Shown here: one piece after another, positions 1-64,000 of the stretch
Numbering within the stretch: the first letter of the stretch is position 1
How the letters are laid out: every line of letters starts with the position of its first letter
From: a virus
Length of the DNA: 64,000 nucleotides
IMG/VR virus record: IMGVR_UViG_3300044991_002272
Direction: 5' to 3' (one strand)
The notes under the pieces: generated by a model
What the model was told of the DNA's origin: nothing
What the model saw: only the letters and a program-made list of their open reading frames with translations
Databases searched by the model: none
Made by a program: the position numbers and the translations under genes

Positions 1-111
1 CTGAACCGCTTGGTGCAGCAGCAGTAGATTGTGTGGTGCGCGGCCTCGGCGGTAGGCCGCGCTCTGTAGGAGTTGGCCCAAATTTTGGGAAGTTAGGGGG
101 TGACGCCATTG

Positions 112-1518
112 TTAAAATCCTTGTCTGTTTGTAAAGCGACCGCTGCGTAGTCCCGCTTGAGTGTCTGATCTAGAGCCAACACCCTGATCGTAAGTTCTAC
201 TGCCGGTTTCAGAAGGGATATTGATTGTTTCTCCGGTCCTGAGTTGATCAGGATTTGTTATTTGAGGATTAGCAGCAAGCAATTCGCGCACACTGAGATT
301 ATTCTTTTGTGCGAGGGTGCTTAGATTATCGCCTCTTTGCACAGTGTATTCTTGGGATGGTATAGAGATGGTTGGATCATAGTCACCTGCCTCACCAGAT
401 GCCGATGATATGTCTACTGGGCTAGCGTCATCATCGTCTTGAGTGCCGGTCCCTGTCCCTATTTCAGGATCGTCACGGTCCACCGGCCGCACTCTTAAAG
501 GTCGAGAATCAGGTTCCACCACCGGGACTGGTTCATCATATCCTACTTCACCTGGGAAAGAGTTGGTTCTATTTCTGCTGGTTGCTGCGTAATCTCCTGC
601 TTCACCAGAAGGGATACCTGTACCTGTTTTGTCAGATGCGTAATCTCCTGCTTCACCAGAAGGGATACCTGTACCTGTTTTGTCAGATGCGTAATCTCCT
701 GCTTCACCAGAGGGGATACCTGTACCAATTGGTTCACTTTGCCCGCTTAACCATGAATCTAATGTATTGGATATTGCGTCTGAATAACGGATTGCGCCGC
801 CTATTGCTGCCCCTATAGCAGTAAATGTAATGTTTTTTGCAACAGCTGATTTAAAGCTGGCGCCGTTCAGCATATCCGTAACGGTCTTTGTTAAAATAAG
901 AGCTGCTGGAGCCGCCCACCAATATCCTGATGCCAAAATAGGAATTGACACACCCATCAGCCCCACAACTGCATTAGCTGTTTTTGGATGGTTTTTAACA
1001 ATTTTGCTCAATTTTTGGAATATTGCACCCAGTTTTTTGTATTTGCCTTTGGGATCAGCCTTGCTCAAGGATTGCTGAAGTTTATCTTCCCGATTAGCTA
1101 CCCACACTTCAGGATTAGACACTAAAGGATCACTGCTTTGGGTTTTTTTCAAGATTGTTGCAGCGGCACCTTTGAGTGTCCGCAAGGCACTATCTTTGTC
1201 TAAGTCTTGTGTTGCTGGTTCATCGCGTAGGTTTGCGTGTGCAGCAATTAAGTCCTGTATGTTGGGATATTTCTTAGCCAACGCCAAGAGTTCTTCGTCA
1301 GTGTAGCCTTGTGCGTCAGCTTCTTGCACCCGCCCTTTGTAGCTCTCAAATACTGCATGAAAAGCAGGAATCAATTTCTCTTGAACCTGTCGCTCAGTTT
1401 CCAAGATCACTTGCTCTTCCTGCAATGCAACACTTTCATATAAGCGTGTTGCCTTGGGATTTGCGATGCTGTTTAAAAGTTGACGCATTAGCTCTGCATC
1501 AGAAACATGATTTTTCAT
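112..1518 (-). CDS. LysM-domain protein with central hydrophobic segments and GEAGDY repeats; probable virion (internal/ejection) protein
   Basis: C-terminal LysM (YTVQRGDNLSTLAQKNNLSVRELLAANPQITNPDQLRTGETINIP); hydrophobic stretches AVVGLMGVSIPILASGYWWAAPAALIL and ITFTAIGAAIGGAI; N-terminal ELMRQLLNSI motif shared with the neighbour. Confidence 0.7.
   Translation of the reverse strand: MKNHVSDAELMRQLLNSIANPKATRLYESVALQEEQVILETERQVQEKLIPAFHAVFESYKGRVQEADAQGYTDEELLALAKKYPNIQDLIAAHANLRDEPATQDLDKDSALRTLKGAAATILKKTQSSDPLVSNPEVWVANREDKLQQSLSKADPKGKYKKLGAIFQKLSKIVKNHPKTANAVVGLMGVSIPILASGYWWAAPAALILTKTVTDMLNGASFKSAVAKNITFTAIGAAIGGAIRYSDAISNTLDSWLSGQSEPIGTGIPSGEAGDYASDKTGTGIPSGEAGDYASDKTGTGIPSGEAGDYAATSRNRTNSFPGEVGYDEPVPVVEPDSRPLRVRPVDRDDPEIGTGTGTQDDDDASPVDISSASGEAGDYDPTISIPSQEYTVQRGDNLSTLAQKNNLSVRELLAANPQITNPDQLRTGETINIPSETGSRTYDQGVGSRSDTQAGLRSGRFTNRQGF
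587..726 (-). repeat. 51-bp tandem repeat, about 2.75 copies (17-aa unit ASDKTGTGIPSGEAGDY)
   Basis: Units start at 587, 638 and 689 and are nearly identical; a degenerate SGEAGDY copy lies further downstream in the protein. Confidence 0.95.
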
Positions 1519-2456
1519 GGTGTTGGCGCCCCTCCACGTAAGTTTGCTATAATAAATCGTATCATATCATCTGAAAATCCTTGCGTGCGCAAGTCTGTTA
1601 TCAGGTCAGTAAGGTCTTTTACAGGATTAGTGGGCAGCGGCGGAGGAGGTGGGGGTGGCTGTTTGCGACCGCCTCTTGCGAGGTTTGTATCATTAGCAAT
1701 AACTATTTCCAACACCAAATCAGCCAGTTTCCCTATAAGGGCTTGTTTTTCCAAAACCGTGAGATTCCGGGTATTTGTGACTCGGAAGGGTTGTGGTAGA
1801 GGATGAACTGGCGCGGGTCTGATCCTAGCATAATCTCGAGCAAACGCAATCATACCCGCGTTAACTGTCTGGATAGGTATTTGCTTTGCTGCGCTAGAGC
1901 CTCCAAGCGGCACAGCGGCAATTGTCTGGCCCAATTTTGCTAAGGAGAACTGACTTAGTCTAGGTAATGTAATTCTCAAGCTTTGCATTATTTGTAATGC
2001 CTCAGCTTCTTGTTGCTGTGTGCCTTTGGCCAACAAATTAGTGTGCAGCTTGTTTGCAGCTTTTTGCTGTATTTGTCCCAAACCCAAGAAGATTTTCTTG
2101 AGATCATCATCATTCAAGATTTTGCTCAAATCGTTATTGGTTACTTGGGCAACAACTTGATTCACATACTGATCACCAATTTTGGTAGTGCTTTCTTTCC
2201 CGCCAAAACGAACTTGTTGATACCATTTCATGAAATCTGCTGCTGAAACATTTTCCAACCCTGCTTGTCGCCATGCTAAATTCAATTGGTTGGCGTAATT
2301 ACCGGCTGTGAGTTGGGCTGCTGCGGCTGGGTTACTAAAACTCTTTGCCCATAATGCTATTTCACGCCCAAGTCCCATAGGGGCACCAAAAGCCTCATCA
2401 AGCTGTGGCTTTGCTACACTGTTTATGAGCTTTCTCATATCCTCGGCATTACTCAT
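1515..2456 (-). CDS. Hypothetical protein, probable internal head protein, poly-Pro C-terminus
   Basis: 313-aa ORF; N-terminal EDMRKLINSV...QLDE; overlaps the downstream start by 4 nt. Confidence 0.6.
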   Translation of the reverse strand: MSNAEDMRKLINSVAKPQLDEAFGAPMGLGREIALWAKSFSNPAAAAQLTAGNYANQLNLAWRQAGLENVSAADFMKWYQQVRFGGKESTTKIGDQYVNQVVAQVTNNDLSKILNDDDLKKIFLGLGQIQQKAANKLHTNLLAKGTQQQEAEALQIMQSLRITLPRLSQFSLAKLGQTIAAVPLGGSSAAKQIPIQTVNAGMIAFARDYARIRPAPVHPLPQPFRVTNTRNLTVLEKQALIGKLADLVLEIVIANDTNLARGGRKQPPPPPPPLPTNPVKDLTDLITDLRTQGFSDDMIRFIIANLRGGAPTP

Positions 2457-2703
2457 GACCTTTTCCTTTTTTAACAGTGTTAAGCTTACGCATAAATTTG
2501 GTTGATTCTTTACATAAGATGCTCTTTACTAACCGTTTGGTTAAATCTTCAGCTACTTCTGCGTCATAGCTGGCATGGAGTTGCTCAATAAGGTGAATAG
2601 CACTGCTGATTACATGAGCAGCTCTACTTTCAATAACTGAGTGTTTGTTTTTAACTGGAACGAGCGAATCCAATTCCTCAATAATAGATTTCTGTTTGTT
2701 CAA
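2449..2703 (-). CDS. Hypothetical protein
   Basis: 84-aa ORF (TTG start) below a TAAATA late promoter; coupled to the next gene. Confidence 0.6.
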   Translation of the reverse strand: MNKQKSIIEELDSLVPVKNKHSVIESRAAHVISSAIHLIEQLHASYDAEVAEDLTKRLVKSILCKESTKFMRKLNTVKKGKGHE

Positions 2704-2724
2704 AGCCTGTCAACCCAATTTTTG

Positions 2725-2751
2725 AATATTTATGCTCCCTCCATAAATATT
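2725..2751. promoter_or_regulatory. Back-to-back divergent late promoters forming a perfect inverted repeat
   Basis: AATATTTATG-CTCCCTC-CATAAATATT; a TAAATA points into each of the two divergent genes. Confidence 0.7.
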
Positions 2752-2777
2752 TTTGACACTGTTTTTGGGCTCACATT

Positions 2778-3125
2778 ATGACACAAATTTTAACAGAACA
2801 AATGAGAAGCTTGGCTAAAAGATTACATGAACTGGATAGTTCACCGGGCGCTGCAATGGTTCCTGGTAGTAAGGAAACGGTGCCTATAGAGCCAACGCAA
2901 GGGAGCGTTATGCCCAAGCAATTGGCTGACATTCTTGGTATGCAGGACATAAACTTATTCACCCGTGCCTGGAATAAATTACGTCAGGGCAGAGAACATC
3001 AGCTCACACGTCAAGAGATGGCAGAACTTAGCATTGCATTCATGAAATTGGTGCTGGCTGATCCCAATGATACAACCAAAGCCATGAGCTTGTTGCGCCG
3101 GATCAGCGCCAAAAATCCAGAGTAA
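2778..3125 (+). CDS. Hypothetical late protein (EQMRSLAKRL N-terminal motif)
   Basis: 115-aa ORF downstream of TAAATA. Confidence 0.65.
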   Translation: MTQILTEQMRSLAKRLHELDSSPGAAMVPGSKETVPIEPTQGSVMPKQLADILGMQDINLFTRAWNKLRQGREHQLTRQEMAELSIAFMKLVLADPNDTTKAMSLLRRISAKNPE

Positions 3126-3665
3126 CTATCGCCTGATCAAGGATGTAAGCTCTTTGAGCTTAGCAAGATTGTTTGCTGGAGCAGACATGGTGTCAGTATT
3201 TGCAGGGGGAATAGGTGCAGCACCTGTTGCCCCAGTGTTTTTCCTACGCAAGTCTGCCATCATATCTGCTGCGGTTTTCACTGGCACTTGGCTTTCATTC
3301 TCTTCCAAGTCATAGATGCGCAGTGTTTCAACATCATATCCCATAATGATCTTGCTGCCCACACCACTGCTGCTTCTTGTTTTCAAAAACTGGTATTGAT
3401 ACTGTCCACGTTCTCTCATTGCTGGTGTAGCCAAGATTGATACCACATTATCTGCTGTTTGAATCTTGCTGATACCGCCTGCAATGTGACTGTGATCATG
3501 TTCCATTTCATTGACTGAGCTGTTATGAGTTAAGATGTCATTGGCCCAAAACAATCTGTCATTGTCAACATTGATATCAATAGTGTCTTGAATTCCTAAG
3601 TACTTGATGTCTACGATCTCGTCCCAATCAATATCTTCACTTAACTCGTCAAAAATTTCAGACAT
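3126..3665 (-). CDS. gp41/DnaB-like helicase C-terminal part fused to split-intein C-fragment
   Basis: IntC ends ...LFWANDILTHN, +1 Ser, followed by helicase motifs HSHIAGGISKIQTADNV and FLKTRSSSG. Confidence 0.92.
   Translation of the reverse strand: MSEIFDELSEDIDWDEIVDIKYLGIQDTIDINVDNDRLFWANDILTHNSSVNEMEHDHSHIAGGISKIQTADNVVSILATPAMRERGQYQYQFLKTRSSSGVGSKIIMGYDVETLRIYDLEENESQVPVKTAADMMADLRRKNTGATGAAPIPPANTDTMSAPANNLAKLKELTSLIRR
3522..3665 (-). mobile_element. Split intein C-fragment (IntC, 48 aa)
   Basis: Blocks F/G: DTIDINVDNDRLFWANDILTHN/S; closely resembles gp41-1 IntC (LIDIEVSGNHLFYANDILTHN/S). Confidence 0.92.
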
Positions 3666-4939
3666 TGTTCCATAACCTCTTTTGTATTCTTTTTGTAGTC
3701 ACTCTGCCAAATAGTCAATGTATTATAGCCTCTTGATTCATATAATTTAAGCTTGGCAGCATCTTTTTCCCATATTTCTTGTGCAGTAAGGTCCTTATTC
3801 AACGGGTTTGGCCTATCATCTGATTTATAGACAGTTGGATTGGCATGCCAGCTATCTCCATTGAACTCAATTATTCGACCGTTATAGAAGAGATCTGGCT
3901 TGACATAGATATTCAAACCTTCAAACTCCCTGCATGAAATCCTTATTTCATTTTCCCCAAAATAATACAAATCATTTATAGTTTTAGAGAGCTCACAACA
4001 TATCTCAAACGACCATTTGCTGAACCTTTTACTACTGTTTATTGCAGACATAGTTTTTTCATATCTGTCTTGAAACATAGTTTTGCCTTCAGGTCCGTAT
4101 TTCTCCAAATAATAGGCAAGCGTATTTGCATAACCTTTTCTTTGGCAGACATCACTATATATTTTTGTACCAGTCTCTATGCCGTATCTATCAATATGTC
4201 CCTGTAGCGTTGCAATATAACCTATTCTGGCATTGAGTTCTTTATATTTTTCTAACCCTTGTTCAAGACCATATAAACTGGTAAATTTAGCTAAATTACG
4301 TGTTGTTTTAGTTTCCTTGCAGATGATAGGGCCCATTTCTGGTCCATACTTCTCTATAAACCCTGCCAAACTATTTTTGTGACTTGAATCAGAAATTTTA
4401 GTATTGTATCGTGCTGTCCCTTCTTCTGCACCATACAAGGCAATATAATGATCTAGTCCAGTTGACGGGTAGCAATGCCCGATTGCTTTGCGAGATTTGT
4501 AAGTATTTGATCTCTTAACACAATATTCTGCCCATTTTTGATTACCAATATCCTCGCCATACCGGTTCACATAATTCTCCAGAGATGCTCCTCTAGCAGA
4601 TAATTTGCGAGTAGCTTCTTCTTGGCCATATTTTTGTACATAATCCTCTTTGGTCTGTGTAGACGCTGCTGTCTTTTCTTCCCACAGCTCTAAACCTTTT
4701 TTCTCACCATATCGAGTAATAAATGACTTCTTTGAAGAGCTATCATGCCCAAGCTTAGTAATCTCGTCCCAGTTTTGGTGCAAGTGCCAAAAATCAAGAG
4801 TATATTTTTGGTAAATCTCAATAAGTGTAATCAACATCCGTTTTGTGCGGCCATCATACTCGACTGAATTGAGCAATGCCTGTTTGTCCGCAGTCAAACA
4901 TAAATTCCTTATTCTTTTAGAGTTGCAGATATTCTTCAT
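3641..4939 (-). CDS. Free-standing Vsr/DUF559-like (PD-(D/E)xK) homing endonuclease with YGxExG repeats
   Basis: C-terminal KPDLFYNGRIIEFNGDSWH...WEKD...RGYNTLTIWQSD; about 8 YG-E-G repeats; AT-rich; lies between the intein halves. Confidence 0.8.
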   Translation of the reverse strand: MKNICNSKRIRNLCLTADKQALLNSVEYDGRTKRMLITLIEIYQKYTLDFWHLHQNWDEITKLGHDSSSKKSFITRYGEKKGLELWEEKTAASTQTKEDYVQKYGQEEATRKLSARGASLENYVNRYGEDIGNQKWAEYCVKRSNTYKSRKAIGHCYPSTGLDHYIALYGAEEGTARYNTKISDSSHKNSLAGFIEKYGPEMGPIICKETKTTRNLAKFTSLYGLEQGLEKYKELNARIGYIATLQGHIDRYGIETGTKIYSDVCQRKGYANTLAYYLEKYGPEGKTMFQDRYEKTMSAINSSKRFSKWSFEICCELSKTINDLYYFGENEIRISCREFEGLNIYVKPDLFYNGRIIEFNGDSWHANPTVYKSDDRPNPLNKDLTAQEIWEKDAAKLKLYESRGYNTLTIWQSDYKKNTKEVMEQCLKFLTS

Positions 4940-4950
4940 ATGGTCCTCGT

Positions 4951-4983
4951 GTTGCCGTTAGCATTATTTATGCGAACGGCAAC
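4951..4983 (-). promoter_or_regulatory. Hairpin with late promoter TAAATA and the IntN stop codon at its apex, adjacent to the endonuclease RBS
   Basis: GTTGCCGTT/AACGGCAAC plus GCAT/ATGC stems; the 3' arm ends 2 nt before GAGG. Confidence 0.7.
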
Positions 4984-6247
4984 GCAACCTATCACCAATT
5001 TTCAATCCAGATTCAAGATTTTTCAATCCGCCCTCAGTGGGAAACATATGCTTGCTACTCACCTTGATAGTCTTGCCACTTTTGGTAGTAATTTCAAACA
5101 CTGCTTGTTTCACCACTGGTAGTACTTCTGTTACTCTTACTGGGCCAGATTCATTTTCAATGTAGTCTCCTACTTTCAATTGATCAATTGTTACTTTTTG
5201 GCCATTTCGAACTACTATAGTATCCAGAGTCAGACACCTTCCAAGTTGGCTCGCAGTTTGCATGATGATGTTGCGCTCTACTGCCAGTCCGCGAAGCTCC
5301 TCAGTTACAAACTTGTCCTTGATGAAAAGGTTACTAACGTCAATTCTCTTGTTGTTAGGAAACATGAGATCAAGATAATCTACCATGAGTGCATCGCATT
5401 TTTGCCCTGTCTCAATCTCATAGTTTTTCAAAAACGCTCTCAGGTCGTTAGTAGTTGTGCCTTGAGGCATCTGTTTCACATACAATGTGCCTGCACGTTT
5501 GCCTGCCTGTGCAACTTTGATCTCCACCTCATCAATTCTCTTGAAAATTTCTGTTGTGGGAATATGCGCCACCATTGAGTCCAAGCGCATGGAGATCATT
5601 TCTTCACTCAGCTCTAGACTGATGTAGATAACATTCAGTCCAGCCTTAACCATGTTCACTGCCATGTTTTGAAGTGTGAGACTTTTGCCACCACCTGAAC
5701 CTGCACACCAAATGGTGATTTCTTTTCTGTTCACACCGCCATACAGCTTTTGGTCCACAGTTTTCCAACCAGTGCTGACCTGACCATTTGAGTTTTTGAT
5801 TCGCATCAACCGCTCTCGGGGATTGAGAAAGTAGTTGGTGCCAATGTCACTAGTAAGCCCAACTAAGATAGCTTCTTTGACTCGCTTTTCCACCTCAGCA
5901 TAGTTGCCTTTTTGAATCAACTCTGGTGCACTCAGCACAGCATCTGCAATGGCTCGGTTTTTACAAAACTCTTCAATTTGATCCAGAAAAGCTTGTTGCA
6001 GTTGGGGATTGATGTTGTCAATTTTTTCAAAATCAATACCAAATTGCGCACTCAATTGTGCTGGCTTAGGCAATGCCCTGTATTGATTTGCGAAATCAAT
6101 AACAAAACGCATCACAGGTCTCAGCTTGTTCACAAAGTATTTGGGCTGCAATATGTTTTGGCAGCGTGCATAAATCTCTTCATCACTCAACAGAACGCTT
6201 ACCAGCATTTTTTGCACGTCTTCGTTGTAATCTTTTGCTTCAGCCAA
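4964..6247 (-). CDS. gp41/DnaB-like replicative helicase N-terminal part fused to split-intein N-fragment
   Basis: Walker A CAGSGGGKS, Walker B LMVDYLD, motif QTASQLGR immediately followed by CLTLDT (intein block A). Confidence 0.95.
   Translation of the reverse strand: MAEAKDYNEDVQKMLVSVLLSDEEIYARCQNILQPKYFVNKLRPVMRFVIDFANQYRALPKPAQLSAQFGIDFEKIDNINPQLQQAFLDQIEEFCKNRAIADAVLSAPELIQKGNYAEVEKRVKEAILVGLTSDIGTNYFLNPRERLMRIKNSNGQVSTGWKTVDQKLYGGVNRKEITIWCAGSGGGKSLTLQNMAVNMVKAGLNVIYISLELSEEMISMRLDSMVAHIPTTEIFKRIDEVEIKVAQAGKRAGTLYVKQMPQGTTTNDLRAFLKNYEIETGQKCDALMVDYLDLMFPNNKRIDVSNLFIKDKFVTEELRGLAVERNIIMQTASQLGRCLTLDTIVVRNGQKVTIDQLKVGDYIENESGPVRVTEVLPVVKQAVFEITTKSGKTIKVSSKHMFPTEGGLKNLESGLKIGDRLRCRSHK
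4967..5236 (-). mobile_element. Split intein N-fragment (IntN, 90 aa)
   Basis: Cys1 CLTLDT; block B VSSKHMFPT; ends in a stop codon with no endonuclease domain; resembles gp41-1 IntN. Confidence 0.92.
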
Positions 6248-6249
6248 GG

Positions 6250-7269
6250 TTATCCCCTAAACATTTGTCGTTTGATGCCGATCTCAACATCGTTTTTTGT
6301 GCGACTTTGAATCACACTTGTAATGGTATAGAGTTGACCATACCTCCTGCAAGCCTCAGCAGCATCTTTTACATCATCTTCCCACTCTGGGAAACTCACA
6401 CTCCAGCCAAACATCAATGCTGTGTCAATCAATTCTTGATTCTTACGCTGCCGGTCAGGCAACACTATGATCTCTTGATCCCTGGCTACCAATTGGTATA
6501 TTTGCTGTTCACTAAGAGTGCTGCCCAATGCTGCAACGCCCTGTGTGGAAATAGCATCAAATCCACCCTCAACCAATATGGCAAACTTGCGTCCAGGAAT
6601 ATCCAGCACATCATTATTGAACAAATATCCATCTGGTATGCTGCTGTTGAAGTAGCGAGAAGTTCCAGGCGGTGGCGAGCCTGCATATCTTGCAGTCCAC
6701 CCCACAATTTGGTTATGTGAGTAAAAGGGTATTAACACACGATTGTTCAATTGATGTTTTTTGTTGGGACTCCAATAATAATCGTAACCAGCTGCTATGT
6801 CTTGCCCACGACTTTCAATATACTCAACAACCTTCAAAAAATCAGGGTCAAACTCAGACTCGGAAAGAAGGCTCTCTATGGGCCTTGCGCCCTCAGGCAT
6901 TTCAACAGTGGGGAATTTTTGGAAACTGATCTTAACAGATTCTGGTAACGAGATCCGTCCATCCAGTTCTTTTTGTAATATTTCCATCTTCAAAGATTGA
7001 ACGCTGCTTCGCGGCACGCCCAACCAGTCAAGATACTGTTCAAAACTGCTGCTTAACCTAGTGCCATCAAATCTTGTTTTGAACCCACAATTGAAACAAT
7101 GGATGCCCAGTTGACCATCTTCTGAAAGTCGAAGATTTCCGCGCATGCGAGTATCAGCTTTGTGGCCTCGATGGCTGCAACAGACTGCATTGTGTATGAC
7201 CCATCCTTTGGGTGTAACTCTCCGCTGAACTGGAAGATGCTGCATAATTAGTTCGTGTATCAAGCTCAT
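6250..7269 (-). CDS. DNA primase (T4 gp61/DnaG-like)
   Basis: Zn-binding CC...HCFNCG; TOPRIM ILVEGGFDAI, PDRQ, KDAAE; adjacent to the helicase. Confidence 0.9.
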   Translation of the reverse strand: MSLIHELIMQHLPVQRRVTPKGWVIHNAVCCSHRGHKADTRMRGNLRLSEDGQLGIHCFNCGFKTRFDGTRLSSSFEQYLDWLGVPRSSVQSLKMEILQKELDGRISLPESVKISFQKFPTVEMPEGARPIESLLSESEFDPDFLKVVEYIESRGQDIAAGYDYYWSPNKKHQLNNRVLIPFYSHNQIVGWTARYAGSPPPGTSRYFNSSIPDGYLFNNDVLDIPGRKFAILVEGGFDAISTQGVAALGSTLSEQQIYQLVARDQEIIVLPDRQRKNQELIDTALMFGWSVSFPEWEDDVKDAAEACRRYGQLYTITSVIQSRTKNDVEIGIKRQMFRG

Positions 7270-7288
7270 ACACTATTATAGTCAGCTT

Positions 7289-8110
7289 TCAGCTTATTTT
7301 GTAGAGTATTTTATCTATTGTTCCTCGATTGATTGGATCTGGAATACACACAAATCTGATCCAACGACAATTGATAGCGAAAGTATAACTCCGTAATGAG
7401 GTAGTTGTGCTGTCATAATAGTCTTCAGTTACTCCTGGACTGAGATCCACATAAAACCAACTCCGCTCAACTGGTGCTAGGTTTTCCAAACTGGCTTGTA
7501 TTTTAAAGTACCCTTGCCAATTGGTTTGATAGAAGGCAACTGAAAATAGCCCAGTGTTGTTACCTACACTGTTTTCTGCCCTAATAGCCCCACTAACCAA
7601 CCATTCTTTCATTTCATCCCAGTCTACTGTTATGGGCGTGAGTTCAGAACCCTTGAGTGTAACACTGGGAATAAATGTGCCGCCCACACTATCATACAAA
7701 TCAAAATCACCAATTGTGGAATTGTTGATATCTGTGTAAAGCATCTCTTGATTTTGATAAGGGCGGGTGATTTTCACTTGGTAGCGATATCCGCCTAAAC
7801 TCCAATTGGATGTATCGTTGCTGCTTAGCACAACTTGTGCTCTACCTTTGAGTTCATCTGTTACAGTACAAGATTTTTCCAGGACTATTGTCTGTGTAGC
7901 TGCATGCTCAATTACGATACTGAGTTGGCAATCCACTAATTTGACAGGCCTGCGGTCATTGTTACGTACAACAAAATCAATAATGTTGTAGTTGTTTTTG
8001 TATATTTTTGTGTTGTAATTTATCATGGGCCTATTGTAATTTGGGGCGCGATGATCAGTCATGCTCAATTGAACTGGCAGTCTGTAACTGTAGAGATATA
8101 TCAAGCTCAT
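7289..8110 (-). CDS. Late protein, probable virion/baseplate-associated beta-rich protein
   Basis: Start reassigned to ATG 8110 below TAAATA; BppU-like N-terminal pattern (DFVVRNNDRRPVKL...GGYRYQV). Confidence 0.5.
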   Translation of the reverse strand: MSLIYLYSYRLPVQLSMTDHRAPNYNRPMINYNTKIYKNNYNIIDFVVRNNDRRPVKLVDCQLSIVIEHAATQTIVLEKSCTVTDELKGRAQVVLSSNDTSNWSLGGYRYQVKITRPYQNQEMLYTDINNSTIGDFDLYDSVGGTFIPSVTLKGSELTPITVDWDEMKEWLVSGAIRAENSVGNNTGLFSVAFYQTNWQGYFKIQASLENLAPVERSWFYVDLSPGVTEDYYDSTTTSLRSYTFAINCRWIRFVCIPDPINRGTIDKILYKIS

Positions 8111-8140
8111 TGGGATAACATCATCAACAAAAGATTTACA

Positions 8141-8165
8141 CCTATTTAAGAGTGTCTTAAATAGG
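8141..8165. promoter_or_regulatory. Second back-to-back divergent late promoter palindrome
   Basis: CCTATTTAAGA-GTG-TCTTAAATAGG, a perfect 11-bp inverted repeat between divergent genes. Confidence 0.7.
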
Positions 8166-8170
8166 GCTTG

Positions 8171-8536
8171 ATGGAAAACACACCGCAACAGAGATGGCCA
8201 TTTTTAACAGAAATCCGCTATCTCAACAAAGATTACACTGGCATTGTTCAAAATGCTGACAACACGATGCTGCACATGTATGTGATTGACCAGACCATGA
8301 GCATCCAACAGAAAAAAGAGATTATCCAATGTGGAGAGCTCTATTGGTGGGGTAGCAATCGCCAAATTCCCATCAATGTGTTCTTGCGGGAACGGTTCCG
8401 ACCCTTCAAAGGGTGTTTGAAGACCTTTGTGAGAAAAGAAGTAACTGTGTTAAGCGGCCCCTTACCCAGCTTGGACACACTTATTAACAAGCGTGGCAAA
8501 AAGCGCACAGTTCAGCTTGTTAAGAGCACAAGCTAG
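8171..8536 (+). CDS. Hypothetical late protein
   Basis: ORF directly downstream of TAAATA. Confidence 0.65.
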   Translation: MENTPQQRWPFLTEIRYLNKDYTGIVQNADNTMLHMYVIDQTMSIQQKKEIIQCGELYWWGSNRQIPINVFLRERFRPFKGCLKTFVRKEVTVLSGPLPSLDTLINKRGKKRTVQLVKSTS

Positions 8537-8748
8537 CCACCGATCATCAAAAAGTGCACAAAGCCATCTAGTTTGATGGCTATTGTGACACTCTGATCAG
8601 GGGCAGTAAATTCAGGCAACAAGCAGTCTATGCCCTGGAGGTTGAGCCAGGTTTTCACAGTTTCCTGTGTTTGGCTGTCCCAAACCTCAAACAAGGTCAT
8701 ATAGGTCAATGCTCTTTCAATAGCATCTAGAGTGGACTTAGTCCCCAA
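8533..8748 (-). CDS. Hypothetical protein
   Basis: 71-aa ORF, coupled to the upstream gene. Confidence 0.5.
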   Translation of the reverse strand: MGTKSTLDAIERALTYMTLFEVWDSQTQETVKTWLNLQGIDCLLPEFTAPDQSVTIAIKLDGFVHFLMIGG

Positions 8749-9181
8749 GTGAGGTCACCTGCACCTTCACCTTCACACTGCCATCTTTGCCTACCTTCAC
8801 TTGTGCAGGGCGGCGAGACTTGAGATCCTTTTCGTCTCCTTTGCTCCACTTCATCCAAGTGCTAGTGAGAGTCCAGGCCACTGTAGCAGCATCAGTTTCG
8901 TCACTGAGTTTTAGGCTGGCGCTGAGTTTGTCTTCACTTTCGCCAAAAACTTCCAGGAGGTAGTTGTTTTCCAGTTCACTGAGAAAGCTTAGTGTGGTTC
9001 CAAGATCAGCTAGGGAAATCTTGGGTGCCCGGAACCAAAAGTGTTTTTTGATGTTCTTTTGACGAGACAGCCAATCATTTTCCAGGTTTTCGCGCACCAA
9101 TACCTTGGTCTCACCCACTGTAAGATGGTAAGTGTGTCCAAACATATTGGCAGAGTGTTGCCAGTCTAGTGATTTGCTCAT
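8738..9181 (-). CDS. Hypothetical protein
   Basis: 147-aa ORF with GGAG RBS. Confidence 0.65.
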   Translation of the reverse strand: MSKSLDWQHSANMFGHTYHLTVGETKVLVRENLENDWLSRQKNIKKHFWFRAPKISLADLGTTLSFLSELENNYLLEVFGESEDKLSASLKLSDETDAATVAWTLTSTWMKWSKGDEKDLKSRRPAQVKVGKDGSVKVKVQVTSLGD

Positions 9182-9193
9182 ACATGTTGCTCC

Positions 9194-9820
9194 TTATACC
9201 TGTACACTATAACTGCCATTTGCAATTAATTCAACCAGAAGGTTGAGCTGCACTTGGATAGCCACAGCGAGACTGATTGCATGTGATTTTTTGAAGCTGT
9301 AGTTTTGGTTAGGGTCAGGAGTCCAAATTTCAGGATCAAGGCTGTGCCAACCTTGATTTTGACATTTCCCAACCAAATGCCTTTTGCCAGGCCGGATCAA
9401 AGCCAAAATCATAGCCAATTGCACAGTGCTCTTGGGCTTCAAGCGGCGTACTAAATCAAAATGGTTATTGATATGGGCAAGCTGCTTAACAACTTCTTCA
9501 TGTTCTAGAAGTTCCCACATTGGAGCAGTGCTCATCAACTGTGATAGATGTGCCTCACTTTGTACCCCAGCATAGATGCTGTTGTTAAGTATATCAATTT
9601 TGTAACAGTTTCTTTCTTCAGCAACATCATAAGATATGCTGCAACATTCCAAAAATGGATGTTGGGGGACGTTGTGGAAATATACACCGCTGTTGTGCAA
9701 GGAATGCTTGTTGTTCTTGACAATACTGGCGGGAATATGTGGAACTACATTGAGCAGTTTTTTCCTATCTCCAGTGTCAATGTCAATATCGCCAAGGAAT
9801 GCCAATACTTTAGGTTCCAC
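9194..9820 (-). CDS. Minimal DNA polymerase III alpha (DnaE)-like catalytic core
   Basis: DIDID, HNSGVY, YKIDILN, LALIRPG and FKKSHA match DnaE PDxDxD, HAxGVV, KxDxLG, ALxRPG and FNKSH in the same order. Confidence 0.75.
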   Translation of the reverse strand: MEPKVLAFLGDIDIDTGDRKKLLNVVPHIPASIVKNNKHSLHNSGVYFHNVPQHPFLECCSISYDVAEERNCYKIDILNNSIYAGVQSEAHLSQLMSTAPMWELLEHEEVVKQLAHINNHFDLVRRLKPKSTVQLAMILALIRPGKRHLVGKCQNQGWHSLDPEIWTPDPNQNYSFKKSHAISLAVAIQVQLNLLVELIANGSYSVQV

Positions 9821-10124
9821 CTGTTATCCTATCCATTTGTTTTGACAACGTGTCTACTTTTTGTGTCAGCTTTGTTAGACTATTGTTAGCTCTGATAAGA
9901 CGATTATGTAAATCAATACAGGTTTGTGATGTTTGAATAATTTTTCGTTCAAGATCTTCAATCCATTGAGGATCAACCATCACAACCTTTTTGCCATCAA
10001 CTTCCAAACTTTGTAATTTGCCAAGGCTTGTTAAGCTTACCTTGCTCTTGCTGATCAAGGTGGGCTGCGCAGCAGGTTCCATTTCCTCGTTTCCATACAT
10101 ATCTAGATTCAAACGATCACTCAT
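9810..10124 (-). CDS. Hypothetical coiled-coil protein
   Basis: 104 aa with a C-terminal heptad pattern. Confidence 0.6.
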   Translation of the reverse strand: MSDRLNLDMYGNEEMEPAAQPTLISKSKVSLTSLGKLQSLEVDGKKVVMVDPQWIEDLERKIIQTSQTCIDLHNRLIRANNSLTKLTQKVDTLSKQMDRITGGT

Positions 10125-10133
10125 GCATTTTTC

Positions 10134-10883
10134 CTACATTCCAGCTTCTGTCAACACACTTTTGATTAAATCAGCCTGTTGTTTATAACGGAGCAGTCTT
10201 ACCTTCCATTTTTTCACTGGCGCAACCGTTTGTATCAAATACAGTTGCTCAGGATTACATCTTTCAAAAAATTCCACTGCGCTGTTACAATTATATAGCA
10301 TCCAAGGGCTGATTTTGCCTTGTGATATCCATCGAGTAGCTAAGTTTGGATTTACCTTTATCCAAAAGTCTTGCATAGGCAAGTCTTGCTCTTCAGTCCA
10401 TTTTTGAACTGTGCGCAAGCTTCTCTGCAATCCCATTTCAGGGGTTTCATCATGCAACAGCTCACTCAAAAAGCTGTTGTATAACAGCACATCACTCCAT
10501 TTTTTGAAATCAGCTTTTTGTTTCAATAACCACCGCACATATGTTTCAATCTCCTGAACTTGCTGCTCAATCAACCAATTGCCAAAGCGCACAAACTCAG
10601 TGTAATGCCTACTAACACAAAACTCTTGATAACTTTTGCTCTTGAGTGTTGTATTTTTCGGTGCTGTGCCTTCATTAAACAATAGATATGATGCATACCC
10701 CAGCTTGACATCTGGATTGTATTGGGCTTCACTCCTGCGCCTTGGTTCGCAACTGTGGGAAACCAAGGTTGCTTCTTTGGCAAATGCTTTTTGACACCAA
10801 GTGCAGAAGTGGGGCCGATTTAAATCAATCGCCTTTGGCAGCTTTTTTGAGTTCGTCTTTGAGCTCTTTGATACCACGGTCAT
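10134..10883 (-). CDS. Protein with an N-terminal C2HC zinc finger; start uncertain
   Basis: FCTWCQKAFAKEATLVSHSC; the 5' end overlaps the upstream gene. Confidence 0.65.
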   Translation of the reverse strand: MTVVSKSSKTNSKKLPKAIDLNRPHFCTWCQKAFAKEATLVSHSCEPRRRSEAQYNPDVKLGYASYLLFNEGTAPKNTTLKSKSYQEFCVSRHYTEFVRFGNWLIEQQVQEIETYVRWLLKQKADFKKWSDVLLYNSFLSELLHDETPEMGLQRSLRTVQKWTEEQDLPMQDFWIKVNPNLATRWISQGKISPWMLYNCNSAVEFFERCNPEQLYLIQTVAPVKKWKVRLLRYKQQADLIKSVLTEAGM

Positions 10884-11340
10884 CCATTCCACTGTATTTG
10901 GCAATTTCCATCAACTCTTCATCACTGTGATTGGTTTTCAAAATCATCATCTCTGCTTCATTTACATCACCATACAATTGAGTCAGCAAAGCCTCTGTCT
11001 TGGGTGTCTTGGAAGCTGTAGACTTGGTGCTGATCCACTGATGGTACTGTTTTTTCCCCACACCAGCAACACACATCAGCAAGTATTGCAGTTCTGGATG
11101 TTTGCCTAAATTCCATAAGCCATTGTTCACAAGATCATTAGCTGCCAGTACAAAATATTCTTTGTAGGGATTTGAGTCTGGGACGGCAGAAAGCCAGCGA
11201 ACTACAACTTTCGGTACAAAGCCCTTGCGCTCTTCTTCAGTTAAATTTGCATAAAATCCGCGATCCTTTTTGTCAATAGCCTCCAGCAGTACCATAAGGT
11301 CCAGTTTGAAGCTTCTTTTTGCTGTTGCTGCTTTTGCCAT
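10825..11340 (-). CDS. Probable clamp-loader small subunit (T4 gp62-like)
   Basis: Size and LEAIDKKDRGFY...FVPKVVVRWLS pattern; replication context. Confidence 0.5.
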   Translation of the reverse strand: MAKAATAKRSFKLDLMVLLEAIDKKDRGFYANLTEEERKGFVPKVVVRWLSAVPDSNPYKEYFVLAANDLVNNGLWNLGKHPELQYLLMCVAGVGKKQYHQWISTKSTASKTPKTEALLTQLYGDVNEAEMMILKTNHSDEELMEIAKYSGMDDRGIKELKDELKKAAKGD

Positions 11341-11485
11341 AATATTTCCTTATCTAGTGTAATTGTAGGCTGTAATCTTGGTTCATTCAAGGCATCCATA
11401 TAAATATCAGTAACTGCAATTGGTGCAGTTTTATGGGGTTACCCGCCCCGTATGGCCTAGAACGCCACGTAGGAGACCAAAAGCA

Positions 11486-12418
11486 ATGGGACGACCACTT
11501 AACAAAAAATATTTTGGCAGCTTGGCTGCCTCGGGAATTGGAGGCGAAGGTGTTGCCTCTGTAACCATAACCGGACAAGGTAATTATACTAGTTTGCCAA
11601 CAGTGGGCTTCAGCCCGCCATTATTACCAGGCGGCATTTCAGCTGTGGGTAGTGTGGTGATGGAACTGCGCACTGTTGCCATCAACAATGCTGGTGGATC
11701 TTACACAGCAGGTGACGTGCTAGTGATAGGCGGCGGCGCTGTGGTAGGTGATACCACTGCTGGCACATACACTGTGCAGGCCGAGATAGTTGTTGACACA
11801 GTTGACGGTGGCACAGGAGCTATCACAGCTTTTGAAGTTTTGGCCGTTCGCGGATCATATACAGCACTGCCTGCAAAGGTTGCAGGTGGCAGCAATATCA
11901 CAAACCTCAGCCTAGACGGCGGCACTGGTAACAATGCTCGTGTCAACATCACATGGCGGGTTCTTTCTGTTACTGTGACAACAGCTGGTTCAGGTTACAT
12001 TAGTGTAGCTGATGCTCTACCTACTTTCAGCGCCGGTACTGCTACAGCAACTGGCGCAGCAGTGCTCACCAGCACAACTGAGCCAGCTATCACTCCTTAT
12101 GCTGTTACCATTGACGGTGGCACAGTTTTGCCAGCCGATATCATCAAACAAACTGGTGACAACAACTACATCATGGAAACTACAGAAGGGCAAACTCTCT
12201 GCACGTTGGGTACTACTGATACACCTGTGTTTGGCGGCGCGTACCTTCTGGCAACTGACGCAAATGGCAGCACATACTATGTGACAAAGCTTACAGCCCA
12301 TCTTGCTGTGTTGACCCAAAAAGCTATGGTTGGCAGCTATGTTTGGCAAACCGGTGAGCTAGCTCCTTGGGGCCTTGAGGCTGCTGACAACCTTGTTGTG
12401 CAAATCAACAATACCTAA
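11486..12418 (+). CDS. Virion structural protein (G/T/A/V-rich beta protein)
   Basis: Perfect TATAAATA at 11399-11406; AGGAG RBS; starts MGRPLNKKYFG. Confidence 0.65.
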   Translation: MGRPLNKKYFGSLAASGIGGEGVASVTITGQGNYTSLPTVGFSPPLLPGGISAVGSVVMELRTVAINNAGGSYTAGDVLVIGGGAVVGDTTAGTYTVQAEIVVDTVDGGTGAITAFEVLAVRGSYTALPAKVAGGSNITNLSLDGGTGNNARVNITWRVLSVTVTTAGSGYISVADALPTFSAGTATATGAAVLTSTTEPAITPYAVTIDGGTVLPADIIKQTGDNNYIMETTEGQTLCTLGTTDTPVFGGAYLLATDANGSTYYVTKLTAHLAVLTQKAMVGSYVWQTGELAPWGLEAADNLVVQINNT

Positions 12419-12454
12419 GACAGTTTCGCTGCCTTGGTAAAGCAGTGGACTCTG

Positions 12455-12501
12455 GAAACCCTCTCAAGCAAGCCCGAGCGAACTTGAGAGGGTTTCTTTT
12501 T
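12455..12501. terminator. Intrinsic terminator between convergent genes
   Basis: GAAACCCTCTCAAG / CTTGAGAGGGTTTC followed by a T run. Confidence 0.85.
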
Positions 12502-12503
12502 GA

Positions 12504-13946
12504 CTACCAGGTAATATAGGCTTGGGCGATGCTGTCACGCAGTTGACTTGTGTCCACATCAACCATCTGATCTGGCATATAGCTGCTGGGCCCCTGCCGC
12601 ATAGTGACTGCATCCACATACATTGAAAATTTACCCTCTTCGGCAGTTTTCAACACGCTGGGAATCTCCAGTTCCTGCAGGATTGGGTCAAACTGTTGCA
12701 CAAAAGCCGTATCCACTCCCAGCATACTGAATCTGGCGTTGTAGTGGGCCTGGCCTTTTTCCTGCCGAAGTCGCAGAACCAAGTCCAACCCAGTGAGATC
12801 GTGGGGGGCGAAGTTTTCACCAAATCCCACATTTTTGTAGCCGAGTAGAAGAACGTTCACACCTTCCTGCCAGCAACGTTCCAGGAGTTCTGCTGTTTCA
12901 GCAAGGTCCACACTGCCAACCACATGCTGAGCCATAATGGAGGGCAGTTTCCACCACTTCTCGCCCTGACTCTTCATGTGATTGTCTAGGTTACTCCTAA
13001 TCTTGGAGATTTTGTTCAAGTCTTTGGCATTGTGAACACTCACACCAATAGCACCAGCATGGTTCACTACAGCCAATGCCTTCTCCCGATCCAAACTCCA
13101 CTTAACACCAAAAGTAGTGAAGTTTGGTACAATGTTCTTACTTGCGGTGTACTGAATGATCTCTGCGAAATTGGGGTGGTCAGTTGTCTCCCCGCCACCA
13201 TAAGCAATTTCAAACACTCCCATCCGACTAAACGTATCAACCAAATTGAGAACTTCCTTCAGTTGTGCATGCTTGCCTTCTGGGGTGCTGCCCTGATAAC
13301 ACCAATTACATTTGTAAAGGCAGTGGTCGGTCAGCTTAACGTCGACGAGCTCAGGATAAGTGCTCTTGACGTAAGGAAGAGCGTCATCTTGCATGCTGAG
13401 CCGCACCTTGTGCCCACTGCTGGGGCTGAACAAGGTCCAATAATCCCCATCCTGGCGAATGCGCTTTTCGCCCGAGTGTTGGATAGCCGCAGTGATGTCG
13501 TTCTCAAAGCTGCCGTCTGGGGGTGTTTGCCCATCGCTGTTGTCGTTCCCGCCGAGGATAACAACATCATCGCGCATCACATACTGGTAGAGGCTCTTGA
13601 CAAATCCACCATCAACAGGATCTGAGCTTGAGAAAATTCCCCAAATGCTTTGATGGTCCACACCATAGCTGCAAAAAGTGTCTGCTGTGTAGTTTGTGCC
13701 AAGCCAGCTGTTCATCAACTGAACAGCGGTTTCCCCTGACACATTTTCCCTATCCAGAGCATGGTATAGCTGGGTGGCAAAATACGCCGACTTGCTTTCT
13801 TGATCAGCCAGGGTGAACTGTTCCCAACCATATTCAAAGCGGTTGTGCTCATCTGTGCCAACCCGCATTCCGGCCGGAATCATCACAATGCTGTGACTAC
13901 TACTGCTGTTGGTAGCAAAGCCAGCCCGAACGTTGAAAATCTTCAC
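12504..13946 (-). CDS. Radical SAM protein with N-terminal RxGFxTNSSSxHS domain
   Basis: CLYKCNWC (CxxxCxxC), GGGETT; GTG start behind GAGAGG. Confidence 0.85.
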   Translation of the reverse strand: MKIFNVRAGFATNSSSSHSIVMIPAGMRVGTDEHNRFEYGWEQFTLADQESKSAYFATQLYHALDRENVSGETAVQLMNSWLGTNYTADTFCSYGVDHQSIWGIFSSSDPVDGGFVKSLYQYVMRDDVVILGGNDNSDGQTPPDGSFENDITAAIQHSGEKRIRQDGDYWTLFSPSSGHKVRLSMQDDALPYVKSTYPELVDVKLTDHCLYKCNWCYQGSTPEGKHAQLKEVLNLVDTFSRMGVFEIAYGGGETTDHPNFAEIIQYTASKNIVPNFTTFGVKWSLDREKALAVVNHAGAIGVSVHNAKDLNKISKIRSNLDNHMKSQGEKWWKLPSIMAQHVVGSVDLAETAELLERCWQEGVNVLLLGYKNVGFGENFAPHDLTGLDLVLRLRQEKGQAHYNARFSMLGVDTAFVQQFDPILQELEIPSVLKTAEEGKFSMYVDAVTMRQGPSSYMPDQMVDVDTSQLRDSIAQAYITW

Positions 13947-13971
13947 AGCAACCTCTCTCGTGTGTTCAGCC

Positions 13972-13999
13972 ATTATACACACGAGAGAAAATACGTCAA
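13972..13999 (-). promoter_or_regulatory. Early sigma70-type promoter
   Basis: TTGACG-N16-TATAAT with extended TG. Confidence 0.8.
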
Positions 14000-14000
14000 G

Positions 14001-14501
14001 CTAGACCAATTGGCGAATATCCAGTTGATCGGGCAGCTTGCCCAGCTCTTTCACAAAAAACACACATAAGGGATTACTGCCTTGGGTCAATGGAAAGGCC
14101 AGTATGTGTCCATTCTTCAATCTGGGAAAATACCACTTGACATCACTGAACACATTGAGAATTTCAATGTTACAGAAATCAGGCATATAGCCTTTTATGG
14201 GATTGATACAAAAGGCATCAAAATCCTTGTCGTTTAGGTCCACTAGCTTCATGATTTCCAAATCACCAGCGTGTTTGTCTCCCACAACAATGCTCCAATC
14301 CAAGGGCATTTGTATGTTGTAAGGTCCAATTTTGATATCTGCACAAGGGCTATGGAAAATATCTAAGAAGATCAATGGGTACCAATAGTAGTCAATGTTG
14401 TGGCTATCACTGTAGTCAAGAACGCAATAGCGCAAATCATCCACTTTTTCAGGAAGTTGATTCAAGTCATACGCTGTATTTTCTGTGGTCAAAATGCGCA
14501 A
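14001..14501 (-). CDS. Hypothetical protein downstream of uvsW
   Basis: 166-aa ORF; TAAATA immediately upstream (about 14528). Confidence 0.7.
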   Translation of the reverse strand: MRILTTENTAYDLNQLPEKVDDLRYCVLDYSDSHNIDYYWYPLIFLDIFHSPCADIKIGPYNIQMPLDWSIVVGDKHAGDLEIMKLVDLNDKDFDAFCINPIKGYMPDFCNIEILNVFSDVKWYFPRLKNGHILAFPLTQGSNPLCVFFVKELGKLPDQLDIRQLV

Positions 14502-14546
14502 AGGAGTTTCCTAATGTGATGATCACTTATTTAAATTGAAATCACA

Positions 14547-16004
14547 CTAGTAACGGATTTTTTTCACCTCAAAAGGGTATTCACTTGTTTTGTAAAACTG
14601 TTTGCGTTTGTTAAGATGGCTGTTACTGAACTTCATCTTGCTGCTGATGTCATAAATTTGAACACTGCTCTTGTCATCTGCCATTCGTAATCCACGCCCA
14701 ATGCTTTGAATAGTTCTTACAAAACTTTTGCCTGCTTCAACCAATACTAGATTGAAGATTCTGTTGATTGAAATACCTGTTGACGTGGTGCCATATGTGG
14801 CTACCATTATTTTATTATCGCTGAAATTGATCTCTTTGTAATGCTCTCTACGATCTTTGGCACTCATTTCTCCTGAGATGAATACTGCTCCACTTAGTTG
14901 ATTATAGAGTTTTTGTCCAGTTTCAATACGGTCAACAAGAACAAGTGTGTTTCCTGACTCAGCTATTGTCTCGATAGTTTGTGCCATCCATTGCAGCCTC
15001 TGATCATTTGTGACCAAAAACTTCAACTCTTCCTGGTAGTTTCCATATTGGAATGTTTCTTGTGTTTGTAAGCATGTTACATCACACTGTGCCAGCACTC
15101 CTTTGTCTTGCAGTTCTTTGGCAGTAAGGCTTCCAATTTGCGGCCCAATAGCAGTAAACAAACCCACTTGTTTGTATTCTTCCTCAGGAACGGTGCCAGT
15201 CAGTCCCCAACGAATGGGAATGTTTTTGAACACGCTTGTGAGTAATTGATGTAACACATTTAAATCTTTTACTCCATGGCACTCATCACAAATCACACAC
15301 ACCAAATCTTTCAAAAATGTCTCTAACTGATCTCCATCAAGAGAGTCTTTGTTCTTTTTGTCTAGAACATTCAAGCTCTGCCATGTGCAGATAGTGTGTT
15401 TGCAGGTGTACTCTTTTCGATCACCAAACAATACCCCTACATCAAGACCAATATTTCGATAATCTTCTTCTGTCTGTTGCACAAGATTCTTGTTAGGAAC
15501 AATAACGATAGTTCGTCCACGCTCTTCAACAATTTTTGAAAGTGTGGCTGTTACAATAGTTTTGCCAGCTGAAGTGGGTAGTACATTGACCCCTTGTGGG
15601 TTTTGGAGACAGAGATTGATGGCGTCTACTTGATAGTCTCGCAATTGAATTGGTTGACCAGCAAATCGATGCCCTGCAGGCCAAGTCAAAGGACTTAGAA
15701 AATTCTCATCAATTGATGGAAAGCTGATGTTGTGAAATGCACGTTGATCGTCAATCTCAAACTCATAACCATGTTCTTGTAAAACAGGTAATAGTCGATC
15801 CAGAATGTTGAGATAGGTTTTGCCTCCAAGAGTACAAAAGCTGGTGCAGCCGTCCCATCGTCCCATTTTGAAAGCGGGACTATACCGAGCTGATGGCAAG
15901 AAGTATTTGACAGAATTAACCAATGCTCTCTTGACAGGTAGGTCGATCCCTGTGATTTGAATGTTTACCTCGTCTTGAATAATTATCTTTGCAACTTTGC
16001 TCAT
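14547..16004 (-). CDS. uvsW: UvsW-like SF2 helicase
   Basis: LRDYQ, PTSAGKT, CDECH, GLTGT, IQSIGRGLR. Confidence 0.9.
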   Translation of the reverse strand: MSKVAKIIIQDEVNIQITGIDLPVKRALVNSVKYFLPSARYSPAFKMGRWDGCTSFCTLGGKTYLNILDRLLPVLQEHGYEFEIDDQRAFHNISFPSIDENFLSPLTWPAGHRFAGQPIQLRDYQVDAINLCLQNPQGVNVLPTSAGKTIVTATLSKIVEERGRTIVIVPNKNLVQQTEEDYRNIGLDVGVLFGDRKEYTCKHTICTWQSLNVLDKKNKDSLDGDQLETFLKDLVCVICDECHGVKDLNVLHQLLTSVFKNIPIRWGLTGTVPEEEYKQVGLFTAIGPQIGSLTAKELQDKGVLAQCDVTCLQTQETFQYGNYQEELKFLVTNDQRLQWMAQTIETIAESGNTLVLVDRIETGQKLYNQLSGAVFISGEMSAKDRREHYKEINFSDNKIMVATYGTTSTGISINRIFNLVLVEAGKSFVRTIQSIGRGLRMADDKSSVQIYDISSKMKFSNSHLNKRKQFYKTSEYPFEVKKIRY

Positions 16005-16081
16005 GTTTCCATCTCAGTTTCAAGTCTAGATTGTAATTTAGCATCTGACTTCAGCCAAGTTGTGGTAGTGTAAATACTCTT

Positions 16082-16732
16082 ATGCAACTTAGTGAATTGG
16101 AAATAACCAAACAATTGAAAAAGCGCGGACCTGTTCACTGGCAAGAAGTTGTGAACAAACATGGCTGGACGCTTGTTGGGTGGGGTAATGAGGCTGTAGT
16201 GGTAGGTCATCCTGAAAAACCCTATGTGCTTAGAATTTTCAGTAAGGACACGCCCTATGTGGATTGGGTCAATTTAGTTAAGTCACATCAAGAAAATCCA
16301 CATTTTCCCAAATTCAGCCGCTACGTAAGACCTATTCCAGGAACTGAAATGAATTATGTGAGAATGGAAATATTAAAATCCATTACGGAAAATCAATTGA
16401 TGAAAGATTATCTACCAGAATTAGCATATTTGTATATTCAAACAACACTGCTGGGATATCAGTTTGAATTAGACTTTGCCCCAACAGTAGGGGTTTACCT
16501 CCGAGAACTTTCAAGAGGCAGTATTTTTGACAAACAAATTCAAAACGAACTATGGGAAAAAATTGGAAAACCAGACAGCTCTTGGAAACAGGCAATAGAC
16601 TTATTGTTGACCTTACACCAAAAAAGTAAAAAGTGGCCTAGTGAGCTGGATATGCATTATGGCAACTTCATGCTACGAGGCAATATTCTTGTAATCTCTG
16701 ACCCCCTGAAGTTACCTAGTCACCGTGCATAA
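16082..16732 (+). CDS. T7 gp0.7-like protein kinase paralogue 1
   Basis: GWTLVGWGNEA...HPEKPYVLRI; LDMHYGNFM; ISDP; TAAATA at 16071. Confidence 0.75.
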   Translation: MQLSELEITKQLKKRGPVHWQEVVNKHGWTLVGWGNEAVVVGHPEKPYVLRIFSKDTPYVDWVNLVKSHQENPHFPKFSRYVRPIPGTEMNYVRMEILKSITENQLMKDYLPELAYLYIQTTLLGYQFELDFAPTVGVYLRELSRGSIFDKQIQNELWEKIGKPDSSWKQAIDLLLTLHQKSKKWPSELDMHYGNFMLRGNILVISDPLKLPSHRA

Positions 16733-17357
16733 CTTACACGAGCTAGAGATTACAAAAGACTTAAAAACCAAAAGCCTTAGCGAAATATTGCACAAAAATG
16801 GATGGCAATTATTGGGCACAGGCAAAGAAGCGTTTGTTGCTGAACACCCCAAAGAGTCTTATGTACTGCGCATCTGGGTCAAAGGCAGCCGGTATGAGCA
16901 CTTTGTTGAGTATTGTAGGCACAACCAACACAATACTCATGTTCCCAAATTCAGTAGATATATACGCCCTATTCCTGGGACACCTTATGTGTATGTGCGA
17001 ATGGAAAAACTATTACCTGTTAGTTTGAATAGATTAACACAAAATTATATGCCTGAGCTGCTATATTTGCACCTCTTGGCCAAAAAATATAATGTTCGTG
17101 CCCTAGTGGACCATGTTTTTGATGCAGTTGCAGATTTTATCTATGCAGAGGGAATTGATATAGAGTCAATATCTGACATAATGGGAGATCTTTGGGACAT
17201 TTGGCAAAGGATTGGTCCCCCAGATCCCAGTTGGAAACAAGTATCCCAAAATTTGATTTCGTATGCCACTCACTATGGATTAACATCCTGGGATTTACAC
17301 AATGCAAATTTTATGACCCGAGACGGCAATCTAGTAATAACTGACCCATTCTTTTAA
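16725..17357 (+). CDS. T7 gp0.7-like protein kinase paralogue 2
   Basis: GWQLLGTGKEA...HPKESYVLRI; WDLHNANFM; ITDP; shares PKFSRYxRPIPGT with paralogue 1. Confidence 0.75.
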   Translation: MHNLHELEITKDLKTKSLSEILHKNGWQLLGTGKEAFVAEHPKESYVLRIWVKGSRYEHFVEYCRHNQHNTHVPKFSRYIRPIPGTPYVYVRMEKLLPVSLNRLTQNYMPELLYLHLLAKKYNVRALVDHVFDAVADFIYAEGIDIESISDIMGDLWDIWQRIGPPDPSWKQVSQNLISYATHYGLTSWDLHNANFMTRDGNLVITDPFF

Positions 17358-17390
17358 AAAAATGGGGAGGATTGCTCCTCCCCATTTTTT
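17357..17390. terminator. Bidirectional terminator
   Basis: A6-TGGGGAGGA / TCCTCCCCA-T6 between convergent genes. Confidence 0.85.
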
Positions 17391-17391
17391 G

Positions 17392-18117
17392 TCACACCTT
17401 ACTGCGAAGTGCAGCCAGCTTTTCGTGCAGGCTGTTGCTTTTGCCTTTGCCGTCAACTTCTGCAAGAGCAGCAGCTACAGCAGAGTCGTTGTCTGAGGCC
17501 TTGCCCAGTGCATCACTCCGAATACGGTTAGCAGCAGCGCGCTCGCGAGACTCACGAACATTTGCTGCCATAGCATCCAGTGCTGCGTCTGTACCCGACA
17601 GCCCTTTGCTGATGCCAGCCATACGTTCCCGTTCTGCTCGGCGTGCCTCAGAGACCTTGGCCTCCTGTTCCGCACGCTCTTGGTCTCGGCGAGCACGGTC
17701 CAGCTTCTGCCGGCCTTCGAGGACCAGTCGCTGGGCATTTTGTGCAGCTTGGCGAGTTTCAGTAGCCCACTCAGAGGCATCAGCAGCCTCTTCCTCAGCA
17801 TCCTTCAGCTGAGCTTGATACGAGAGTGCTTCATCAGCAGCCTTGTTGGCAGCAGTTTCGTTACCAGCGGTCAGCAGCTTTTCAGCAGCAGCCGTGTAGC
17901 GAGCTAGGTTACTTTGGATGTTGGCTAGTCGCTCAGCAGCCTGCTTGCTGTCAGTTTCAGCTCGTGCAGCAGCCGTAGCCATCTCCTGGGCCTGAGTGTC
18001 CCACTCCCGTAGCTGGGCTGAAGAAACTGCCTCAGGGTCCCATTGGGCCATCAGCTTGATTGCCCCATCGTGCAGTGAGTCCATCTTGCTTTTGAAGAAT
18101 GAAGTGAAGAAAGCCAT
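17392..18117 (-). CDS. PspA/IM30 (ESCRT-III-like) protein
   Basis: N-terminal amphipathic MAFFTSFF, WDPE, long Ala/Glu/Arg coiled coil, C-terminal EKLAAL. Confidence 0.75.
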   Translation of the reverse strand: MAFFTSFFKSKMDSLHDGAIKLMAQWDPEAVSSAQLREWDTQAQEMATAAARAETDSKQAAERLANIQSNLARYTAAAEKLLTAGNETAANKAADEALSYQAQLKDAEEEAADASEWATETRQAAQNAQRLVLEGRQKLDRARRDQERAEQEAKVSEARRAERERMAGISKGLSGTDAALDAMAANVRESRERAAANRIRSDALGKASDNDSAVAAALAEVDGKGKSNSLHEKLAALRSKV

Positions 18118-18151
18118 GTTTATATCCTTTCAGTGGATTGATAGCATCAGT

Positions 18152-18180
18152 AGTGTATTTGTAGTGTGTAGTTGTGTCAA
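18152..18180 (-). promoter_or_regulatory. Early sigma70-type promoter of the pspA-like gene
   Basis: TTGACA-N17-TACACT. Confidence 0.8.
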
Positions 18181-18189
18181 TAGTTTTAT

Positions 18190-18296
18190 GGCCGGAGGTT
18201 CCTGCTAAACGGGCAAATTAACCCCTCCTTAACCCTGTTTCCAAGGTCCCAATACGGAGCCCGCCCTGGGAGTTATCAGGGCAATTTTCCCCGGCT
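18190..18296. other. GC-rich multi-hairpin intergenic element (candidate ncRNA or terminator)
   Basis: Closing GCCGG/CCGGC; GCCCTG/CAGGGC; ACCTTG-GAAA-CAGGGT on the minus strand. Confidence 0.35.
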
Positions 18297-18303
18297 CAGT
18301 GCG

Positions 18304-18771
18304 CTATGACACAACCACAACCTCATCAAAGCCTTCGTCCTCAGTGGGTATCTCCAAGTGACTGGCCATGCCCTGGAGGATGTTCCAGGGAATATGCTTG
18401 CCTGGCCGGCTGGCGAGCCTGCGTTCCAGCTCCTTGGGCTCAGGAGTGGGAAAGAACACTGCCACCTTCCGGTAGGTGTTGGGCACAGAGGCCAGCTTAG
18501 CTGCACGGCTTTTGCTGGTCACATTGGTTTGATCCCAACAAATGTCGTTTCCATCCTTGATGGCCATGGCCAAATCAGCGTTCATGATGGAGCTAGCACG
18601 CTTCACAAAGCCCTTGAACACCTCGCTGTATGTTCGGCCTTGACGAGCTGCCTCAGCATCAATGTGCTGATCGGTGCTGATGATAGCAGTGTCTCGACCA
18701 AAGCCCTGCTGGTCAAGCCATGTGGACTTCCCGCTGCCAGGCACACCTACCAACATCCATAGAGTAGGCAT
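18304..18771 (-). CDS. P-loop kinase, AAA_33/polynucleotide-kinase type
   Basis: MLVGVPGSGKSTW, ISTD, WDQTN, LERRLASR. Confidence 0.85.
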   Translation of the reverse strand: MPTLWMLVGVPGSGKSTWLDQQGFGRDTAIISTDQHIDAEAARQGRTYSEVFKGFVKRASSIMNADLAMAIKDGNDICWDQTNVTSKSRAAKLASVPNTYRKVAVFFPTPEPKELERRLASRPGKHIPWNILQGMASHLEIPTEDEGFDEVVVVS

Positions 18772-18772
18772 C

Positions 18773-18955
18773 TTACATCTTCCCCACGCAGTAGGGCATA
18801 TAGCGGCGGTTGGTTCCAGCCTCAGCTTCGGCACGGTTCATGCCAGCCACAGTGGCCCGTTCGAACTCGCAGCCTTTGCTCACAGTGTCCAGGCGCCTGG
18901 GCTCAAAAGAAGGATCTCCTGTGAGCATGAGAGTTACGACGAGAATGTTACCCAT
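18773..18955 (-). CDS. Small hypothetical protein
   Basis: AGGA RBS; tightly packed in an operon. Confidence 0.5.
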   Translation of the reverse strand: MGNILVVTLMLTGDPSFEPRRLDTVSKGCEFERATVAGMNRAEAEAGTNRRYMPYCVGKM

Positions 18956-18969
18956 CTTGATTTCCTTTC

Positions 18970-19362
18970 TTATTCCGGCCAATTGTCAGCAAGCTGGCCC
19001 ACTCGGAAACTACCGTCTTTCATTTCCAGTAGGTTGAAGCCACAGTCACTCATCTCATCCAGCACCGCAAAATAGCGCATCTGTGAGACCTTGACGGCTG
19101 GCACAGTGTTGGTTGGTTCAACGTATTCATTTGGGGTGGAACCCTCAAGATACACTCCAATACTGGTGCCCTTGAAATAGTCATCCTCGTTAGGCGGGCG
19201 CGGCCCCAACATTTGCCAGTTGCTGGAATTTTCACAATAGCTTTGAAACTCCTGCATTTCATTGCCCTCAGCATGCTTACCGTAAGCTGTTTTCAGGATT
19301 TGCGGATTGCGCTTGAGGAACTCTGCGAGATAAGTCAGCGCAGCTTGATCGGTAGGTGTCAT
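18970..19362 (-). CDS. Hypothetical early protein
   Basis: Promoter TTGACG-N17-TAAAGT (19384-19412) and GCAAACAAGGAG leader. Confidence 0.7.
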   Translation of the reverse strand: MTPTDQAALTYLAEFLKRNPQILKTAYGKHAEGNEMQEFQSYCENSSNWQMLGPRPPNEDDYFKGTSIGVYLEGSTPNEYVEPTNTVPAVKVSQMRYFAVLDEMSDCGFNLLEMKDGSFRVGQLADNWPE

Positions 19363-19386
19363 GAATATTCTCCTTGTTTGCGCACT

Positions 19387-19665
19387 TTAGCGGTAACGTT
19401 GGCTTGCGTCAATCTCTTCTTGGGTGTAGCAACCGCCCATACGGTCTGGGTTGCGTTCCCAACTGCCGGCTGTGGTTGCCTCCTGCACCTGTTTGAGGTC
19501 AGTTAGGATGCGCTCCAGCTCACTGATGTTCACTCGGAGGAACTCTGACGTGACTCGCTCAGCCACCCCATCTCCGCCTGTGTAAAAGTTGATGCTGTCA
19601 AATAGCAAGCCGCGCTTGCCCAGGATGGTATTCTCAAGGTTGCGGATAACTTGGTCCAGTGTCAT
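19387..19665 (-). CDS. Hypothetical early protein
   Basis: 92 aa, AGGAG RBS. Confidence 0.65.
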   Translation of the reverse strand: MTLDQVIRNLENTILGKRGLLFDSINFYTGGDGVAERVTSEFLRVNISELERILTDLKQVQEATTAGSWERNPDRMGGCYTQEEIDASQRYR

Positions 19666-19666
19666 G

Positions 19667-19840
19667 CTAAATCTCCTTGGCCATCAGTGCCATCACGCCC
19701 GTGAAGCCATACATGGCAACGCCCCCTTGTTCTTGCTCAAAGAGATGGCGCACTTCGGTGGCCAGGTCCTCCTCGCTCATCTCATGCAGCCTGTCGTCAT
19801 CGCGGAGTGTGAACTCCACAGTCACCAGCACTCGCTTCAT
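19667..19840 (-). CDS. Small hypothetical early protein
   Basis: GAGG RBS before ATG 19840. Confidence 0.55.
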   Translation of the reverse strand: MKRVLVTVEFTLRDDDRLHEMSEEDLATEVRHLFEQEQGGVAMYGFTGVMALMAKEI

Positions 19841-19853
19841 TTCAATTTCTCCT

Positions 19854-20900
19854 CTAGCTTGCACGCTTGCACAGGGTTCGCTCAGCACGCTTGCGCCACG
19901 TCGTGGGCATCGCACGCTTTAGGTCAGCAGCTTTCACCACAGTTCGCAGATCAAAAAACTCAATGCGGTTCACATTTTCCAGCAGCCATGCCATGAGATC
20001 TGCAACGTCTGCCTTATTGAAATTGTAATCCCACAGCATGTCAGTGGTTTCAACAATGTTGCGAATATGGATCATACGCTCGCGCATGGTGTCGATCTTC
20101 AGGTCCAAATAATGAACTCGGCTAAGGATGGCCTGCAAGTGGTTAGCAATACGCGGGCTCTTGGGCTTGTCCCACTTGAGATTGGTAAGAAACACTACCG
20201 ACCCTTCAAATTCAAAGCTTGCGGGCACACCTTCCTTCTCCAAAATTGTGGTTTGTGTGCCCCAGTGGATGCGCCGAGTCTTCTTGCTGTCCAGTGCAGC
20301 CTTTAGGACATTCAAGCCGTCTTCGTCATACAAGATTCCATCGCAGTCATCTAGCACCAGCACGCTTCCTGCGCTGCTGTGACGATACAGCTTGCAATAC
20401 AGAGTAATGGCGCTGAGATTTCCTCGGATGATATCATACTTGGGCTCCACGCCCTGAAGCTTGCATTGCATCCCAACAGTTTCGTCCAGCACCGTCTCAA
20501 CAGTGTGGCTTTTGCCAATACCAGCAGGACCCGAGATGATCAAACCCTTGATCACACCCGTTGTGGTGGCCTCTGTCATCTCAGCCACAATCTCAAAAGT
20601 CTCTTTGAGATCCGCACCAATCTCTGCATCGGTTCGGGAGTCAGTTTCCTCAAAGCTCATAATATCAGGGTCAGCTTGCACTGCACCTTGGGCATCAATC
20701 ATCTGATAGCCGGTTGCGCTGACATAAATCCGGGCTTTACCATTCCGGGTACCTTCATGCCCACGACCATCTACAGTGATATAGGTGCCCCACTGATCAG
20801 TATTGAGATGGCCCAGCAGACGGAACACAGTTCCGTCAACGCTCACTCCCTGCCGTGTGTTTCCTTTGATCACACGCACAAAAGCGTTTTCCAGTTCCAT
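19854..20900 (-). CDS. AAA+ family P-loop ATPase
   Basis: GPAGIGKS, LVLDDCD, FLTN; own early promoter and leader. Confidence 0.8.
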   Translation of the reverse strand: MELENAFVRVIKGNTRQGVSVDGTVFRLLGHLNTDQWGTYITVDGRGHEGTRNGKARIYVSATGYQMIDAQGAVQADPDIMSFEETDSRTDAEIGADLKETFEIVAEMTEATTTGVIKGLIISGPAGIGKSHTVETVLDETVGMQCKLQGVEPKYDIIRGNLSAITLYCKLYRHSSAGSVLVLDDCDGILYDEDGLNVLKAALDSKKTRRIHWGTQTTILEKEGVPASFEFEGSVVFLTNLKWDKPKSPRIANHLQAILSRVHYLDLKIDTMRERMIHIRNIVETTDMLWDYNFNKADVADLMAWLLENVNRIEFFDLRTVVKAADLKRAMPTTWRKRAERTLCKRAS

Positions 20901-20981
20901 TGGTAGGCTCCTTGTTTGCCTCAGCAGTATAGCAGGGAGAAAAGGCAATGCAAGAGGTTTTCCTTGCATTGCCTCAAAAAG

Positions 20982-21218
20982 TTAAGCTTCCACTTGCCAC
21001 TCAATCAAGCTGTCGTTCCGCATGCTACGCCACTGGCCCTTGTCCATATCCCACAGCACAGTAACACCGTCATTGCGCTTGCGCTCACCAGTGGCTTTGC
21101 TTTCGTAGATGAAGCGGCTCGCGTCCGTTGTGGCACGCATCTTACGCACCGTTCCATCAACCTTCTTGAAGGTCACAACAACTACATTGTTCCGCAGTGC
21201 TGTAGTAAGCTTGTCCAT
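20982..21218 (-). CDS. WYL_2/DUF2693-like SH3-fold protein
   Basis: VTFKKVDGTVRKMRAT...WDMDKGQWRS; promoter TAGACA-N17-TATATT. Confidence 0.7.
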   Translation of the reverse strand: MDKLTTALRNNVVVVTFKKVDGTVRKMRATTDASRFIYESKATGERKRNDGVTVLWDMDKGQWRSMRNDSLIEWQVEA

Positions 21219-21366
21219 TTGCGTATGCTCCTTGTTTGCCCACGCAATATAGCTGTGTGATGCTGGCTTGTCTATGGAAAAAACCGTCTTATTTGGAGAA
21301 TTTTGGGCTTGACAGATGTCATTGGAGTCTTATGCTGGGGCATAAATGTGCAAGAGAGGGTAACAG

Positions 21367-21534
21367 ATGTTTTACGCAGTTGCATACCTAGTGGCAGCGG
21401 TCCTGGCAGCAGTTGGAGCGGTGGCTGTGTCGGTAATGTTTGAGTTGAGTTTTTTCTGGAGCTTTGTGGTGGGAGCATCCTGTGGTATGGTTGCTGGTTT
21501 GGTTTTTGATAAGGTTTTTCCATCAAAGGCTTGA
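21367..21534 (+). CDS. Small two-TM membrane protein (55 aa; not in the ORF track)
   Basis: MFYAVAYLVAAVLAAVGAVAVSVMFELSFFWSFVVGASCGMVAGLVFDKVFPSKA; promoter TTGACA-N16-TATGCT (21309-21336); GAGG RBS. Confidence 0.7.
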   Translation: MFYAVAYLVAAVLAAVGAVAVSVMFELSFFWSFVVGASCGMVAGLVFDKVFPSKA

Positions 21535-21579
21535 CCTCGTCAAAAAATCTGCTAAATTGCAATTGTTGCACGGAGAACA

Positions 21580-21852
21580 GTGATGCTTGTAAACACCAAG
21601 GACATGACTTACTGCCGCCAACTGCGTAGGTTTGTGGTGGAGGCCAGTCAGGTGGATCGCGGGGGCCACAGCTTCTGGTATGATGGCTTGCGTTTGGTGA
21701 GCCATCGCACTGGGAGTGAGGCAGAGTTCACAATCCAGCGCCGAGTTATGCACTATGGAGAGGTGACTGCTTGGGTGATGGCACCCAGCCCTAACACCCT
21801 CCAGCATATGCCTCAGCTGGCTGGCGTTACTGTTCACGTGCTCAACACTTGA
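21580..21852 (+). CDS. Hypothetical early protein
   Basis: Promoter TTGACC-N16-TAAATT (21531-21558); GGAG RBS. Confidence 0.7.
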   Translation: MMLVNTKDMTYCRQLRRFVVEASQVDRGGHSFWYDGLRLVSHRTGSEAEFTIQRRVMHYGEVTAWVMAPSPNTLQHMPQLAGVTVHVLNT

Positions 21853-21878
21853 CACACTAAACTGAAAGGACATACAAA

Positions 21879-22013
21879 ATGGCTCACGAATCTTCTGCTC
21901 AGCGTCTGCACCGGCTCCTGGTGATCCTCTCTGGGGGCGGAGCTGTTTCCGACTCTCTGCTTCGGCAGGTTGAACGGGAGGCTGCCCAGGAAGCTCAGCT
22001 GGCACGGACCTAA
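21879..22013 (+). CDS. Small early protein (44 aa; not in the ORF track)
   Basis: GAAAGGA RBS; MAHESSAQRLHRLLVILSGGGAVSDSLLRQVEREAAQEAQLART; fills the gap exactly. Confidence 0.65.
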   Translation: MAHESSAQRLHRLLVILSGGGAVSDSLLRQVEREAAQEAQLART

Positions 22014-22072
22014 ACTGGATTGACAGCGTCGCAAATTCAGCTACATTGCTGGGCAAACAAGGGACTGTGAGT

Positions 22073-22792
22073 ATGGATCGTTTGGCACAGATGACTCAAA
22101 AGGTGCACAGCCTTTTTGAGCTTGCTGATCAGCTATATGGCTTGAATTTGCGGCAGACTGCGATTCGCTTTGACCTTCGAGGGATGAAGGCTGGAAAGGC
22201 CTGCTGCCGGATTTGCCAGCGCACGTTTACTCGTAAGTATTCTGTGCATTTCAACCAACAGGTTATCCAAGGGTCTGAGTTTGATGATGTGCTACAAAAT
22301 GCCACAGCACATGAGGTGGCGCACATCGTGTGTTTCATGAACCCCAGTTTGGGCCGGGATCATGACCAGGGTTGGAAGAGGGTTTGTGTAGCACTGGGAG
22401 GTAATGGCAGCATCTACCACAGCTACAAAACCACATACTCTGGCGGAAACTACCACTACACTACCTCTACTGGGCAAGAAGTGGTGATCTCGGCTCATAG
22501 ACACACAAAGGTGCAGAAGGGCCATAAGTACCGATTCAAGGCCAAAGGGTGGATTGATCGGAGTTGCAATTGGCGTAAACAAATTATTCCAGGGATTGAT
22601 GTCTCTGGAAATACAACCACCAAGATCCCTTCTCAGAAGGATGGATCTTATGCGGCTAGGATCCGGGAATGGATCCGCACACATAAGCCCCAAGGTGCGT
22701 CTCAATCTGACATTATTCAAAAGGCTGTTGCTGCTGGTATGCGACTGAGTTCTGCCCGGTCAGCAGTTTTGACCTTTTGGGATAAGGTGTAA
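22073..22792 (+). CDS. SprT-like zinc metalloprotease
   Basis: HEVAH, HDQGWK; promoter TTGACA-N16-TACATT with GCAAACAAGG leader. Confidence 0.85.
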   Translation: MDRLAQMTQKVHSLFELADQLYGLNLRQTAIRFDLRGMKAGKACCRICQRTFTRKYSVHFNQQVIQGSEFDDVLQNATAHEVAHIVCFMNPSLGRDHDQGWKRVCVALGGNGSIYHSYKTTYSGGNYHYTTSTGQEVVISAHRHTKVQKGHKYRFKAKGWIDRSCNWRKQIIPGIDVSGNTTTKIPSQKDGSYAARIREWIRTHKPQGASQSDIIQKAVAAGMRLSSARSAVLTFWDKV

Positions 22793-23605
22793 TTACCTCT
22801 GAGGCAAAGTACAAGCTGCTTGCCGAGCCTCACTTACAGATCGAACAGGAAGTAAGAAGGGTTTAGCAGTTTTATCGCCTGGCATGGGAATTTCATATCC
22901 CACAAGAGATTCCAGTTCAACTACTGTGACCTGGAAGCTTTTGAGTTCTGTAGAGATGTTGGGTTGATTGGGAAAAAGAAAAGCCCACGCCTCGCCAGTG
23001 CGATGGCTTACAACAACCTTCCAGAGGCTGTTGGGCACTACTACTGCATTGCGGCCAATGGTTTTGGCAGTCATCACATCATAAATGTTTCCGCTGTAAA
23101 CGGTATAGGTATCATTAGTCTGTTGGGTCCATCCTCTGATACCAGTCTCTAGAGTTTTCCACGCACCACGGTTTACATTAGCCAATTGCGGGCTCATATT
23201 GCTGAGAATGAAGCTCTCACGCTCAGCAGTAACACTCCACAACATATCGGCTGAATTCACCATGTGACCAGTGTCATATCCTGATTGTCGATAGTCGCCC
23301 AATTCAGCTCGCTCACCACGAGGCAAGCTTTGGTCTGGAGAGAATGCATCACTTCTCTTTCCACACCCCATGGCCTTTTCAGGCGTAATCGTATAGACAG
23401 TCCATAATGGTATCTTTGCCCTATTGTCGTGCAATAACGCATAAGCCATGCGACAGATGGGTTGGCCAGTGGGTAAATTGGCAGTGGGAAACCCCCACGG
23501 CGCTTCTGATTGACAAGCCTCCATAGGCCTTGGCGGCGTTTGTTGAGCATAGGCATCACTAAGTGAGAATATAAGAGCTGAGATAGCAAAAAATAATTTG
23601 ATCAT
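22793..23605 (-). CDS. Secreted sugar-nonspecific DNA/RNA endonuclease (NucA/Endonuclease_NS)
   Basis: Signal peptide ending AYA; YDTGHM, NMSPQ, NRGAW. Confidence 0.88.
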   Translation of the reverse strand: MIKLFFAISALIFSLSDAYAQQTPPRPMEACQSEAPWGFPTANLPTGQPICRMAYALLHDNRAKIPLWTVYTITPEKAMGCGKRSDAFSPDQSLPRGERAELGDYRQSGYDTGHMVNSADMLWSVTAERESFILSNMSPQLANVNRGAWKTLETGIRGWTQQTNDTYTVYSGNIYDVMTAKTIGRNAVVVPNSLWKVVVSHRTGEAWAFLFPNQPNISTELKSFQVTVVELESLVGYEIPMPGDKTAKPFLLPVRSVSEARQAACTLPQR

Positions 23606-23663
23606 GCAGGGAGTGTAATGGTTTCAATAGACAAACCCAAAATAGATCTTTCATAATTTTCAT

Positions 23664-23975
23664 ATGAACAAAGTTTTGATGTTTGATAACCCAAATGATT
23701 TTTTGACCCATTTGAAGAACTCATTAGAGAAGGAAAACACACTGTCCCAGACTGAATTGATCAGCTTACTAAAAGGCAGTGTGAGTGCTTTAGAGCAGCT
23801 TTGGACAAGTCAAAATATCTTGGTCACCAAAATGGCAGAAACTGTTGACTGTCTCAACAGGCATGATGAAAGCTGGGGCCATAAGCTAGCCCAGCTCTAC
23901 ACTGTGTTGGAATGTGGCCAAGTATCTCCAGATGAGATGGAACAGATCTTGCGGGATGAAGTCTGTGGGAGTTAG
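23664..23975 (+). CDS. Hypothetical protein
   Basis: 103-aa ORF. Confidence 0.55.
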   Translation: MNKVLMFDNPNDFLTHLKNSLEKENTLSQTELISLLKGSVSALEQLWTSQNILVTKMAETVDCLNRHDESWGHKLAQLYTVLECGQVSPDEMEQILRDEVCGS

Positions 23976-24424
23976 AGCGCAATATCATTCATACCCACAG
24001 ACCTAAGGCGTATGATATTGTTAAGTTGAAAACCCTTGATCTCCATTGACTTGATTACACCAAGATACTTGTTGCGAATCAATGCCACCTCATTCACTAG
24101 ACTCATCATTGTTTGAACATCAGCCTCGCCATCAATGTATTTTTCAATGGCGCGGTCACTCAATTCTCTGTTGTAGCGTTCGAGATAGCGACGATAAAAG
24201 TCGCTTCTCATTTTGTCCACTTGGTTGTTGAGATGTTTCAACACAGCCTCAATCTCTTGCAGTTGACTGAAACGCCAACTTACCTGACCTGGCAGCTCTT
24301 GACTGTTTTTTTCAAGGCTGCCAAAAACCTTGCACTCTTTTTGAGCAACCTCGAGCTCATTGTTGTAGTAGTCCACCATATCAGGAATTTGCGATAGGTC
24401 GTTTTTTACTCTGTTAAACCACAT
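23972..24424 (-). CDS. uvsY: UvsY-like recombination mediator
   Basis: Helical; AIEKYIDGE...KGFQLNNIIRLRSVGM matches the UvsY C-terminus. Confidence 0.8.
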   Translation of the reverse strand: MWFNRVKNDLSQIPDMVDYYNNELEVAQKECKVFGSLEKNSQELPGQVSWRFSQLQEIEAVLKHLNNQVDKMRSDFYRRYLERYNRELSDRAIEKYIDGEADVQTMMSLVNEVALIRNKYLGVIKSMEIKGFQLNNIIRLRSVGMNDIAL

Positions 24425-24435
24425 GACAATTGATA

Positions 24436-24654
24436 CTAGCAGTCGTCGTCTACGTCAACATCTCCATAGAGTTCATCAAGGGCAGAATCAAGGCTGTCAT
24501 CTGCACCACGCAGTGAGTCAAGATCATGAATCTCCACATCATTTTCTTCAAAAACACTGATGAATTCCAGTGCCACATCGTCTCGCTTGCCAGCTGGAAT
24601 CAAGTCCTTGACTGTTTCCCAAAGCTCTGCAATTAGTTTTGCATCAATTTCCAT
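24436..24654 (-). CDS. Small acidic hypothetical protein
   Basis: GGAG RBS; TAAATA upstream. Confidence 0.65.
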   Translation of the reverse strand: MEIDAKLIAELWETVKDLIPAGKRDDVALEFISVFEENDVEIHDLDSLRGADDSLDSALDELYGDVDVDDDC

Positions 24655-24693
24655 TAGTTTGATCTCCACAAAAAATCTGGGGTTATTTAAAGG

Positions 24694-25539
24694 TTACTTG
24701 GGTACAAATTGGCCGCAACTTGCATATACGTCTTGACCAACTTTCGGAATAATCTTACAGGGCATATATTGCTGGATTTGTGCAGCTATGTCATCCACCC
24801 GTAGACTTTCTTCACCCTGTTGACTGCTATAGGGATTGTATCTCACAATGTTGAACTCACTGTGAAAACCATAAGTTTGAATCAAGTTCATCATCTGTGC
24901 AATATCTTCTTCACTGTCGTTTTCACCGCGTATAAATGCTGAATGAAACTTAACTATCTTTTTGGAAACTTTTTGATATTCCTTCAGATTATCCAGGGCA
25001 CGCTCTACTGGCATCGCTGCTGGTAACCATTTGTTTCTAAATGAAGAATTTACTGAATAAATGCTAAAATAAATTGTGGGCCCAATAATAGGAAACACAT
25101 CACACAAGCTTTTTTTCAAAGTCACTGGCATAATAGTGCTGATATTGAACTTGGGTCGTAGAGAATGATCCTGTGCCCTATTGCCCAGTCGCCAAAGAAG
25201 TTCTGCGCCAGTGTTGATAATTGTGGGATTGGCAAGTGGCTCTCCCCGGGCCATGAAATTCAAGTGCACTGTTTGCGCAGGAGTGTCTTTTTCATAATGA
25301 GACAATACAGTTTCAAACTGACTGACAAAATTACTTTGGTCCAGATTCGAAAATTGTGTTTGTTTGGTTGCAGTGAGATGACACATTTGGCATCCACGGT
25401 TACAGCCAGTTTGTGAACTGAGATACGCGATGAAATAGTCAGCTTGACGTCTTACATAACGCGACTCAATAAATCCTGTCAGCTGTTGCTCAACAAAATT
25501 TACACTCGCATCCAGTTGCGAGTTGATCTGTTGTAACAT
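24694..25539 (-). CDS. RlmN/Cfr-family radical SAM enzyme, lacking the N-terminal domain and the C118-equivalent
   Basis: SSQTGCNRGCQMC, FMARGEP, GEND, DVYASCGQF. Confidence 0.85.
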   Translation of the reverse strand: MLQQINSQLDASVNFVEQQLTGFIESRYVRRQADYFIAYLSSQTGCNRGCQMCHLTATKQTQFSNLDQSNFVSQFETVLSHYEKDTPAQTVHLNFMARGEPLANPTIINTGAELLWRLGNRAQDHSLRPKFNISTIMPVTLKKSLCDVFPIIGPTIYFSIYSVNSSFRNKWLPAAMPVERALDNLKEYQKVSKKIVKFHSAFIRGENDSEEDIAQMMNLIQTYGFHSEFNIVRYNPYSSQQGEESLRVDDIAAQIQQYMPCKIIPKVGQDVYASCGQFVPK

Positions 25540-25556
25540 ACGTTGAAACTTTCTGG

Positions 25557-25748
25557 TTAACGGGATTTGGGCGAAGGTAGTTTTTTTTGACCAAAGTTAC
25601 AATGTTTTTGTACCACTGGGTCATACTTCTTCAGACGCAACTTTTCACTAGACTTTGCACCTTTTGTAGTAACATGCGTCATGTATTTGGTTGGTGTATC
25701 ATGGTCTTGATTTACCAACATTACAATTACGGTTGCTGCTTTTGCCAT
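25557..25748 (-). CDS. rpmG: 50S ribosomal protein bL33 homologue (Zn-free type)
   Basis: 63 aa, MAK start, KLRLKKYDPVVQKH signature; AGGAG RBS; TATAAT upstream. Confidence 0.85.
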   Translation of the reverse strand: MAKAATVIVMLVNQDHDTPTKYMTHVTTKGAKSSEKLRLKKYDPVVQKHCNFGQKKLPSPKSR

Positions 25749-25847
25749 CCTGTGTCTCCTGCTATGCGTGATTATATATGGCAATCAGCTCAAAACAATG
25801 AAAGCGGGACATTTTGTCCCGCTCTTTGCACTGCTATGTATTGGAAG

Positions 25848-26942
25848 TTATGATAGATCTTCTTCAGGCTCTTGAACTTCAATATCTTCTAACACAGGGG
25901 CAATTTTGCTTAGCTTCTGATGGAACTCATTCATTATTTGATCAAGACATCCATCTTCATTGCGATCCCAAGCTTTTTCAAACTGCTTGATCTGTGTGCC
26001 ATCCAAACGAGTGTAACACCACTTGTTTCCTTCTTTGACTAACAACCCTTTCTGAACAAACAGGTCATACAAGCCACTGTAGGGGTCCATGCCTCGGTCG
26101 TATGGGATTTTAACCTCAACAGTCTCAAAGGGTTTGTTATATCGCGTCTTCATTACACGACATTGAGCACGGATACCTTTGACGTCCGTTGTCTTGTTGC
26201 CCATCTCATCTTCCTTGAGCTTGAGCTTGCGCATAGCCAACACAATGCTGCTGGCGTAGATGGGGCCTTGCCCACCACTAATGACATCATCTGGATTGAA
26301 CATGTCTTGGCTTGCATAACTGTGGTTTGTGCAAATCATGCCGATATCATATTCACCAAACATGTTAACACAATTTCGCACAAGCGCAGCAAGTGCACGC
26401 GGCTTGCGCCCCATATCACCCTTGAGCTCACCAGCCTCAAATTGATTGACATCAGTTGGAGTTAGGAGCATGCCTAAACTGTCAATCACAAAGAGCACGC
26501 GAGGGCGTTCTTCCTCACTCACGCTGTTGTAACGAGCTTTGTAGTCCTTCATGAAATCTGAGATCAACTTGGCAACATCATCAATCATTGCCAAGTTTGC
26601 CTTCAAAAGCTTGTCCTCAGATGTATCTACATCTAGCGCCTTTAGCCATTTTTCATCTAGTGCATTCTCACTGTCGATCAACACCACAAACACATCTTTT
26701 TTCTGTGCATTAGAGGTTAAGTTTCCTGCTGCTAAAAAGCTCTTGCCACTGCCACTTTGTCCAGCCAGCATTGTTACTTTGCCTAGCGGGATGCCACCGT
26801 CACGGAATCTACCAGAGATAGCATAATTGAGTGCATAGTTGCCTGTTGAGATCCATACCTTGGGATCGCGAAAGCCAACTGATAGTCCAGGAATGCTCTT
26901 GGCAATATCTTTTCTAAATCGGGATAAATCTAAAGGTTTCAT
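25848..26942 (-). CDS. uvsX: UvsX/RecA recombinase
   Basis: STGNYALN, GQSGSGKS, VIDSLG, TNHSY, SGGQG. Confidence 0.95.
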   Translation of the reverse strand: MKPLDLSRFRKDIAKSIPGLSVGFRDPKVWISTGNYALNYAISGRFRDGGIPLGKVTMLAGQSGSGKSFLAAGNLTSNAQKKDVFVVLIDSENALDEKWLKALDVDTSEDKLLKANLAMIDDVAKLISDFMKDYKARYNSVSEEERPRVLFVIDSLGMLLTPTDVNQFEAGELKGDMGRKPRALAALVRNCVNMFGEYDIGMICTNHSYASQDMFNPDDVISGGQGPIYASSIVLAMRKLKLKEDEMGNKTTDVKGIRAQCRVMKTRYNKPFETVEVKIPYDRGMDPYSGLYDLFVQKGLLVKEGNKWCYTRLDGTQIKQFEKAWDRNEDGCLDQIMNEFHQKLSKIAPVLEDIEVQEPEEDLS

Positions 26943-27614
26943 CTATTTTTCCATCTTCTTTTTGTTTAGGTATGCTTGTCGACGAGCCTCTGACCAAAGT
27001 TTTCCTTTATGCGTTTGACTTATCAAGAGTTTACTCTCCTCTGTGTGTTTATAGATATGTCCTTCATGGCCTTTACGAATATTTTCAAGTGCTTGCCCTG
27101 TTCGTTTTGAACCCTTATAGGGGTTCGGCACTCCTTTTTTAGCTGCACTTATATTCTTACCACGTTCGGCTAGTTCTTCAGGAGTCATATTCACTTTGCA
27201 GCCTCTTTTTTGAGATGCAATTTTTTCAACATGTTCTGGACTCTTCTTTTTTCCTTTTGCTGCTAGACTCATTTTCTGTCTTGTTACTGTATTGTGAATC
27301 AACCCATAATTGGATTCTCCACCATCTGTCAGATTATGCAAGACACCAGTGCCGTTATCAAGACGACCCCAAAGCCTAATCAACTTCCTTTCCATGATAA
27401 GTGACCATAGTTCTGATAGATTACAAGCAACTATGACTATTCTCCATTTTTCTTTGGGAACTGGAACTCTATGTCTGCCATGCCAGGCTCTGTCGCCCTT
27501 GCCTTTACCAATATAATACGGTGTTCCTGCCTTACCATTTGCCGAATCTTTGATTCTCAAATAAGCGTAAACGTAATAATCTTCAGACAGAATTGTAGTG
27601 GGATAAATATCCAT
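26943..27614 (-). CDS. GIY-YIG homing endonuclease with NUMOD3 repeats
   Basis: YYVYAY...YYIGKG...R; NLTDGGE; KKSPEH and HTEESK NUMOD3-like motifs; true start ATG 27614. Confidence 0.9.
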
Positions 27615-27685
27615 GCTGTTGCTCCTCATAAGCGATAGAGCTGGTAGGTGTTGCAAGCACCGTGACCAGCAGCATGTATTTATCC
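27601..27685 (-). ncRNA. Structured cis-element A (three-way junction) over the promoter, RBS and start codon of the GIY-YIG gene
   Basis: GGATAAATA/TATTTATCC, CATGCT/AGCATG, GCTGGT/ACCAGC, CAC bulge, GGTG/CACC, GCT/AGC; covaries with element B. Confidence 0.75.
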
Positions 27686-27755
27686 ACTCCACAAATTATC
27701 ATACCGTCATAGAGAGTTCAAGTAAGGTGACATTGTCACCTTACTCTCAAGTTGA

Positions 27756-28829
27756 TCAGGCCTTGGCTTGTTGCCTACGACGTAGTGCAGCCAGAATGTC
27801 TTCTGGGCTAGTCATCTTCTTGGCTTCTCCACTTTCTGCAACGGGTGCAGTGGTTGAGGATACAGCTTTTGCACCGTCGAATGGTGCATCAGCAACATCA
27901 GCAGATGCTGATGGCGCTGTCACACTAATGTTACGGGGAGTAGTTGAGGGTTTGGAAAACCGTTTCTCTGCTCCGGCAACATCACGTGCCATAGATGAGC
28001 CAGAGTCGTTATCAGTTTGTAGGCCAAAAGGCTTGTAAAACTGTGCATACTTGTCTGGATCGTATGGCTTCTCATCAACTGAATCATGGAACATGTCCAT
28101 AATAACCTGCATGTGTGCCTCATCTGGACGCTTGGGCAGATAGTTGCTGAGAGCAAACAGCCCATATTGATCAATAGCTGAGCGTTCATCGTCACTCAGT
28201 GTTCGCTCACGACGTGCCCAAGAGCTGGTACCATAGTCAGCATACGCACCCTTGCTCCCCTTTACCAAACGGAAATCCAGCCCGTTGTCATAGTCAATGG
28301 GGTTGTTTTCAATCTCTTGGTCAAGAAACACTGTCTTGATGCGATCAAACACACTGGGATTGATCACAAAGCGCCGAATGGGATTTTCTGGAAGATTGGC
28401 TAGATCCTCAGGATTGGGATTCTGTGTCACAAAGCCCTGGAACAAAAATGACTTTTTGCGCCAATACTTGCGTGCCATGTCCTCCATTTCTTTGCCGCCC
28501 TTCCACCAGGGACGAATCTCTGCATTGATTGGGCAACTGCCAGGCTTCCACATGTCAACGCAAGGCACTTGCACTTCAATTGGACGACCAGTTGAAGCTT
28601 GACCTTTGATACTTGGGAAGGGAAGACGCGTGATCAGCCGTTCAACCCAAAAGAAATCATTACTGGTATCGCCGTCTGGAAGAAATCTAAGTGTTGCTGT
28701 GCTGCCGTCTGGATTGCTCCAGAAGGGATAATTTGCTTTATCCCCACCGCCGCCACCTGTACGAGCGCGGTCTTTTGAATTTTGTTGTTCAAGTAGTTTT
28801 TCACGAATTTGAGCTAATGATAGTGCCAT
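27756..28829 (-). CDS. T4 gp32-like ssDNA-binding protein
   Basis: LRFLPD...FFWVER, CPI, YWRKKS, DYDNGLDFRLVK...YADYGTS. Confidence 0.9.
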   Translation of the reverse strand: MALSLAQIREKLLEQQNSKDRARTGGGGGDKANYPFWSNPDGSTATLRFLPDGDTSNDFFWVERLITRLPFPSIKGQASTGRPIEVQVPCVDMWKPGSCPINAEIRPWWKGGKEMEDMARKYWRKKSFLFQGFVTQNPNPEDLANLPENPIRRFVINPSVFDRIKTVFLDQEIENNPIDYDNGLDFRLVKGSKGAYADYGTSSWARRERTLSDDERSAIDQYGLFALSNYLPKRPDEAHMQVIMDMFHDSVDEKPYDPDKYAQFYKPFGLQTDNDSGSSMARDVAGAEKRFSKPSTTPRNISVTAPSASADVADAPFDGAKAVSSTTAPVAESGEAKKMTSPEDILAALRRRQQAKA

Positions 28830-28882
28830 TGTATTTTTCTTTCTATGTGCCTATTAAAGTGTCTATATGTTTTCAGGATAGA

Positions 28883-28907
28883 GACAACAAAACACTGTTT
28901 TGTTGTC
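28883..28907. promoter_or_regulatory. Perfect 12-bp hairpin in the gp32 leader
   Basis: GACAACAAAACA-C-TGTTTTGTTGTC between TAAATA (28919-28924) and an A-rich leader. Confidence 0.6.
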
Positions 28908-28944
28908 ACTAACAAGCTTATTTAGTATTGATAGTTCTTACAAG

Positions 28945-30012
28945 TTATTTTTCTGATTTTTTCAATTGTTCAATTATTTCATCCAACTCTGCTGTCACAG
29001 CAGATGGATCGGCTTCAAAGCGGCTTTCCCACCCTGGAACATTTCTTTTCAAGTAGTCTAGGGTTTCATATTTGTTGCCATCACTTGCTACCCAAGCAGC
29101 TTTCACTTGGTCTGTTTTTGATTCATTTTCACTTATCTGGAGATCAAAACTTTCCAACCAACCCATCATGTCTTTAGCTTCACGGAAAGTCAATGGCAAT
29201 GATGTTGTAGGGTGTTTCCAATCAGTCAACATTTTTCTGGCCTTACTAACACCCTCATTGTAGGAGCGTGTTTCTGCCATTTGTCCCAAGAGCTTTTTGA
29301 TTTGTCCACGAGTTGTGCTGATTTCAGTCAGCAAGCTTGTGGACCCCAGTCTACGTGCCCGACGTTGAAGTGCACTCATGTTTTGTAGGGATTTGGTCAA
29401 ATCTTGAATCAAAGTTCCTTCAGCGTCGTGCATGGATTTTTGTTGGCTTAGATGCTGTGCCATAGCTTTAGCTCCCAGCACATGGTTCAACGGAAATTTA
29501 AATCTTTCTCCTGTTGGCGTGTGGAGCATGACCTGTTTGATTCTGCGCCAGCGTTGGGCTTGATCAAGATTGTCTTTGTGCCAAGGCCTTGAGTGTTTGA
29601 TTACAACCAAGACGCCATTGATGGGAAAATAGCTAGTGCGTGTGCTTCCACTCCAAGAATGAGTTTCTGTTACGTTCATGTGTTTAAAATGACGTGGCTC
29701 AAGCGTACGAGCAAAATGCTCTGTGTCAAAACTGAAGTCCCATGGATTGTGTCTCTTCAAGGCAAATTTGATATCCTTGAACCTTTTTTTGTCTGTTACA
29801 TCACTCGTATAAAATGTAACCAAGGGTTTAGGTGGCTTGCCTTTGGTATATCCTAGAGAAACCATCAACTTTTCATTGTTACTCCAAAGGCGATCGCTTT
29901 TCTTGGGATCAAAAACTTGATTGCCTTTTTCATCGTACATATAAATTTCATGACCCTTGCCACTCAAAACATCAAAAATCAATTGGGCCATCTCTTCATG
30001 AGGTGTTGCCAT
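28945..30012 (-). CDS. Hypothetical protein (head module)
   Basis: 355-aa ORF between terL and gp32. Confidence 0.7.
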   Translation of the reverse strand: MATPHEEMAQLIFDVLSGKGHEIYMYDEKGNQVFDPKKSDRLWSNNEKLMVSLGYTKGKPPKPLVTFYTSDVTDKKRFKDIKFALKRHNPWDFSFDTEHFARTLEPRHFKHMNVTETHSWSGSTRTSYFPINGVLVVIKHSRPWHKDNLDQAQRWRRIKQVMLHTPTGERFKFPLNHVLGAKAMAQHLSQQKSMHDAEGTLIQDLTKSLQNMSALQRRARRLGSTSLLTEISTTRGQIKKLLGQMAETRSYNEGVSKARKMLTDWKHPTTSLPLTFREAKDMMGWLESFDLQISENESKTDQVKAAWVASDGNKYETLDYLKRNVPGWESRFEADPSAVTAELDEIIEQLKKSEK

Positions 30013-30046
30013 ACTCTATCCCTTCTCTATTCCAATATTTAAGAGA

Positions 30047-31642
30047 TTACCAGATGCTAACAGCTATTGGCAAAGGCTCCATCAAATCATCAACCTCCAC
30101 TAAATCATTATTCCTGATTTGTGATGCTGTGCTGTCGTCCCATCTTGCTATAAGCTGACTCATTCTTACTATCATCAATAGTGCACTGACCAAGTCATCG
30201 TGTTCTCCACTTTTGGCTGCAAAGCTTCCGCCTTTGGTAACATAGTTTTTCAGTTCTGAGATCAAAGGCTTGCTCTTGATTTGGAGGCGATTGCCTTCTA
30301 TCAAACTTTTGAGTTTGGTTACAGCTTGATTCTTTGTGCGCCCATTTGTATTCAATCCTTTCCTGAACTTTGATCCACTTTGATTGGGTTCACTCATCAA
30401 TTGCGCTGGTACTACGTCCCATCCTGCTTCATTTAAAAGTTCAATAACAGCCTGCCCATAACTGTTGTTTTCAAATGTCCAGAATATTTCTGGTTCGCTT
30501 ATTTGCTGGGGTTGTGCTCGCATTTCTCGTTCGATGAAGCTGGTAATTTGCACAATCATTTTCAATTGTGTAGCAACATCACTGCGGTTATGCATCCATT
30601 CAGCAACCTGAGCCATTTCTGGCAATCGCCATACTTGTATAGCTGCTGAGTCCAAGCCCACGCCAGCTGATGGATCAAGGCTAATGAGATAAATGTTGTT
30701 GGCTTGAGGCTTTTCCCACCATCGTATATGGTTGGTTTTGAACAAGGGTTCAGTTGAAACCAGTCCTGCTAGACACTGACTGTCAATCAAGGTGCTGTCT
30801 GCTGTTAGGAACCGCAGTTCATATTCACGCTCAAACTTTTCATAACCAATTTTGGCACGCTCTTTTTTGGCCCAGTCTTCGTCTCGATCAGGATGTTGAT
30901 TCCATTTGGCAACAAATGCTTTGAATCCATTTGCTCCCAGTCCATCAGGCAGTTCGTTCCCAAATTCGTCAATTGTACGATTACTGCTATACCAAATTTG
31001 TGCAAATGGGTCCTCATCACTGTTGGGAGTGCTGGTGATAATGCATTTTCCTCCAGTGGCTAGAGTTGGGCTGATGGCACTCCAAAACTCTTCAGCAATT
31101 CGAGGCTTAACGAATGCCATCTCGTCCAAATATAACAAGCTGATGGATTTACCACGTCCTGTTGAAGGAGTAGTAGTAGCACTTTCAATCTTGCTGCCGT
31201 TGTCAAAAACAATCTTTTGCACGTTGTAGGTCACAACACCAGCTTTTAACCAGTCAGGAAGTTCTTCATAACTGAATTTGATGCGATCCATAATCTCGGT
31301 AGCTGCGCGAAAATTATTGGCAGCGATCAAAATATTCACATCTTTTTGGAACGTTGCGAACCATAACATGAAGCTGGCTGCTGTTTCTGTCTTCCCCAAC
31401 TGTCTTGAGCACATAGCTATAACTTGGCGGTTTTGCCAGTAGGTCAAAACCAAGTCTTTTTGATAGTCAAACAGTTTGAAGGGCACTCTGCCTTTGGTGC
31501 TATGTCGAATGTATATGTAGTTGTCTATAAAATACAAGGGATTGATAGCACACTTGAGGAACTCAGCCTCTTGGTGTGCATTCAGTCGCAACTGTTGGTG
31601 CGGCTTTTTTATTAGGACTGGATCAGTGTTATTTTGTAGCAT
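30047..31642 (-). CDS. terL: Terminase large subunit (gp17-like)
   Basis: LFDYQ, SRQLGKT, LYLDEMAF, TSTPN, SLDPSAG, HDDLV. Confidence 0.96.
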   Translation of the reverse strand: MLQNNTDPVLIKKPHQQLRLNAHQEAEFLKCAINPLYFIDNYIYIRHSTKGRVPFKLFDYQKDLVLTYWQNRQVIAMCSRQLGKTETAASFMLWFATFQKDVNILIAANNFRAATEIMDRIKFSYEELPDWLKAGVVTYNVQKIVFDNGSKIESATTTPSTGRGKSISLLYLDEMAFVKPRIAEEFWSAISPTLATGGKCIITSTPNSDEDPFAQIWYSSNRTIDEFGNELPDGLGANGFKAFVAKWNQHPDRDEDWAKKERAKIGYEKFEREYELRFLTADSTLIDSQCLAGLVSTEPLFKTNHIRWWEKPQANNIYLISLDPSAGVGLDSAAIQVWRLPEMAQVAEWMHNRSDVATQLKMIVQITSFIEREMRAQPQQISEPEIFWTFENNSYGQAVIELLNEAGWDVVPAQLMSEPNQSGSKFRKGLNTNGRTKNQAVTKLKSLIEGNRLQIKSKPLISELKNYVTKGGSFAAKSGEHDDLVSALLMIVRMSQLIARWDDSTASQIRNNDLVEVDDLMEPLPIAVSIW

Positions 31643-31644
31643 CT

Positions 31645-31890
31645 CTAATACAAGCGGAACAAATGGTCAACTGCTTCCAGTTTACGAGGTGTTTCTCCGC
31701 TGACACCCAATAATATTTCTTTTATCACTGCATCAATATTTTGTTTCCAGAATTGCAAGAACGCTTGTGTTCTCTGCAATTCTGGAACGTAGTCATCCAA
31801 CGTCCACACAAATTCCTGAATCAGGTGTTGATAATCAGGTCGATAATAAAAAATGTCCAGTGTTACTATTGTTGTGCGACGTATCAGCAT
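31645..31890 (-). CDS. Usg-like protein
   Basis: IFYYRPDYQHLIQEFVW..DD..PE......L.FW...ID matches the alphaproteobacterial Usg pattern. Confidence 0.7.
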   Translation of the reverse strand: MLIRRTTIVTLDIFYYRPDYQHLIQEFVWTLDDYVPELQRTQAFLQFWKQNIDAVIKEILLGVSGETPRKLEAVDHLFRLY

Positions 31891-31895
31891 GCAAA

Positions 31896-32636
31896 TTATC
31901 GATTTATGTGTTGCCGTTTGATATCAGTCAAAGGGCTTTCACTGCCGTCAGTGTCAGGTTCTTCAGTGTAGGGATCTTTCAAAAACTCATCACGTTTTGT
32001 AGCTGTTAGAGGGCTGGCCCGACCATCTGCATTTACACGCTGTTCACTTTCATTTATGAAGTCGTTGTAGGCTGCTACTAAACGGGCATGAATACTTTCA
32101 CGCATTTCTGATTTCAAAGCATTGCTGCCAAATCGCGCATTTGTCAAACGTTCAGGCAGATCGCCGCGTCCCTTGAAGTTATAGTCTTTTATGTCAAATT
32201 CTTTAGTTTCTTCAGTAGGGTCTTTGTGGCCATAATCATACTCAGCCTGTTGTTCCATAACAACTACCTCTGGAGACGTGGCATCTACGCCGCTGTCTCC
32301 ACAATCGCAAGGTCCTTGGCAGCCGCAAGCTTTTCCCACATCACAGTCGCAAGGGCCATCACAGCCACAAGCTTTAGATTGTGTCATATGAGAAACCCCA
32401 GCCAACTGCAACAAGCGCATAACATCGTCAGGCTCACAAGTGTTTACGGTCATGGAAGCAGCATCATTGGGATTTTGACTGGCAGATGTTATTGATGCAT
32501 TATATCTTTTGTCACTACCTTGCCCAGCCAGCTGCATCAACCTCATCACATCACCTGCATCGTCAGTGCTAACACTAGCACTCTTGCTGGGAATGTCTTT
32601 GGTTGAAATAGTTAAATTATATCGATTTGATTCCAT
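31896..32636 (-). CDS. Probable internal head protein with duplicated DVMRLxQLAG modules and a Cys-rich insert
   Basis: Two YN...DVMRL(M/L)QLAG modules; (KACGCxGPCDC)x2. Confidence 0.6.
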   Translation of the reverse strand: MESNRYNLTISTKDIPSKSASVSTDDAGDVMRLMQLAGQGSDKRYNASITSASQNPNDAASMTVNTCEPDDVMRLLQLAGVSHMTQSKACGCDGPCDCDVGKACGCQGPCDCGDSGVDATSPEVVVMEQQAEYDYGHKDPTEETKEFDIKDYNFKGRGDLPERLTNARFGSNALKSEMRESIHARLVAAYNDFINESEQRVNADGRASPLTATKRDEFLKDPYTEEPDTDGSESPLTDIKRQHINR

Positions 32637-32638
32637 AA

Positions 32639-33457
32639 TTACTTGCCTTTTCTGGGATGCCTGATTTCGTCAGCTTGCATGCTCATGGTTACTGTTTTCC
32701 CACTGCGATTTTTGCGTGCTGTGAAGTAGGTCTTGCTGTCGTCATCAAAATTTCCACTGCTAGTCAAAAATTTGCTGTCAACTGGCATTTTGTTGGATTT
32801 TTTGGATTTTGTTACAGGCTTTGGTGTATCATGCTTGTCGTTAAAATCTGCCAAGTCTTGAGTGGGTTCTTGCCGAGCAGCTTTCAATTCCTTAACTGAA
32901 ATGTGACTGCTGAGGGTTTCAAACTCTTGGGGTTTCCGAGAAGCTGCAACGTCTGCCAGATAACTGAGAAATTTTTTGTTGTATTTGTCCCCAAATGCGT
33001 CTTTGACAACTGGCTGTTCAGCATCTAGATATTCATTATCTGTGCTCAACAAGCTGGCTTTTTGTGTTAAACCTTTTTCATCAGCCATTTTGTCCAATAG
33101 GCTTAGGATTTGCATCTTTTGACTTTCAACTTCAATAGGCTCGTTGTCATTACGCACAACCAAAAACTTTTCAGGAATATTCAATGCAGCACGAAGTTCT
33201 TGTTGAAGAATGTATGCGCTGAAAGGGATGCCAATTACAGCATCAATATACCAAACATCAGCATTTTCAATGTCCCGGAACTCCATAGCATCTTGCTTGG
33301 GAGAGATCTTCACTGGAGTGCCAATGCTGATGAGGTTGTATCTACTTAACAGCCGCTCCATGTCATCCATATGCTCATCTGTGGGCGGAACCACCATTTT
33401 GATGCGGAAGTCGTATTGTTTTTGAGCTTCTTCCAAATATGTTTTGAAACTTTTCAT
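32639..33457 (-). CDS. Probable internal head protein
   Basis: True start MKSFKTYLEE, resembling the T4 capsid-targeting sequence MKTYQEFIAE; TAAATA upstream. Confidence 0.65.
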   Translation of the reverse strand: MKSFKTYLEEAQKQYDFRIKMVVPPTDEHMDDMERLLSRYNLISIGTPVKISPKQDAMEFRDIENADVWYIDAVIGIPFSAYILQQELRAALNIPEKFLVVRNDNEPIEVESQKMQILSLLDKMADEKGLTQKASLLSTDNEYLDAEQPVVKDAFGDKYNKKFLSYLADVAASRKPQEFETLSSHISVKELKAARQEPTQDLADFNDKHDTPKPVTKSKKSNKMPVDSKFLTSSGNFDDDSKTYFTARKNRSGKTVTMSMQADEIRHPRKGK

Positions 33458-33479
33458 AGCACTACTTTCAATTCTTCCT

Positions 33480-33941
33480 CTATTTAGTTTCTCTGCTGAA
33501 CTCTCGCAATTGTTCCAGCAATGCGTTACGGTCCAAAACTTTGATATTCCCTGTATCAACTTCCTCATTTTTATCTGGGAAAGCTTTTTCCAATTTCAAT
33601 CGGTCTAAATCCAATTTCAATTGTTTCAAACGTCGGTCCATTTTGCTGTTCCGGGCATCCAAGGCAACTTTCAGCATTGTTGCGCTGGCTGTGAAAATTT
33701 CCCCTGCGTGTCGCATTTCAACTGTCATGCCGAGATCATTTAAATTCTTGCCCCACTCTATCGCCAAACTGGCAATTTCGTTCATTTCATCGTCATGAAC
33801 TTCACCAGCATCTTGATCCTTGAATTCCTTAACCAAATCTTTTGCTTTCTCAAGACTGGTTTCCAACAACTCTTGAGGAGATATGCTGTCTTCCAGTCTA
33901 GGCAAGTCAAAAGTTTGTTCCAGTTGATCAAAACGTCCCAT
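33480..33941 (-). CDS. Probable terminase small subunit
   Basis: Helical 153 aa; RHAGEIFTASATML; C-terminal VLDRNALLEQL; position near gp4 and terL. Confidence 0.55.
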   Translation of the reverse strand: MGRFDQLEQTFDLPRLEDSISPQELLETSLEKAKDLVKEFKDQDAGEVHDDEMNEIASLAIEWGKNLNDLGMTVEMRHAGEIFTASATMLKVALDARNSKMDRRLKQLKLDLDRLKLEKAFPDKNEEVDTGNIKVLDRNALLEQLREFSRETK

Positions 33942-34375
33942 TACTTGCCTTTTTGCTTGAATATGCTGTCTTCATTCACAACTCTAAATTTCAAACCCTG
34001 TTTATTTGCCCAAGCAAATGCAGCAGCCCATTTTGCTGTATTCACAATTACAAACGCTTTATCTCTTTTGCTTTTGGCATTTTCCATCAAGGTTTCTTTT
34101 TTGGGCTTGATTTCAATCAGCTCACCTATGTTGTTACCAGCTTTGTCCTGATATACAATTAGGAAATCAGGCACATAGAGACTTTGTTTGCCTGTTAAGG
34201 GGTTTTTGTAGGGTATTTTGATAAATTCACTAGCCCATTGAATTATGCTGGGATGAGTATCAAAAAAATGCATGCATGCTAATTCCCAAGAACTACGGAA
34301 GGTAGGTGAGGGATTACCAACCACTTTTCCAGGATTTTTCGGTGTGAAGGTGCCTTGACTGTATTTTATTGCCAT
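33941..34375 (-). CDS. Head completion nuclease (T4 gp4/TnsA-like)
   Basis: QGTFTPKNPGK..FRSSWE...WASE..IPY....YVPDF...EIKP. Confidence 0.9.
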   Translation of the reverse strand: MAIKYSQGTFTPKNPGKVVGNPSPTFRSSWELACMHFFDTHPSIIQWASEFIKIPYKNPLTGKQSLYVPDFLIVYQDKAGNNIGELIEIKPKKETLMENAKSKRDKAFVIVNTAKWAAAFAWANKQGLKFRVVNEDSIFKQKGK

Positions 34376-34391
34376 GCATCTATTTAGAATC

Positions 34392-34880
34392 TTATGTTGT
34401 TTGTGCCAAAATCTTTGCGTTGAGCATCAAATTATTGACATACGGGGGATCAGGCGGCCCATTGTTGTAACCTATTTGACTTGCTGCTGATCGAAAAAAA
34501 TTCAAATTCTCCAACAGGTCTGGCGTCATCACACCGTTTTTGAACAAGCTCTGTGGATTTTTGTTTATGCTTTTTGCAGTTACCGCAGCAATAGCGCCAT
34601 AAGTGTTGCTGAGATTTTCAGGAACTGCTTGCCCTGAGAACATGCTTTTGGCGATCGCATAGTTTTCGGGATTGATTTGGAAACTGTTATCAAGTGGGCT
34701 ATTTTGTAAATCATATGCACTGGCATTGATGGGACGGTTTTGCAATTCACCTGTTGCGGGATTTTGAAACTGTCTTGTGCCTTGCACATTTACAACGATA
34801 CTTTCTTGACCAAAATTATTTGATTGATCAATCAAATTCCTGGTTATGAGATCTTGAACCATTAGATGAATCTCCCCCAT
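34392..34880 (-). CDS. Hypothetical tail/baseplate-associated protein
   Basis: ORF within the tail operon. Confidence 0.55.
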   Translation of the reverse strand: MGEIHLMVQDLITRNLIDQSNNFGQESIVVNVQGTRQFQNPATGELQNRPINASAYDLQNSPLDNSFQINPENYAIAKSMFSGQAVPENLSNTYGAIAAVTAKSINKNPQSLFKNGVMTPDLLENLNFFRSAASQIGYNNGPPDPPYVNNLMLNAKILAQTT

Positions 34881-35887
34881 CTACTCAATGCACTTGACCC
34901 CAGTCGCTGTGCGACTCTGCCCCCAATGCCTGTTATTCCACTTGCAGTTATGGCACGTGATCCAAGACTGCTCAACACCTGTCCCACAAAAGGTACGTTG
35001 CTGGCAACATTGTTGAGCAGCCCATCCAATGTGTTTTGAATGCTGTCATCCAATTCCAACAAAAAGGTGTTCACACCGCCAAACATGTCTGCAGGCTCAT
35101 AATAGTCACCGCCATCTAAATCAAATTTGCTGATCAATTCAGGAGTTAATTTATAAGCTACTTCCTCAAAAGCTACACCTTCATGCTTGACAGTCATGTT
35201 GATTGTGTTAAGGGCACTGCTTTCTGTTTCCAAGCTGTCAAACTCAAGACTGGACACTTTTGGATTGTATACTCGCATTTTGGTGTACTTGCCACCATAA
35301 AAGGTGTAAATGTCAAGACTTTCAAAAAAGTTAGTGTCAGGGCCTGGTTGTGGACTGAATCCCCAGCCACTTCCGATACTAAACTCTTTTTCAATTACGC
35401 TGCTTCGCCAAGCCACTGCATTGCCTATTCTACTATTAGGCCGCAGTCTTCCATCCCCAAAATACCAGTTGTAGTAATCTCTCCACACCCGTAATACTCG
35501 GTCATCAACAGTGTCGTGCAAAATGATATTCAAATCTGAATAGTCGATACCAGTGTAGACAACACGCTTACGATTGTATTGTTTTAGGATTTTAGCCTCA
35601 GGAGAGAATTTAGGCCTATCAATAGTTTTGATTTGGAAGGCAAATCCTGATTGCCAACTGCTGAATTCTCTCAAGGAGCTGATGGCAGGCCCAGCATTGA
35701 AGCTTGCATAAAACAAAAACTTTTGACGTGGCATTGCACTAATGACACGATTGGTTTTTGTATGTTTTGTAGCATACCTACTGTTGCGCAAGATCAAAGG
35801 GAGGCCGCGATAGTAGGTACGGCTTCCTGCTGATGCGCCTAGTTCATCAGAGGTTTGCTGTTGCGCTTGATCGGCTGCTAAAGGCAC
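34862..35887 (-). CDS. Tube-like baseplate protein (gp48/gp54-like)
   Basis: IDRPKF...QYNRKR......Y..LNIILHDT tube-fold pattern; follows the tube gene. Confidence 0.65.
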   Translation of the reverse strand: MPLAADQAQQQTSDELGASAGSRTYYRGLPLILRNSRYATKHTKTNRVISAMPRQKFLFYASFNAGPAISSLREFSSWQSGFAFQIKTIDRPKFSPEAKILKQYNRKRVVYTGIDYSDLNIILHDTVDDRVLRVWRDYYNWYFGDGRLRPNSRIGNAVAWRSSVIEKEFSIGSGWGFSPQPGPDTNFFESLDIYTFYGGKYTKMRVYNPKVSSLEFDSLETESSALNTINMTVKHEGVAFEEVAYKLTPELISKFDLDGGDYYEPADMFGGVNTFLLELDDSIQNTLDGLLNNVASNVPFVGQVLSSLGSRAITASGITGIGGRVAQRLGSSALSRWGRFI

Positions 35888-35890
35888 AGG

Positions 35891-36472
35891 TTATCCTATA
35901 CTGACACCAGGTCTAAATTGCGGATTTAGTTCAAACAACCCATCCGCAAGGGTGGCATTGTCAAATCTCACAGTAAGCTGAATGTCCACAGGGTCACTGC
36001 TGTTGTATTCTAGTGATTGATAATCAACAGTTTCAAGGAAACAACCTTCCAAAGTCCAAGTTTCAAATACTGTTTCGTTGCCGCCATCAAGTATTTCAAG
36101 AATAGTTGTAAACTTGTAATTGATACCCGCAGCAACACTTGTTTGTTCAAAAAAGTTCATTTGTTTTTGTAGCTGGTGACCCACGAGTTTGCTGACACTG
36201 TTAGTAATATCGTCACGAACAGTGATGTTCATCTGTTGCCAAGTTGCCTTACCAGCGTAATGCATAATGGAATTGTAGCTGTGTACCTCAACGCTGTTCA
36301 TTGAAACATTGGGCCGGGCTGCACTAACTACCTGTTGAGTCAACTCCAACCCACCAGCAATGGGCCCAAAATTGATTACTCGCACACGGAAGCGATGTTT
36401 GATCTTCGGCATGAGCAAGCCATTTCTTGCACCGTTGATGGGAACGCCGAATTTTGAAAGAGTCTCTACCAT
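35891..36472 (-). CDS. Tail tube protein (gp19-like)
   Basis: PKIKHRFRV, ARPNV, GKATWQQMNITVRDD, WTLEGCF...Y..L.Y. Confidence 0.88.
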   Translation of the reverse strand: MVETLSKFGVPINGARNGLLMPKIKHRFRVRVINFGPIAGGLELTQQVVSAARPNVSMNSVEVHSYNSIMHYAGKATWQQMNITVRDDITNSVSKLVGHQLQKQMNFFEQTSVAAGINYKFTTILEILDGGNETVFETWTLEGCFLETVDYQSLEYNSSDPVDIQLTVRFDNATLADGLFELNPQFRPGVSIG

Positions 36473-36542
36473 GCTCTACTCCAGAAACTTGTTTATTGCA
36501 AACTTATTTATGGAGAGAGGGTGGAAAAATCAGGGGCAGTTT

Positions 36543-36866
36543 TTAGGCATGCCCCACTTGACCATAAGCCAATAGAGCAATGCTCTCTTGTTGACTGATT
36601 AGGCCTTGCAGAATAACCAAATGTGCACCGTCAATAACTTCTTGTTGATGATCATCAGCAACAAGACTGATCATATTGCCTAAGGTTTCGCTCAAACTTT
36701 CAATCAACATACCCAATGCATCATTTTTCCCCATAGTAGAGCTGTAGTGCTCAAACAAGGCTACACTTAGTTTAGTCAACTCACCAGTAACTCTCTGCCT
36801 TTCATAATCAAGGTCAGTTTGAGGGTCTGAGTCAATTTCTTCAGATTCAAAAATTGAGCTTGTCAT
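36543..36866 (-). CDS. Hypothetical protein
   Basis: 107-aa acidic ORF. Confidence 0.6.
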   Translation of the reverse strand: MTSSIFESEEIDSDPQTDLDYERQRVTGELTKLSVALFEHYSSTMGKNDALGMLIESLSETLGNMISLVADDHQQEVIDGAHLVILQGLISQQESIALLAYGQVGHA

Positions 36867-36992
36867 GTTACCTGCAATTGTTTTCTTGTATTTAAGCTTA
36901 AGTTCAGATTGTTGTCTGTCTAGACAGATTATTATGGATAGATATTGTTATAAAGCCTTAAATAACTATATACTAAAACGAAGGAAATAGCT

Positions 36993-38636
36993 ATGACAAT
37001 AACGTGTCAGTTATGTGAAAAAATATTTGACAAGATTATCAGCAGCACTCATTTGAAATTCTCTCATCAAATAAGTAGTGAACAATACCGACAGAAATTT
37101 GGGCGTGATAGCTTAGCTTGTGCGGACTACAAAAAAGAACGTAGTTTAGCGCGCAGCGGCGAAAAAAACGGCATGTTTGGTAAGAAACATGCGCAAGCCA
37201 GCTTACAAAAAATGAGTGAAAAGCGGGAAGGTCAAATTCCGTCAAACAAAGGCAAGAAAGTTACAGATCCCGACCATCTTGAAAATCTACGCAACGCTGT
37301 TGCAGCGCGAACTATCAAATGGCAGCAGAATGATACTCATCCCAGAAAAGGGGCCATATTGAGCCCTGCTACTAGGAATCAGATCCGCCAAGGAGTGCAA
37401 GATTACGCACATCAGAATCCAGAATTGATGCAACAACGAGCAGCAAAAGCCAAACAAACATTGCACGAGCAAGGTTATGATTTTGGGAGTCATATGCGTG
37501 GCAAAAAACACTCACAAACAACCAAAAACAAGATCAGTGCAAGCAGCCGCATGTCTGCATTGAAAAAATCAATGTTGAGCCATGATAAGATGTTACAAGC
37601 AATTTCCGATGCAAATTTATTGTGTGAGTCTGTGGAAGGTCAAAATGTATTTGTTAAATGTATTGTATGTAACAATCAATTCTCCATTACAAAACAATAT
37701 TTCACTATTTCCAAGTGGCGGAAAGACATTTGCCCTGTTTGCCGACCAATTCCCGTCAAGTCCAATGCTGAACTTGAGTTGCTGTTCTGGATACGATCCG
37801 TTTTGCCACATGAAACCGTCTTAAGTGGTAACCGATCAACTATTTTTCCCTTGGAACTGGATATACTGATTCCACACAGGAACCTTGCAGTGGAATATTG
37901 CGGTCTATATTGGCATAGTGAACTACAGGGGAAAGATAAAAATTATCACAAAAACAAAAAAGAATTATGTGCTGCACAAGGAATATCCTTGATTACTGTT
38001 TTTGAAGATGAATGGTTAACCAAACAAGACATAGTAAAAAGTCGGCTACAACACTTACTAGGTAAATGTCACAACAAAATTGCTGCAAGAAAATGTGTTG
38101 TGAAACCCATTGATGCCAAAATTGCCCGTGACTTTTGCACGCAAAATCATATTCAAGGCAGTGGAGCTAGCAAGATTTGCTTGGGATTGTATTATGGGGA
38201 ACAATTGATCCAAGTGGCAACCTTTAGTCAACCCAATATCAGCAAAGGTTCTCGGAACACAGGAGCCGATGTCTGGGAATTGAGTAGGCTGTGCAGTATC
38301 ACAAAAACGCAAGTTATGGGCGGGGCGGGAAAATTATTCAAATATTTTGTAACCAATTACAATCCAAAACAAATTATAAGTTACTGTGATTTAAGATGGA
38401 ATCAAGGAACTGTATATGAACAATTGGGATTTACTTGCATAAATTTAGGCACGCCAAATTATTGGTATTTCAAAGGGCCTGATGTTACACGACTGCACAG
38501 ATTTAGCTTGCGCAAAAACTCGCAGGATGATCCTGCCTTGACAGAATGGGAAAATCGCAAGGCGCAAGGTTGGAACAGGATTTGGGATTGTGGTAGCAGT
38601 AAATGGATATGGCTTAATGAAAAACCGGAGCAGTGA
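36993..38636 (+). CDS. Hef-like homing endonuclease: MucR-like Zn finger, NUMOD3, Vsr/DUF559 nuclease, C-terminal GNAT-like region
   Basis: CQLC..HL..H; HSQTTKNKIS; ELDILIP..LAVEYCGLYWHS; WELSR.CS..GGAGKLF..SYCD.RW..G.VY..LGF; antisense between sheath and tube. Confidence 0.8.
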   Translation: MTITCQLCEKIFDKIISSTHLKFSHQISSEQYRQKFGRDSLACADYKKERSLARSGEKNGMFGKKHAQASLQKMSEKREGQIPSNKGKKVTDPDHLENLRNAVAARTIKWQQNDTHPRKGAILSPATRNQIRQGVQDYAHQNPELMQQRAAKAKQTLHEQGYDFGSHMRGKKHSQTTKNKISASSRMSALKKSMLSHDKMLQAISDANLLCESVEGQNVFVKCIVCNNQFSITKQYFTISKWRKDICPVCRPIPVKSNAELELLFWIRSVLPHETVLSGNRSTIFPLELDILIPHRNLAVEYCGLYWHSELQGKDKNYHKNKKELCAAQGISLITVFEDEWLTKQDIVKSRLQHLLGKCHNKIAARKCVVKPIDAKIARDFCTQNHIQGSGASKICLGLYYGEQLIQVATFSQPNISKGSRNTGADVWELSRLCSITKTQVMGGAGKLFKYFVTNYNPKQIISYCDLRWNQGTVYEQLGFTCINLGTPNYWYFKGPDVTRLHRFSLRKNSQDDPALTEWENRKAQGWNRIWDCGSSKWIWLNEKPEQ

Positions 38637-38646
38637 GCTCCGGTTT
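38622..38646. terminator. Terminator between convergent genes
   Basis: AAACCGGAGC-AGTGA-GCTCCGGTTT. Confidence 0.75.
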
Positions 38647-38667
38647 CTCTTGTTATAGATTCAAATA

Positions 38668-41600
38668 TTATGGCAATGGATCGCCAGTGTTTAAAATTCG
38701 CAATGGTATGTAAATGAATTCAATAGCTTTGGTGGGTTTGACAGCCACATCAATCCACAACTCATTGCGATCAATACGTGTTGGCGAATTATTCGTTTCA
38801 TCACAAACCACAGCAAAGTCATATACAGCACGCAAGCCCACTAAGTCACCAAAGAAGCTTTCAAATGTGCGGGCTACAGAATCGCGTGTTTGTTTGTCAT
38901 TGGGCTCAAACAAGAAGGGTTTGGCCAAAATGTCCAATTGATAATTCAAATAGTTAATCAATCTGGCAACATTTACGCGGTCCAATGCACTGCTCAAGGG
39001 ACTGAGGGTTTTTTGTCCATACACAACAAGTCCGCGCCCAGGAATGAATGCAATGGGGTTAATCTTGTTTTGATACAGTGTGTCTCGTTGTCCTTGACTC
39101 AATGCAACAGGCACGTATTCATTTTCTGCGTTCAAGTAACCAACACTGCTAACAGCACTTACTAATCCGCGTGTGAATCCTGCTGGGGCAAACCAGGGAT
39201 AAGCCACTTGGTCGTTGAAGGCAATGGTGCGCAGTATAGTCATGCTGGCTGGTACAAATATTTGTGTACCATCAATATTTGTAGCCAATCCCCATGGATA
39301 GTAGACACCGCCATAGCGTGTAGCAGTAATAAGTGATTCTTCACCATTACCCAATGCATTGGCAGCGTTTGTGGCCCAATTTTGAATACTTGTGCCATCA
39401 GGCTGCAAGCGAGCGGGGGTGTCAACAACAATGAACGCAACGTCTTTCTTGTCAGTGTTCAATGTAACCATTTCATCCAAAAGTTCTGGATAAGCGGGAA
39501 CAGCCATCAAGTTGAACACATTGCTTTCGCTTCTCAATTCTTCACTAGCTGCCAAGGCACTTGCTATAGCGGTAACAATCAATTGACGTTGTGCTTTCCG
39601 CAACATGTAAGGCGCACCAGTGTTCATCAAACCACTGGCTGTAACCCAACGGTTTCTATCGTAGTTAGGTTGGTTATTCACAGTTGCTGGTAGGTAATTT
39701 ACCTTGTAGGTTTTGACATTACCAAAGCTGTAGCGTGTGTTGAACAAAAGCAACCCAAAAGGATATGGTAATGCACTGGGAGCATCGGGATCCACTGTAT
39801 CACTAGCTAGCATATCTACAATTGCTTGACTGCCTGTGCTGGTTCCATTGGCTGTCCAACGGGCATCAGCGAACAAAATGCCATTGCTGCTGCTTTGGTC
39901 AGTATTGTCTACCAAAAGCCATTGACTGTTGAACGCATCTCTTTTGTAAATCTTGGGATAATTTTCCAAATCGCTTGTGTCGATCCAAATGTCATTATCC
40001 ACCAAAGGCAATCCACCTGACTGTGTTGTAGGGGCTGTTGCACTTAGAGTAGGCCCGTTGGGATCAGTTTCAGTGTAGATCATACGATAGCCTAACCAAG
40101 TGCTGCCATTGCTTACCATCAAGTCCACTCTCAAATTTGCATTGTACCACAATGTGTTATTTGCAGGCAAGCCTGATGGTGTTGTGCTGCTTTGGGTGTA
40201 TTTGTCTCCAAAATCCACAGTGCTGGCTACATAGCTGGGGATTGTGACCCAGGCAGTGCCATCCCAAATCTTCACAAGTAGCACGCCAGTTTGTGTCAAT
40301 ACATCTGGGCCGTTTTCATTGTAACGCACATAAATGCTGCCTACTGTGCGATTGGCACCATACCCTGCATTCGCACTTGCATCAGTTGCATATAGTGGAG
40401 CCAAACGTGTGTTCCATTGATCAGTGCCACTGTTGTAACGTTTTACAACAAAATTGGCACCACGATTGCCTGCAACAGTGTTGACCCAAATATTACCAGA
40501 GGCAAGCTGACTTAATTCAGCTGGTTGTGGGGTGCCCAAGCTGTAGCCTTGATAAACCAAGCTATTACCATAAGTTATTCCAGTGGGAATGCCAGCGGAT
40601 ACTAATGGGGCAGTTCCTGCATACCCTACAACATTTGACAGCGAAAACAACGTTCCTGTAGGACTATATATTCTAAGTCTATTGTCAGCTGTTATTTCAG
40701 CCTTTACTAAGTTGGTCAAGCCCACTGTAGTATCTGCATTGATTTTCGCAACTACATCAGCAAGTGTTGTGACTGCAGGAGCTTGATTAGCAACATTTAT
40801 ATTTGCACTGACACTTCCTGCGCCATATCCAGCTGTAATAGTTATAATTTGTGTAAGTGGTGCTGGGGCAGCAGCACTACTGACAAATGTGGGGCTTACA
40901 ACTGATCCTGTCACACTTTTGTAATATGTACTTTCCATTTTCATCTTTGCAGTGGCAAATCCACCCGGTCCACTGCTGGCAGTTGTATCCAGTAATTGGA
41001 TAGTATTGCCGCTATAGTCAGTTAGTCTCAAGTACTTGTTTGTCCCAACGGTGAATGTTGTGGCCAAAATTTGTGTTGAGGCCAACTGGGTATTGATATT
41101 CGTAACAAAAGCCTCTAAGGTAGTATTAGGAACATTGATAGTATAAGATGTAGTAGTAGCACCTACGATGTGGAAGAGTGTGCTTGTTCCAGTTATAAAT
41201 GGGCCTAGAACAGATTCACTACTATTGACAACTGTAGGAGATGCGGCTGCCCAACTGTGACCAGGGTATTCAGTTTCAGTGCCGCCCACTGGATACCAGC
41301 GACTTACTGTTCCTTGAGCTGTTGTTTGGCTGACTTTTTCAAAAATTTGCACTGAAGGCATCAAAACATTGCTGCCAAGGCCTTGAACAACACTTACTGC
41401 ATTCACAGCCAAATCACCATTAGCACCAAATTCATTTAAGGGCACAATGTAATTTTGTTGTGGTTTGTTGCTGACTAAGGGAGAAATTTGTGAGTTTTCA
41501 AAACCCAGATCAGTTAGCAAAGAGGTAGGTAATGCGCTTATAGGCGCGATAGCTACATTGATATCACTACCTACCAATCGAAGATTGTAGACTGTTACTT

Positions 41601-42366
41601 CTGTAGGAAGTGTGGGAGCAACTACCTTGGCTTTTTCCAGTCGGCTAAAGATTTCTGCTTTGATGCCCTTTTTTGTCAATGTTGTATTGCTGTTGATTTT
41701 TTGAACTACTGTGTTTAAACTGTCTGTTAACTCAATGGTTATTACAACACCTGCAATTGTGATTGTGCCATTGCCACCAGGAGCAACAATTGCAAGATTG
41801 GGATTGGTGCACTGTGTTTCACGGAAACATTGCACAATACGTTGAAGCTGTGTTGCAGTGTCAATCACTTTGGGTCTTACAGCACCCCAAGCCAACCCAC
41901 TGTTTACATTTCCGTTGCTGCGGAACAAGCCCCAAGAAGTTGCAGTGAGGTCCAACCAATAGTCGCCATTTACTGGCTCACCAACGGGCTCTGTACCAGT
42001 GGGTGCAAGGTTTCCTAGATCAACATCAGCTCGCATAACATAGGCACTGTTAGCCAACCCCAAGTATTGGTAAGCTGAATACAGCCCATACTCATTAAGT
42101 TCGTTACCATGCTGTGGTGTGCCAGCTTGGGTGTAAAATTTAGGATTGCCAAAGGTTTGGAGCAGTTCTCTCTGACTTGTTATCCGGTACAACTTGCCAG
42201 CATTGGCTTTGATTGTACCTGGGGCAATGCTAGTGGCGTTGCCTGGTTGCGGCTTATCTTGTGCAGTAGCCATCATAATGAATGGCACAGTGCCAGGGCC
42301 CGAACTGGCATAAAAACTCTCATCAATTACTTGTACCTGAACTCCAGGGCTTGTTAGATTGGCCAT
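38668..42366 (-). CDS. Tail sheath protein (gp18-like) with large internal insertions
   Basis: N-terminal LTSPGVQVQVIDES; C-terminal WFAPAGFTRG, RDTLYQNKINPI, GQKT, DRVNVARL, FEPND, KPTKAIEFI. Confidence 0.96.
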   Translation of the reverse strand: MANLTSPGVQVQVIDESFYASSGPGTVPFIMMATAQDKPQPGNATSIAPGTIKANAGKLYRITSQRELLQTFGNPKFYTQAGTPQHGNELNEYGLYSAYQYLGLANSAYVMRADVDLGNLAPTGTEPVGEPVNGDYWLDLTATSWGLFRSNGNVNSGLAWGAVRPKVIDTATQLQRIVQCFRETQCTNPNLAIVAPGGNGTITIAGVVITIELTDSLNTVVQKINSNTTLTKKGIKAEIFSRLEKAKVVAPTLPTEVTVYNLRLVGSDINVAIAPISALPTSLLTDLGFENSQISPLVSNKPQQNYIVPLNEFGANGDLAVNAVSVVQGLGSNVLMPSVQIFEKVSQTTAQGTVSRWYPVGGTETEYPGHSWAAASPTVVNSSESVLGPFITGTSTLFHIVGATTTSYTINVPNTTLEAFVTNINTQLASTQILATTFTVGTNKYLRLTDYSGNTIQLLDTTASSGPGGFATAKMKMESTYYKSVTGSVVSPTFVSSAAAPAPLTQIITITAGYGAGSVSANINVANQAPAVTTLADVVAKINADTTVGLTNLVKAEITADNRLRIYSPTGTLFSLSNVVGYAGTAPLVSAGIPTGITYGNSLVYQGYSLGTPQPAELSQLASGNIWVNTVAGNRGANFVVKRYNSGTDQWNTRLAPLYATDASANAGYGANRTVGSIYVRYNENGPDVLTQTGVLLVKIWDGTAWVTIPSYVASTVDFGDKYTQSSTTPSGLPANNTLWYNANLRVDLMVSNGSTWLGYRMIYTETDPNGPTLSATAPTTQSGGLPLVDNDIWIDTSDLENYPKIYKRDAFNSQWLLVDNTDQSSSNGILFADARWTANGTSTGSQAIVDMLASDTVDPDAPSALPYPFGLLLFNTRYSFGNVKTYKVNYLPATVNNQPNYDRNRWVTASGLMNTGAPYMLRKAQRQLIVTAIASALAASEELRSESNVFNLMAVPAYPELLDEMVTLNTDKKDVAFIVVDTPARLQPDGTSIQNWATNAANALGNGEESLITATRYGGVYYPWGLATNIDGTQIFVPASMTILRTIAFNDQVAYPWFAPAGFTRGLVSAVSSVGYLNAENEYVPVALSQGQRDTLYQNKINPIAFIPGRGLVVYGQKTLSPLSSALDRVNVARLINYLNYQLDILAKPFLFEPNDKQTRDSVARTFESFFGDLVGLRAVYDFAVVCDETNNSPTRIDRNELWIDVAVKPTKAIEFIYIPLRILNTGDPLP

Positions 42367-42431
42367 TTGTACCTCATCAAAAATATCTTGTAGGATATTT
42401 ATGAAAAGCTACTGAAAAAGCCCTGGTTCAG

Positions 42432-42680
42432 TCAGCGTGGGCCGGCGTGGATGTGACTGAATTGAAGTCGGAGACTGTCTTGTTGTTCAGCTAGTTCAGC
42501 CCATTCAAATGTCAATGCACCAAATTCTCGAACAGACACCCAAACTTTTTCCTGTTGCTCTACTACACCAACAAGGACCCTGCCAACTTGTGCCCACCCC
42601 CCATGAAATTTCCAATTTAACATTTGATCGTCAGTATCTGGAACATATACAATGTCATCGGGTTTGGGCAAGGTTGTCAC
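42432..42680 (-). CDS. Hypothetical protein
   Basis: 82-aa ORF coupled to the kinase gene. Confidence 0.5.
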   Translation of the reverse strand: MTTLPKPDDIVYVPDTDDQMLNWKFHGGWAQVGRVLVGVVEQQEKVWVSVREFGALTFEWAELAEQQDSLRLQFSHIHAGPR

Positions 42681-43321
42681 TTAAGCGTCTCCATAAAAGT
42701 AGTAACGTTTCGAGTCAAATCTTGAATTGAAGTATTATTTAAGATAATAGAGTCAAAATCTGTACCAATCCAATCGCGTTCACTCCTATGAACTCCATGG
42801 ATTTTTCGCAAAAATGGTTTTGTTACAAATTGAATAAATTTGGTTTGTTGATTGAACCAAAGTGATTGATTGTAATAGTCAGGTAATGGATCTCGTCTTA
42901 CCCAAACAATCTTGCCGCCCAGTCGCTTGATCATTTCAATCTCATTGACAAATCTTACGTCAGTTACAACAACTGATTTTTTAGAGTCTTGGAGAAACAG
43001 CTCACAGCGATTTGTCCAAAAGTCTTGAGAAAATTGATTACGTATCAATTCAGTGCCAAACTCTCGCATCATCAAACGAGGAGTAATGGGCTTGCCTAGT
43101 TTTTCAGTCCAGTAAGAGTCTTGTGTCTCTCGCCAAACTCTACTTGCTTCTGTTGTGCCTTCCAACAGTTTGGCTTGCCAGCCAAACATGCTGCTGAGTG
43201 CACTTTTGATGGGTTTGGCAAAACTAGTGGTTGTATAACTGGGATATAGCTCTTGAATTATACTGCCCACAGTGTCTTTGCCACTGCCTTGAAACCCTAC
43301 TAGCCCTATGATGTTTTTCAT
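42677..43321 (-). CDS. Deoxynucleoside monophosphate kinase (T4 gp1-like)
   Basis: IIGLVGFQGSGKDT, SFAKPIK, PRLMMREFGT, DVRFVNE, HRSE. Confidence 0.92.
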   Translation of the reverse strand: MKNIIGLVGFQGSGKDTVGSIIQELYPSYTTTSFAKPIKSALSSMFGWQAKLLEGTTEASRVWRETQDSYWTEKLGKPITPRLMMREFGTELIRNQFSQDFWTNRCELFLQDSKKSVVVTDVRFVNEIEMIKRLGGKIVWVRRDPLPDYYNQSLWFNQQTKFIQFVTKPFLRKIHGVHRSERDWIGTDFDSIILNNTSIQDLTRNVTTFMETLK

Positions 43322-43360
43322 ATGGCTAGTATAGACAAGTTTCAAGTATAAATTGAGTTT

Positions 43361-44122
43361 TTAGCCCAAAATTACAAAGCTGGATGGAGTTCCGTTGTCC
43401 ACGTATTGCAAGAGTTCAATTTCCAGTTTCTCAATCTCTGCAACTGACTCTGTTTTCAATTCAGAACCTTTCAAAGTTGAACCACCTTGTGGGCCAATGA
43501 TCTGGCCAAACTTGCTGTAGGCCTCTCCCAGCATTCCTTTGGACACTGCCAGTGTGTAACTTCTAATCCAAGGCCTGCTGAAGGGATCCATGAGAATCAT
43601 GTCATCTGGCTTCATTTTGTTGACCCAAAGTAGCACAGATTCATCAGTCAACAGTCGGCGTATTATGGTGAGTTTTTTGGTTACAGTGTTGAAGTGGTAG
43701 TTGATGTCACGACCAAACATCCTACCAGCTTGTTCCTGATATTGGTAAAAGAGTTCAAATGTTAGTAGGCCAGCAGAATATCCACCCCCAGCACCAGCTT
43801 GCAGTAGGTACAGGTTGGTGTAGGCTAACGAAAAGGGGTCAATATAGGTGCCTCCTGTATTGCCTCCCAATCCACGTCGAAAGATTTGTCGCACATCTAC
43901 TATTTCTTCTGGCAGGTAATATTCAGTTGTCTCTGGCTGCATTTCCAAGAATGCATACGCTTCTTCAACAGCATTTGAACTTCGTTGCCGATAACGCTCT
44001 AAGGCAATTTTAACAGCTAGCTGAAAATCTCCAGGCTCCAATTCCACCTCAACCATTGAGCCACCGAGGAGCCTAGTTACGTCATTTATAATGTCCTGCT
44101 TTAAATCAAGTGTGCTGCTCAT
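43361..44122 (-). CDS. Neck protein (T4 gp13-like)
   Basis: RLLGGSMVEVEL, WIRSYTLA..K...G....KF...GPQG...L.G. Confidence 0.85.
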   Translation of the reverse strand: MSSTLDLKQDIINDVTRLLGGSMVEVELEPGDFQLAVKIALERYRQRSSNAVEEAYAFLEMQPETTEYYLPEEIVDVRQIFRRGLGGNTGGTYIDPFSLAYTNLYLLQAGAGGGYSAGLLTFELFYQYQEQAGRMFGRDINYHFNTVTKKLTIIRRLLTDESVLLWVNKMKPDDMILMDPFSRPWIRSYTLAVSKGMLGEAYSKFGQIIGPQGGSTLKGSELKTESVAEIEKLEIELLQYVDNGTPSSFVILG

Positions 44123-44159
44123 TTGAATATTCCAAAAACGCTTTGGAATATTTACCTAA

Positions 44160-44618
44160 TTACTGAAACAAAGAGTCAAATGTGTTGTCTGCAACTACAT
44201 ACCCACCTTTGCTGTCTTTCAAAAAGGTGTAATTGTATTCGAGACCATCTGCACACACAATGTTGCCATCATTACCTGTGGGTGTAAGGCCCAATTTTTG
44301 TCTGCACTTTTCCCAATTATCTCGTTGAAGCTCAACACCATAGAGTTGATTCTCCAAGATGTGCTGTTCTCGTTTTTTAGCGTTTGGTTGCCACTCTGAG
44401 AGTCCTGCCATCAATCGTCTCTTGACCTCAATCAAAAATGCACCTTCACCACAACTGTTGTCTAGCCATGTTTTCGTTGGATCCTGCCAGATTTCTTTTG
44501 GCAATTGATCCAATATTTCATTTACCAATGCAGGTGGTGTGAATACTTCACCAAATTGTTTCTTTTTCTCTTCTTTTGAAAGAGATGGCTCATCAAAATC
44601 TTCGATAACTTCTTGCAT
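44160..44618 (-). CDS. Short DNA methyltransferase-like protein (SAM-binding half only)
   Basis: GEVFTP (motif X), LDNSCGEGAFL (motif I), YGVEL (motif II), CADGL (motif III); no NPPY. Confidence 0.75.
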   Translation of the reverse strand: MQEVIEDFDEPSLSKEEKKKQFGEVFTPPALVNEILDQLPKEIWQDPTKTWLDNSCGEGAFLIEVKRRLMAGLSEWQPNAKKREQHILENQLYGVELQRDNWEKCRQKLGLTPTGNDGNIVCADGLEYNYTFLKDSKGGYVVADNTFDSLFQ

Positions 44619-44643
44619 TTGTTATTATACAACTATAAATGAC

Positions 44644-45801
44644 TTATGTTGTTTTATACCAGTCTTTTTTGAAGTATTGAAACATACCGTAATCAGTATA
44701 AAATGTATTCCATTTAGTAGCTGCAATAATCCGTTTTCCTTTGTCACTATTCAAAAATTTCACAATTTCATCTCCCTCTTTTTTTGACGAGATTGCAATA
44801 CCAAACGTTAACTGGCTCATGCCATATTCGCCCTTATAATCATTATAAGGGTATTGAATCTCATTTTGATTCAAAAGTACTTTCTTGTGACCAAAATGGG
44901 TTTGATCATTAGCAGCAAGACTATCAAAATATCTAAAGCCTAGACCTTCTTTATTGATAGTATGCACAACAGGATACCTGAAATTATCGGTAAGTCTTTC
45001 GCTATGAGTTTTCTGCGTGTGGTAAAAAGTGTTGTATAAGACATGACATCCAGATCCGAGCAGTTGACTGATATCAACAATTGCATAATTTGGCAGCCAA
45101 GGCCATTTACCAAGATGTAGGGTATGAAACTTATCTTCATGATCTATTACAGTAGTCTGAAGATCATCGTCAGGTATAAGTTTTTGAAGTACGTAACAAT
45201 CAACACGAACACCAATTCCAAAAACGTCCTGATTGCCTTTTCCTGATCGCATCTTAAGATATCTTAGATGGTTTTCTTTAGTTAAGGCATTCCATAGTCT
45301 ATACCGGTCATCAGGCTTTCTCCAGCTAGTTGGATGCACCATACACATCCATCCTTCGCGTTTCAAAAGTGAAAGAGAAGTTTTTACAAAGCTTGGCCAA
45401 ACAGCTGATTCTCCTCTGCTGCCTAACCGCGACGCTGTGGTTTCGCTCTGATAAGGTGGATTACCAACAATCACATCAAACTTCATGTCACCCCAATCAT
45501 GCGTCAAAAAATCCATTTTGTTTAAGTTGTCGGTTACCAACTTTTTGTTATTCTTTGCATAGTTTACTCGCATCTGTCCTGTCTCGCAACCATACATCCT
45601 GGACGCAATGTTAGTGTCCGAATGTCCAGTTTCACGCAAACGTCGCTGGATTTCAACCAAAAACTGACCACCAGCCATAGCTGGATCCAGAAAGGTTGTC
45701 GTTGAACTCGTCCATACTTCAGCTGGTAGTTGATCTAGCATCTCGTTCACAAGAGGGGTAATGGGAAATTTAAGCCTAGAGAGCATTAACATATCATTCA
45801 A
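44644..45801 (-). CDS. Amino (N6-A) DNA methyltransferase, Eco57I-like
   Basis: FLDPAMAGGQFL, FDVIVGNPPY, MVHPTSW. Confidence 0.9.
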   Translation of the reverse strand: MNDMLMLSRLKFPITPLVNEMLDQLPAEVWTSSTTTFLDPAMAGGQFLVEIQRRLRETGHSDTNIASRMYGCETGQMRVNYAKNNKKLVTDNLNKMDFLTHDWGDMKFDVIVGNPPYQSETTASRLGSRGESAVWPSFVKTSLSLLKREGWMCMVHPTSWRKPDDRYRLWNALTKENHLRYLKMRSGKGNQDVFGIGVRVDCYVLQKLIPDDDLQTTVIDHEDKFHTLHLGKWPWLPNYAIVDISQLLGSGCHVLYNTFYHTQKTHSERLTDNFRYPVVHTINKEGLGFRYFDSLAANDQTHFGHKKVLLNQNEIQYPYNDYKGEYGMSQLTFGIAISSKKEGDEIVKFLNSDKGKRIIAATKWNTFYTDYGMFQYFKKDWYKTT

Positions 45802-47081
45802 ACCCTATCATAAATCAGTTCAAGCCATTCTCGGCGAATAATACCCTTGTCAAACAAACTCTGCACCACGTCCCAATGCACCCCAAACTCCCTTTCAATT
45901 TCCTCTTGAACATCAGGTGTGTTGTTGACGACTTCAATAGCTGATCCTAGTTTATCACACCCGCTCCCGTCTAGGATATAATCAATATTCTCAACAATGG
46001 CTGTGATGCGCTCACGTGCCTTGCGCATTTCCTCCACAGCAGTGTTTTTGGTATTTTTGGTTTTTGTTTTTTTAGGACTGATTTTGGTCTTGCCCTTGGG
46101 CACGCTAGCCACAGTGTCGTTACGCTGGTAGCTAACTGTGCCCGCGGCCAACTGCTTGATTGTGTCCTTGTCAAGCAGCGTGAGATCAGCAGTACTGCCA
46201 ATCACCCTACTGATGCTCTTGCGTGCCAGCACCTGTGCCAAATACCTGTCTTTGTTGACTTGTACACTGGCATGTGCACTGCCTTTCCAGATGTCAACTG
46301 TGCTCAGCACTTCACTCATGACATCGGCAGCACTCCGCTTGGGGTTCTGTTTAGTGATGTTGAAAGTGGTTTCCAAGAGCATGCTGTCAAACTTGTCATC
46401 CCTATTGGGATCAAAGCTGAGGCTGATGATCTTGCCCACCTTCTTGGGGTCTTTGCCTGGTGTAAGCACGCGGCTCATTTTTTGAATAGTTGCACCCACC
46501 TCGCCGCTGTCGTAAGCCAGATACAACTCCGTGATCTCTGGAATTGAGAAGCTGCGCTGTGCCATAAGGCTGCTGATGATTAGTACGCTTTGGTTCAGCT
46601 TGACAGCTTGTTCAATTTGCTCTCTCACCTTTCGCTCAGCATTGGCATTGCGTACTTTTTGCCCATCAATTAGGATGTTGCCGCCCAGCACAATCACTCG
46701 CCAAGCTGGCAGAGCACTTTGCGCAATCACGCCAATGGCTGCCAGCTGGCCATCCTTCACTCGGGTGCTGCCTGGCACAAACATCATGGCTGTTTTTTGA
46801 CGCTCGCGACCAAACCAGTTTTGGGTTTGCAGATCCACGTTGGCAGTGTCAACACCGTGCTTGCCTAGGAACACTGTCTCCAGCATCCTCACAAAAAAAC
46901 CTTTGGCTTTTTGAGGGTGCGCTGCAAACTTGCTCCAACTGGGCAGCAGCTTCATGTCTTCGTCATCAAACTCGCCAGCAGCTACACTCTGCATAACAGG
47001 CTCGCTGAGGTCCAGCTGAAACAGCCTCATGTCAGGCACAAGAAGGTCTCGAGAGGTTTCAATCTTGAAATGCTTAAGCAT
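45798..47081 (-). CDS. SF2 helicase/translocase C-terminal (RecA2) half of a restriction-like enzyme
   Basis: MAQRSFSIPEITELYL, IQKMSRVLT (motifs V/VI); start overlaps the upstream stop (ATGCTTAA). Confidence 0.7.
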   Translation of the reverse strand: MLKHFKIETSRDLLVPDMRLFQLDLSEPVMQSVAAGEFDDEDMKLLPSWSKFAAHPQKAKGFFVRMLETVFLGKHGVDTANVDLQTQNWFGRERQKTAMMFVPGSTRVKDGQLAAIGVIAQSALPAWRVIVLGGNILIDGQKVRNANAERKVREQIEQAVKLNQSVLIISSLMAQRSFSIPEITELYLAYDSGEVGATIQKMSRVLTPGKDPKKVGKIISLSFDPNRDDKFDSMLLETTFNITKQNPKRSAADVMSEVLSTVDIWKGSAHASVQVNKDRYLAQVLARKSISRVIGSTADLTLLDKDTIKQLAAGTVSYQRNDTVASVPKGKTKISPKKTKTKNTKNTAVEEMRKARERITAIVENIDYILDGSGCDKLGSAIEVVNNTPDVQEEIEREFGVHWDVVQSLFDKGIIRREWLELIYDRV

Positions 47082-48054
47082 TGGCTGAATTCATCTCTTG
47101 ACTAGCACGCTTCTGGATCAACAGTTCTGGATAGGTCACGCTCAGCATGGTGTCAATCTTCCACAGCTTGCTGGCCCTGTCAGCGTTGGTTCCGGTCATA
47201 ATGAGAACCTTATCGCGCTTGCCAATATATTTCTTCAGCAGTTCAGCCTGCCCAGGTCGATAGCTGCCATAGTCAGCCTCATCGACAATCAACAGCCGGT
47301 CTACCCTCTTCTGACACAGCCATTTGATGCGGGCCTCGCGCTGACCACCGCTGCACATACTGAGGTAGCATACCACAGGTTTCTTTTTCTTCAATGCCCC
47401 TGAGACAAGATCTTGCCAGCCTTCGCTCTGTGTGTCCACATGTTGGTAGTGTGCCCACTGCTCAAAGCTGGTGAGGTCTTTGGCAAAGCTGGCGAAAACT
47501 GTTTTCACGTAACTGGCTACAATCACCAAAGGCACATCAAGCTCGCGAGCTACTGCGCCGCTGTAGATGGTCTTGCCAAATCGAGCACACAGCTCAGCCA
47601 GCACCACATGTTTCCCAGCTTGAAAGGCATCTAGGGTTTGTGTGCACATGCTGTATTGCATAGTGCTCAAGCCTGCCTGAGGCAGTGCTTGATTCACACT
47701 GGCAAGATGTTGGTTGACCTTGAGAATCAGTTCCGCACTGCTGCGCATATGGATCTCACCAGTGGTGCCTTTGCGATGCCCTACAAATGTTCGAACGTAG
47801 TCGTCCATCCTTGCATGCTGGCGGCAGCGGCTCACACGCTGGGCGTAGTCAGTTACGTCCCAGATATGATCAACTGTAACAATGCCTGCTCGCAAGAGAT
47901 CTTTCCGCACGCCAAGGCTGTCGCGCACTCGAGCTCGAACTGAGTCCTCAGGAGTTTCATCTGGCAGGACCCAACGTTCGCCAAATTTGCATTCTTGTGG
48001 ATTGGTGCTTTCACTCCACACGTATAAGAACATACGTCCTGGTTGTCCAGCCAT
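47074..48054 (-). CDS. Nuclease-like N-domain plus SF2 helicase RecA1 half
   Basis: N-terminal FLYVW...ECKFGE (T5orf172/GIY-YIG-like); ARFGKT; IVDEAD; MTGT. Confidence 0.78.
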   Translation of the reverse strand: MAGQPGRMFLYVWSESTNPQECKFGERWVLPDETPEDSVRARVRDSLGVRKDLLRAGIVTVDHIWDVTDYAQRVSRCRQHARMDDYVRTFVGHRKGTTGEIHMRSSAELILKVNQHLASVNQALPQAGLSTMQYSMCTQTLDAFQAGKHVVLAELCARFGKTIYSGAVARELDVPLVIVASYVKTVFASFAKDLTSFEQWAHYQHVDTQSEGWQDLVSGALKKKKPVVCYLSMCSGGQREARIKWLCQKRVDRLLIVDEADYGSYRPGQAELLKKYIGKRDKVLIMTGTNADRASKLWKIDTMLSVTYPELLIQKRASQEMNSANA

Positions 48055-48341
48055 CAGCTACTCCCTTCTTTCAGCGTGTGGTAGTTTTGGATCAGCTTGG
48101 GATAATCATAGATCAAGAGTTCAGCCTTACGAACAATAAACATTGTCATCACAACTGTGTCAACCCCGCCTATAACATAGAGCAGCACCAGGATTCCTGT
48201 TACCAAATAAGTCTCATTGAGCATATACTGGATACAGCCGTTGGGCGTAGTGCTGTTTTCAATTGCACTCTTGACGCTCAATCGGGCACTCCAAATACCT
48301 GCACCAATCATCAAGAAAATCAAAATGCCATCAGCTATCAT
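48054..48341 (-). CDS. Small membrane protein
   Basis: Two hydrophobic segments. Confidence 0.55.
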   Translation of the reverse strand: MIADGILIFLMIGAGIWSARLSVKSAIENSTTPNGCIQYMLNETYLVTGILVLLYVIGGVDTVVMTMFIVRKAELLIYDYPKLIQNYHTLKEGSS

Positions 48342-48814
48342 GGATGCATTTCCTTACCAAAAATAAGTGGCGGGCTGCCCATCCCGCGCAAGGTGTCTGG
48401 CATCTGGGCTGCCTGAAAAACACGTTGGGTTACTATCCACTCAGGATACACAAGCCCTACTATCGCAGCATCCTCAAGGGAACTGCACCAGATTTGAATA
48501 CCAAGATTGCCTACTGAGGCGTCAATCATTTCATTTCGGCTGGCTGGGTCAACCCGATATTTGACAAAGTATGGTCCCGTCAATACTCGTCCCAGCTTGT
48601 CGCACCAGAGGAATAGGTCTTGGTCATTTTCGCATTGACTTTTTTCATACATCCAACCCAAAACTACCCGGACCCAAGGACTATTGGCGTTGGCTTGGGC
48701 AAACTCCTCACACATAGTGTCCAACACGTCTTGGCTGGGCAGGCAAGTTTGATAACAGCCCGCCCAGCATTTAGTCCACTTCCAGGCAAATTCAAGATGC
48801 GTTTCTTGAGTCAA
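48338..48814 (-). CDS. Hypothetical protein
   Basis: 158-aa ORF in an early operon. Confidence 0.6.
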   Translation of the reverse strand: MTQETHLEFAWKWTKCWAGCYQTCLPSQDVLDTMCEEFAQANANSPWVRVVLGWMYEKSQCENDQDLFLWCDKLGRVLTGPYFVKYRVDPASRNEMIDASVGNLGIQIWCSSLEDAAIVGLVYPEWIVTQRVFQAAQMPDTLRGMGSPPLIFGKEMHP

Positions 48815-48820
48815 AGCCTG

Positions 48821-49756
48821 TTACACCTTGCCCCAGAAAGCTTTGACCACGCTCTTGCCGCGTGCAGTAGTGAGGCCTAGGGCCTTGACAACCACATCTA
48901 CCATCTGTGCCTCATTTACCTTGCCCTTGTGGTCTTGGATCAGCGCACGCACCTGGGCTGCAACGCTGGGCTTTCCTGCGTCCTTGCTGGGCTTGGCTGC
49001 TGCTGGAGCCTTAACCTTGGCTTGCGTCTTTACAGCTTTGCCCTTGCGTGCCGGCGCCTTGCCTGCCTTCACCGCCTTGGGCAGAACCTTGTCCTGGCGA
49101 GCCTGCTCAGGTTCCGCATTGCTGTTAAGTGCACGCACAATAGCCTTAAGAGGCTTCTGCCAGTCCTGGATCAGCTTGTCGCTCTGTGCCTCAGCAAACG
49201 CCTCAGCATAGTGCTCCTGCAGGCGGACTCGCACCTTGGGATGACCATATTTGGTAATAATCTTTTCAATTTCCACAGCCAGCTCCCGGAGTTCCATCTT
49301 GCCCTTGAGCACAAGGGTTTTGAGGTTGTCAATCCGGGAATAGCAAGCCACATATGCCTCAATGAGCTTGCCTGAGGCACTGAGCGCGAGGTTTTCCATC
49401 CCAATGTCAGTGTTGGGCTTGGCCTGGTGCAACGCATTGTCAATGTAAGTGTAACTCTTGGGGCTCAGCTGAGCTCCCCGATTGAGGCAGTAAGCAATCT
49501 TACCCATAGTCTGCTGGGTGCCAAAAGGAACGTTCTTGACCACAGCAGCATCGTGGGGCCTGCCCACCTGCGTGAGATACGCTTGCGCTTCGCGAATCAG
49601 CTCTTCCGGCTCAGCAGCCTGATGCACCCAGTTCAGTGCAAGCCCATACCTCACATTGAAGTCTGGGGCCGTGTAGTCAAGGGTGCTGAAGTCGGGTGCC
49701 CCACGGCTGTTCAAGATCTCTTGCAGCTTTGTGTCAGTGCGCGTCAACCGAGCCAT
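48821..49756 (-). CDS. Early protein with K/A/P-rich linker and C-terminal FWxKV domain
   Basis: Promoter TTGACA (49807-49812); AGGAG RBS; C-terminus homologous to the SprT C-terminus. Confidence 0.75.
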   Translation of the reverse strand: MARLTRTDTKLQEILNSRGAPDFSTLDYTAPDFNVRYGLALNWVHQAAEPEELIREAQAYLTQVGRPHDAAVVKNVPFGTQQTMGKIAYCLNRGAQLSPKSYTYIDNALHQAKPNTDIGMENLALSASGKLIEAYVACYSRIDNLKTLVLKGKMELRELAVEIEKIITKYGHPKVRVRLQEHYAEAFAEAQSDKLIQDWQKPLKAIVRALNSNAEPEQARQDKVLPKAVKAGKAPARKGKAVKTQAKVKAPAAAKPSKDAGKPSVAAQVRALIQDHKGKVNEAQMVDVVVKALGLTTARGKSVVKAFWGKV

Positions 49757-49869
49757 TTGGGTAACTCCTGTCTCTATGAGCCCAACATATAGCTAGTTGG
49801 GCCCAGTGTCAACCGTTTTCTTTGCCAAATTGCCAATTTTTTTGATGTGTGATTTCCGCAACACCCAAG

Positions 49870-49908
49870 ACTTGAGGCAGCGCGGCACATTGCCCTGCTG
49901 CCTCAAGT
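49870..49908. terminator. Long hairpin downstream of pstS
   Basis: ACTTGAGGCAGC / GCTGCCTCAAGT with inner GGCA/TGCC. Confidence 0.65.
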
Positions 49909-49955
49909 TGTGTGCCCTCAAGAGTGCAACCGGGTTCCGGGGCACGACCTCGTCG

Positions 49956-50987
49956 TCACTTCCAGACGGGGTTACCGTCAGGGGCTTTCACCTCACTTGC
50001 CCAGGTTTGGCGAATTCTGGCCTTCACTACAGCTGGTATAGGCACATAATCCAACCGTTCAGCTATCTCGTCGCCATGTGTGTAAGCCCAGTCAAAAAAT
50101 CGCATCACTGTGAGGCTGTTGGTGGGGTTGCGAGGATCACGCGGCAACAGAATGTAGGTGGGACTCACAATAGGCCAACTGTTGGCGCCAGGCTGGTCAA
50201 CGAGGTCAACAGCAAAGTTAGGCACGTTCCAGTTGGCAGATGCTGCTGTAGCCTCAAAAGCCTTGTGAGTGGGCTTCACCCAATGTCCATCGCGGTTGCG
50301 GATTTGCGTGGTAACCAATCCAGCTTGCTGAGCATAGGCATTTTCCACATAACCAATGGCTCCCATGATCTGACGCACACTGGCGCTAACACCCTCGTTT
50401 CCTCGTGCTCCAGTGCCAGTGGGCCACTTAACTGAGGTGCCTGTACCTACCTGGGTGCGCCATTGCTCACTCACTGCCGATAGGTAACTGGCCCAAACAA
50501 AGGTTGTTCCGCTGCCATCTGCGCGATACACCACTGCAATAGCCAAATTAGGCAAGCGAATTGTTGGATTCAGTTCCACAATGCGTTGATCATTCCACTT
50601 TACGATCTTACCTAGATAGATGTCTGCCAACACTGGACCAGTGAGTCTCAGTTGCTCTCGCTCTAGACCCGGCACATGGACTGCTGCAACTAAACTGCCC
50701 ATAGCTGTTGGAAACTGCACTAAGTTGTTTTTTTCCAAATCCTCCTGTTTCATAGGAGCATCACTGGCCCCAAAATCCACAGTGCGGTTCCGGATTTGGT
50801 TTTGCCCAGCACCGCTGCCCACACTTTGGTAGTTGAGTGCAATACCAGTTTTCTTCGCTTCCTCTCCCCATTTTTGATAAAGCGGGTTGGGAAAAGTGGC
50901 ACCAGCACCGTTTATTGGTTGCGCAACTACACCAGTAGCACCTATTGCCATCAACGCAGCAGCCATCAACAATTTTTTCAAACCCAT
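49956..50987 (-). CDS. pstS: Phosphate ABC transporter substrate-binding protein
   Basis: Signal peptide; GAGATFP, YQSVGSGAG, DFGASDAP, RADGSGTT, GAIGYVE. Confidence 0.96.
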   Translation of the reverse strand: MGLKKLLMAAALMAIGATGVVAQPINGAGATFPNPLYQKWGEEAKKTGIALNYQSVGSGAGQNQIRNRTVDFGASDAPMKQEDLEKNNLVQFPTAMGSLVAAVHVPGLEREQLRLTGPVLADIYLGKIVKWNDQRIVELNPTIRLPNLAIAVVYRADGSGTTFVWASYLSAVSEQWRTQVGTGTSVKWPTGTGARGNEGVSASVRQIMGAIGYVENAYAQQAGLVTTQIRNRDGHWVKPTHKAFEATAASANWNVPNFAVDLVDQPGANSWPIVSPTYILLPRDPRNPTNSLTVMRFFDWAYTHGDEIAERLDYVPIPAVVKARIRQTWASEVKAPDGNPVWK

Positions 50988-51063
50988 AAAGTTTCCTTTC
51001 ATAGTTTCTTTTGGTAATCTCAGTTTGCCGACGATTTTCCAAATATGCAATGAGGCTCTAAAG

Positions 51064-51092
51064 TTTTAATACGACTGTAATACAGCTTTCAA
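51064..51092. promoter_or_regulatory. Possible Pho box upstream of pstS
   Basis: 11-bp-periodic TTTTAAT-N4-CTGTAAT-N4-CTTTCAA versus consensus CTGTCAT-N4. Confidence 0.35.
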
Positions 51093-51148
51093 CATAAGAA
51101 AGAGTCAGGAGTGTGACTATCATAAATATCACAAATGAGGAAAATGTT

Positions 51149-52240
51149 ATGCCGCCGTTGACGTTCTGGAATGGAGTTGGTGCGAAAAACAAGGACTACA
51201 AGTTCTTTGATCGCATGGCATCTCAGTACATGAACATGGGTGGTACAGAATTTTATTGCCATAAGTACGTTGGGCCACTGAATCCAGATCCCAAGATTGT
51301 TACCCCTGACACAGACGAAACCAACTTACTCAGCATATCAGACTTAGTGAACTTGGAGGTGAGAGACAGAAAATATGACAACGACGTCTACAGCCTCAAG
51401 GGACACTACTTAGTCACTGACACAGAGTTTGATTTGAAGCAGTTTGGTTTTTTCCTGTCAACAGATACAATTTTCATAACCTTTCATATCAACCAAATGG
51501 TTACCCAACTGGGCCGACGGTTAATGAGTGGTGATGTACTTGAAGTGCTGCACATGAGAGACGACACTACTTTGGATGGCAGGCCCATCAACAAGTTTTA
51601 CGTGATCCAAGAGGGCACACGTCCTGCAGAAGGATTTAGCCCCACTTGGTGGGCACATCTATGGCGTGTGAAGTGCCAACCACTTACAGACAGTCAAGAG
51701 TTCCAGGACATTTTGAATAAAGAATTGGAAGATCGTGGAGATGGAATTGTGCCTGAGCCCAATCCTGACGGCAGCATGCCTACAATTGGTGATATCACTA
51801 GCGTATATGACAAAGAAATCAGCATCAACGATGCTGTTTTGGAAGAGGCTACTGCTAACGTGGCATTCAGAAACTGGCAAAGCACACACTTTTACATCCT
51901 TCAAGAGGACTTAGACCAACCTATTTCAGTATACAACTCAGACGGTATCCCACCAAACCAAAGCAAACCTGTGCCTTCTGGCACAAGTTTTCCCGCTGTT
52001 AACAAAGAAGGCGACTATTTCCTTCGCTTAGATTATGTTCCCCCTGTATTATACAAACGGACTGCATCAAAGTGGAAGAGAGTTGAGACCAATTATAGGG
52101 CCCCGTGGCTACCCGCTAACCGCGTGCTCACTAGCTTCATCAACAACAAAAACAAAACCACTCTCACAGATGGTAGTGTGATTGATGAACGCCAAAACCT
52201 GCGCACAGCTATCAAACCCAAACTAGATCCAGATATATAA
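51149..52240 (+). CDS. Neck/head-closure protein (T4 gp14-like)
   Basis: DFDLKQFGFFL, RRLMSGDVLE, WWAHLWRVKC; TAAATA at 51123. Confidence 0.8.
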   Translation: MPPLTFWNGVGAKNKDYKFFDRMASQYMNMGGTEFYCHKYVGPLNPDPKIVTPDTDETNLLSISDLVNLEVRDRKYDNDVYSLKGHYLVTDTEFDLKQFGFFLSTDTIFITFHINQMVTQLGRRLMSGDVLEVLHMRDDTTLDGRPINKFYVIQEGTRPAEGFSPTWWAHLWRVKCQPLTDSQEFQDILNKELEDRGDGIVPEPNPDGSMPTIGDITSVYDKEISINDAVLEEATANVAFRNWQSTHFYILQEDLDQPISVYNSDGIPPNQSKPVPSGTSFPAVNKEGDYFLRLDYVPPVLYKRTASKWKRVETNYRAPWLPANRVLTSFINNKNKTTLTDGSVIDERQNLRTAIKPKLDPDI

Positions 52241-52320
52241 ATACGGTTGTGGTTCACGGGAGGTGAGATTCCCTAACCACTCTAAACGCTATGTAGGAGC
52301 ATTCAGCAATGCGTATTTAT
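52237..52320 (+). ncRNA. Structured cis-element B (three-way junction) over the promoter, RBS and start codon of the HNH gene
   Basis: ATAAATACG/CGTATTTAT, GTT/AGC, GTGGTT/AACCAC, CAC bulge, GGGA/TCCC, GCT/AGC; TATAAATA at 52236. Confidence 0.75.
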
Positions 52321-53067
52321 CGCAATCCGTCTAACTATCGTGCAATTTATGAACAACATTATGGCCCTGTCCCCAAAGATCAAAATGGGCGAACTTATGA
52401 CATACACCATATAGATGGTGACCATACTAATAATGATCCTAGTAATTTACGAGCAGTTAGCATTCAAGAACATTATGATATACATTATCAACAAAAGGAC
52501 TATATGGCATGCTATATGATACGATTACGCATAGATAAAAGTCCTGAAATGTTATCAGAATTAAGCCGCAAAGGCCAGGAAAAAAGGGTAATTGATGGAA
52601 CCCACCATATGTTAGGTGGCCATGTTCAACGTAAAAGAGTTGAGAATGGCACCCATCCATGGCAAGACAAAGAATGGCACAAGCGCAGAGAACAAGAGAA
52701 GGTTGATAATAGAAGTCATATGTTTTTGAACCCTGAGATATCAAGAGCAATAACCTCCAAAAGATTAGCCGACGGGACACACAATTTTTTAAACAATACA
52801 TATGCGAAAGACTGGTGGGACAATAAACCAGAAGACGTTCTAGCTGAATATCGTAAAAATGCTCAGGAGAGGCAACGTAATAAGGTGGCTGATGGTAGTC
52901 ATCACTTCTTAAACAGTGGTGAAAAATCTAGAGAAATCCACCGCAAACTTATTGAGGAAGGCAGGCACCCTTCTCAGGTGATAAGGACCTGCCCACATTG
53001 TGGTAAAGAAGGGCGCGGAGCTGTTATGTTTAAGCATCACTTTGATAAATGCAAACAGCAAACGTAG
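52309..53067 (+). CDS. HNH homing endonuclease with GTH repeats and a C-terminal Zn ribbon
   Basis: DIHHIDGDHTNNDPSNL...EH..IH; GTHHML/GTHPWQ/GTHNFL/GSHHFL; CPHCGKEG. Confidence 0.9.
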   Translation: MRIYRNPSNYRAIYEQHYGPVPKDQNGRTYDIHHIDGDHTNNDPSNLRAVSIQEHYDIHYQQKDYMACYMIRLRIDKSPEMLSELSRKGQEKRVIDGTHHMLGGHVQRKRVENGTHPWQDKEWHKRREQEKVDNRSHMFLNPEISRAITSKRLADGTHNFLNNTYAKDWWDNKPEDVLAEYRKNAQERQRNKVADGSHHFLNSGEKSREIHRKLIEEGRHPSQVIRTCPHCGKEGRGAVMFKHHFDKCKQQT

Positions 53068-53135
53068 ACCGGAGAATGTTACCAGAAGACTTTTCGCTTC
53101 TGGTAAATACGAGCACTGCATTAAAGGAGACAAAC

Positions 53136-53579
53136 ATGAGTAAAACAACAGGCGAAAAAGGTCTATCACTTATCAAGAGTTTTGAAGGCTTGCGATTGGA
53201 CGCCTATATCTGTCCTGCAGGTGTAGCCACTATTGGTTATGGCACAACCAAAATCAATAGTCAAGCAGTTAAAGTGCCGTCAGTTATAACAGAGTCCCAA
53301 GCCAACGACTATCTGAAAACTGATGTCAAAGCATTTGAGCAATCTGTTAACAGTGCTGTCTCTGTGCCAGTTACACAAAACCAATTTGACGCACTTGTGA
53401 GTTTCACTTACAATCTAGGCGCCGGCAATTTACGTAGCAGCACACTCTTGAAAAAGCTCAATGCAGGTGACTATGCTGGTGCTGCTGATGAGTTCCCCAA
53501 ATGGAACAAAGCTGGTGGCAAAGAACTGGCAGGTTTGACCCGCCGCCGAAATGCTGAAAGGGACTTGTTTCTCAGCTAA
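53136..53579 (+). CDS. Lysozyme/endolysin (GH24)
   Basis: IKSFEGLRLDAYICPAGVATIGYG, NQFDALVSF.YN.G, WNKAGG, RRR.AE; TAAATA at 53104. Confidence 0.93.
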   Translation: MSKTTGEKGLSLIKSFEGLRLDAYICPAGVATIGYGTTKINSQAVKVPSVITESQANDYLKTDVKAFEQSVNSAVSVPVTQNQFDALVSFTYNLGAGNLRSSTLLKKLNAGDYAGAADEFPKWNKAGGKELAGLTRRRNAERDLFLS

Positions 53580-55462
53580 TGGAATATTGGTACAACCAAC
53601 AGCTACGGCAGTATAGACTTCAAGTCATACGAGCATTCAGCAACTTCAGTGTAAGCATGGGTATCAACAGCGACGGCACCCCGAAGCTGAGGCGAGTGCC
53701 TTGTCGCTATGGTGACCCTTCACGTTTGGCAGAAACCATCACAAATGCCAACAGTGAAAACAAATTACCAACAGCCCCTTTCATCTCAGTCTATTTGACA
53801 GCCATGAGTTTGGCACCCAACCGGCGTCATGCTCCAAGCCTTGTTTCAACACAAAACGTTATTGAACGTGAATACGACGGAGAAAATAGTCGCTACCTAG
53901 GTACACAAGGTAACAGAAGCACTGTTGAACGTTATATGGCTGTACCTTTTGACCTGACCTTCAACGTAGACTTTTGGACCAGTAACCTTAACCAAAAAGA
54001 AGAGCTTATTGAGCAAACCCAAGTACTCTATAATGGAATGATTGATATTCAAACATCGAACAATCCCTTGGACTGGACAGCTATTACAACCCTTGAGCCC
54101 ACAAACATCACTTGGAGCAGTCGAAGTATTCCCATTGGTACAGAAAACCCCATTGATGTTTGTACTGTTGAATACAAAGTGCCAATTTTCATAAATCCAC
54201 CAGCCAAAGTAAAACTCCAAAAGATAATTCAAGAGATTGTAACAAATATACGTGAAGGTGAATATGATCCCAACACAATGGAGTGGACCGAACAGTCTTT
54301 GCTGAGTAGAGTGTTAACAACTCCTCTGGATGCCTGTATTGCCATGGCCAATGCAGGTGAAAACACCTGGGAAATCAGCCTACAAAGTCCTTCTGGTAGT
54401 ACGATTGATCCTCAGACATTGCCGACCCGTGTGTTGGGCAGAAAAAATCCTGTATTGACACCTGGTACTACATTCAAGTTCAATGGGCAAGCTATAACAA
54501 TACCCAACACAAGTATTGATGATTTAATCAACTTGATTCGAGTGCGAACTGTTGAACCCAGTTTGAACGCAGTTTTTAATTTGAATCAGCAAATTGAATT
54601 TTGGAACATGACTGGTGGAGATATTGTCTTGGAAAACGTGGAAGGCACACCAATCCAGGATTTGGGATTTCAGCCCACCATATATAAGGGCGGAACCTTG
54701 GCTTGGTGGAGGCTCTTGGACAAATATGGCGCAGTAAAACCCCAAAGCAGTTTCCAAGAAAACGCTAGCCAAATAAGGCTGTTGTCAACAGATGATCTTG
54801 ACAACAGAGACTCTGACATTGTGGGATATATTGATTTTCATCCCACCAACCAAAACTACTTGATTTGGAAAGGCGAACTTTCCAGTTGGCCTGGAGATCA
54901 ACTTCCTCCCATCACTGCTGTTATTGATCCACAGCGCACTTACCCTGGCTCTGGCTTGACTGAGGAAAGATTTGGTCAAAGATATTTGTTGACAAATGAA
55001 GTTGCATTTCAAAGCGGCGCGTGGGGCAATGTTCAGGCAATACCAAATGTGCAGGCACTGGTAGTTGGTAAGGTCAGCAACCACGAACTGGTAATAGAAC
55101 CTGTTGATCAAGCCCAGTTAAGCCTGAACCGCAGCATGCAAATCCTATTTGGGTCAGGCATTACACAAACTGCAAGTGTTGTGCAGATTGTACAATTGAA
55201 TGCACTTCAATACCAAGTGGTTTTGTCAGGAGACTCTGTTGCACAAATTGGAGATTTTGTGCAAGTAATTTACCCTGTTATTGCCAACGATATAATTGAA
55301 TACAACGGCTCACAATGGGTTTTGGCCTTTGACAGCAGCAGCCCTTTGCAGACATTGGTGTTGAATCAATACAGTCAAAAATGGTTTCTTTGGACGAATC
55401 AAGAATGGAAAGCTTTTCCCAAGAGCACGTATACACAGGGCTTATGGCGCCTCAGCCTCTAA
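53579..55462 (+). CDS. Tail terminator (T4 gp15-like) with long C-terminal extension
   Basis: YWYNQQLRQY..Q..RAFS, VP.RYGD, VPFDLTFNVDFWT, EQ....YN. Confidence 0.8.
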   Translation: MEYWYNQQLRQYRLQVIRAFSNFSVSMGINSDGTPKLRRVPCRYGDPSRLAETITNANSENKLPTAPFISVYLTAMSLAPNRRHAPSLVSTQNVIEREYDGENSRYLGTQGNRSTVERYMAVPFDLTFNVDFWTSNLNQKEELIEQTQVLYNGMIDIQTSNNPLDWTAITTLEPTNITWSSRSIPIGTENPIDVCTVEYKVPIFINPPAKVKLQKIIQEIVTNIREGEYDPNTMEWTEQSLLSRVLTTPLDACIAMANAGENTWEISLQSPSGSTIDPQTLPTRVLGRKNPVLTPGTTFKFNGQAITIPNTSIDDLINLIRVRTVEPSLNAVFNLNQQIEFWNMTGGDIVLENVEGTPIQDLGFQPTIYKGGTLAWWRLLDKYGAVKPQSSFQENASQIRLLSTDDLDNRDSDIVGYIDFHPTNQNYLIWKGELSSWPGDQLPPITAVIDPQRTYPGSGLTEERFGQRYLLTNEVAFQSGAWGNVQAIPNVQALVVGKVSNHELVIEPVDQAQLSLNRSMQILFGSGITQTASVVQIVQLNALQYQVVLSGDSVAQIGDFVQVIYPVIANDIIEYNGSQWVLAFDSSSPLQTLVLNQYSQKWFLWTNQEWKAFPKSTYTQGLWRLSL

Positions 55463-55470
55463 ATAATCCT

Positions 55471-56235
55471 ATGAAACAATATCCCACAAAGCCAGTTGCA
55501 CAAGTTGATATGCAAATAATGGACCAATTTATTGATCCCAATACGCGGCAAATTTTGAAAATTCTTCATGATCATCATGTGTCCACTCGGATTGTAGGTG
55601 GTGCAGTGAGAGACATGTTGCTACATAAAAAACCACGGGATATTGATTTGGTAGTGGACGCAGATCCCAGCGAAACGTTGTTTCTCTTGAACCTATATGG
55701 AATTGAGGCAGAAACACAGGGCATCAAACATGGCACTATCAAAGCCGTTTTTAGGCAGAATGGGGACAAAAACAAAGTGGAAATAACCAGTTTGGGTTAC
55801 AGGATACAGTTGAAAGGTTCTCGACCTTTTCTCAAAAAAGCCAAAAACTGGGCTACAGACAGTGAAATGCGGGACCTGACAATCAACAGCATGAGTATGG
55901 ATTTACATGGCCACATTTGGGATTATCAAGGCGGATACGCCGATTTGAAGCACAGTCGTATCCGAATGTTGCCTGATACTAAAACCAACATCAAGGACGA
56001 TCCCAACCAAATCATGCGATACTTCAAAGCCTTAACTATGTTTCCACAACCACTTATGGTGAAAACAGACCTTGAGTGGATCAAGAAACACATTAGCTTG
56101 TTAGCTGACCAAGAAGATGACGAGAGAGTTATCAGAAACTTATTGAGTATTCAAAAAAGCCCAAATGCTGACAGAATATTAGAATTGATGTGCCAATTGG
56201 GTGTAAAAAAATACATTTCCTACTTACCTTGTTAG
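55471..56235 (+). CDS. Class II CCA-adding/poly(A) polymerase-family nucleotidyltransferase (head and neck)
   Basis: VGGAVRD...DIDL, KHGT, RDLTINSM, DDPNQIMR; TAAATA at 55460. Confidence 0.85.
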   Translation: MKQYPTKPVAQVDMQIMDQFIDPNTRQILKILHDHHVSTRIVGGAVRDMLLHKKPRDIDLVVDADPSETLFLLNLYGIEAETQGIKHGTIKAVFRQNGDKNKVEITSLGYRIQLKGSRPFLKKAKNWATDSEMRDLTINSMSMDLHGHIWDYQGGYADLKHSRIRMLPDTKTNIKDDPNQIMRYFKALTMFPQPLMVKTDLEWIKKHISLLADQEDDERVIRNLLSIQKSPNADRILELMCQLGVKKYISYLPC

Positions 56236-56332
56236 TATTTTTGCCTCAGTAACACCAGTAACAAAGTAGCAATGTATGTCCTGACTCTGCTATAATGATG
56301 GCAACAACTCTCTATGTATATAAGGACCAAGA

Positions 56333-57220
56333 ATGAAAATAAAAATGCCCAGCACCAAGGACGTTAAAAAAGCCACCAGCAGTGTGACAAAAACTGTCAC
56401 TGACACCAGCAACACTGTGGTTAAAGAAACTACCAAAACTGTTGACAAGGCTGTTGACACAATAGCCAACACAGCCACTGATGCCTATAAGGACGCATCT
56501 AAGGCAGCGTCTGATGCCTACAATTATTCAGTGAGCTTGGCTAACAATACTGCTGCTGTGAGTGCAAGTGTTGCCAACACCGTTGCCAAAAACACCGAAG
56601 AGGCTGCCAAACAGGGCATCAACGTTGCTAGTGATGAGTGGAAGAAGGGCAGTGCTCTAGCACAAGACTTTTATAAGGACGGTGCTGAGGCAGTTGTCAA
56701 AGCTGCTGAAGATGCATATGCCTGGGCGGATGCTAATGCATGTAGAATTGGCTTGAACTATGCACTCACAACTGGTATAGTGCTCTACTTTGCTCCCAAG
56801 CCTGCTCCAGGTGATCCAGGCACTGTGAATTCAACCGCAGCCAGCATGACCTGGGTTGCCTGGTTTGCATCACAAGCTGGTAAGGCTGCCTCCGCAGCAC
56901 AAACTATGGCATTGAGTTGCAGTATCAGTTACATCATAACCGAAGGCTTGTTTTTGATTCCAGGGGTAAAGGGTCAAGTGAACAAGACACTTGTGTTCAA
57001 TGCTCTGTCAAATTGCATCAACACAACGATTACTAATGCATATCTCTGGGGTACACCAGCCGGTGTTGGTATTGCTGTGGGATCAGCCATCTCCCCAGTT
57101 ATTGCAACGCTGATTTGCGAGGGTGTGCTGCCGCGTGGTGCAAGCAAGGGTCCAGACGCCAAAGCTGCTGAAGACGGCATCAAGATGGCCAAGGACGCTT
57201 TGAAAAGCTTGGGCTTTTAA
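56333..57220 (+). CDS. Hypothetical protein: amphipathic A/T/K-rich N-half, hydrophobic C-half
   Basis: 295 aa; GCTATAAT -10 upstream. Confidence 0.7.
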   Translation: MKIKMPSTKDVKKATSSVTKTVTDTSNTVVKETTKTVDKAVDTIANTATDAYKDASKAASDAYNYSVSLANNTAAVSASVANTVAKNTEEAAKQGINVASDEWKKGSALAQDFYKDGAEAVVKAAEDAYAWADANACRIGLNYALTTGIVLYFAPKPAPGDPGTVNSTAASMTWVAWFASQAGKAASAAQTMALSCSISYIITEGLFLIPGVKGQVNKTLVFNALSNCINTTITNAYLWGTPAGVGIAVGSAISPVIATLICEGVLPRGASKGPDAKAAEDGIKMAKDALKSLGF

Positions 57221-57222
57221 CA

Positions 57223-57258
57223 ATCAAAGGAGCTGGATTTGTGTCCAGCTCCTTTGAT
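57223..57258. terminator. Hairpin between convergent genes
   Basis: ATCAAAGGAGCTGGA / TCCAGCTCCTTTGAT, perfect 15 bp. Confidence 0.8.
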
Positions 57259-58292
57259 CATGTAAAGATATCACTCAATGCGTTTTGATATTCTGGAAAC
57301 TGTTGAAAAAACCTTTCTGTAAAAACAACCAAATCTCCCTCTCGCGTATAAACTTTGTTACTGCGGCTGGGAGACAAAGTTTCTCCCTCCTCCGGCAGTT
57401 TGTCTAGCTTGGCCATTTCCCTAGCGTTCAACTGAAACCAAGGCACACTATCTTTCCAAAAGCTGACTTTTCCAGATTTTGTCAATTGCTCCTGATACAC
57501 TTTGTAGAGATGGACTTTCTCACTGTTGCTGGGCAGCAGGGCTCGAGGCACAGCCAATAGATCGTTCACACCTGCCAGGATGCTGTTGCTTGCGAGGCTG
57601 CTGGCCCTGATATCAGTTTCAGTCAAAATTTGATGATAACTACTACTAATAGGAACATAATCATGTTCCAAGAACCAATTGATTACATTAGTGACTTTTT
57701 GCAGTTCCACTGCATTATTGTGATTGCATTCAAAGAATATCCAAGGTTGGTCTTGTTGAATACGGGCAGCCGCACCTTTGAGAACATCAAGCTCATGACC
57801 TTCAACATCAATTTTCATGAGCTTGATTTTGGGAAGATCAAGGCTGTCAATGCAAACAGTTTTCACAGTGCGGTTTCCACGCTCTGATCCCACAATATGG
57901 CTGGTGCCAGTTTGTTTGGGATTGTATTGAAAGCTGATTTCTCCACTTTGTTGACTCACTGCCTGGTTGTGGATTTGATAAATGCTTTCCTTGCCTGCAA
58001 AGCTACGCATTATGCATTCACAATTTTCTTGAATGGGTTCAAACATAATTGTTTGACTACAGAAGCTTTGACTCAAAAATTCCCAGCTGGCAACACCATA
58101 GTTTGCACCAATATCCAACAGCAGTCCTGGTCCTTCCAGTCCCAGTGACTTCCAGCTTTTCCACCATTTCTTGAACAACCAATTGTCATTTTGGAGACGT
58201 AGCTTGCTGCTCCAGAAGTCGGCTTTGTTCATGTGTAGATTCAAACCATTGAATGGCAAAACTTCTGTTTTGAGCTCTGGCAGGCGTTCCAT
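57258..58292 (-). CDS. FkbM-family SAM-dependent methyltransferase
   Basis: LLDIGANYG, FEP, MKIDVEGHELDVLKG. Confidence 0.88.
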   Translation of the reverse strand: MERLPELKTEVLPFNGLNLHMNKADFWSSKLRLQNDNWLFKKWWKSWKSLGLEGPGLLLDIGANYGVASWEFLSQSFCSQTIMFEPIQENCECIMRSFAGKESIYQIHNQAVSQQSGEISFQYNPKQTGTSHIVGSERGNRTVKTVCIDSLDLPKIKLMKIDVEGHELDVLKGAAARIQQDQPWIFFECNHNNAVELQKVTNVINWFLEHDYVPISSSYHQILTETDIRASSLASNSILAGVNDLLAVPRALLPSNSEKVHLYKVYQEQLTKSGKVSFWKDSVPWFQLNAREMAKLDKLPEEGETLSPSRSNKVYTREGDLVVFTERFFQQFPEYQNALSDIFT

Positions 58293-58390
58293 AGAGTCTT
58301 ATTCCCGTGAATACATTATTCTGATTGTTACAGCTTTTTTGTTCTTGCGTCAAGATTCCAAATACATAAACAACCTATTTGACATATCGC

Positions 58391-58427
58391 TATAAATACA
58401 ACAAACTTAAATTGGAGAGTTTGTTAA
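58391..58427 (+). promoter_or_regulatory. Late promoter plus RBS-occluding hairpin
   Basis: TATAAATA then AACAAACT/AGTTTGTT enclosing GGAG, ending 2 nt before ATG. Confidence 0.75.
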
Positions 58428-59279
58428 ATGATCGAATGTCAAATCTGCAAAAGACAATTGGGCACCTTGGTAGGTAAGCACCTCAAAAGCCATGGTTTAT
58501 CAAGTCAAGAGTATCAAGAAAAATTTCCTGGGAATCCTGTTAGCGCAATGAAGCCATGGACAGAGGAGTTGCGTGCCAAACAAAAACAAGTGCGGACTGG
58601 CAGAAAACACAGCGAAGAAACCAAACAAAAAATTGGTGTTGGTAACAAGGGTAAAATTATGCCTAGAGAAGCTGTGGAGCGGCAAAAAGAAAGTTACCAG
58701 AAATTTTTAGAGAGTAATGGTGGCAGTCCTCAAAAAGGCTACAAACGTAGTGACGAATTCAAAAAGAGAATGAGTCACATAGCACAAACTAGAGATCCTG
58801 CACTAGTGCAACAAAAGGTTGAACAGATGTGGGCTGCACGACGCGGCAGCAAGGCTACTGATGAACAAAAAGCCCGATATTCTGAAGCTAGACTAGATTT
58901 TATTGAAAAGAACCCTGACAAAATTATTCCCAAACTATTCAATACAAAACCAGAGCAGGAATTTGAACAAATCTTAGTCACTAAAAACATCGCCTACAGT
59001 AAGAATAAAAGGGTTGGTAACAGATTGTTTGACTTTGTTGTAGAGGATTGCGTAATTGAGATTGATGGACCATATCATTGGAATCCATTGATGCATGGTA
59101 ACAAGACAATGACATTGGAAGAGAGGACTTTATTGTTAAGGGAGATGCAAACTCGAGATGCGCTCAAAACACAACTTGCCAAAGAAAATGGGTATCGGGT
59201 TTTTAGGCTAGATGTAACAAGTTGTCTACCCAAGGATTGGTATGAAAGGCTTAAAGCACAGGGATGGGATATCTTTTAA
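58428..59279 (+). CDS. Homing endonuclease: MucR-like finger, NUMOD3 repeats, Vsr/DUF559 nuclease
   Basis: CQIC..HLKSHG; KHSEETKQKI; FDF...IEIDGPYHW...D..K..LAKENGY. Confidence 0.82.
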   Translation: MIECQICKRQLGTLVGKHLKSHGLSSQEYQEKFPGNPVSAMKPWTEELRAKQKQVRTGRKHSEETKQKIGVGNKGKIMPREAVERQKESYQKFLESNGGSPQKGYKRSDEFKKRMSHIAQTRDPALVQQKVEQMWAARRGSKATDEQKARYSEARLDFIEKNPDKIIPKLFNTKPEQEFEQILVTKNIAYSKNKRVGNRLFDFVVEDCVIEIDGPYHWNPLMHGNKTMTLEERTLLLREMQTRDALKTQLAKENGYRVFRLDVTSCLPKDWYERLKAQGWDIF

Positions 59280-59286
59280 CACAAGA

Positions 59287-59313
59287 AAAAAGCCCGGCAT
59301 TGCCGGGCTTTTT
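59287..59313. terminator. Bidirectional terminator after the major capsid gene
   Basis: AAAAAGCCCGGC / GCCGGGCTTTTT. Confidence 0.9.
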
Positions 59314-59364
59314 GCATGAAAGTCTATGTATCAAAGGGCACATTACGTAACCCTTTGATATTGC

Positions 59365-60573
59365 TCACAAAAATTTCAAATTCGCAGTATTTATGGCGAT
59401 GCCAGCCAAGTAGTCAGCAGCATTACCAAGTGAACTTGCTACGTTGCTGAGTTCCAAGTAACCATATCGTGACATGAAAGACACCACTGGTTCGAAGGTG
59501 TTGGGATCAATCACAACACCACTGCTTGTCAGTGGCACATATGGGCAATAATACGCAGCCGCATCAATTTCGCCAGGACCCTTGTAACCAACTAGCACAG
59601 GGGTATCATCAGCAGCATATTGGTCCACATACACGCGAACTGAGTTGTTCAAAACGCCAACGAACTTGGTGTTGGTTGGAGCTTCGAATGTGCCTTCAGT
59701 TGTGCGAGCGAAAGCGGAAGTTGTTGCGCTTTGCAGGATTGTCAGTGCTGTGGGGGAAACCACAACCCAGTTACCAGCACCACGACGTGTGCGAGCAGCA
59801 ATCAAGTTTGCACCACGGTTGATCAAGACAGCAAGAGCAGCATGCTCGTCACCAACGAATGTGGCAGTGCCGGAGACAGCGCCTTGGTCGTATGTGAGAG
59901 TGATGCCAGCTAGGTTGCGCAGGCTGTTTAGGATCTCTTGGTCAATTTCAGCTGTGATTTCTTGAGCTAGAGCAGCCATAATCTCAGCTTCGATGTCAAT
60001 GCCTTGTTGGGCTTGTGCATCTTGTGCAGCCTCGAAAGTCCAGCGAGCGCTGAGCTTGCGGGTCTTGGCTTCCACAGTCTCTTTCAAGATCTGGATGTTT
60101 AGTCTCTTGCCAGCTGTGCCTTCAAGTGTTGCAGCAGCAGCACCGCGAGGGTTGTTCACATCGCCATTACCGCTGTAAAAGCGAGCAATGTCAAATGGGC
60201 TGAGAGCTTCAGTACCAGCAATCACGCCACCAGCTACTGCTGGATTGGGGTATGTGTCGGCATAACGCACACGCAGGGTGTGGATTTGCCCAACGGGACC
60301 TGTCATTGGTTGCACGCCGATGATCTCGTTAGCGATAACAGTTGGCATCACTCGACGGATAACGGGCAGGATAACCTTGTTTAGGGTAGCAACGTTGCCT
60401 TGGCTTGTTGAACCAGGTGTTGCGTTTTCAAACAAGATGCCTGCTTTGCTGCTTAGGTCACGCTTGGTATTCTCAAGAACCACTTCCATAACTTTCTTGC
60501 GATTGCCGGTGAGGCCTTCGCAGAGAGCGTCTCTGGTGAGATTCCAGTTGGCTTCAAAAAGGTTGCCTTTCAT
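59365..60573 (-). CDS. Major capsid protein (T4 gp23-like)
   Basis: IRRVMP..IANEIIGVQPMTGP, AKTRKLSARWT.E.AQD, AEIDQEI, YCPYVPL, SRYG. Confidence 0.97.
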   Translation of the reverse strand: MKGNLFEANWNLTRDALCEGLTGNRKKVMEVVLENTKRDLSSKAGILFENATPGSTSQGNVATLNKVILPVIRRVMPTVIANEIIGVQPMTGPVGQIHTLRVRYADTYPNPAVAGGVIAGTEALSPFDIARFYSGNGDVNNPRGAAAATLEGTAGKRLNIQILKETVEAKTRKLSARWTFEAAQDAQAQQGIDIEAEIMAALAQEITAEIDQEILNSLRNLAGITLTYDQGAVSGTATFVGDEHAALAVLINRGANLIAARTRRGAGNWVVVSPTALTILQSATTSAFARTTEGTFEAPTNTKFVGVLNNSVRVYVDQYAADDTPVLVGYKGPGEIDAAAYYCPYVPLTSSGVVIDPNTFEPVVSFMSRYGYLELSNVASSLGNAADYLAGIAINTANLKFL

Positions 60574-60586
60574 AGTCATTTTCTCC

Positions 60587-61792
60587 TTATTGTGCTTTGG
60601 CGACACCGGCCAAATACAAGATATTTTGAAGATCGCGATCTTCAGTTGGGTTTTGTTGTGTTTCCACGAGACTTACGCGGTCTCCGGAATGTGCCACAGC
60701 TCTGCTGGGTTTTGCTTGCACAGCCTTTGGTGCGGCTGGTGCATTTTGGTTCAACACTGCGGGCAAGTATCTGTGATAGCTTTCTTTGAGGTGTGTGGTT
60801 TTCACATCTTCCAAAAGGCTTTCCATGATCTTTTTCTTGTCTCTGGCCAAGGGGTTCAACAGCTCATTGAGCACTTGGGCTCTTTGAAGCTGAGCTTGTG
60901 CTGCACGGCTTTGTGCACGAACGCTTTCCAAGAGATTTTCTTTCTCATGAATTGCCTTTTGTGCCTCAGCTAGTGCTGCTTGTTGCGTCTTGAGTTGATC
61001 ACTGAGCTTTTTGACTTGAGTACCTTCTGCAAGGTAGCTGGTCATAAATTCAGCGGCCACAGCTTCGAATATTTTACGACCAAAATTGTTCTCACGAGCA
61101 ATTTTGATATCGTCTCTCCATTGCACCAACTCGCGCTTGATGACCTCGTTCAAGGTTTTATCAACCACAGTGGTTGCTCTGTTGACAAATGAGCGTTGGG
61201 TTTCATCCAGCTTGCGCTTTGCTTCGCTTGCCAGTTTGACTCGTTGCTCTACCAGAGCCTTTTTGTCAGATTGAAATTCGGAAATTTCTTCTGACAATTG
61301 CTGAAGAACAAAGTTCTCCAGTTTGCCAATTTTAGCTTCGAGGGCTGCTTGAGCGTTTTTCTTACTCTCCAGCAGTTCGGTAGCCATAGATTTGCGTTGA
61401 ACGGCCAACTGTTTTCTGTCGGCTTTGAACTCAGTAATTTCCTTGCGGATTTCACCTTGCATAAACTGTTCCATCATTTTCACATGTTGGGCCAGCTTTT
61501 TGTTGTAAGTGGATTTTGCCTCACTAACAGCACGGGTGAGCTGCACCTTTTTGGCTGCTACTGCTTGCTTGTCTTGAGAGAACTCACTGAGTTCTTTTCT
61601 CACAACATCGTTCAACATCTTGTCCATGGCTTCCACAAGCAATCCGCGCTCGTGCTCGAAGCGATGAGCATAACTTTCTTGGAGCTTTGTCTCAGCTTCT
61701 TTGAGCTTGTTTGTGAATGCTTCCTGAAGGGCAGTTTTGGCTTCGGGGCCAAGCACTTCGTTCTCCAGGAGCTCTTGTAGTTGTTTTTCCAT
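60587..61792 (-). CDS. Prohead scaffold (T4 gp22-like)
   Basis: Long coiled coil between protease and capsid; ends NILYLAGVAKAQ. Confidence 0.85.
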   Translation of the reverse strand: MEKQLQELLENEVLGPEAKTALQEAFTNKLKEAETKLQESYAHRFEHERGLLVEAMDKMLNDVVRKELSEFSQDKQAVAAKKVQLTRAVSEAKSTYNKKLAQHVKMMEQFMQGEIRKEITEFKADRKQLAVQRKSMATELLESKKNAQAALEAKIGKLENFVLQQLSEEISEFQSDKKALVEQRVKLASEAKRKLDETQRSFVNRATTVVDKTLNEVIKRELVQWRDDIKIARENNFGRKIFEAVAAEFMTSYLAEGTQVKKLSDQLKTQQAALAEAQKAIHEKENLLESVRAQSRAAQAQLQRAQVLNELLNPLARDKKKIMESLLEDVKTTHLKESYHRYLPAVLNQNAPAAPKAVQAKPSRAVAHSGDRVSLVETQQNPTEDRDLQNILYLAGVAKAQ

Positions 61793-61810
61793 AGGACTGG
61801 CGTCTCCTTG

Positions 61811-62443
61811 TTAAATCTTCAACTCGTTAACCCAGCGGAGCAGGGTCTTGGTGAGATGCTTTTGAGCCTTCTCATCATGACGCACGCTTTCTGCCAAGTC
61901 TCTGATGTTGCTGCCGAGCCTTCTGTGATACATAGCCTCATATACAGGCACAGGATATGCACTTGGGGCTGAAGGTTTGGCCACTATGTCGACTGTTAAC
62001 ATTTCAAAATCTGAAACGTTCCCATAGGGATCGACATTGCCTGAGCCACGTGATGAAACGCCAAGTTTTACACCACTCTCAAGCAAGGTTTTTGCAATTT
62101 GACCGCAAGGTGTTGGTAATACTTTCAACTTACCAAGGCCATTGGGACCGTCTATCCACATTTTTTGAATGCTGTGGCTTACGCGATCTAGATGAATTTG
62201 AAGCTCTTGTGGATGATCCAGTTCACCAGGTACCCCATTGTCTTTGGATATGCTTGAATTTACTAGCTCTACGGCTTTGCGAATCTCGTCTACAGGATAG
62301 ACTCTTCCGTTATGATTTTTGATTCCGCCTTGAATGAAGATTCCTTCCATGAAGAGGTTTTTATGACCACCTTCTATGGCTTCGGTAACAACCTTCATTT
62401 GTGCATCATCAAAATGCAAGTGTTCTTGCAGAATTGAGACCAT
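61811..62443 (-). CDS. Prohead protease (T4 gp21-like)
   Basis: EGIFIQ....NHNGRVYP, GELDHP, VSH, GVSSRGSG, DIVAKPSAP.A. Confidence 0.95.
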   Translation of the reverse strand: MVSILQEHLHFDDAQMKVVTEAIEGGHKNLFMEGIFIQGGIKNHNGRVYPVDEIRKAVELVNSSISKDNGVPGELDHPQELQIHLDRVSHSIQKMWIDGPNGLGKLKVLPTPCGQIAKTLLESGVKLGVSSRGSGNVDPYGNVSDFEMLTVDIVAKPSAPSAYPVPVYEAMYHRRLGSNIRDLAESVRHDEKAQKHLTKTLLRWVNELKI

Positions 62444-62583
62444 TTTTGTTTCCTGTTTAGTTTCGTAGTAACAATATTTAACAACACTATCTGAAACAGC
62501 TGGATTTCCAGTAAGAAACCAGTGTTTTTTCAAAGAACTATGCTGTAACCTTTTGAGTTACAGCATAATTTCTTGTTGATAAA

Positions 62584-63855
62584 TTACTTCTTTGGTGTTG
62601 TGCCGGTGCTGCCCAGTGGGCTGCGAACGTTGGCTGCGCCAAAACCTTCTGAACGATCTTTGTTCAACATGGCCTTTGTACTGCCTTCCTTGCTGACATG
62701 AGTCATGTCTTCACTAGCCTTCTTGCGACGGTTGGACAAGTTCATACTGGCACTTGTGGGGGCAGATTGAAGATGATATCCATCAGCCTTTGATCCCTTG
62801 CCTGTCACAACTGGCTTGGCACCTGGAACAGGGCTTTGAACTCCTTTGGGCACTGGGCTATGCTTGCTGACATCAGAACGGGAAAATTTACCAGCGCCAA
62901 CTTCAGCAGACTTTTTGGCGTCTACATGAACTGTATCGAGGGCAATGGCTTCATCAAGATCATCATAGTCTTCATCAAGGTCGCCTGACCCAGGGCTACC
63001 GCCAAGCTGGTCAATCACATAATCCCAGCACTTTTCTTCTGTGCCTGAGAACAAGCTGTCGGGTTCGTCATCGTCGCCATCATCTACGTAAACCTCGCAT
63101 TCACCACCTTGTGCACCGCTGATGTTAAACCGATCAATTTCATATTCCACACTTCCGTATCCGCCAGCAGACTGGATGCGATAAGGCATGCCTTCAATAG
63201 TAATTTTGTCGTTAGTGGCAGAGAACTTGTAACGTGTGCCTTTTGGAGTCTGTCCGCTGTCGCCATAAGATTCATCAAGGTCGTCAGTGTTGTCCATCCA
63301 GCCTTCGTCTACTGTTTCTTCGTCACTATCTGCATCACCATGTTCACCATGTAGTTCGGCTTTCATAGCTTCAAATTCAGCAGTCAATTCTTCAATTGCT
63401 TGCTCAATGTCTTTTAGACGCTCGCCTTCAGCTTCCTCGTCGTGGGCCATGTCTGCATCCATTTCAGCTTCATCAGCATCCATTTCTTCATCATCCATGT
63501 CGTCTTCAGCATCCATGTCCATGTCATCGTCTTCCACGTCAACATCAACATCGTCAGCATCTTCATCATCTCCAGCACTTACTGTGAGATCTTCAACCGC
63601 GTCATCGAGGTCAACATCTTCCATTGTGCCGTCGCCATAATGCTCTTCACTCTCAATTTCTTCTTTGTGAGCTCTAATGTCGTGTCCGAGGTCTTCGCCC
63701 TCGTCCCCGCCCATTTCATGCTCTTCGTCACTTAGCATTTCCTCGTGAATTGCACGGGCCTTCTCAATGAAGATTTGGTGCAACAGGTCACGAGCCTTGT
63801 CTTCTTGCTCGTTGATAAGGTAATCCATTACCTTCAACAGCTTGCTATTAGCCAT
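62584..63855 (-). CDS. Acidic prohead core protein
   Basis: D/E-rich; N-terminal helical LINEQEDKARDLLHQIFIEKAR; several (L/V)DE sites; TAAATA at about 63894. Confidence 0.75.
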   Translation of the reverse strand: MANSKLLKVMDYLINEQEDKARDLLHQIFIEKARAIHEEMLSDEEHEMGGDEGEDLGHDIRAHKEEIESEEHYGDGTMEDVDLDDAVEDLTVSAGDDEDADDVDVDVEDDDMDMDAEDDMDDEEMDADEAEMDADMAHDEEAEGERLKDIEQAIEELTAEFEAMKAELHGEHGDADSDEETVDEGWMDNTDDLDESYGDSGQTPKGTRYKFSATNDKITIEGMPYRIQSAGGYGSVEYEIDRFNISGAQGGECEVYVDDGDDDEPDSLFSGTEEKCWDYVIDQLGGSPGSGDLDEDYDDLDEAIALDTVHVDAKKSAEVGAGKFSRSDVSKHSPVPKGVQSPVPGAKPVVTGKGSKADGYHLQSAPTSASMNLSNRRKKASEDMTHVSKEGSTKAMLNKDRSEGFGAANVRSPLGSTGTTPKK

Positions 63856-63951
63856 AGTTTGTCTCCTTTGGTAAAGTTGATAGACTCTGTGTTTATTTAG
63901 AAGGAGTTGAAGAATAACTTGGATTTATATGGAAAATAAGGCAATTTTAGA

Positions 63952-64000
63952 CTACATGCCTGGCATTCCGCCGCCTTCAGCAGAGGGAGCGCCATACAAC
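63952..64000 (-). CDS. 3' end of a gene truncated by the window edge
   Basis: Reads ...LYGAPSAEGGGMPGM* and stops just upstream of the core-gene promoter. Confidence 0.4.
   Translation of the reverse strand, partial: LYGAPSAEGGGMPGM

Follow-up and report, generated by a model that had tools for sequence, protein, structure and literature searches.

RlmN (YfgB in Escherichia coli), which makes m2A2503 in 23S rRNA and m2A37 in tRNA, and Cfr, the 23S rRNA m8A2503 methyltransferase, work by a textbook mechanism in which two cysteines are indispensable, and the N-terminal domain of RlmN helps the enzyme to grip its RNA. In RlmN, SAM methylates C355, after which a 5'-deoxyadenosyl radical takes a hydrogen from the methyl-cysteine; the methylene radical then adds to C2 of adenine, and Cys118 deprotonates and resolves the adduct (PMC5130265, PMC13266988). 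RlmN with the C118A substitution gives no product and stays cross-linked to RNA (PMC5130265). Cys118 acts on the adduct as the general base, and a carboxylate has been proposed to play the analogous part in a class C methylase (PMC13266988), which makes a base other than a thiol chemically conceivable. The ribosomal protein bL33, which contacts the E-site tRNA (PMC6375957), has already been reported to be encoded by viruses, mostly aquatic ones (Mizuno et al. 2019, PMC6375957).

Here we describe a viral locus in which a gene for an RlmN/Cfr-like radical-SAM protein lies next to a gene for bL33. It is found in a stretch of 64,000 nucleotides (IMG/VR record IMGVR_UViG_3300044991_002272), which is referred to below as the window. 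The radical-SAM protein belongs to a clade that, as a whole, has exchanged one of the indispensable cysteines of RlmN/Cfr for an invariant tyrosine. Literature searches found no papers on phage or Tyr-type RlmN.

The locus and the placement of the enzyme

The genes are encoded on the minus strand in the order uvsX, hairpin, L33, 17-nt spacer, enzyme gene, orf77 and uvsY, with the UvsX gene as the upstream and the UvsY-like gene as the downstream end of the syntenic block. The features are as follows (stop codons are included for L33 and the enzyme gene).

25848..26942, minus strand: UvsX/RecA-like recombinase, 70% identical to UvsX of Sinorhizobium phage Phosso
25801..25825, minus strand: intrinsic-terminator-like hairpin (11-bp stem and T-run) between uvsX and L33
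25557..25748, minus strand: phage bL33, zinc-free, 63 aa (Pfam and NCBIfam)
24694..25539, minus strand: Tyr-type RlmN/Cfr-like radical-SAM enzyme, 281 aa (ORF, Pfam, NCBIfam, PHROG and AF2/Foldseek)
25423..25425, minus strand: Tyr39 codon TAT, at the position of RlmN Cys118 by alignment
25381..25404, minus strand: C46-x3-C50-x2-C53, the radical-SAM [4Fe-4S] cluster motif by alignment
25237..25254, minus strand: M96-A-R-G-E-P101, counterpart of RlmN MGMGEP and GGE-type SAM-binding motif, with an invariant Arg98
24715..24717, minus strand: Cys275 codon TGC, within VGQDVYASCGQF, counterpart of RlmN Cys355 in GDDIDAACGQL
24436..24669, minus strand: orf77, a small acidic protein found downstream of the enzyme gene likewise in 14 related loci
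23972..24424, minus strand: UvsY-like recombination mediator (PHROG 231 at 2.6e-16; the Pfam UvsY match is weak)

The UvsX proteins of Agrobacterium phage Atu_ph07, Cronobacter phage GAP32, Xanthomonas phages and several Escherichia phages of ~350 kb show 60–62% identity with that of the window, and these identities assign the window to a jumbo myovirus of the Phosso/Atu_ph07/GAP32 group. The gap between uvsX and uvsY is an insertion hot spot: in the window this interval contains a NUMOD3 homing-endonuclease-like gene, and relatives carry other inserts there. Neither the junction of L33 with the enzyme gene nor that of the enzyme gene with orf77 was found to contain a terminator hairpin, and the window contains no tRNA genes.

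A preliminary description made from the sequence alone had called the gene upstream of the enzyme a bL33, and this identification is secure: the 63-aa ORF scores above the cut-offs of Pfam Ribosomal_L33 (PF00471; 29.2 vs 25 bits) and TIGR01023 (28.4 vs 23.95 bits), while falling below that of the bL33 subfamily model NF001860 (27.8 vs 50 bits). Its start is the ATG at 25748, with an AGGAG ribosome-binding site 8 nt before it, and not the mechanically listed upstream TTG. The bL33 lineage to which it belongs is small, with 9 clusters at 90% identity whose members are 59–100% identical and have the KKLPSPK tail in common; no match to it was found among 50,697 deposited phage records. The zinc-free bL33 of the window is a further case of the same kind as the virus-encoded bL33 proteins already known (PMC6375957), one more phage-encoded ribosomal protein and not new in kind.

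By both sequence and fold, RlmN and Cfr are the nearest characterised relatives of the 281-aa enzyme. The protein passes the Pfam Radical_SAM model (PF04055; 31.5 bits vs a cut-off of 29.5), and its best NCBIfam match is the RlmN model TIGR00048, where its 64.6 bits stay far below the cut-off of 290, as do its scores with the RlmN model NF008396 (42.8 vs 633 bits) and the Cfr models TIGR04432, NF000424 and NF011024 (52–60 vs 468–550 bits). Cfr is its best match in a single-sequence search of the PDB (3.6e-11) and in profile comparison (1.5e-16). An AF2 model built on 41 relatives (pLDDT 88.4, pTM 0.87) was placed by Foldseek closest to 6FZ6, E. coli RlmN (3RFA/4PL1/5HR6/5HR7) and Cfr (9P0P), with TM scores to RlmN structures of 0.74–0.82 on the query, and far lower scores for pyruvate formate-lyase activase and other radical-SAM folds. 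A full-length match was obtained with PHROG 27142 (1.4e-89; residues 4–279 on profile positions 8–299 of 300), a family described as 'Fe-S-cluster redox domain-containing' that is the Tyr-type family itself. The 281-aa ORF is an intact member of an uncharacterised clade within the RlmN/Cfr superfamily (class A radical-SAM methylases).

With RlmN, to which it is ~19–20% identical, the enzyme has in common the radical-SAM TIM-barrel core with its CX3CX2C motif, the counterpart of E105, the GGE-type motif and the C-terminal loop with the methyl-carrier cysteine. It is, however, only 281 aa long against 384 aa in RlmN. The match to RlmN starts at about model position 79 (RlmN residue about 80–104), and therefore the N-terminal (RNA-recognition) domain, corresponding to residues ~1–80, is absent from the enzyme, in agreement with the preliminary description. 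A few longer relatives have N-terminal extensions in which no Pfam domain was found and which are probably due to mis-called starts. One relative (P0022) is fused to a small downstream protein.

Tyr39 and the conserved active-site residues

A multiple alignment of the window protein with E. coli RlmN (MG1655 record), Cfr(B) and two other RlmN proteins yielded the following correspondences, with the window protein named first and E. coli RlmN second.

E25: E105
Y39: C118
C46/C50/C53: C125/C129/C132
H54: S133
M96-A97-R98-G99-E100-P101: M176-G177-M178-G179-E180-P181
S159-I-Y161-S: S233-L-H235-A
H199: E278
R233-Y-N235: P310-W-N312
G268-x-D270-x-x-A-S-C275-G: G348-x-D350-x-x-A-A-C355-G

Thus, three active-site features named in the preliminary description, a tyrosine at the position of Cys118, an intact equivalent of C355 and the reading MARGEP for MGMGEP, are all borne out by the alignment. 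The residues kept in the enzyme are E25, C46/C50/C53, G99-E100, S134-T135, N235 and the G-x-D-x-x-A-S/A-C-G loop, and the motif that surrounds C275 in this loop is a hallmark of the methyl-carrier cysteine, specific to class A enzymes. Relative to RlmN, the changes are Cys118 to Tyr, His235 to Tyr, G177-M178 to A-R, E278 to H and P310-W311 to R-Y. Cfr has the same motifs as the enzyme, including the AACGQ loop, but carries cysteine at the position aligned with Y39 and otherwise shows the same differences as RlmN. Nothing in the present data suggests a role of the enzyme in antibiotic resistance.

The preliminary description had left open whether the tyrosine is conserved in homologues and whether another cysteine might occupy the C118 position. 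A word-indexed search returned 1884 relatives; among the best 120 of these, all 116 full-length sequences (56–98% identity) have Tyr39, and their sole invariant cysteines are C46, C50, C53 and C275. A phmmer search run exhaustively against 1.84 billion cluster representatives gave 312 clusters at E <= 1e-30, whose full-length representatives (38–59% identity) carry Tyr39 in 144 of 144 cases and the methyl-carrier cysteine, C275 in the window protein, in 143 of 144. When counted by motif, tyrosine is found seven residues before the first cluster cysteine in every family sequence (262/262), so that Tyr39 is neither a chance occurrence nor a sequencing artefact. The exchange of C118 for tyrosine thus defines a clade; it is coupled to the change of H235 to Tyr and to other changes among the lining residues, and strong purifying selection acts on it.

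There is no candidate for another cysteine in the place of C118. Cysteine is found at the position of C146 in 4 and at that of C261 in 8 of the 144 relatives, and at position 38 in 37 of the 144, which is likewise not conservation. A thiol supplied in trans by orf77, which ends in cysteine in the window, was rejected as the terminal cysteine is not conserved among relatives, and no Cys-type paralogue able to give such a thiol was found in five jumbo genomes with the Tyr type.

A separate clade, the short Cys-type phage family exemplified by Tunturiibacter phage Tunturi_5 gp170, provides an informative comparison. These phage-borne proteins (~290–340 aa; 26% identity between the Tunturi_5 type and the window protein) are also without the N-terminal domain and have in common with the Tyr type a histidine at positions 133 (after the third cluster cysteine) and 278 in RlmN numbering. 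Unlike the Tyr family, they keep Cys118 (103/108) and His235 (107/108). Because this short sister family keeps both residues, the changes of C118 and H235 to tyrosine can be regarded as a coupled signature of the Tyr-type clade. In a quick ML tree of 71 sequences, the Tyr family, the short Cys family and RlmN/Cfr were parted by three splits, each with an SH-aLRT of 99, and the stem of the Tyr family was long (1.11 substitutions per site). The fixation of tyrosine across a large clade argues for changed chemistry and/or a changed substrate, and not for decay; with no other conserved cysteine in the family, the preliminary suggestion of a different chemistry or substrate is supported.

Distribution and gene neighbourhood of the Tyr-type family

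The Tyr-type clade is large (>300 clusters at 50% identity) and is found mainly in jumbo phages and megaplasmids, with some representatives in bacteria. Relatives with 39–43% identity are encoded by Pseudomonas phages 201phi2-1, Psa21, Phabio, D6, RVTF4 and Viktualia, by Caulobacter phages CcrColossus and CcrPW and by Brevundimonas jumbo phages. In IMG/VR, Tyr-type genes were found at 80 loci, the majority of them on contigs of 50–465 kb, and they are also carried by megaplasmids of Pseudomonas (including pMPPla107), Acidiphilium, Acetobacter and Rhizobium. There are also 72 bacterial genome loci with a Tyr-type gene, many of them on chromosomes of Planctomycetota and Myxococcota, where it adjoins a gene for an AbiEii-family nucleotidyltransferase. 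The megaplasmid neighbourhoods (pMPPla107, Acidiphilium) contain hypothetical genes only, and the 80 viral loci have no partner gene in common beyond lineage-level synteny. The net charge and pI of the Tyr-type proteins were uninformative.

The preliminary description had proposed that bL33 and the enzyme form a ribosome-remodelling module. In the closest phages with visible context, L33 always adjoins the enzyme gene, being located upstream of it in the window and in seven related loci designated L001–L004 and L166–L168, and downstream of it in L006–L008 and L018. The occurrence of adjacent genes in both orders would fit a dedicated, functionally coupled module, as would the spacing of 17 nt in the window, where a terminator precedes L33 but the two genes are not separated by one, and the contact of bL33 with the E-site tRNA (PMC6375957). 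In such a module, modification of 23S rRNA or E-site tRNA might, for example, be coupled to L33 exchange, or L33 might itself be the substrate. However, all loci with adjacent genes come from a single phage lineage whose synteny is conserved, and L009, L011 and L013–L016 show the same uvsX-enzyme-orf77-uvsY synteny with no L33 there. The same-lineage L33 of a complete, related 452-kb phage (G002) lies >130 kb from the enzyme gene, L33 is absent within 6 kb in 72 of the 80 viral loci, and three of the four enzyme-bearing jumbo genomes that are at least 90% complete have no L33 anywhere; the uvsX-uvsY gap, moreover, is prone to insertions. What stands of the proposed linkage is the adjacency within a single lineage, where L33 and the enzyme gene are probably co-transcribed; we do not read them as an obligate module, and we consider functional coupling of the two proteins quite unlikely. 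The best explanation of bL33 is that it is a separate phage accessory gene of an already known kind.

Transfer RNA genes are a recurring type of neighbour. They lie within 6 kb of the enzyme gene in 22 of the 80 viral loci; of the 37 clusters at 70% identity, 12 include a tRNA gene somewhere in the locus and 8 have it no farther than 1.5 kb away, and all of these tRNA genes (118/118) are on the enzyme's strand. The enzyme gene is located inside a tRNA array in two loci (L019 and L028) and abuts the sole tRNA cluster of the genome in Psa21 (7 tRNAs) and in a related 317-kb phage (10 tRNAs). According to a background estimate from five genomes, roughly 3–20% of positions in tRNA-rich jumbo genomes are within 1.5 kb of a tRNA gene, and the enrichment is therefore only about twofold. 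The proximity to tRNA genes, seen in few lineages, and the homology to a tRNA/rRNA enzyme are suggestive only as hints of a tRNA or rRNA substrate. In individual phages, the enzyme gene is followed by a gene for a tRNA nucleotidyltransferase (CcrColossus, 1.7 kb downstream) or for an RNA ligase (RVTF4, 2 kb downstream).

Possible reactions of the Tyr-type enzymes

The reading that we favour, with a probability of about 0.45, is that the enzyme is a variant class A methylase, probably acting on tRNA or rRNA, in which Tyr39 would serve as a base or redox relay to resolve the covalent adduct. A first SAM would methylate C275, and the 5'-deoxyadenosyl radical derived from a second SAM would abstract a hydrogen from methyl-Cys275; the thiomethylene radical would then add to an sp2 carbon in a nucleobase, for which an adenine in tRNA or 23S rRNA is the most plausible candidate. 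Tyr39, possibly together with Tyr161, would stand in for Cys118 as a general base or proton-electron relay, and the product would be freed without a Cys-Cys disulfide, which would make the protein a turnover enzyme rather than a broken one. The trapping of C118A RlmN (PMC5130265) and the absence of the RNA-gripping N-terminal domain are observations that speak against this reading, as are the no more than twofold enrichment near tRNA genes and the lack of any tRNA gene in the window.

The same trapping of C118A RlmN on its RNA (PMC5130265) was the basis for the suggestion in the preliminary description that the enzyme might be a suicide cross-linker, that is, a single-turnover protein that would get stuck via Cys275-CH2 to host tRNA or 23S rRNA and act as a stoichiometric poison or tag. 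The lack of an alternative conserved cysteine in the family is compatible with this suggestion, as is the adjacency of the gene in Planctomycetota and Myxococcota to a nucleotidyltransferase of the AbiEii family, which is of the toxin type. Loss of function, however, would tolerate Ala, Ser or Val at this position, whereas the tyrosine has no exception among the 262 sequences and co-varies with the change of H235 to Tyr; in addition, the family is maintained in bacterial chromosomes and megaplasmids with no recognisable antidote, and no PADLOC model matches the enzyme. Since simple loss would not fix a tyrosine and the gene persists in chromosomes and plasmids, we disfavour single-turnover cross-linking and regard it as improbable. 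More doubtful still is the proposition that Tyr-type enzymes are natural RNA cross-linkers, each molecule of which would become attached via Cys275-CH2 to one particular adenine of tRNA or 23S rRNA, with the conjugate as the biological product; a conjugate of this sort would, for example, disable or mark a part of the host translation apparatus at the same time as the phage supplies its bL33.

A departure from methylation altogether is unlikely, though by no means negligible. In spore-photoproduct lyase, cysteine and tyrosine serve as hydrogen donor and radical relay, and Cys275 could be such a donor and Tyr39/Tyr161 such a relay in a non-methylase radical-SAM reaction on DNA, protein or a small molecule. 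Remodelling of the residues that line the active site (Y39, Y157/Y158, Y161, H199, R98 and R233), the absence of the RNA-binding N-terminal domain and, in the lineage of this phage, the location of the gene between the recombination/repair genes uvsX and uvsY would all suit a reaction of this type. On the other hand, the C275 loop hardly differs from the loop that bears the methyl-carrier cysteine in RlmN/Cfr, a feature peculiar to class A methylases, and the position between uvsX and uvsY is limited to one lineage, the recurring neighbours elsewhere being tRNA genes. At the other extreme, the gene might be an ordinary auxiliary copy of the housekeeping RlmN that makes m2A2503/m2A37 in the canonical way. 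Many of its relatives are named RlmN by JGI pipelines and the fold is the same, but with 64.6 bits against a cut-off of 290, no N-terminal domain, no Cys118 and a separate clade on a long stem, this option is very improbable indeed.

If the Tyr-type proteins are active, they would represent a second way of finishing radical C-methylation or else a new reaction, and would point to an unrecognised nucleic-acid modification during jumbo-phage infection, possibly of phage or host tRNA. As homologues are carried by the cultured phages Psa21, 201phi2-1, Phabio and CcrColossus, the question is directly testable. What the window itself contributes is the neighbouring bL33 gene, together with the comparison to a short family that keeps the cysteine.

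Because three of the features that define RlmN and Cfr, namely the family score, the N-terminal domain and C118, are lacking, the enzyme should not be annotated as RlmN, although from its conserved residues a class A methylase-like way of working would be the most likely one. At present, pipelines routinely mislabel the Tyr-type clade as 'RlmN', and the annotations of PHROG 27142 members range from 'hypothetical' to 'RlmN'.

Short RlmN-like proteins with valine at the C118 position

The resolving cysteine (C118 of RlmN) has been lost more than once among phage RlmN-like enzymes, because four members of the short Cys-type family that lacks the N-terminal domain (P0304, P0309, P0351 and P0374) carry valine at this position and none of these four has a cysteine nearby. 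Klebsiella phage 05F01 (locus L157) encodes a short RlmN-like protein of a third type (38631–39560 of its record), which also has valine at the C118 position, with a cysteine three residues later (LSCSHGC), and whose C-terminal loop reads SSCGMF. Its gene is flanked by a gene annotated as an ADP-ribosyltransferase and by an anaerobic ribonucleotide reductase gene.

Genes surrounding the phage enzyme gene

Three further genes lie on either side of the enzyme gene in the window:

22046–23605 (within), plus strand, SprT-like metalloprotease, 248 aa
22046–23605 (within), minus strand, DNA/RNA non-specific endonuclease, 270 aa (1.7e-46)
26943–27692, minus strand, ORF of 249 aa separating uvsX from the next large gene, NUMOD3 motif (27.5 bits)

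The SprT-like and endonuclease genes are arranged tail to tail with abutting 3' ends, and the pair is kept in related phage loci. The 249-aa ORF combines the NUMOD3 motif with a GIY...YIG-like N-terminus and is therefore probably a homing endonuclease. Its site beside the recombinase gene uvsX is occupied by other inserts in relatives, and in loci L007 and L008 a 472-aa ORF appears to split uvsX itself.

Just downstream of the enzyme gene, related phages (L010, L011 and L013–L017) encode a family of proteins of ~ 55–110 aa, which is fused to the C-terminus of the enzyme in P0022, a 372-aa relative, and has no member in the window. This protein could be a partner of the enzyme. In the 452-kb phage and one relative, the enzyme gene is preceded at a distance of 0.7–2 kb by one or two CUA-anticodon tRNAs (amber-suppressor type), which ARAGORN labels 'Pyl':

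L010/L017, 3871–4026, CUA-anticodon tRNA(s)
L012, 4150–4224, CUA-anticodon tRNA(s)

They are a possible hint that the 452-kb phage reads through or recodes TAG.

Bacterial neighbourhood of the Tyr-type gene

A conserved gene block is divergently adjacent to the Tyr-type enzyme gene in 35 of the 72 bacterial loci, mostly from Planctomycetota and Myxococcota (within L085–L140):

L115, 1786–4989, example of the block
L090, 473–5026, example of the block

It encodes a nucleotidyltransferase of the AbiEii family, an LRR protein of ~ 530 aa whose N-terminal domain is TIGR02996 and a sulfotransferase-like protein, sometimes joined by a sulfatase. The block may represent a mobile island common to the two phyla.

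Follow-up and report, generated by a model that had tools for sequence, protein, structure and literature searches.

The leaders of two endonuclease genes in the viral record IMGVR_UViG_3300044991_002272 (a stretch of 64,000 nucleotides, hereafter the window) are real members of a very widespread, unnamed cassette of ~85 bp that is located at endonuclease gene starts, and the base pairs of this cassette are conserved on the strand opposite the gene. Judged from its sequence, the element looks closer to a small antisense-RNA gene placed between facing late promoters than to the three-way-junction mRNA leader that had been proposed in a sequence-only reading of the window.

The two leaders were present in the window exactly as first reported, in both sequence and position. 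Copy A is the reverse complement of positions 27601-27685 and leads into a minus-strand gene (26943-27614; ATG at 27614-27612, ORF end at 26943) that was assigned, from its ORF and protein profiles, to a divergent GIY-YIG endonuclease with NUMOD3. This gene is inserted between gp32-like and UvsX-like genes; in relatives, gp32 directly adjoins UvsX. Copy B occupies 52237-52320 on the plus strand and, on the same types of evidence, precedes an HNH_3 endonuclease gene with GTHxF repeats and a C-terminal zinc finger (52309-53067, plus strand; ATG at 52309, ORF end at 53067). Each copy has a late-promoter box, ATAAATA, on the gene strand (27677-27683, minus strand, in copy A; 52237-52243, plus strand, in copy B), recognized from the sequence and, in the case of copy A, also from the MTAAATA sites that immediately precede 11 further ORFs of the window. 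A bulged hairpin, P2/P3, comes next; in copy A it consists of 6 bp, a 3x1 internal loop, and 4 bp (27640-27670, from folding and family-wide covariation), and in copy B it was placed by folding at 52249-52280. The extended P4 helix that follows has 8 bp on the plus strand, antisense to the gene, in copy A (27616-27638, from folding and covariation) and 9 bp on the minus strand in copy B (52282-52306, from folding). Within it lies the Shine-Dalgarno sequence (SD), AGGAG, at 27626-27622 in copy A and at 52295-52299 in copy B. In copy A, the AGG is in the P4 loop on the gene strand and the final AG in the stem, and the loop on the opposite strand reads CCU, an anti-SD. Endonuclease codons 2-4 contain a second ATAAATA box on the opposite strand, seen as TATTTAT in copy A (27603-27609, plus strand) and within CGT ATT TAT in copy B (52314-52320, minus strand). 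The antisense RNAs predicted from folding would extend over 27615-27680 on the plus strand, with two hairpins, and over 52240-52308 on the minus strand, the ends of both being putative.

The likeness of the two copies is far above chance. A covariance model built from two unrelated metagenomic copies found exactly both sites in the window, with E-values of 1e-9 and 4e-8. The five compensatory changes between copies A and B that had been noted from the letters are genuine, three being in P2 (GCTGGT/ACCAGC versus GTGGTT/AACCAC) and two in P3 (GGTG/CACC versus GGGA/TCCC), and the fold as originally drawn was reproduced at -31.0 kcal/mol for copy A (z -4.1) and -23.4 kcal/mol for copy B (z -2.6).

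Covariance-model searches of viral contigs recovered at least 207 copies, at least 175 of them distinct, in 233 contigs; including the two in the window, this leaves at least 205 elsewhere. Up to three were located on a single 13-kb contig, and the record nearest to the window had one. The carriers were uncultured aquatic T4-like myoviruses, some with jumbo genomes. As had been supposed, the element belongs to no Rfam family: the window gave 0 matches at gathering score to the Rfam 15 covariance models, and a search at E<=1 on both strands of three carrier loci returned nothing on the element. Together with the covariation described below, this bears out the earlier claim of a conserved structured module outside Rfam. 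Among 50,697 phage records, blastn of the copy A gene and leader gave no match, and that of the copy B gene and leader gave matches within the HNH coding region only, in Salmonella and Escherichia T4-like phages; a typical 84-nt element gave a single chance-level match, blastn being too insensitive for the element. Covariance-model searches found no copy in Sinorhizobium Phosso, Agrobacterium Atu_ph07, Vibrio 2.275.O, S-PM2, Syn9, P-SSM2, Aeh1, S-SRM01, B23, S-B68, or ACG-2014f, in searches of cultured phages with a loose first filter, where absence is not proof. Weak matches in HTVC008M (E 0.3) and S-N03 (E 0.03) had no tie to endonuclease genes and were dropped.

Nearly all copies were located 5′ of homing endonuclease genes belonging to at least three superfamilies (GIY-YIG, HNH, and PD-(D/E)XK-like), or of their nuclease-less relatives. 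The association with endonucleases extends beyond this genome, and a Pfam tally of 150 downstream proteins (NUMOD3 38, HNH 17, HNH_3 16, GIY-YIG 12, SegE_GIY-YIG 5, and TnsA-like 2) upholds the proposal that one element is common to unrelated families. In the window, protein B is an HNH_3 protein (PF13392, E 1.3e-12, 47.5 bits against a cut-off of 24.8) that also matches phrog_12324 (E 1e-44). Protein A contains NUMOD3 according to Pfam, and the Pfam GIY-YIG model did not detect it; a 34-sequence profile of its N-terminal domain made the GIY-YIG core recognizable, matching the solved GIY-YIG domain 9u75 (E 3.4e-6) and UvrC (E 0.05), and canonical GIY-YIG neighbors gave a weak hhalign match (25%). 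Residues Y14, Y16, Y34, G36, R42, E75, and N94 were invariant in this domain. Homologous endonucleases of cultured cyanophages begin MNYYTYAYL and lack an MxIY extension (three leaders only), which suggests that the first endonuclease codons are part of the cassette. The upstream neighbors of the elements were essential phage core genes, based on family tallies alone, since the automatic picking of neighboring ORFs included shadow ORFs and made strand statistics unreliable. The flanking ORFs matched 68 Pfam families, and the 25 most frequent of these included no intein.

Across the family, P2 and P3 showed strong covariation. What had been read as an unpaired UCUA junction next to a short GCU-N7-AGC hairpin is in fact one 8-bp helix, CUAACGCU/AGCAUCAG, in which the CAGC is paired too. 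The folded species had been taken to be the gene-strand RNA, but the wobbles of P2 and the extended P4 are A·C on that strand and G·U on the opposite one. Specifically, gene-strand P2 contained 926-1023 Watson-Crick, 0 G·U, and 15-18 A·C pairs (159-173 distinct elements), the A·C pairs being spread over 15 different helices, and gene-strand extended P4 contained 969 Watson-Crick, 1 G·U, and 284 A·C pairs, in alignments that were fitted to covariance models and are thereby biased in favor of the structure modelled; for P2/P3, the counting was also done with a parse that used no model. The loop-closing P3 was neutral (3 A·C and 6 G·U on the gene strand). For pair 48-66, 154 of 156 elements had A·C on the gene strand, which makes it an invariant G·U on the other. 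Base composition is not the cause of this bias, because shuffled columns predicted similar numbers of A·C and G·U pairs in P2 (81 and 68, respectively) and 41 G·U pairs in P4. On the opposite strand, 99.4% of 1080 cells were paired, 16 of 18 pairs had changed on both sides, and the covariation score was 0.616, versus 0.163 for shuffled columns and at most 0.065 for slid partners; the gene-strand three-way junction had 87.2% of cells paired. RNAalifold gave -21.9 and -22.8 for the opposite strand versus -13.8 and -14.3 for the gene strand. Of 123 elements, 115 had their lower minimum free energy on the opposite strand, as did the two copies in the window (-24.6 versus -17.2 kcal/mol in copy A; -22.1, z -3.0, versus -17.9 kcal/mol in copy B), and in some of the variants with a AGCAAUCAGC bulge the opposite-strand fold was no better. 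The predicted antisense RNA is stably folded and its structure is under selection, with P2 and P4 G·U pairs essentially confined to the opposite strand, apart from the one gene-strand exception in P4.

Near-exclusive Watson-Crick pairing, 98-99% in P2/P3, also fits hairpins in DNA, formed in the single-stranded template strand or as a cruciform, with a role in recombination, replication, or cassette mobility. This we consider quite unlikely. The P3 loops do occur in both orientations (TTGGCG 14 and CGCCAA 10; CGGCAA 6 and TTGCCG 5; TCCCCA 6 and TGGGGA 6), a signature of hairpin-mediated flip inversions in DNA, and the cassette lies at the border of a mobile gene; however, such inversions may be a mutational by-product of any hairpin, and an 8-bp helix with one invariant G·T and another common one would be costly in DNA and is ordinary in RNA. 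DNA structure likewise leaves aside that the helices are exactly bracketed by a promoter box, at a fixed 5 nt, and a U-rich tract, and that the hairpin loop is the exact complement of the SD.

The model first put forward for the window was a temporal switch of the T4 type acting on the mRNA. Here, TAAATA and the TATTTA past the AUG would close the three-way junction, hiding the AUG and SD in early and middle read-through transcripts, and late transcripts without the 5′ arm would be translated, with P2/P3 then a 5′ stabilizer. The precedent is strong: hairpins that combine a late promoter with sequestering of the ribosome-binding site are described for I-TevI, I-TevII, I-TevIII, segB, Aeh1 mobE, T4 e, and soc (PMC2988022). 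As in those systems, a late-promoter box lies inside the 5′ arm, at the 5′ edge of the structure by an endonuclease start, and expression is presumably late-only. The two boxes were complementary in 140 of 173 elements, late transcription is predicted from the modal 5-nt spacer to begin on the first base of P2, and in copy A the outer stem reaches 16 bp, with the predicted probability of an unpaired AUG rising from 0.02 in read-through to 0.39 in late transcripts. Nonetheless, we regard this switch as unlikely for the family, because the outer stem did not covary: CTAAATA kept TATTTAT in 27 cases versus 1 that was compensated, flanking positions paired no better than shuffled columns, the two spacer lengths were uncorrelated (r = -0.02), and the stem was absent from the RNAalifold prediction. 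Nor did folding predict the family-wide change in accessibility that the model calls for. Mean unpaired probabilities of SD and AUG over 123 elements were 0.42 and 0.37 in read-through versus 0.44 and 0.42 in late transcripts, a gain above 0.2 for the AUG was seen in 21% of elements only, and copy B changed in the wrong direction, so that a helix hiding the SD and AUG in read-through and lost in late transcripts was predicted in copy A, not in copy B, and not across the family. The wobble asymmetry further shows that P2 and P4 are not maintained for gene-strand RNA, and the cultured-cyanophage leaders that use the T4 mechanism have arms of 15-17 bp. Whereas a T4-type leader is a single stable hairpin whose 5′ arm pairs with the SD or AUG, the promoter-start pairing in the present cassette is limited to a 6-7-bp A/U box, and the helices that covary are enclosed by it and fit the other strand.

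Related leaders have been reported before. Dassa, London, Stoddard, and Pietrokovski (2009) described, for 'fractured-gene' endonucleases in marine metagenomes, a hairpin-plus-TATAAATA leader common to GIY-YIG and Vsr-like endonucleases, with a 5′ hairpin in 15 of 16 and TATAAATA in 10; two conserved motifs 'usually complement each other' and the hairpin is retained even after endonuclease loss (PMC2677866). Those loci and the present cassette are both found with free-standing GIY-YIG genes of T4-like phage origin, and Vsr-like genes are among theirs. Their hairpins are likely the same motif. Their interpretation, which would favor the T4-type switch, was of a simple T4/Aeh1-type mRNA hairpin sequestering the ribosome-binding site; the main text contains no covariance, strand asymmetry, second facing box, or census (PMC2677866).

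The late-promoter box [A/C]TAAATA is present in two inverted copies per element, ~70 bp apart and facing each other. On the gene strand, TAAATA was located 3-5 nt 5′ of P2 in 163 of 173 elements. Read on the opposite strand, TATTTAT in codons 2-4 is ATAAATA, the late-promoter box of this phage and a candidate promoter; 146 of 173 elements have it there, with a constant 5 nt between the box and the first helix. It occurs in three reading frames relative to the ATG; the gap from CAGC to TATTTA was 5 nt in 98 of 142 elements, and the ATG slides within this gap. Outside the elements, 11 of 14 MTAAATA sites in the window were just 5′ of ORFs and on the correct strand, and two window genes have their ATG exactly 5 nt past such a box; by its positions, MTAAATA is a marker of gene starts in this phage. 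It is possible that the antisense box exists simply because the sense promoter needs a complement.

Of 173 elements, 158 had a U-rich tract (at least 5 U in 8 nt, 0-2 nt past the hairpin) on the opposite strand and 1 had it on the gene strand, the preceding hairpin having a mean of -10.3 kcal/mol. A simple terminator scan, which cannot handle bulged stems, did not flag a typical element, and for that reason its U-tract criterion was applied by a separate parse to obtain these counts. The tract begins ~2 nt after the stem and consists mostly of the sense box in reverse complement; in the window, it is poor in copies A and B alike. Its prevalence on the opposite strand, like the placement of essential core genes upstream, would also suit an insulator and nothing further, in which the antisense box is an unavoidable by-product, the opposite-strand hairpin and U-tract stop stray antisense transcription into the upstream gene, and the short RNA is non-regulatory. 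We think this decidedly unlikely, given that it leaves the second helix unexplained, with its strong covariation, invariant G·U, anti-SD loop, and position flush with the predicted 5′ end, and that it presupposes the outer stem, itself unsupported.

The reading that we prefer, and whose chances we put at about even, is that the two facing late promoters bracket a cis-antisense RNA of ~65 nt that masks the endonuclease ribosome-binding site, in the manner of IS10 RNA-OUT and SymR. The cassette would be a portable ~85-bp expression control joined to free-standing homing endonuclease genes at their first three or four codons. Its box within codons 2-4 would fire late and yield an RNA of ~60-66 nt, starting ~6 nt downstream of the box, on the G that faces the final C of CAGC. 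The 5′ hairpin of this RNA would have 8 bp and a 7-nt loop showing CCU, the complement of the SD, and the bulged 3′ hairpin with its U-rich tail would end and stabilize it. Complementarity to the SD and start region is given by construction in a cis-encoded RNA; the SD complement is in addition placed in that 7-nt loop. As a perfect complement to the entire leader at the 5′ end of the endonuclease mRNA from the facing promoter, the antisense RNA would mask the ribosome-binding site, possibly inviting RNase III, and the potentially toxic nuclease would be kept low; the gene-strand helices, with their A·C mismatches, would leave the SD hairpin of the mRNA itself weak. The analysis shows the layout of the cassette, its covariation, the asymmetry between the strands, and the association with endonuclease genes; transcription from either box, the RNA ends, and repression are what we infer here. 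In copy A, the extra complementarity CATGCTG/CAGCATG could add T4-style AUG sequestration in read-through transcripts.

Binding of a ligand or protein by the mRNA, for instance at an autoregulatory site for the cognate endonuclease, appears highly improbable. A conserved C(A/G)C bulge does face C/U in every copy, and I-TevI autorepresses at an operator overlapping its own late promoter (PMC2988022). However, the downstream nuclease and DNA-binding modules are unrelated, leaving no single cognate protein, and most of the 'conserved unpaired' bases that had suggested a riboswitch-like pocket are accounted for by pairing, including those of the supposed junction, or by the promoter boxes. A pocket-like multi-helix junction was unsupported, and the downstream genes are endonucleases. 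Of the sequence-only reading, the structured, shared module and the covariation of P2/P3 find support, and the outer stem, UCUA junction, gene-strand fold, and ligand pocket do not.

The antisense arrangement has parallels in other elements. IS10 RNA-OUT/RNA-IN (Simons and Kleckner, 1983) and SymR/symE (Kawano, Aravind, and Storz, 2007) reportedly exert cis-antisense control over mobile or toxic nuclease genes. In both, two promoters are reported to face each other, the antisense one being located inside the coding region or immediately past its start; the box in codons 2-4 is a candidate for such a promoter in the present cassette. The present cassette resembles them in its predicted, stably folded antisense RNA of ~70 nt with bulged stems, covering the mRNA 5′ end and SD, and in a putative role of holding down the DNA-cutting protein of a selfish element; it differs in belonging to lytic phages, in having two putative promoters that are both of the late (gp55) type, and in bearing no sequence relation to either. 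The CfrI antisense RNA of cyanophage S-PM2 (Millard and coworkers, 2010) is said to be ~225 nt long and to cover an endonuclease 3′ end and the psbA junction. As with the antisense RNA predicted here, its partner is the homing endonuclease gene of an aquatic T4-like phage, but it lies at the 3′ end rather than the 5′ leader, and covariance model R2 found nothing in S-PM2. Our literature search turned up no report of an antisense RNA in the leader of an endonuclease gene.

As selfish elements that cut DNA, homing endonuclease genes have to be kept nearly silent by a phage. To our knowledge, the sole known control logic in T4 is an mRNA hairpin bypassed by a late promoter. The present cassette is far more widespread than the T4 hairpin logic and is common to GIY-YIG, HNH, and PD-(D/E)XK-type endonucleases, and its evolutionary record, as we read it from the wobble pairs, says that the folded molecule is one read from the opposite strand; counting G·U against A·C pairs in covarying helices is a general way to tell the functional strand of a structured element. 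More tentatively, and with somewhat less than an even chance in our view, the copies may constitute a very abundant, unnamed family of late-promoter-driven cis-antisense sRNAs, serving as the portable 'silencer cassette' of unrelated endonuclease genes in aquatic T4-like and jumbo phages, where the RNA of one copy might damp others in the same genome. Such cross-damping, akin to multicopy inhibition, is conceivable given how little the SD-proximal helix differs from copy to copy. If true, the antisense reading would add an antisense-RNA layer to endonuclease control in lytic phages, would provide a clean new RNA family for Rfam and for endonuclease annotation in viromes, and would explain why unrelated endonuclease genes share their first codons (MxIY).

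Both sequences described by the sequence-only reading were located, copy A as the reverse complement of window positions 27601-27685 and copy B at 52237-52320 (+), showing the five compensatory changes it had listed for P2 and P3, and the three-way junction it drew is the predicted fold of each copy taken alone (A, -31.0 kcal/mol, z -4.1; B, -23.4 kcal/mol, z -2.6). Copy A overlaps the start of a 223-aa endonuclease ORF (ATG 27614-27612, -) and copy B that of a 252-aa ORF (start 52309, +). By Pfam, protein B is an HNH_3 endonuclease. In protein A, which carries NUMOD3, the N-terminal domain belongs to a divergent GIY-YIG type that was undetected by Pfam and was matched by a 34-sequence profile to the solved GIY-YIG domain 9u75 (E 3e-6). 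The nearest cultured relatives of the window phage, by UvsX, are jumbo T4-superfamily phages. Endonuclease A lies between gp32-like and UvsX-like genes that are adjacent in relatives of the phage, a classic free-standing homing endonuclease insertion. We also observed, at 49956-51050 (-), an auxiliary metabolic gene for a PstS-like periplasmic phosphate-binding protein, on the strand opposite to its neighbours and adjoining baseplate-like genes.

The observation is real and belongs to a far larger family than the window reveals. Three pattern scans of a viral-contig collection together yielded at least 233 loci, among which R1, a covariance model derived from a pair of metagenomic copies, recognized at least 207 full-length copies (at least 175 distinct), with up to three on one contig; on the window it gave exactly two matches, the known copies. 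The module is absent from Rfam, as had been supposed, no family matching on either strand. Almost all copies extend across the beginning of an endonuclease-like ORF, and the flanking genes were of the T4-like core (Gp23, UvsY, Gp59, PhoH, helicase, clamp loader, and tail tube). Pfam searches of 150 non-redundant downstream proteins identified NUMOD3 (38 members), HNH (17), HNH_3 (16), GIY-YIG (12), HNH_5 (7), SegE_GIY-YIG (5), and TnsA-like (2), while PHROGs 'homing endonuclease' families accounted for most of the 150; singletons were PD-(D/E)XK-like or zinc-finger endonucleases, or nuclease-less NUMOD3/zinc-finger proteins. The proposal that the module travels independently of the nuclease family thus holds. 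A shared endonuclease leader module was partly anticipated by Dassa et al. 2009 (PMC2677866), who describe ocean-metagenome GIY-YIG and Vsr-like endonucleases preceded by hairpins with TATAAATA and by two motifs complementary to each other. About 15 of our elements, with helices and boxes intact, stand before endonuclease ORFs that are truncated or frameshifted to 4-56 aa (for example, on contigs L020 3330-3341, L071 7675-7719 (-), L065 1326-1442 (-), and L219 4585-4743 (-)). The cassette can outlive its endonuclease gene, and Dassa et al. (PMC2677866) note a hairpin that did so at locus gp41-7.

Several downstream genes had features of their own. Two nuclease-less proteins (L002 7689-8087, 133 aa; L003 6428-6880 (-), 151 aa) share the N-terminus MSIYCP.AEALGI and a C-terminal CPHCGK zinc finger, yet have different middle repeats, WNKGKKG (NUMOD3-like) in one and GTHxF in the other, so that DNA-binding parts of the endonucleases are shuffled as modules. 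L002, a 9-kb viral contig, additionally has a block of ~26 tRNA genes (571-4590) upstream of its element. An endonuclease-like domain in L049 1725-2660 (-), L044 4037-4597 (-), and L070 matched phrog_218 'head closure' (E 1e-59) as well as endonuclease and Holliday-junction-resolvase PHROGs, and relatives matched TnsA-like models in Pfam. The name 'head closure' has probably been given in error to a PD-(D/E)XK/Vsr-like endonuclease.

Covariation in P2 and P3 was strong across the family, with 47 and 43 distinct helices, respectively, 97-98% paired. Other parts of the proposed fold were revised. The UCUA junction, taken to be unpaired, pairs with the conserved CAGC before the ATG as the ends of one 8-bp helix (CUAACGCU/AGCAUCAG; extended P4), and the 3 bp of the GCU/AGC hairpin exist as part of this helix rather than as a separate short hairpin. 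The outer stem, said to join the promoter to the gene's own codons, is an invariant box pair (TAAATA/TATTTA) without family support: 5′ CTAAATA kept 3′ TATTTAT in 27 cases versus 1 compensated, positions beside the boxes paired no better than in shuffled columns, the stem was absent from the RNAalifold prediction, and the box-to-P2 and CAGC-to-TATTTA spacers (mode 5 nt each) were independent in length (r = -0.02). A T4-style switch on the mRNA has strong precedent (PMC2988022), and copy A fits it, its predicted AUG unpaired probability rising from 0.02 in the read-through transcript, started upstream of the element, to 0.39 in the transcript started at the late-promoter box. Copy B showed no switch, and across 123 elements the SD/AUG values were 0.42/0.37 for read-through versus 0.44/0.42 for late-start transcripts; lacking family-wide support, such a switch is unlikely.

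The helices differ by strand. On the gene strand, P2 comprised 926 Watson-Crick, 0 G·U, and 18 A·C cells, P3 597, 6, and 3, and extended P4 969, 1, and 284, with 154 of 156 elements having A·C at pair 48-66. Each A·C on one strand corresponds to a G·U on its complement. From shuffled columns one would expect 81 A·C versus 68 G·U in P2, and 41 G·U in P4, and the P2 A·C cases were spread over 15 different helices, so that neither composition nor single ancestry explains the bias. P3 was free of it, its few non-Watson-Crick cells falling mostly at the loop-closing pair, where a model-free parse placed all T·G cells. A search-pattern artefact was rejected as the source, one partner of pair 48-66 having been free in each retrieval set. 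R2, a covariance model of the opposite strand, had standard pairs in 99.4% of 1080 cells, both-sided changes in 16 of 18 pairs, and a covariation score of 0.616 (0.163 for shuffles, at most 0.065 for slid partners). RNAalifold energies were -22 for the opposite and -14 for the gene strand, and minimum free energy was lower for the opposite strand in 115 of 123 elements (copies A and B, -24.6 and -22.1 versus -17.2 and -17.9 kcal/mol). Together, bias, pairing, and energies indicate that the helices have been preserved for a molecule read off the opposite strand, and selection on the strand opposite the endonuclease gene is highly probable. The mobile structured module of the sequence-only reading stands, but its gene-strand leader gives way to a folded molecule on the other strand.

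A hairpin acting at the DNA level would accommodate the almost pure Watson-Crick pairing and the occurrence of P3 loops in both orientations, but sits poorly with the invariant G·T and with bracketing by a promoter and a U-tract, and we regard it as quite improbable. Across all loci, P3 loops occurred in reverse-complement pairs at similar counts (TTGGCG 14/CGCCAA 10, CGGCAA 6/TTGCCG 5, CTGCAA 5/TTGCAG 4, TCCCCA 6/TGGGGA 6), a pattern indicating that the hairpin loop has repeatedly undergone flip inversion.

The boxes bracketing the helices are putative T4-type late-promoter boxes. MTAAATA occurred 18 times in the window, four of them in the two elements, and 11 of the remainder preceded an ORF start by 5-90 nt (mostly within 40 nt) on the correct strand. 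CTAAATA at 34381-34387 (-) and at 55459-55465 (+) each ended exactly 5 nt before an ATG (ORFs 33941-34375 (-) and from ~55471 (+)), which suggests leaderless late mRNAs starting at the A of AUG, the sixth base after the box. With this spacing, gene-strand transcription is predicted to begin at the first P2 base, and transcription of the other strand at the G that faces CAGC, one base ahead of the 8-bp helix. The opposite-strand box is TATTTAT in endonuclease codons 2-4, ATAAATA when read on that strand. It appeared in three frames (ATG NNT ATT TAT; ATG ATA TTT AT; ATG TAT TTA) at a constant 5 nt from CAGC while the ATG slid within the gap, marking it as a nucleotide-level signal; homologous endonucleases of cultured cyanophages begin MNYYTYAYL, without the MxIY extension. 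On the opposite strand the P2′/P3′ hairpin (mean -10.3 kcal/mol) is followed by ACUUUUAUUUAU or similar; an 8-nt stretch with five or more U lay no more than 2 nt beyond the stem in 158 of 173 elements, versus 1 of 173 for the gene strand. A pure insulator role would leave the second helix unexplained and is very unlikely. Elsewhere, in a 670-bp intergenic gap (2457-3125), two ATAAATA boxes, one on each strand, are set back to back 10 bp apart (2727-2749) and may form a pair of divergent late promoters. Where the copy precedes a canonical GIY-YIG gene (MIIYKITN...; e.g., L161 5875-6423 (-), L041 9509-10141), the box ATT TAT doubles as the codons for I-Y in the GIY motif, from which the opposite-strand box may have evolved.

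The most economical reading is of two facing late promoters ~70 bp apart with completely overlapping transcripts. From the opposite strand would come an RNA of ~60-66 nt, with a 5′ hairpin exposing the SD complement in a 7-nt loop and a 3′ end formed by the bulged hairpin and U tail, the architecture of a bacterial small RNA. The mRNA would be translatable unless the antisense RNA were present, which fits its weak SD hairpin, the same helices carrying two A·C mismatches there. The anatomy, covariation, strand bias, use of the box across the window, and association with endonuclease genes are direct observations; that either box is transcribed, where the RNA would end, and that it represses are what we infer, and we consider the full antisense mechanism an even proposition. 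A riboswitch or protein-binding site, as first suggested, would have nothing remaining to explain and is extremely unlikely. In IS10 RNA-OUT/RNA-IN and in SymR/symE, a cis-antisense RNA, its promoter just inside the coding region, holds down a selfish or toxic DNA-cutting protein. The element would closely resemble both in these features.

R1 and R2 searches of eleven cultured phages returned no copy, with a loose first filter that leaves absence unproven. Cyanophages among them have endonucleases 45-50% identical to family members, behind a conserved leader of different design that offers a useful contrast: a first ATAAATA box, a 15-17-nt 5′ arm (e.g., GTCTAACGGGTCGCA), a canonical GC-rich intrinsic terminator with a T-run, a second [C/A]TAAATA box, and a complementary 3′ arm covering the RBS (L248 690-800, Synechococcus phage S-B68; L245 1080-1195, S-SRM01; L246 690-800, B23). 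This looks like a genuine T4-type switch with an added terminator. The cassette described here is a variant of already known control types that is itself new, and the element family merits an Rfam entry.
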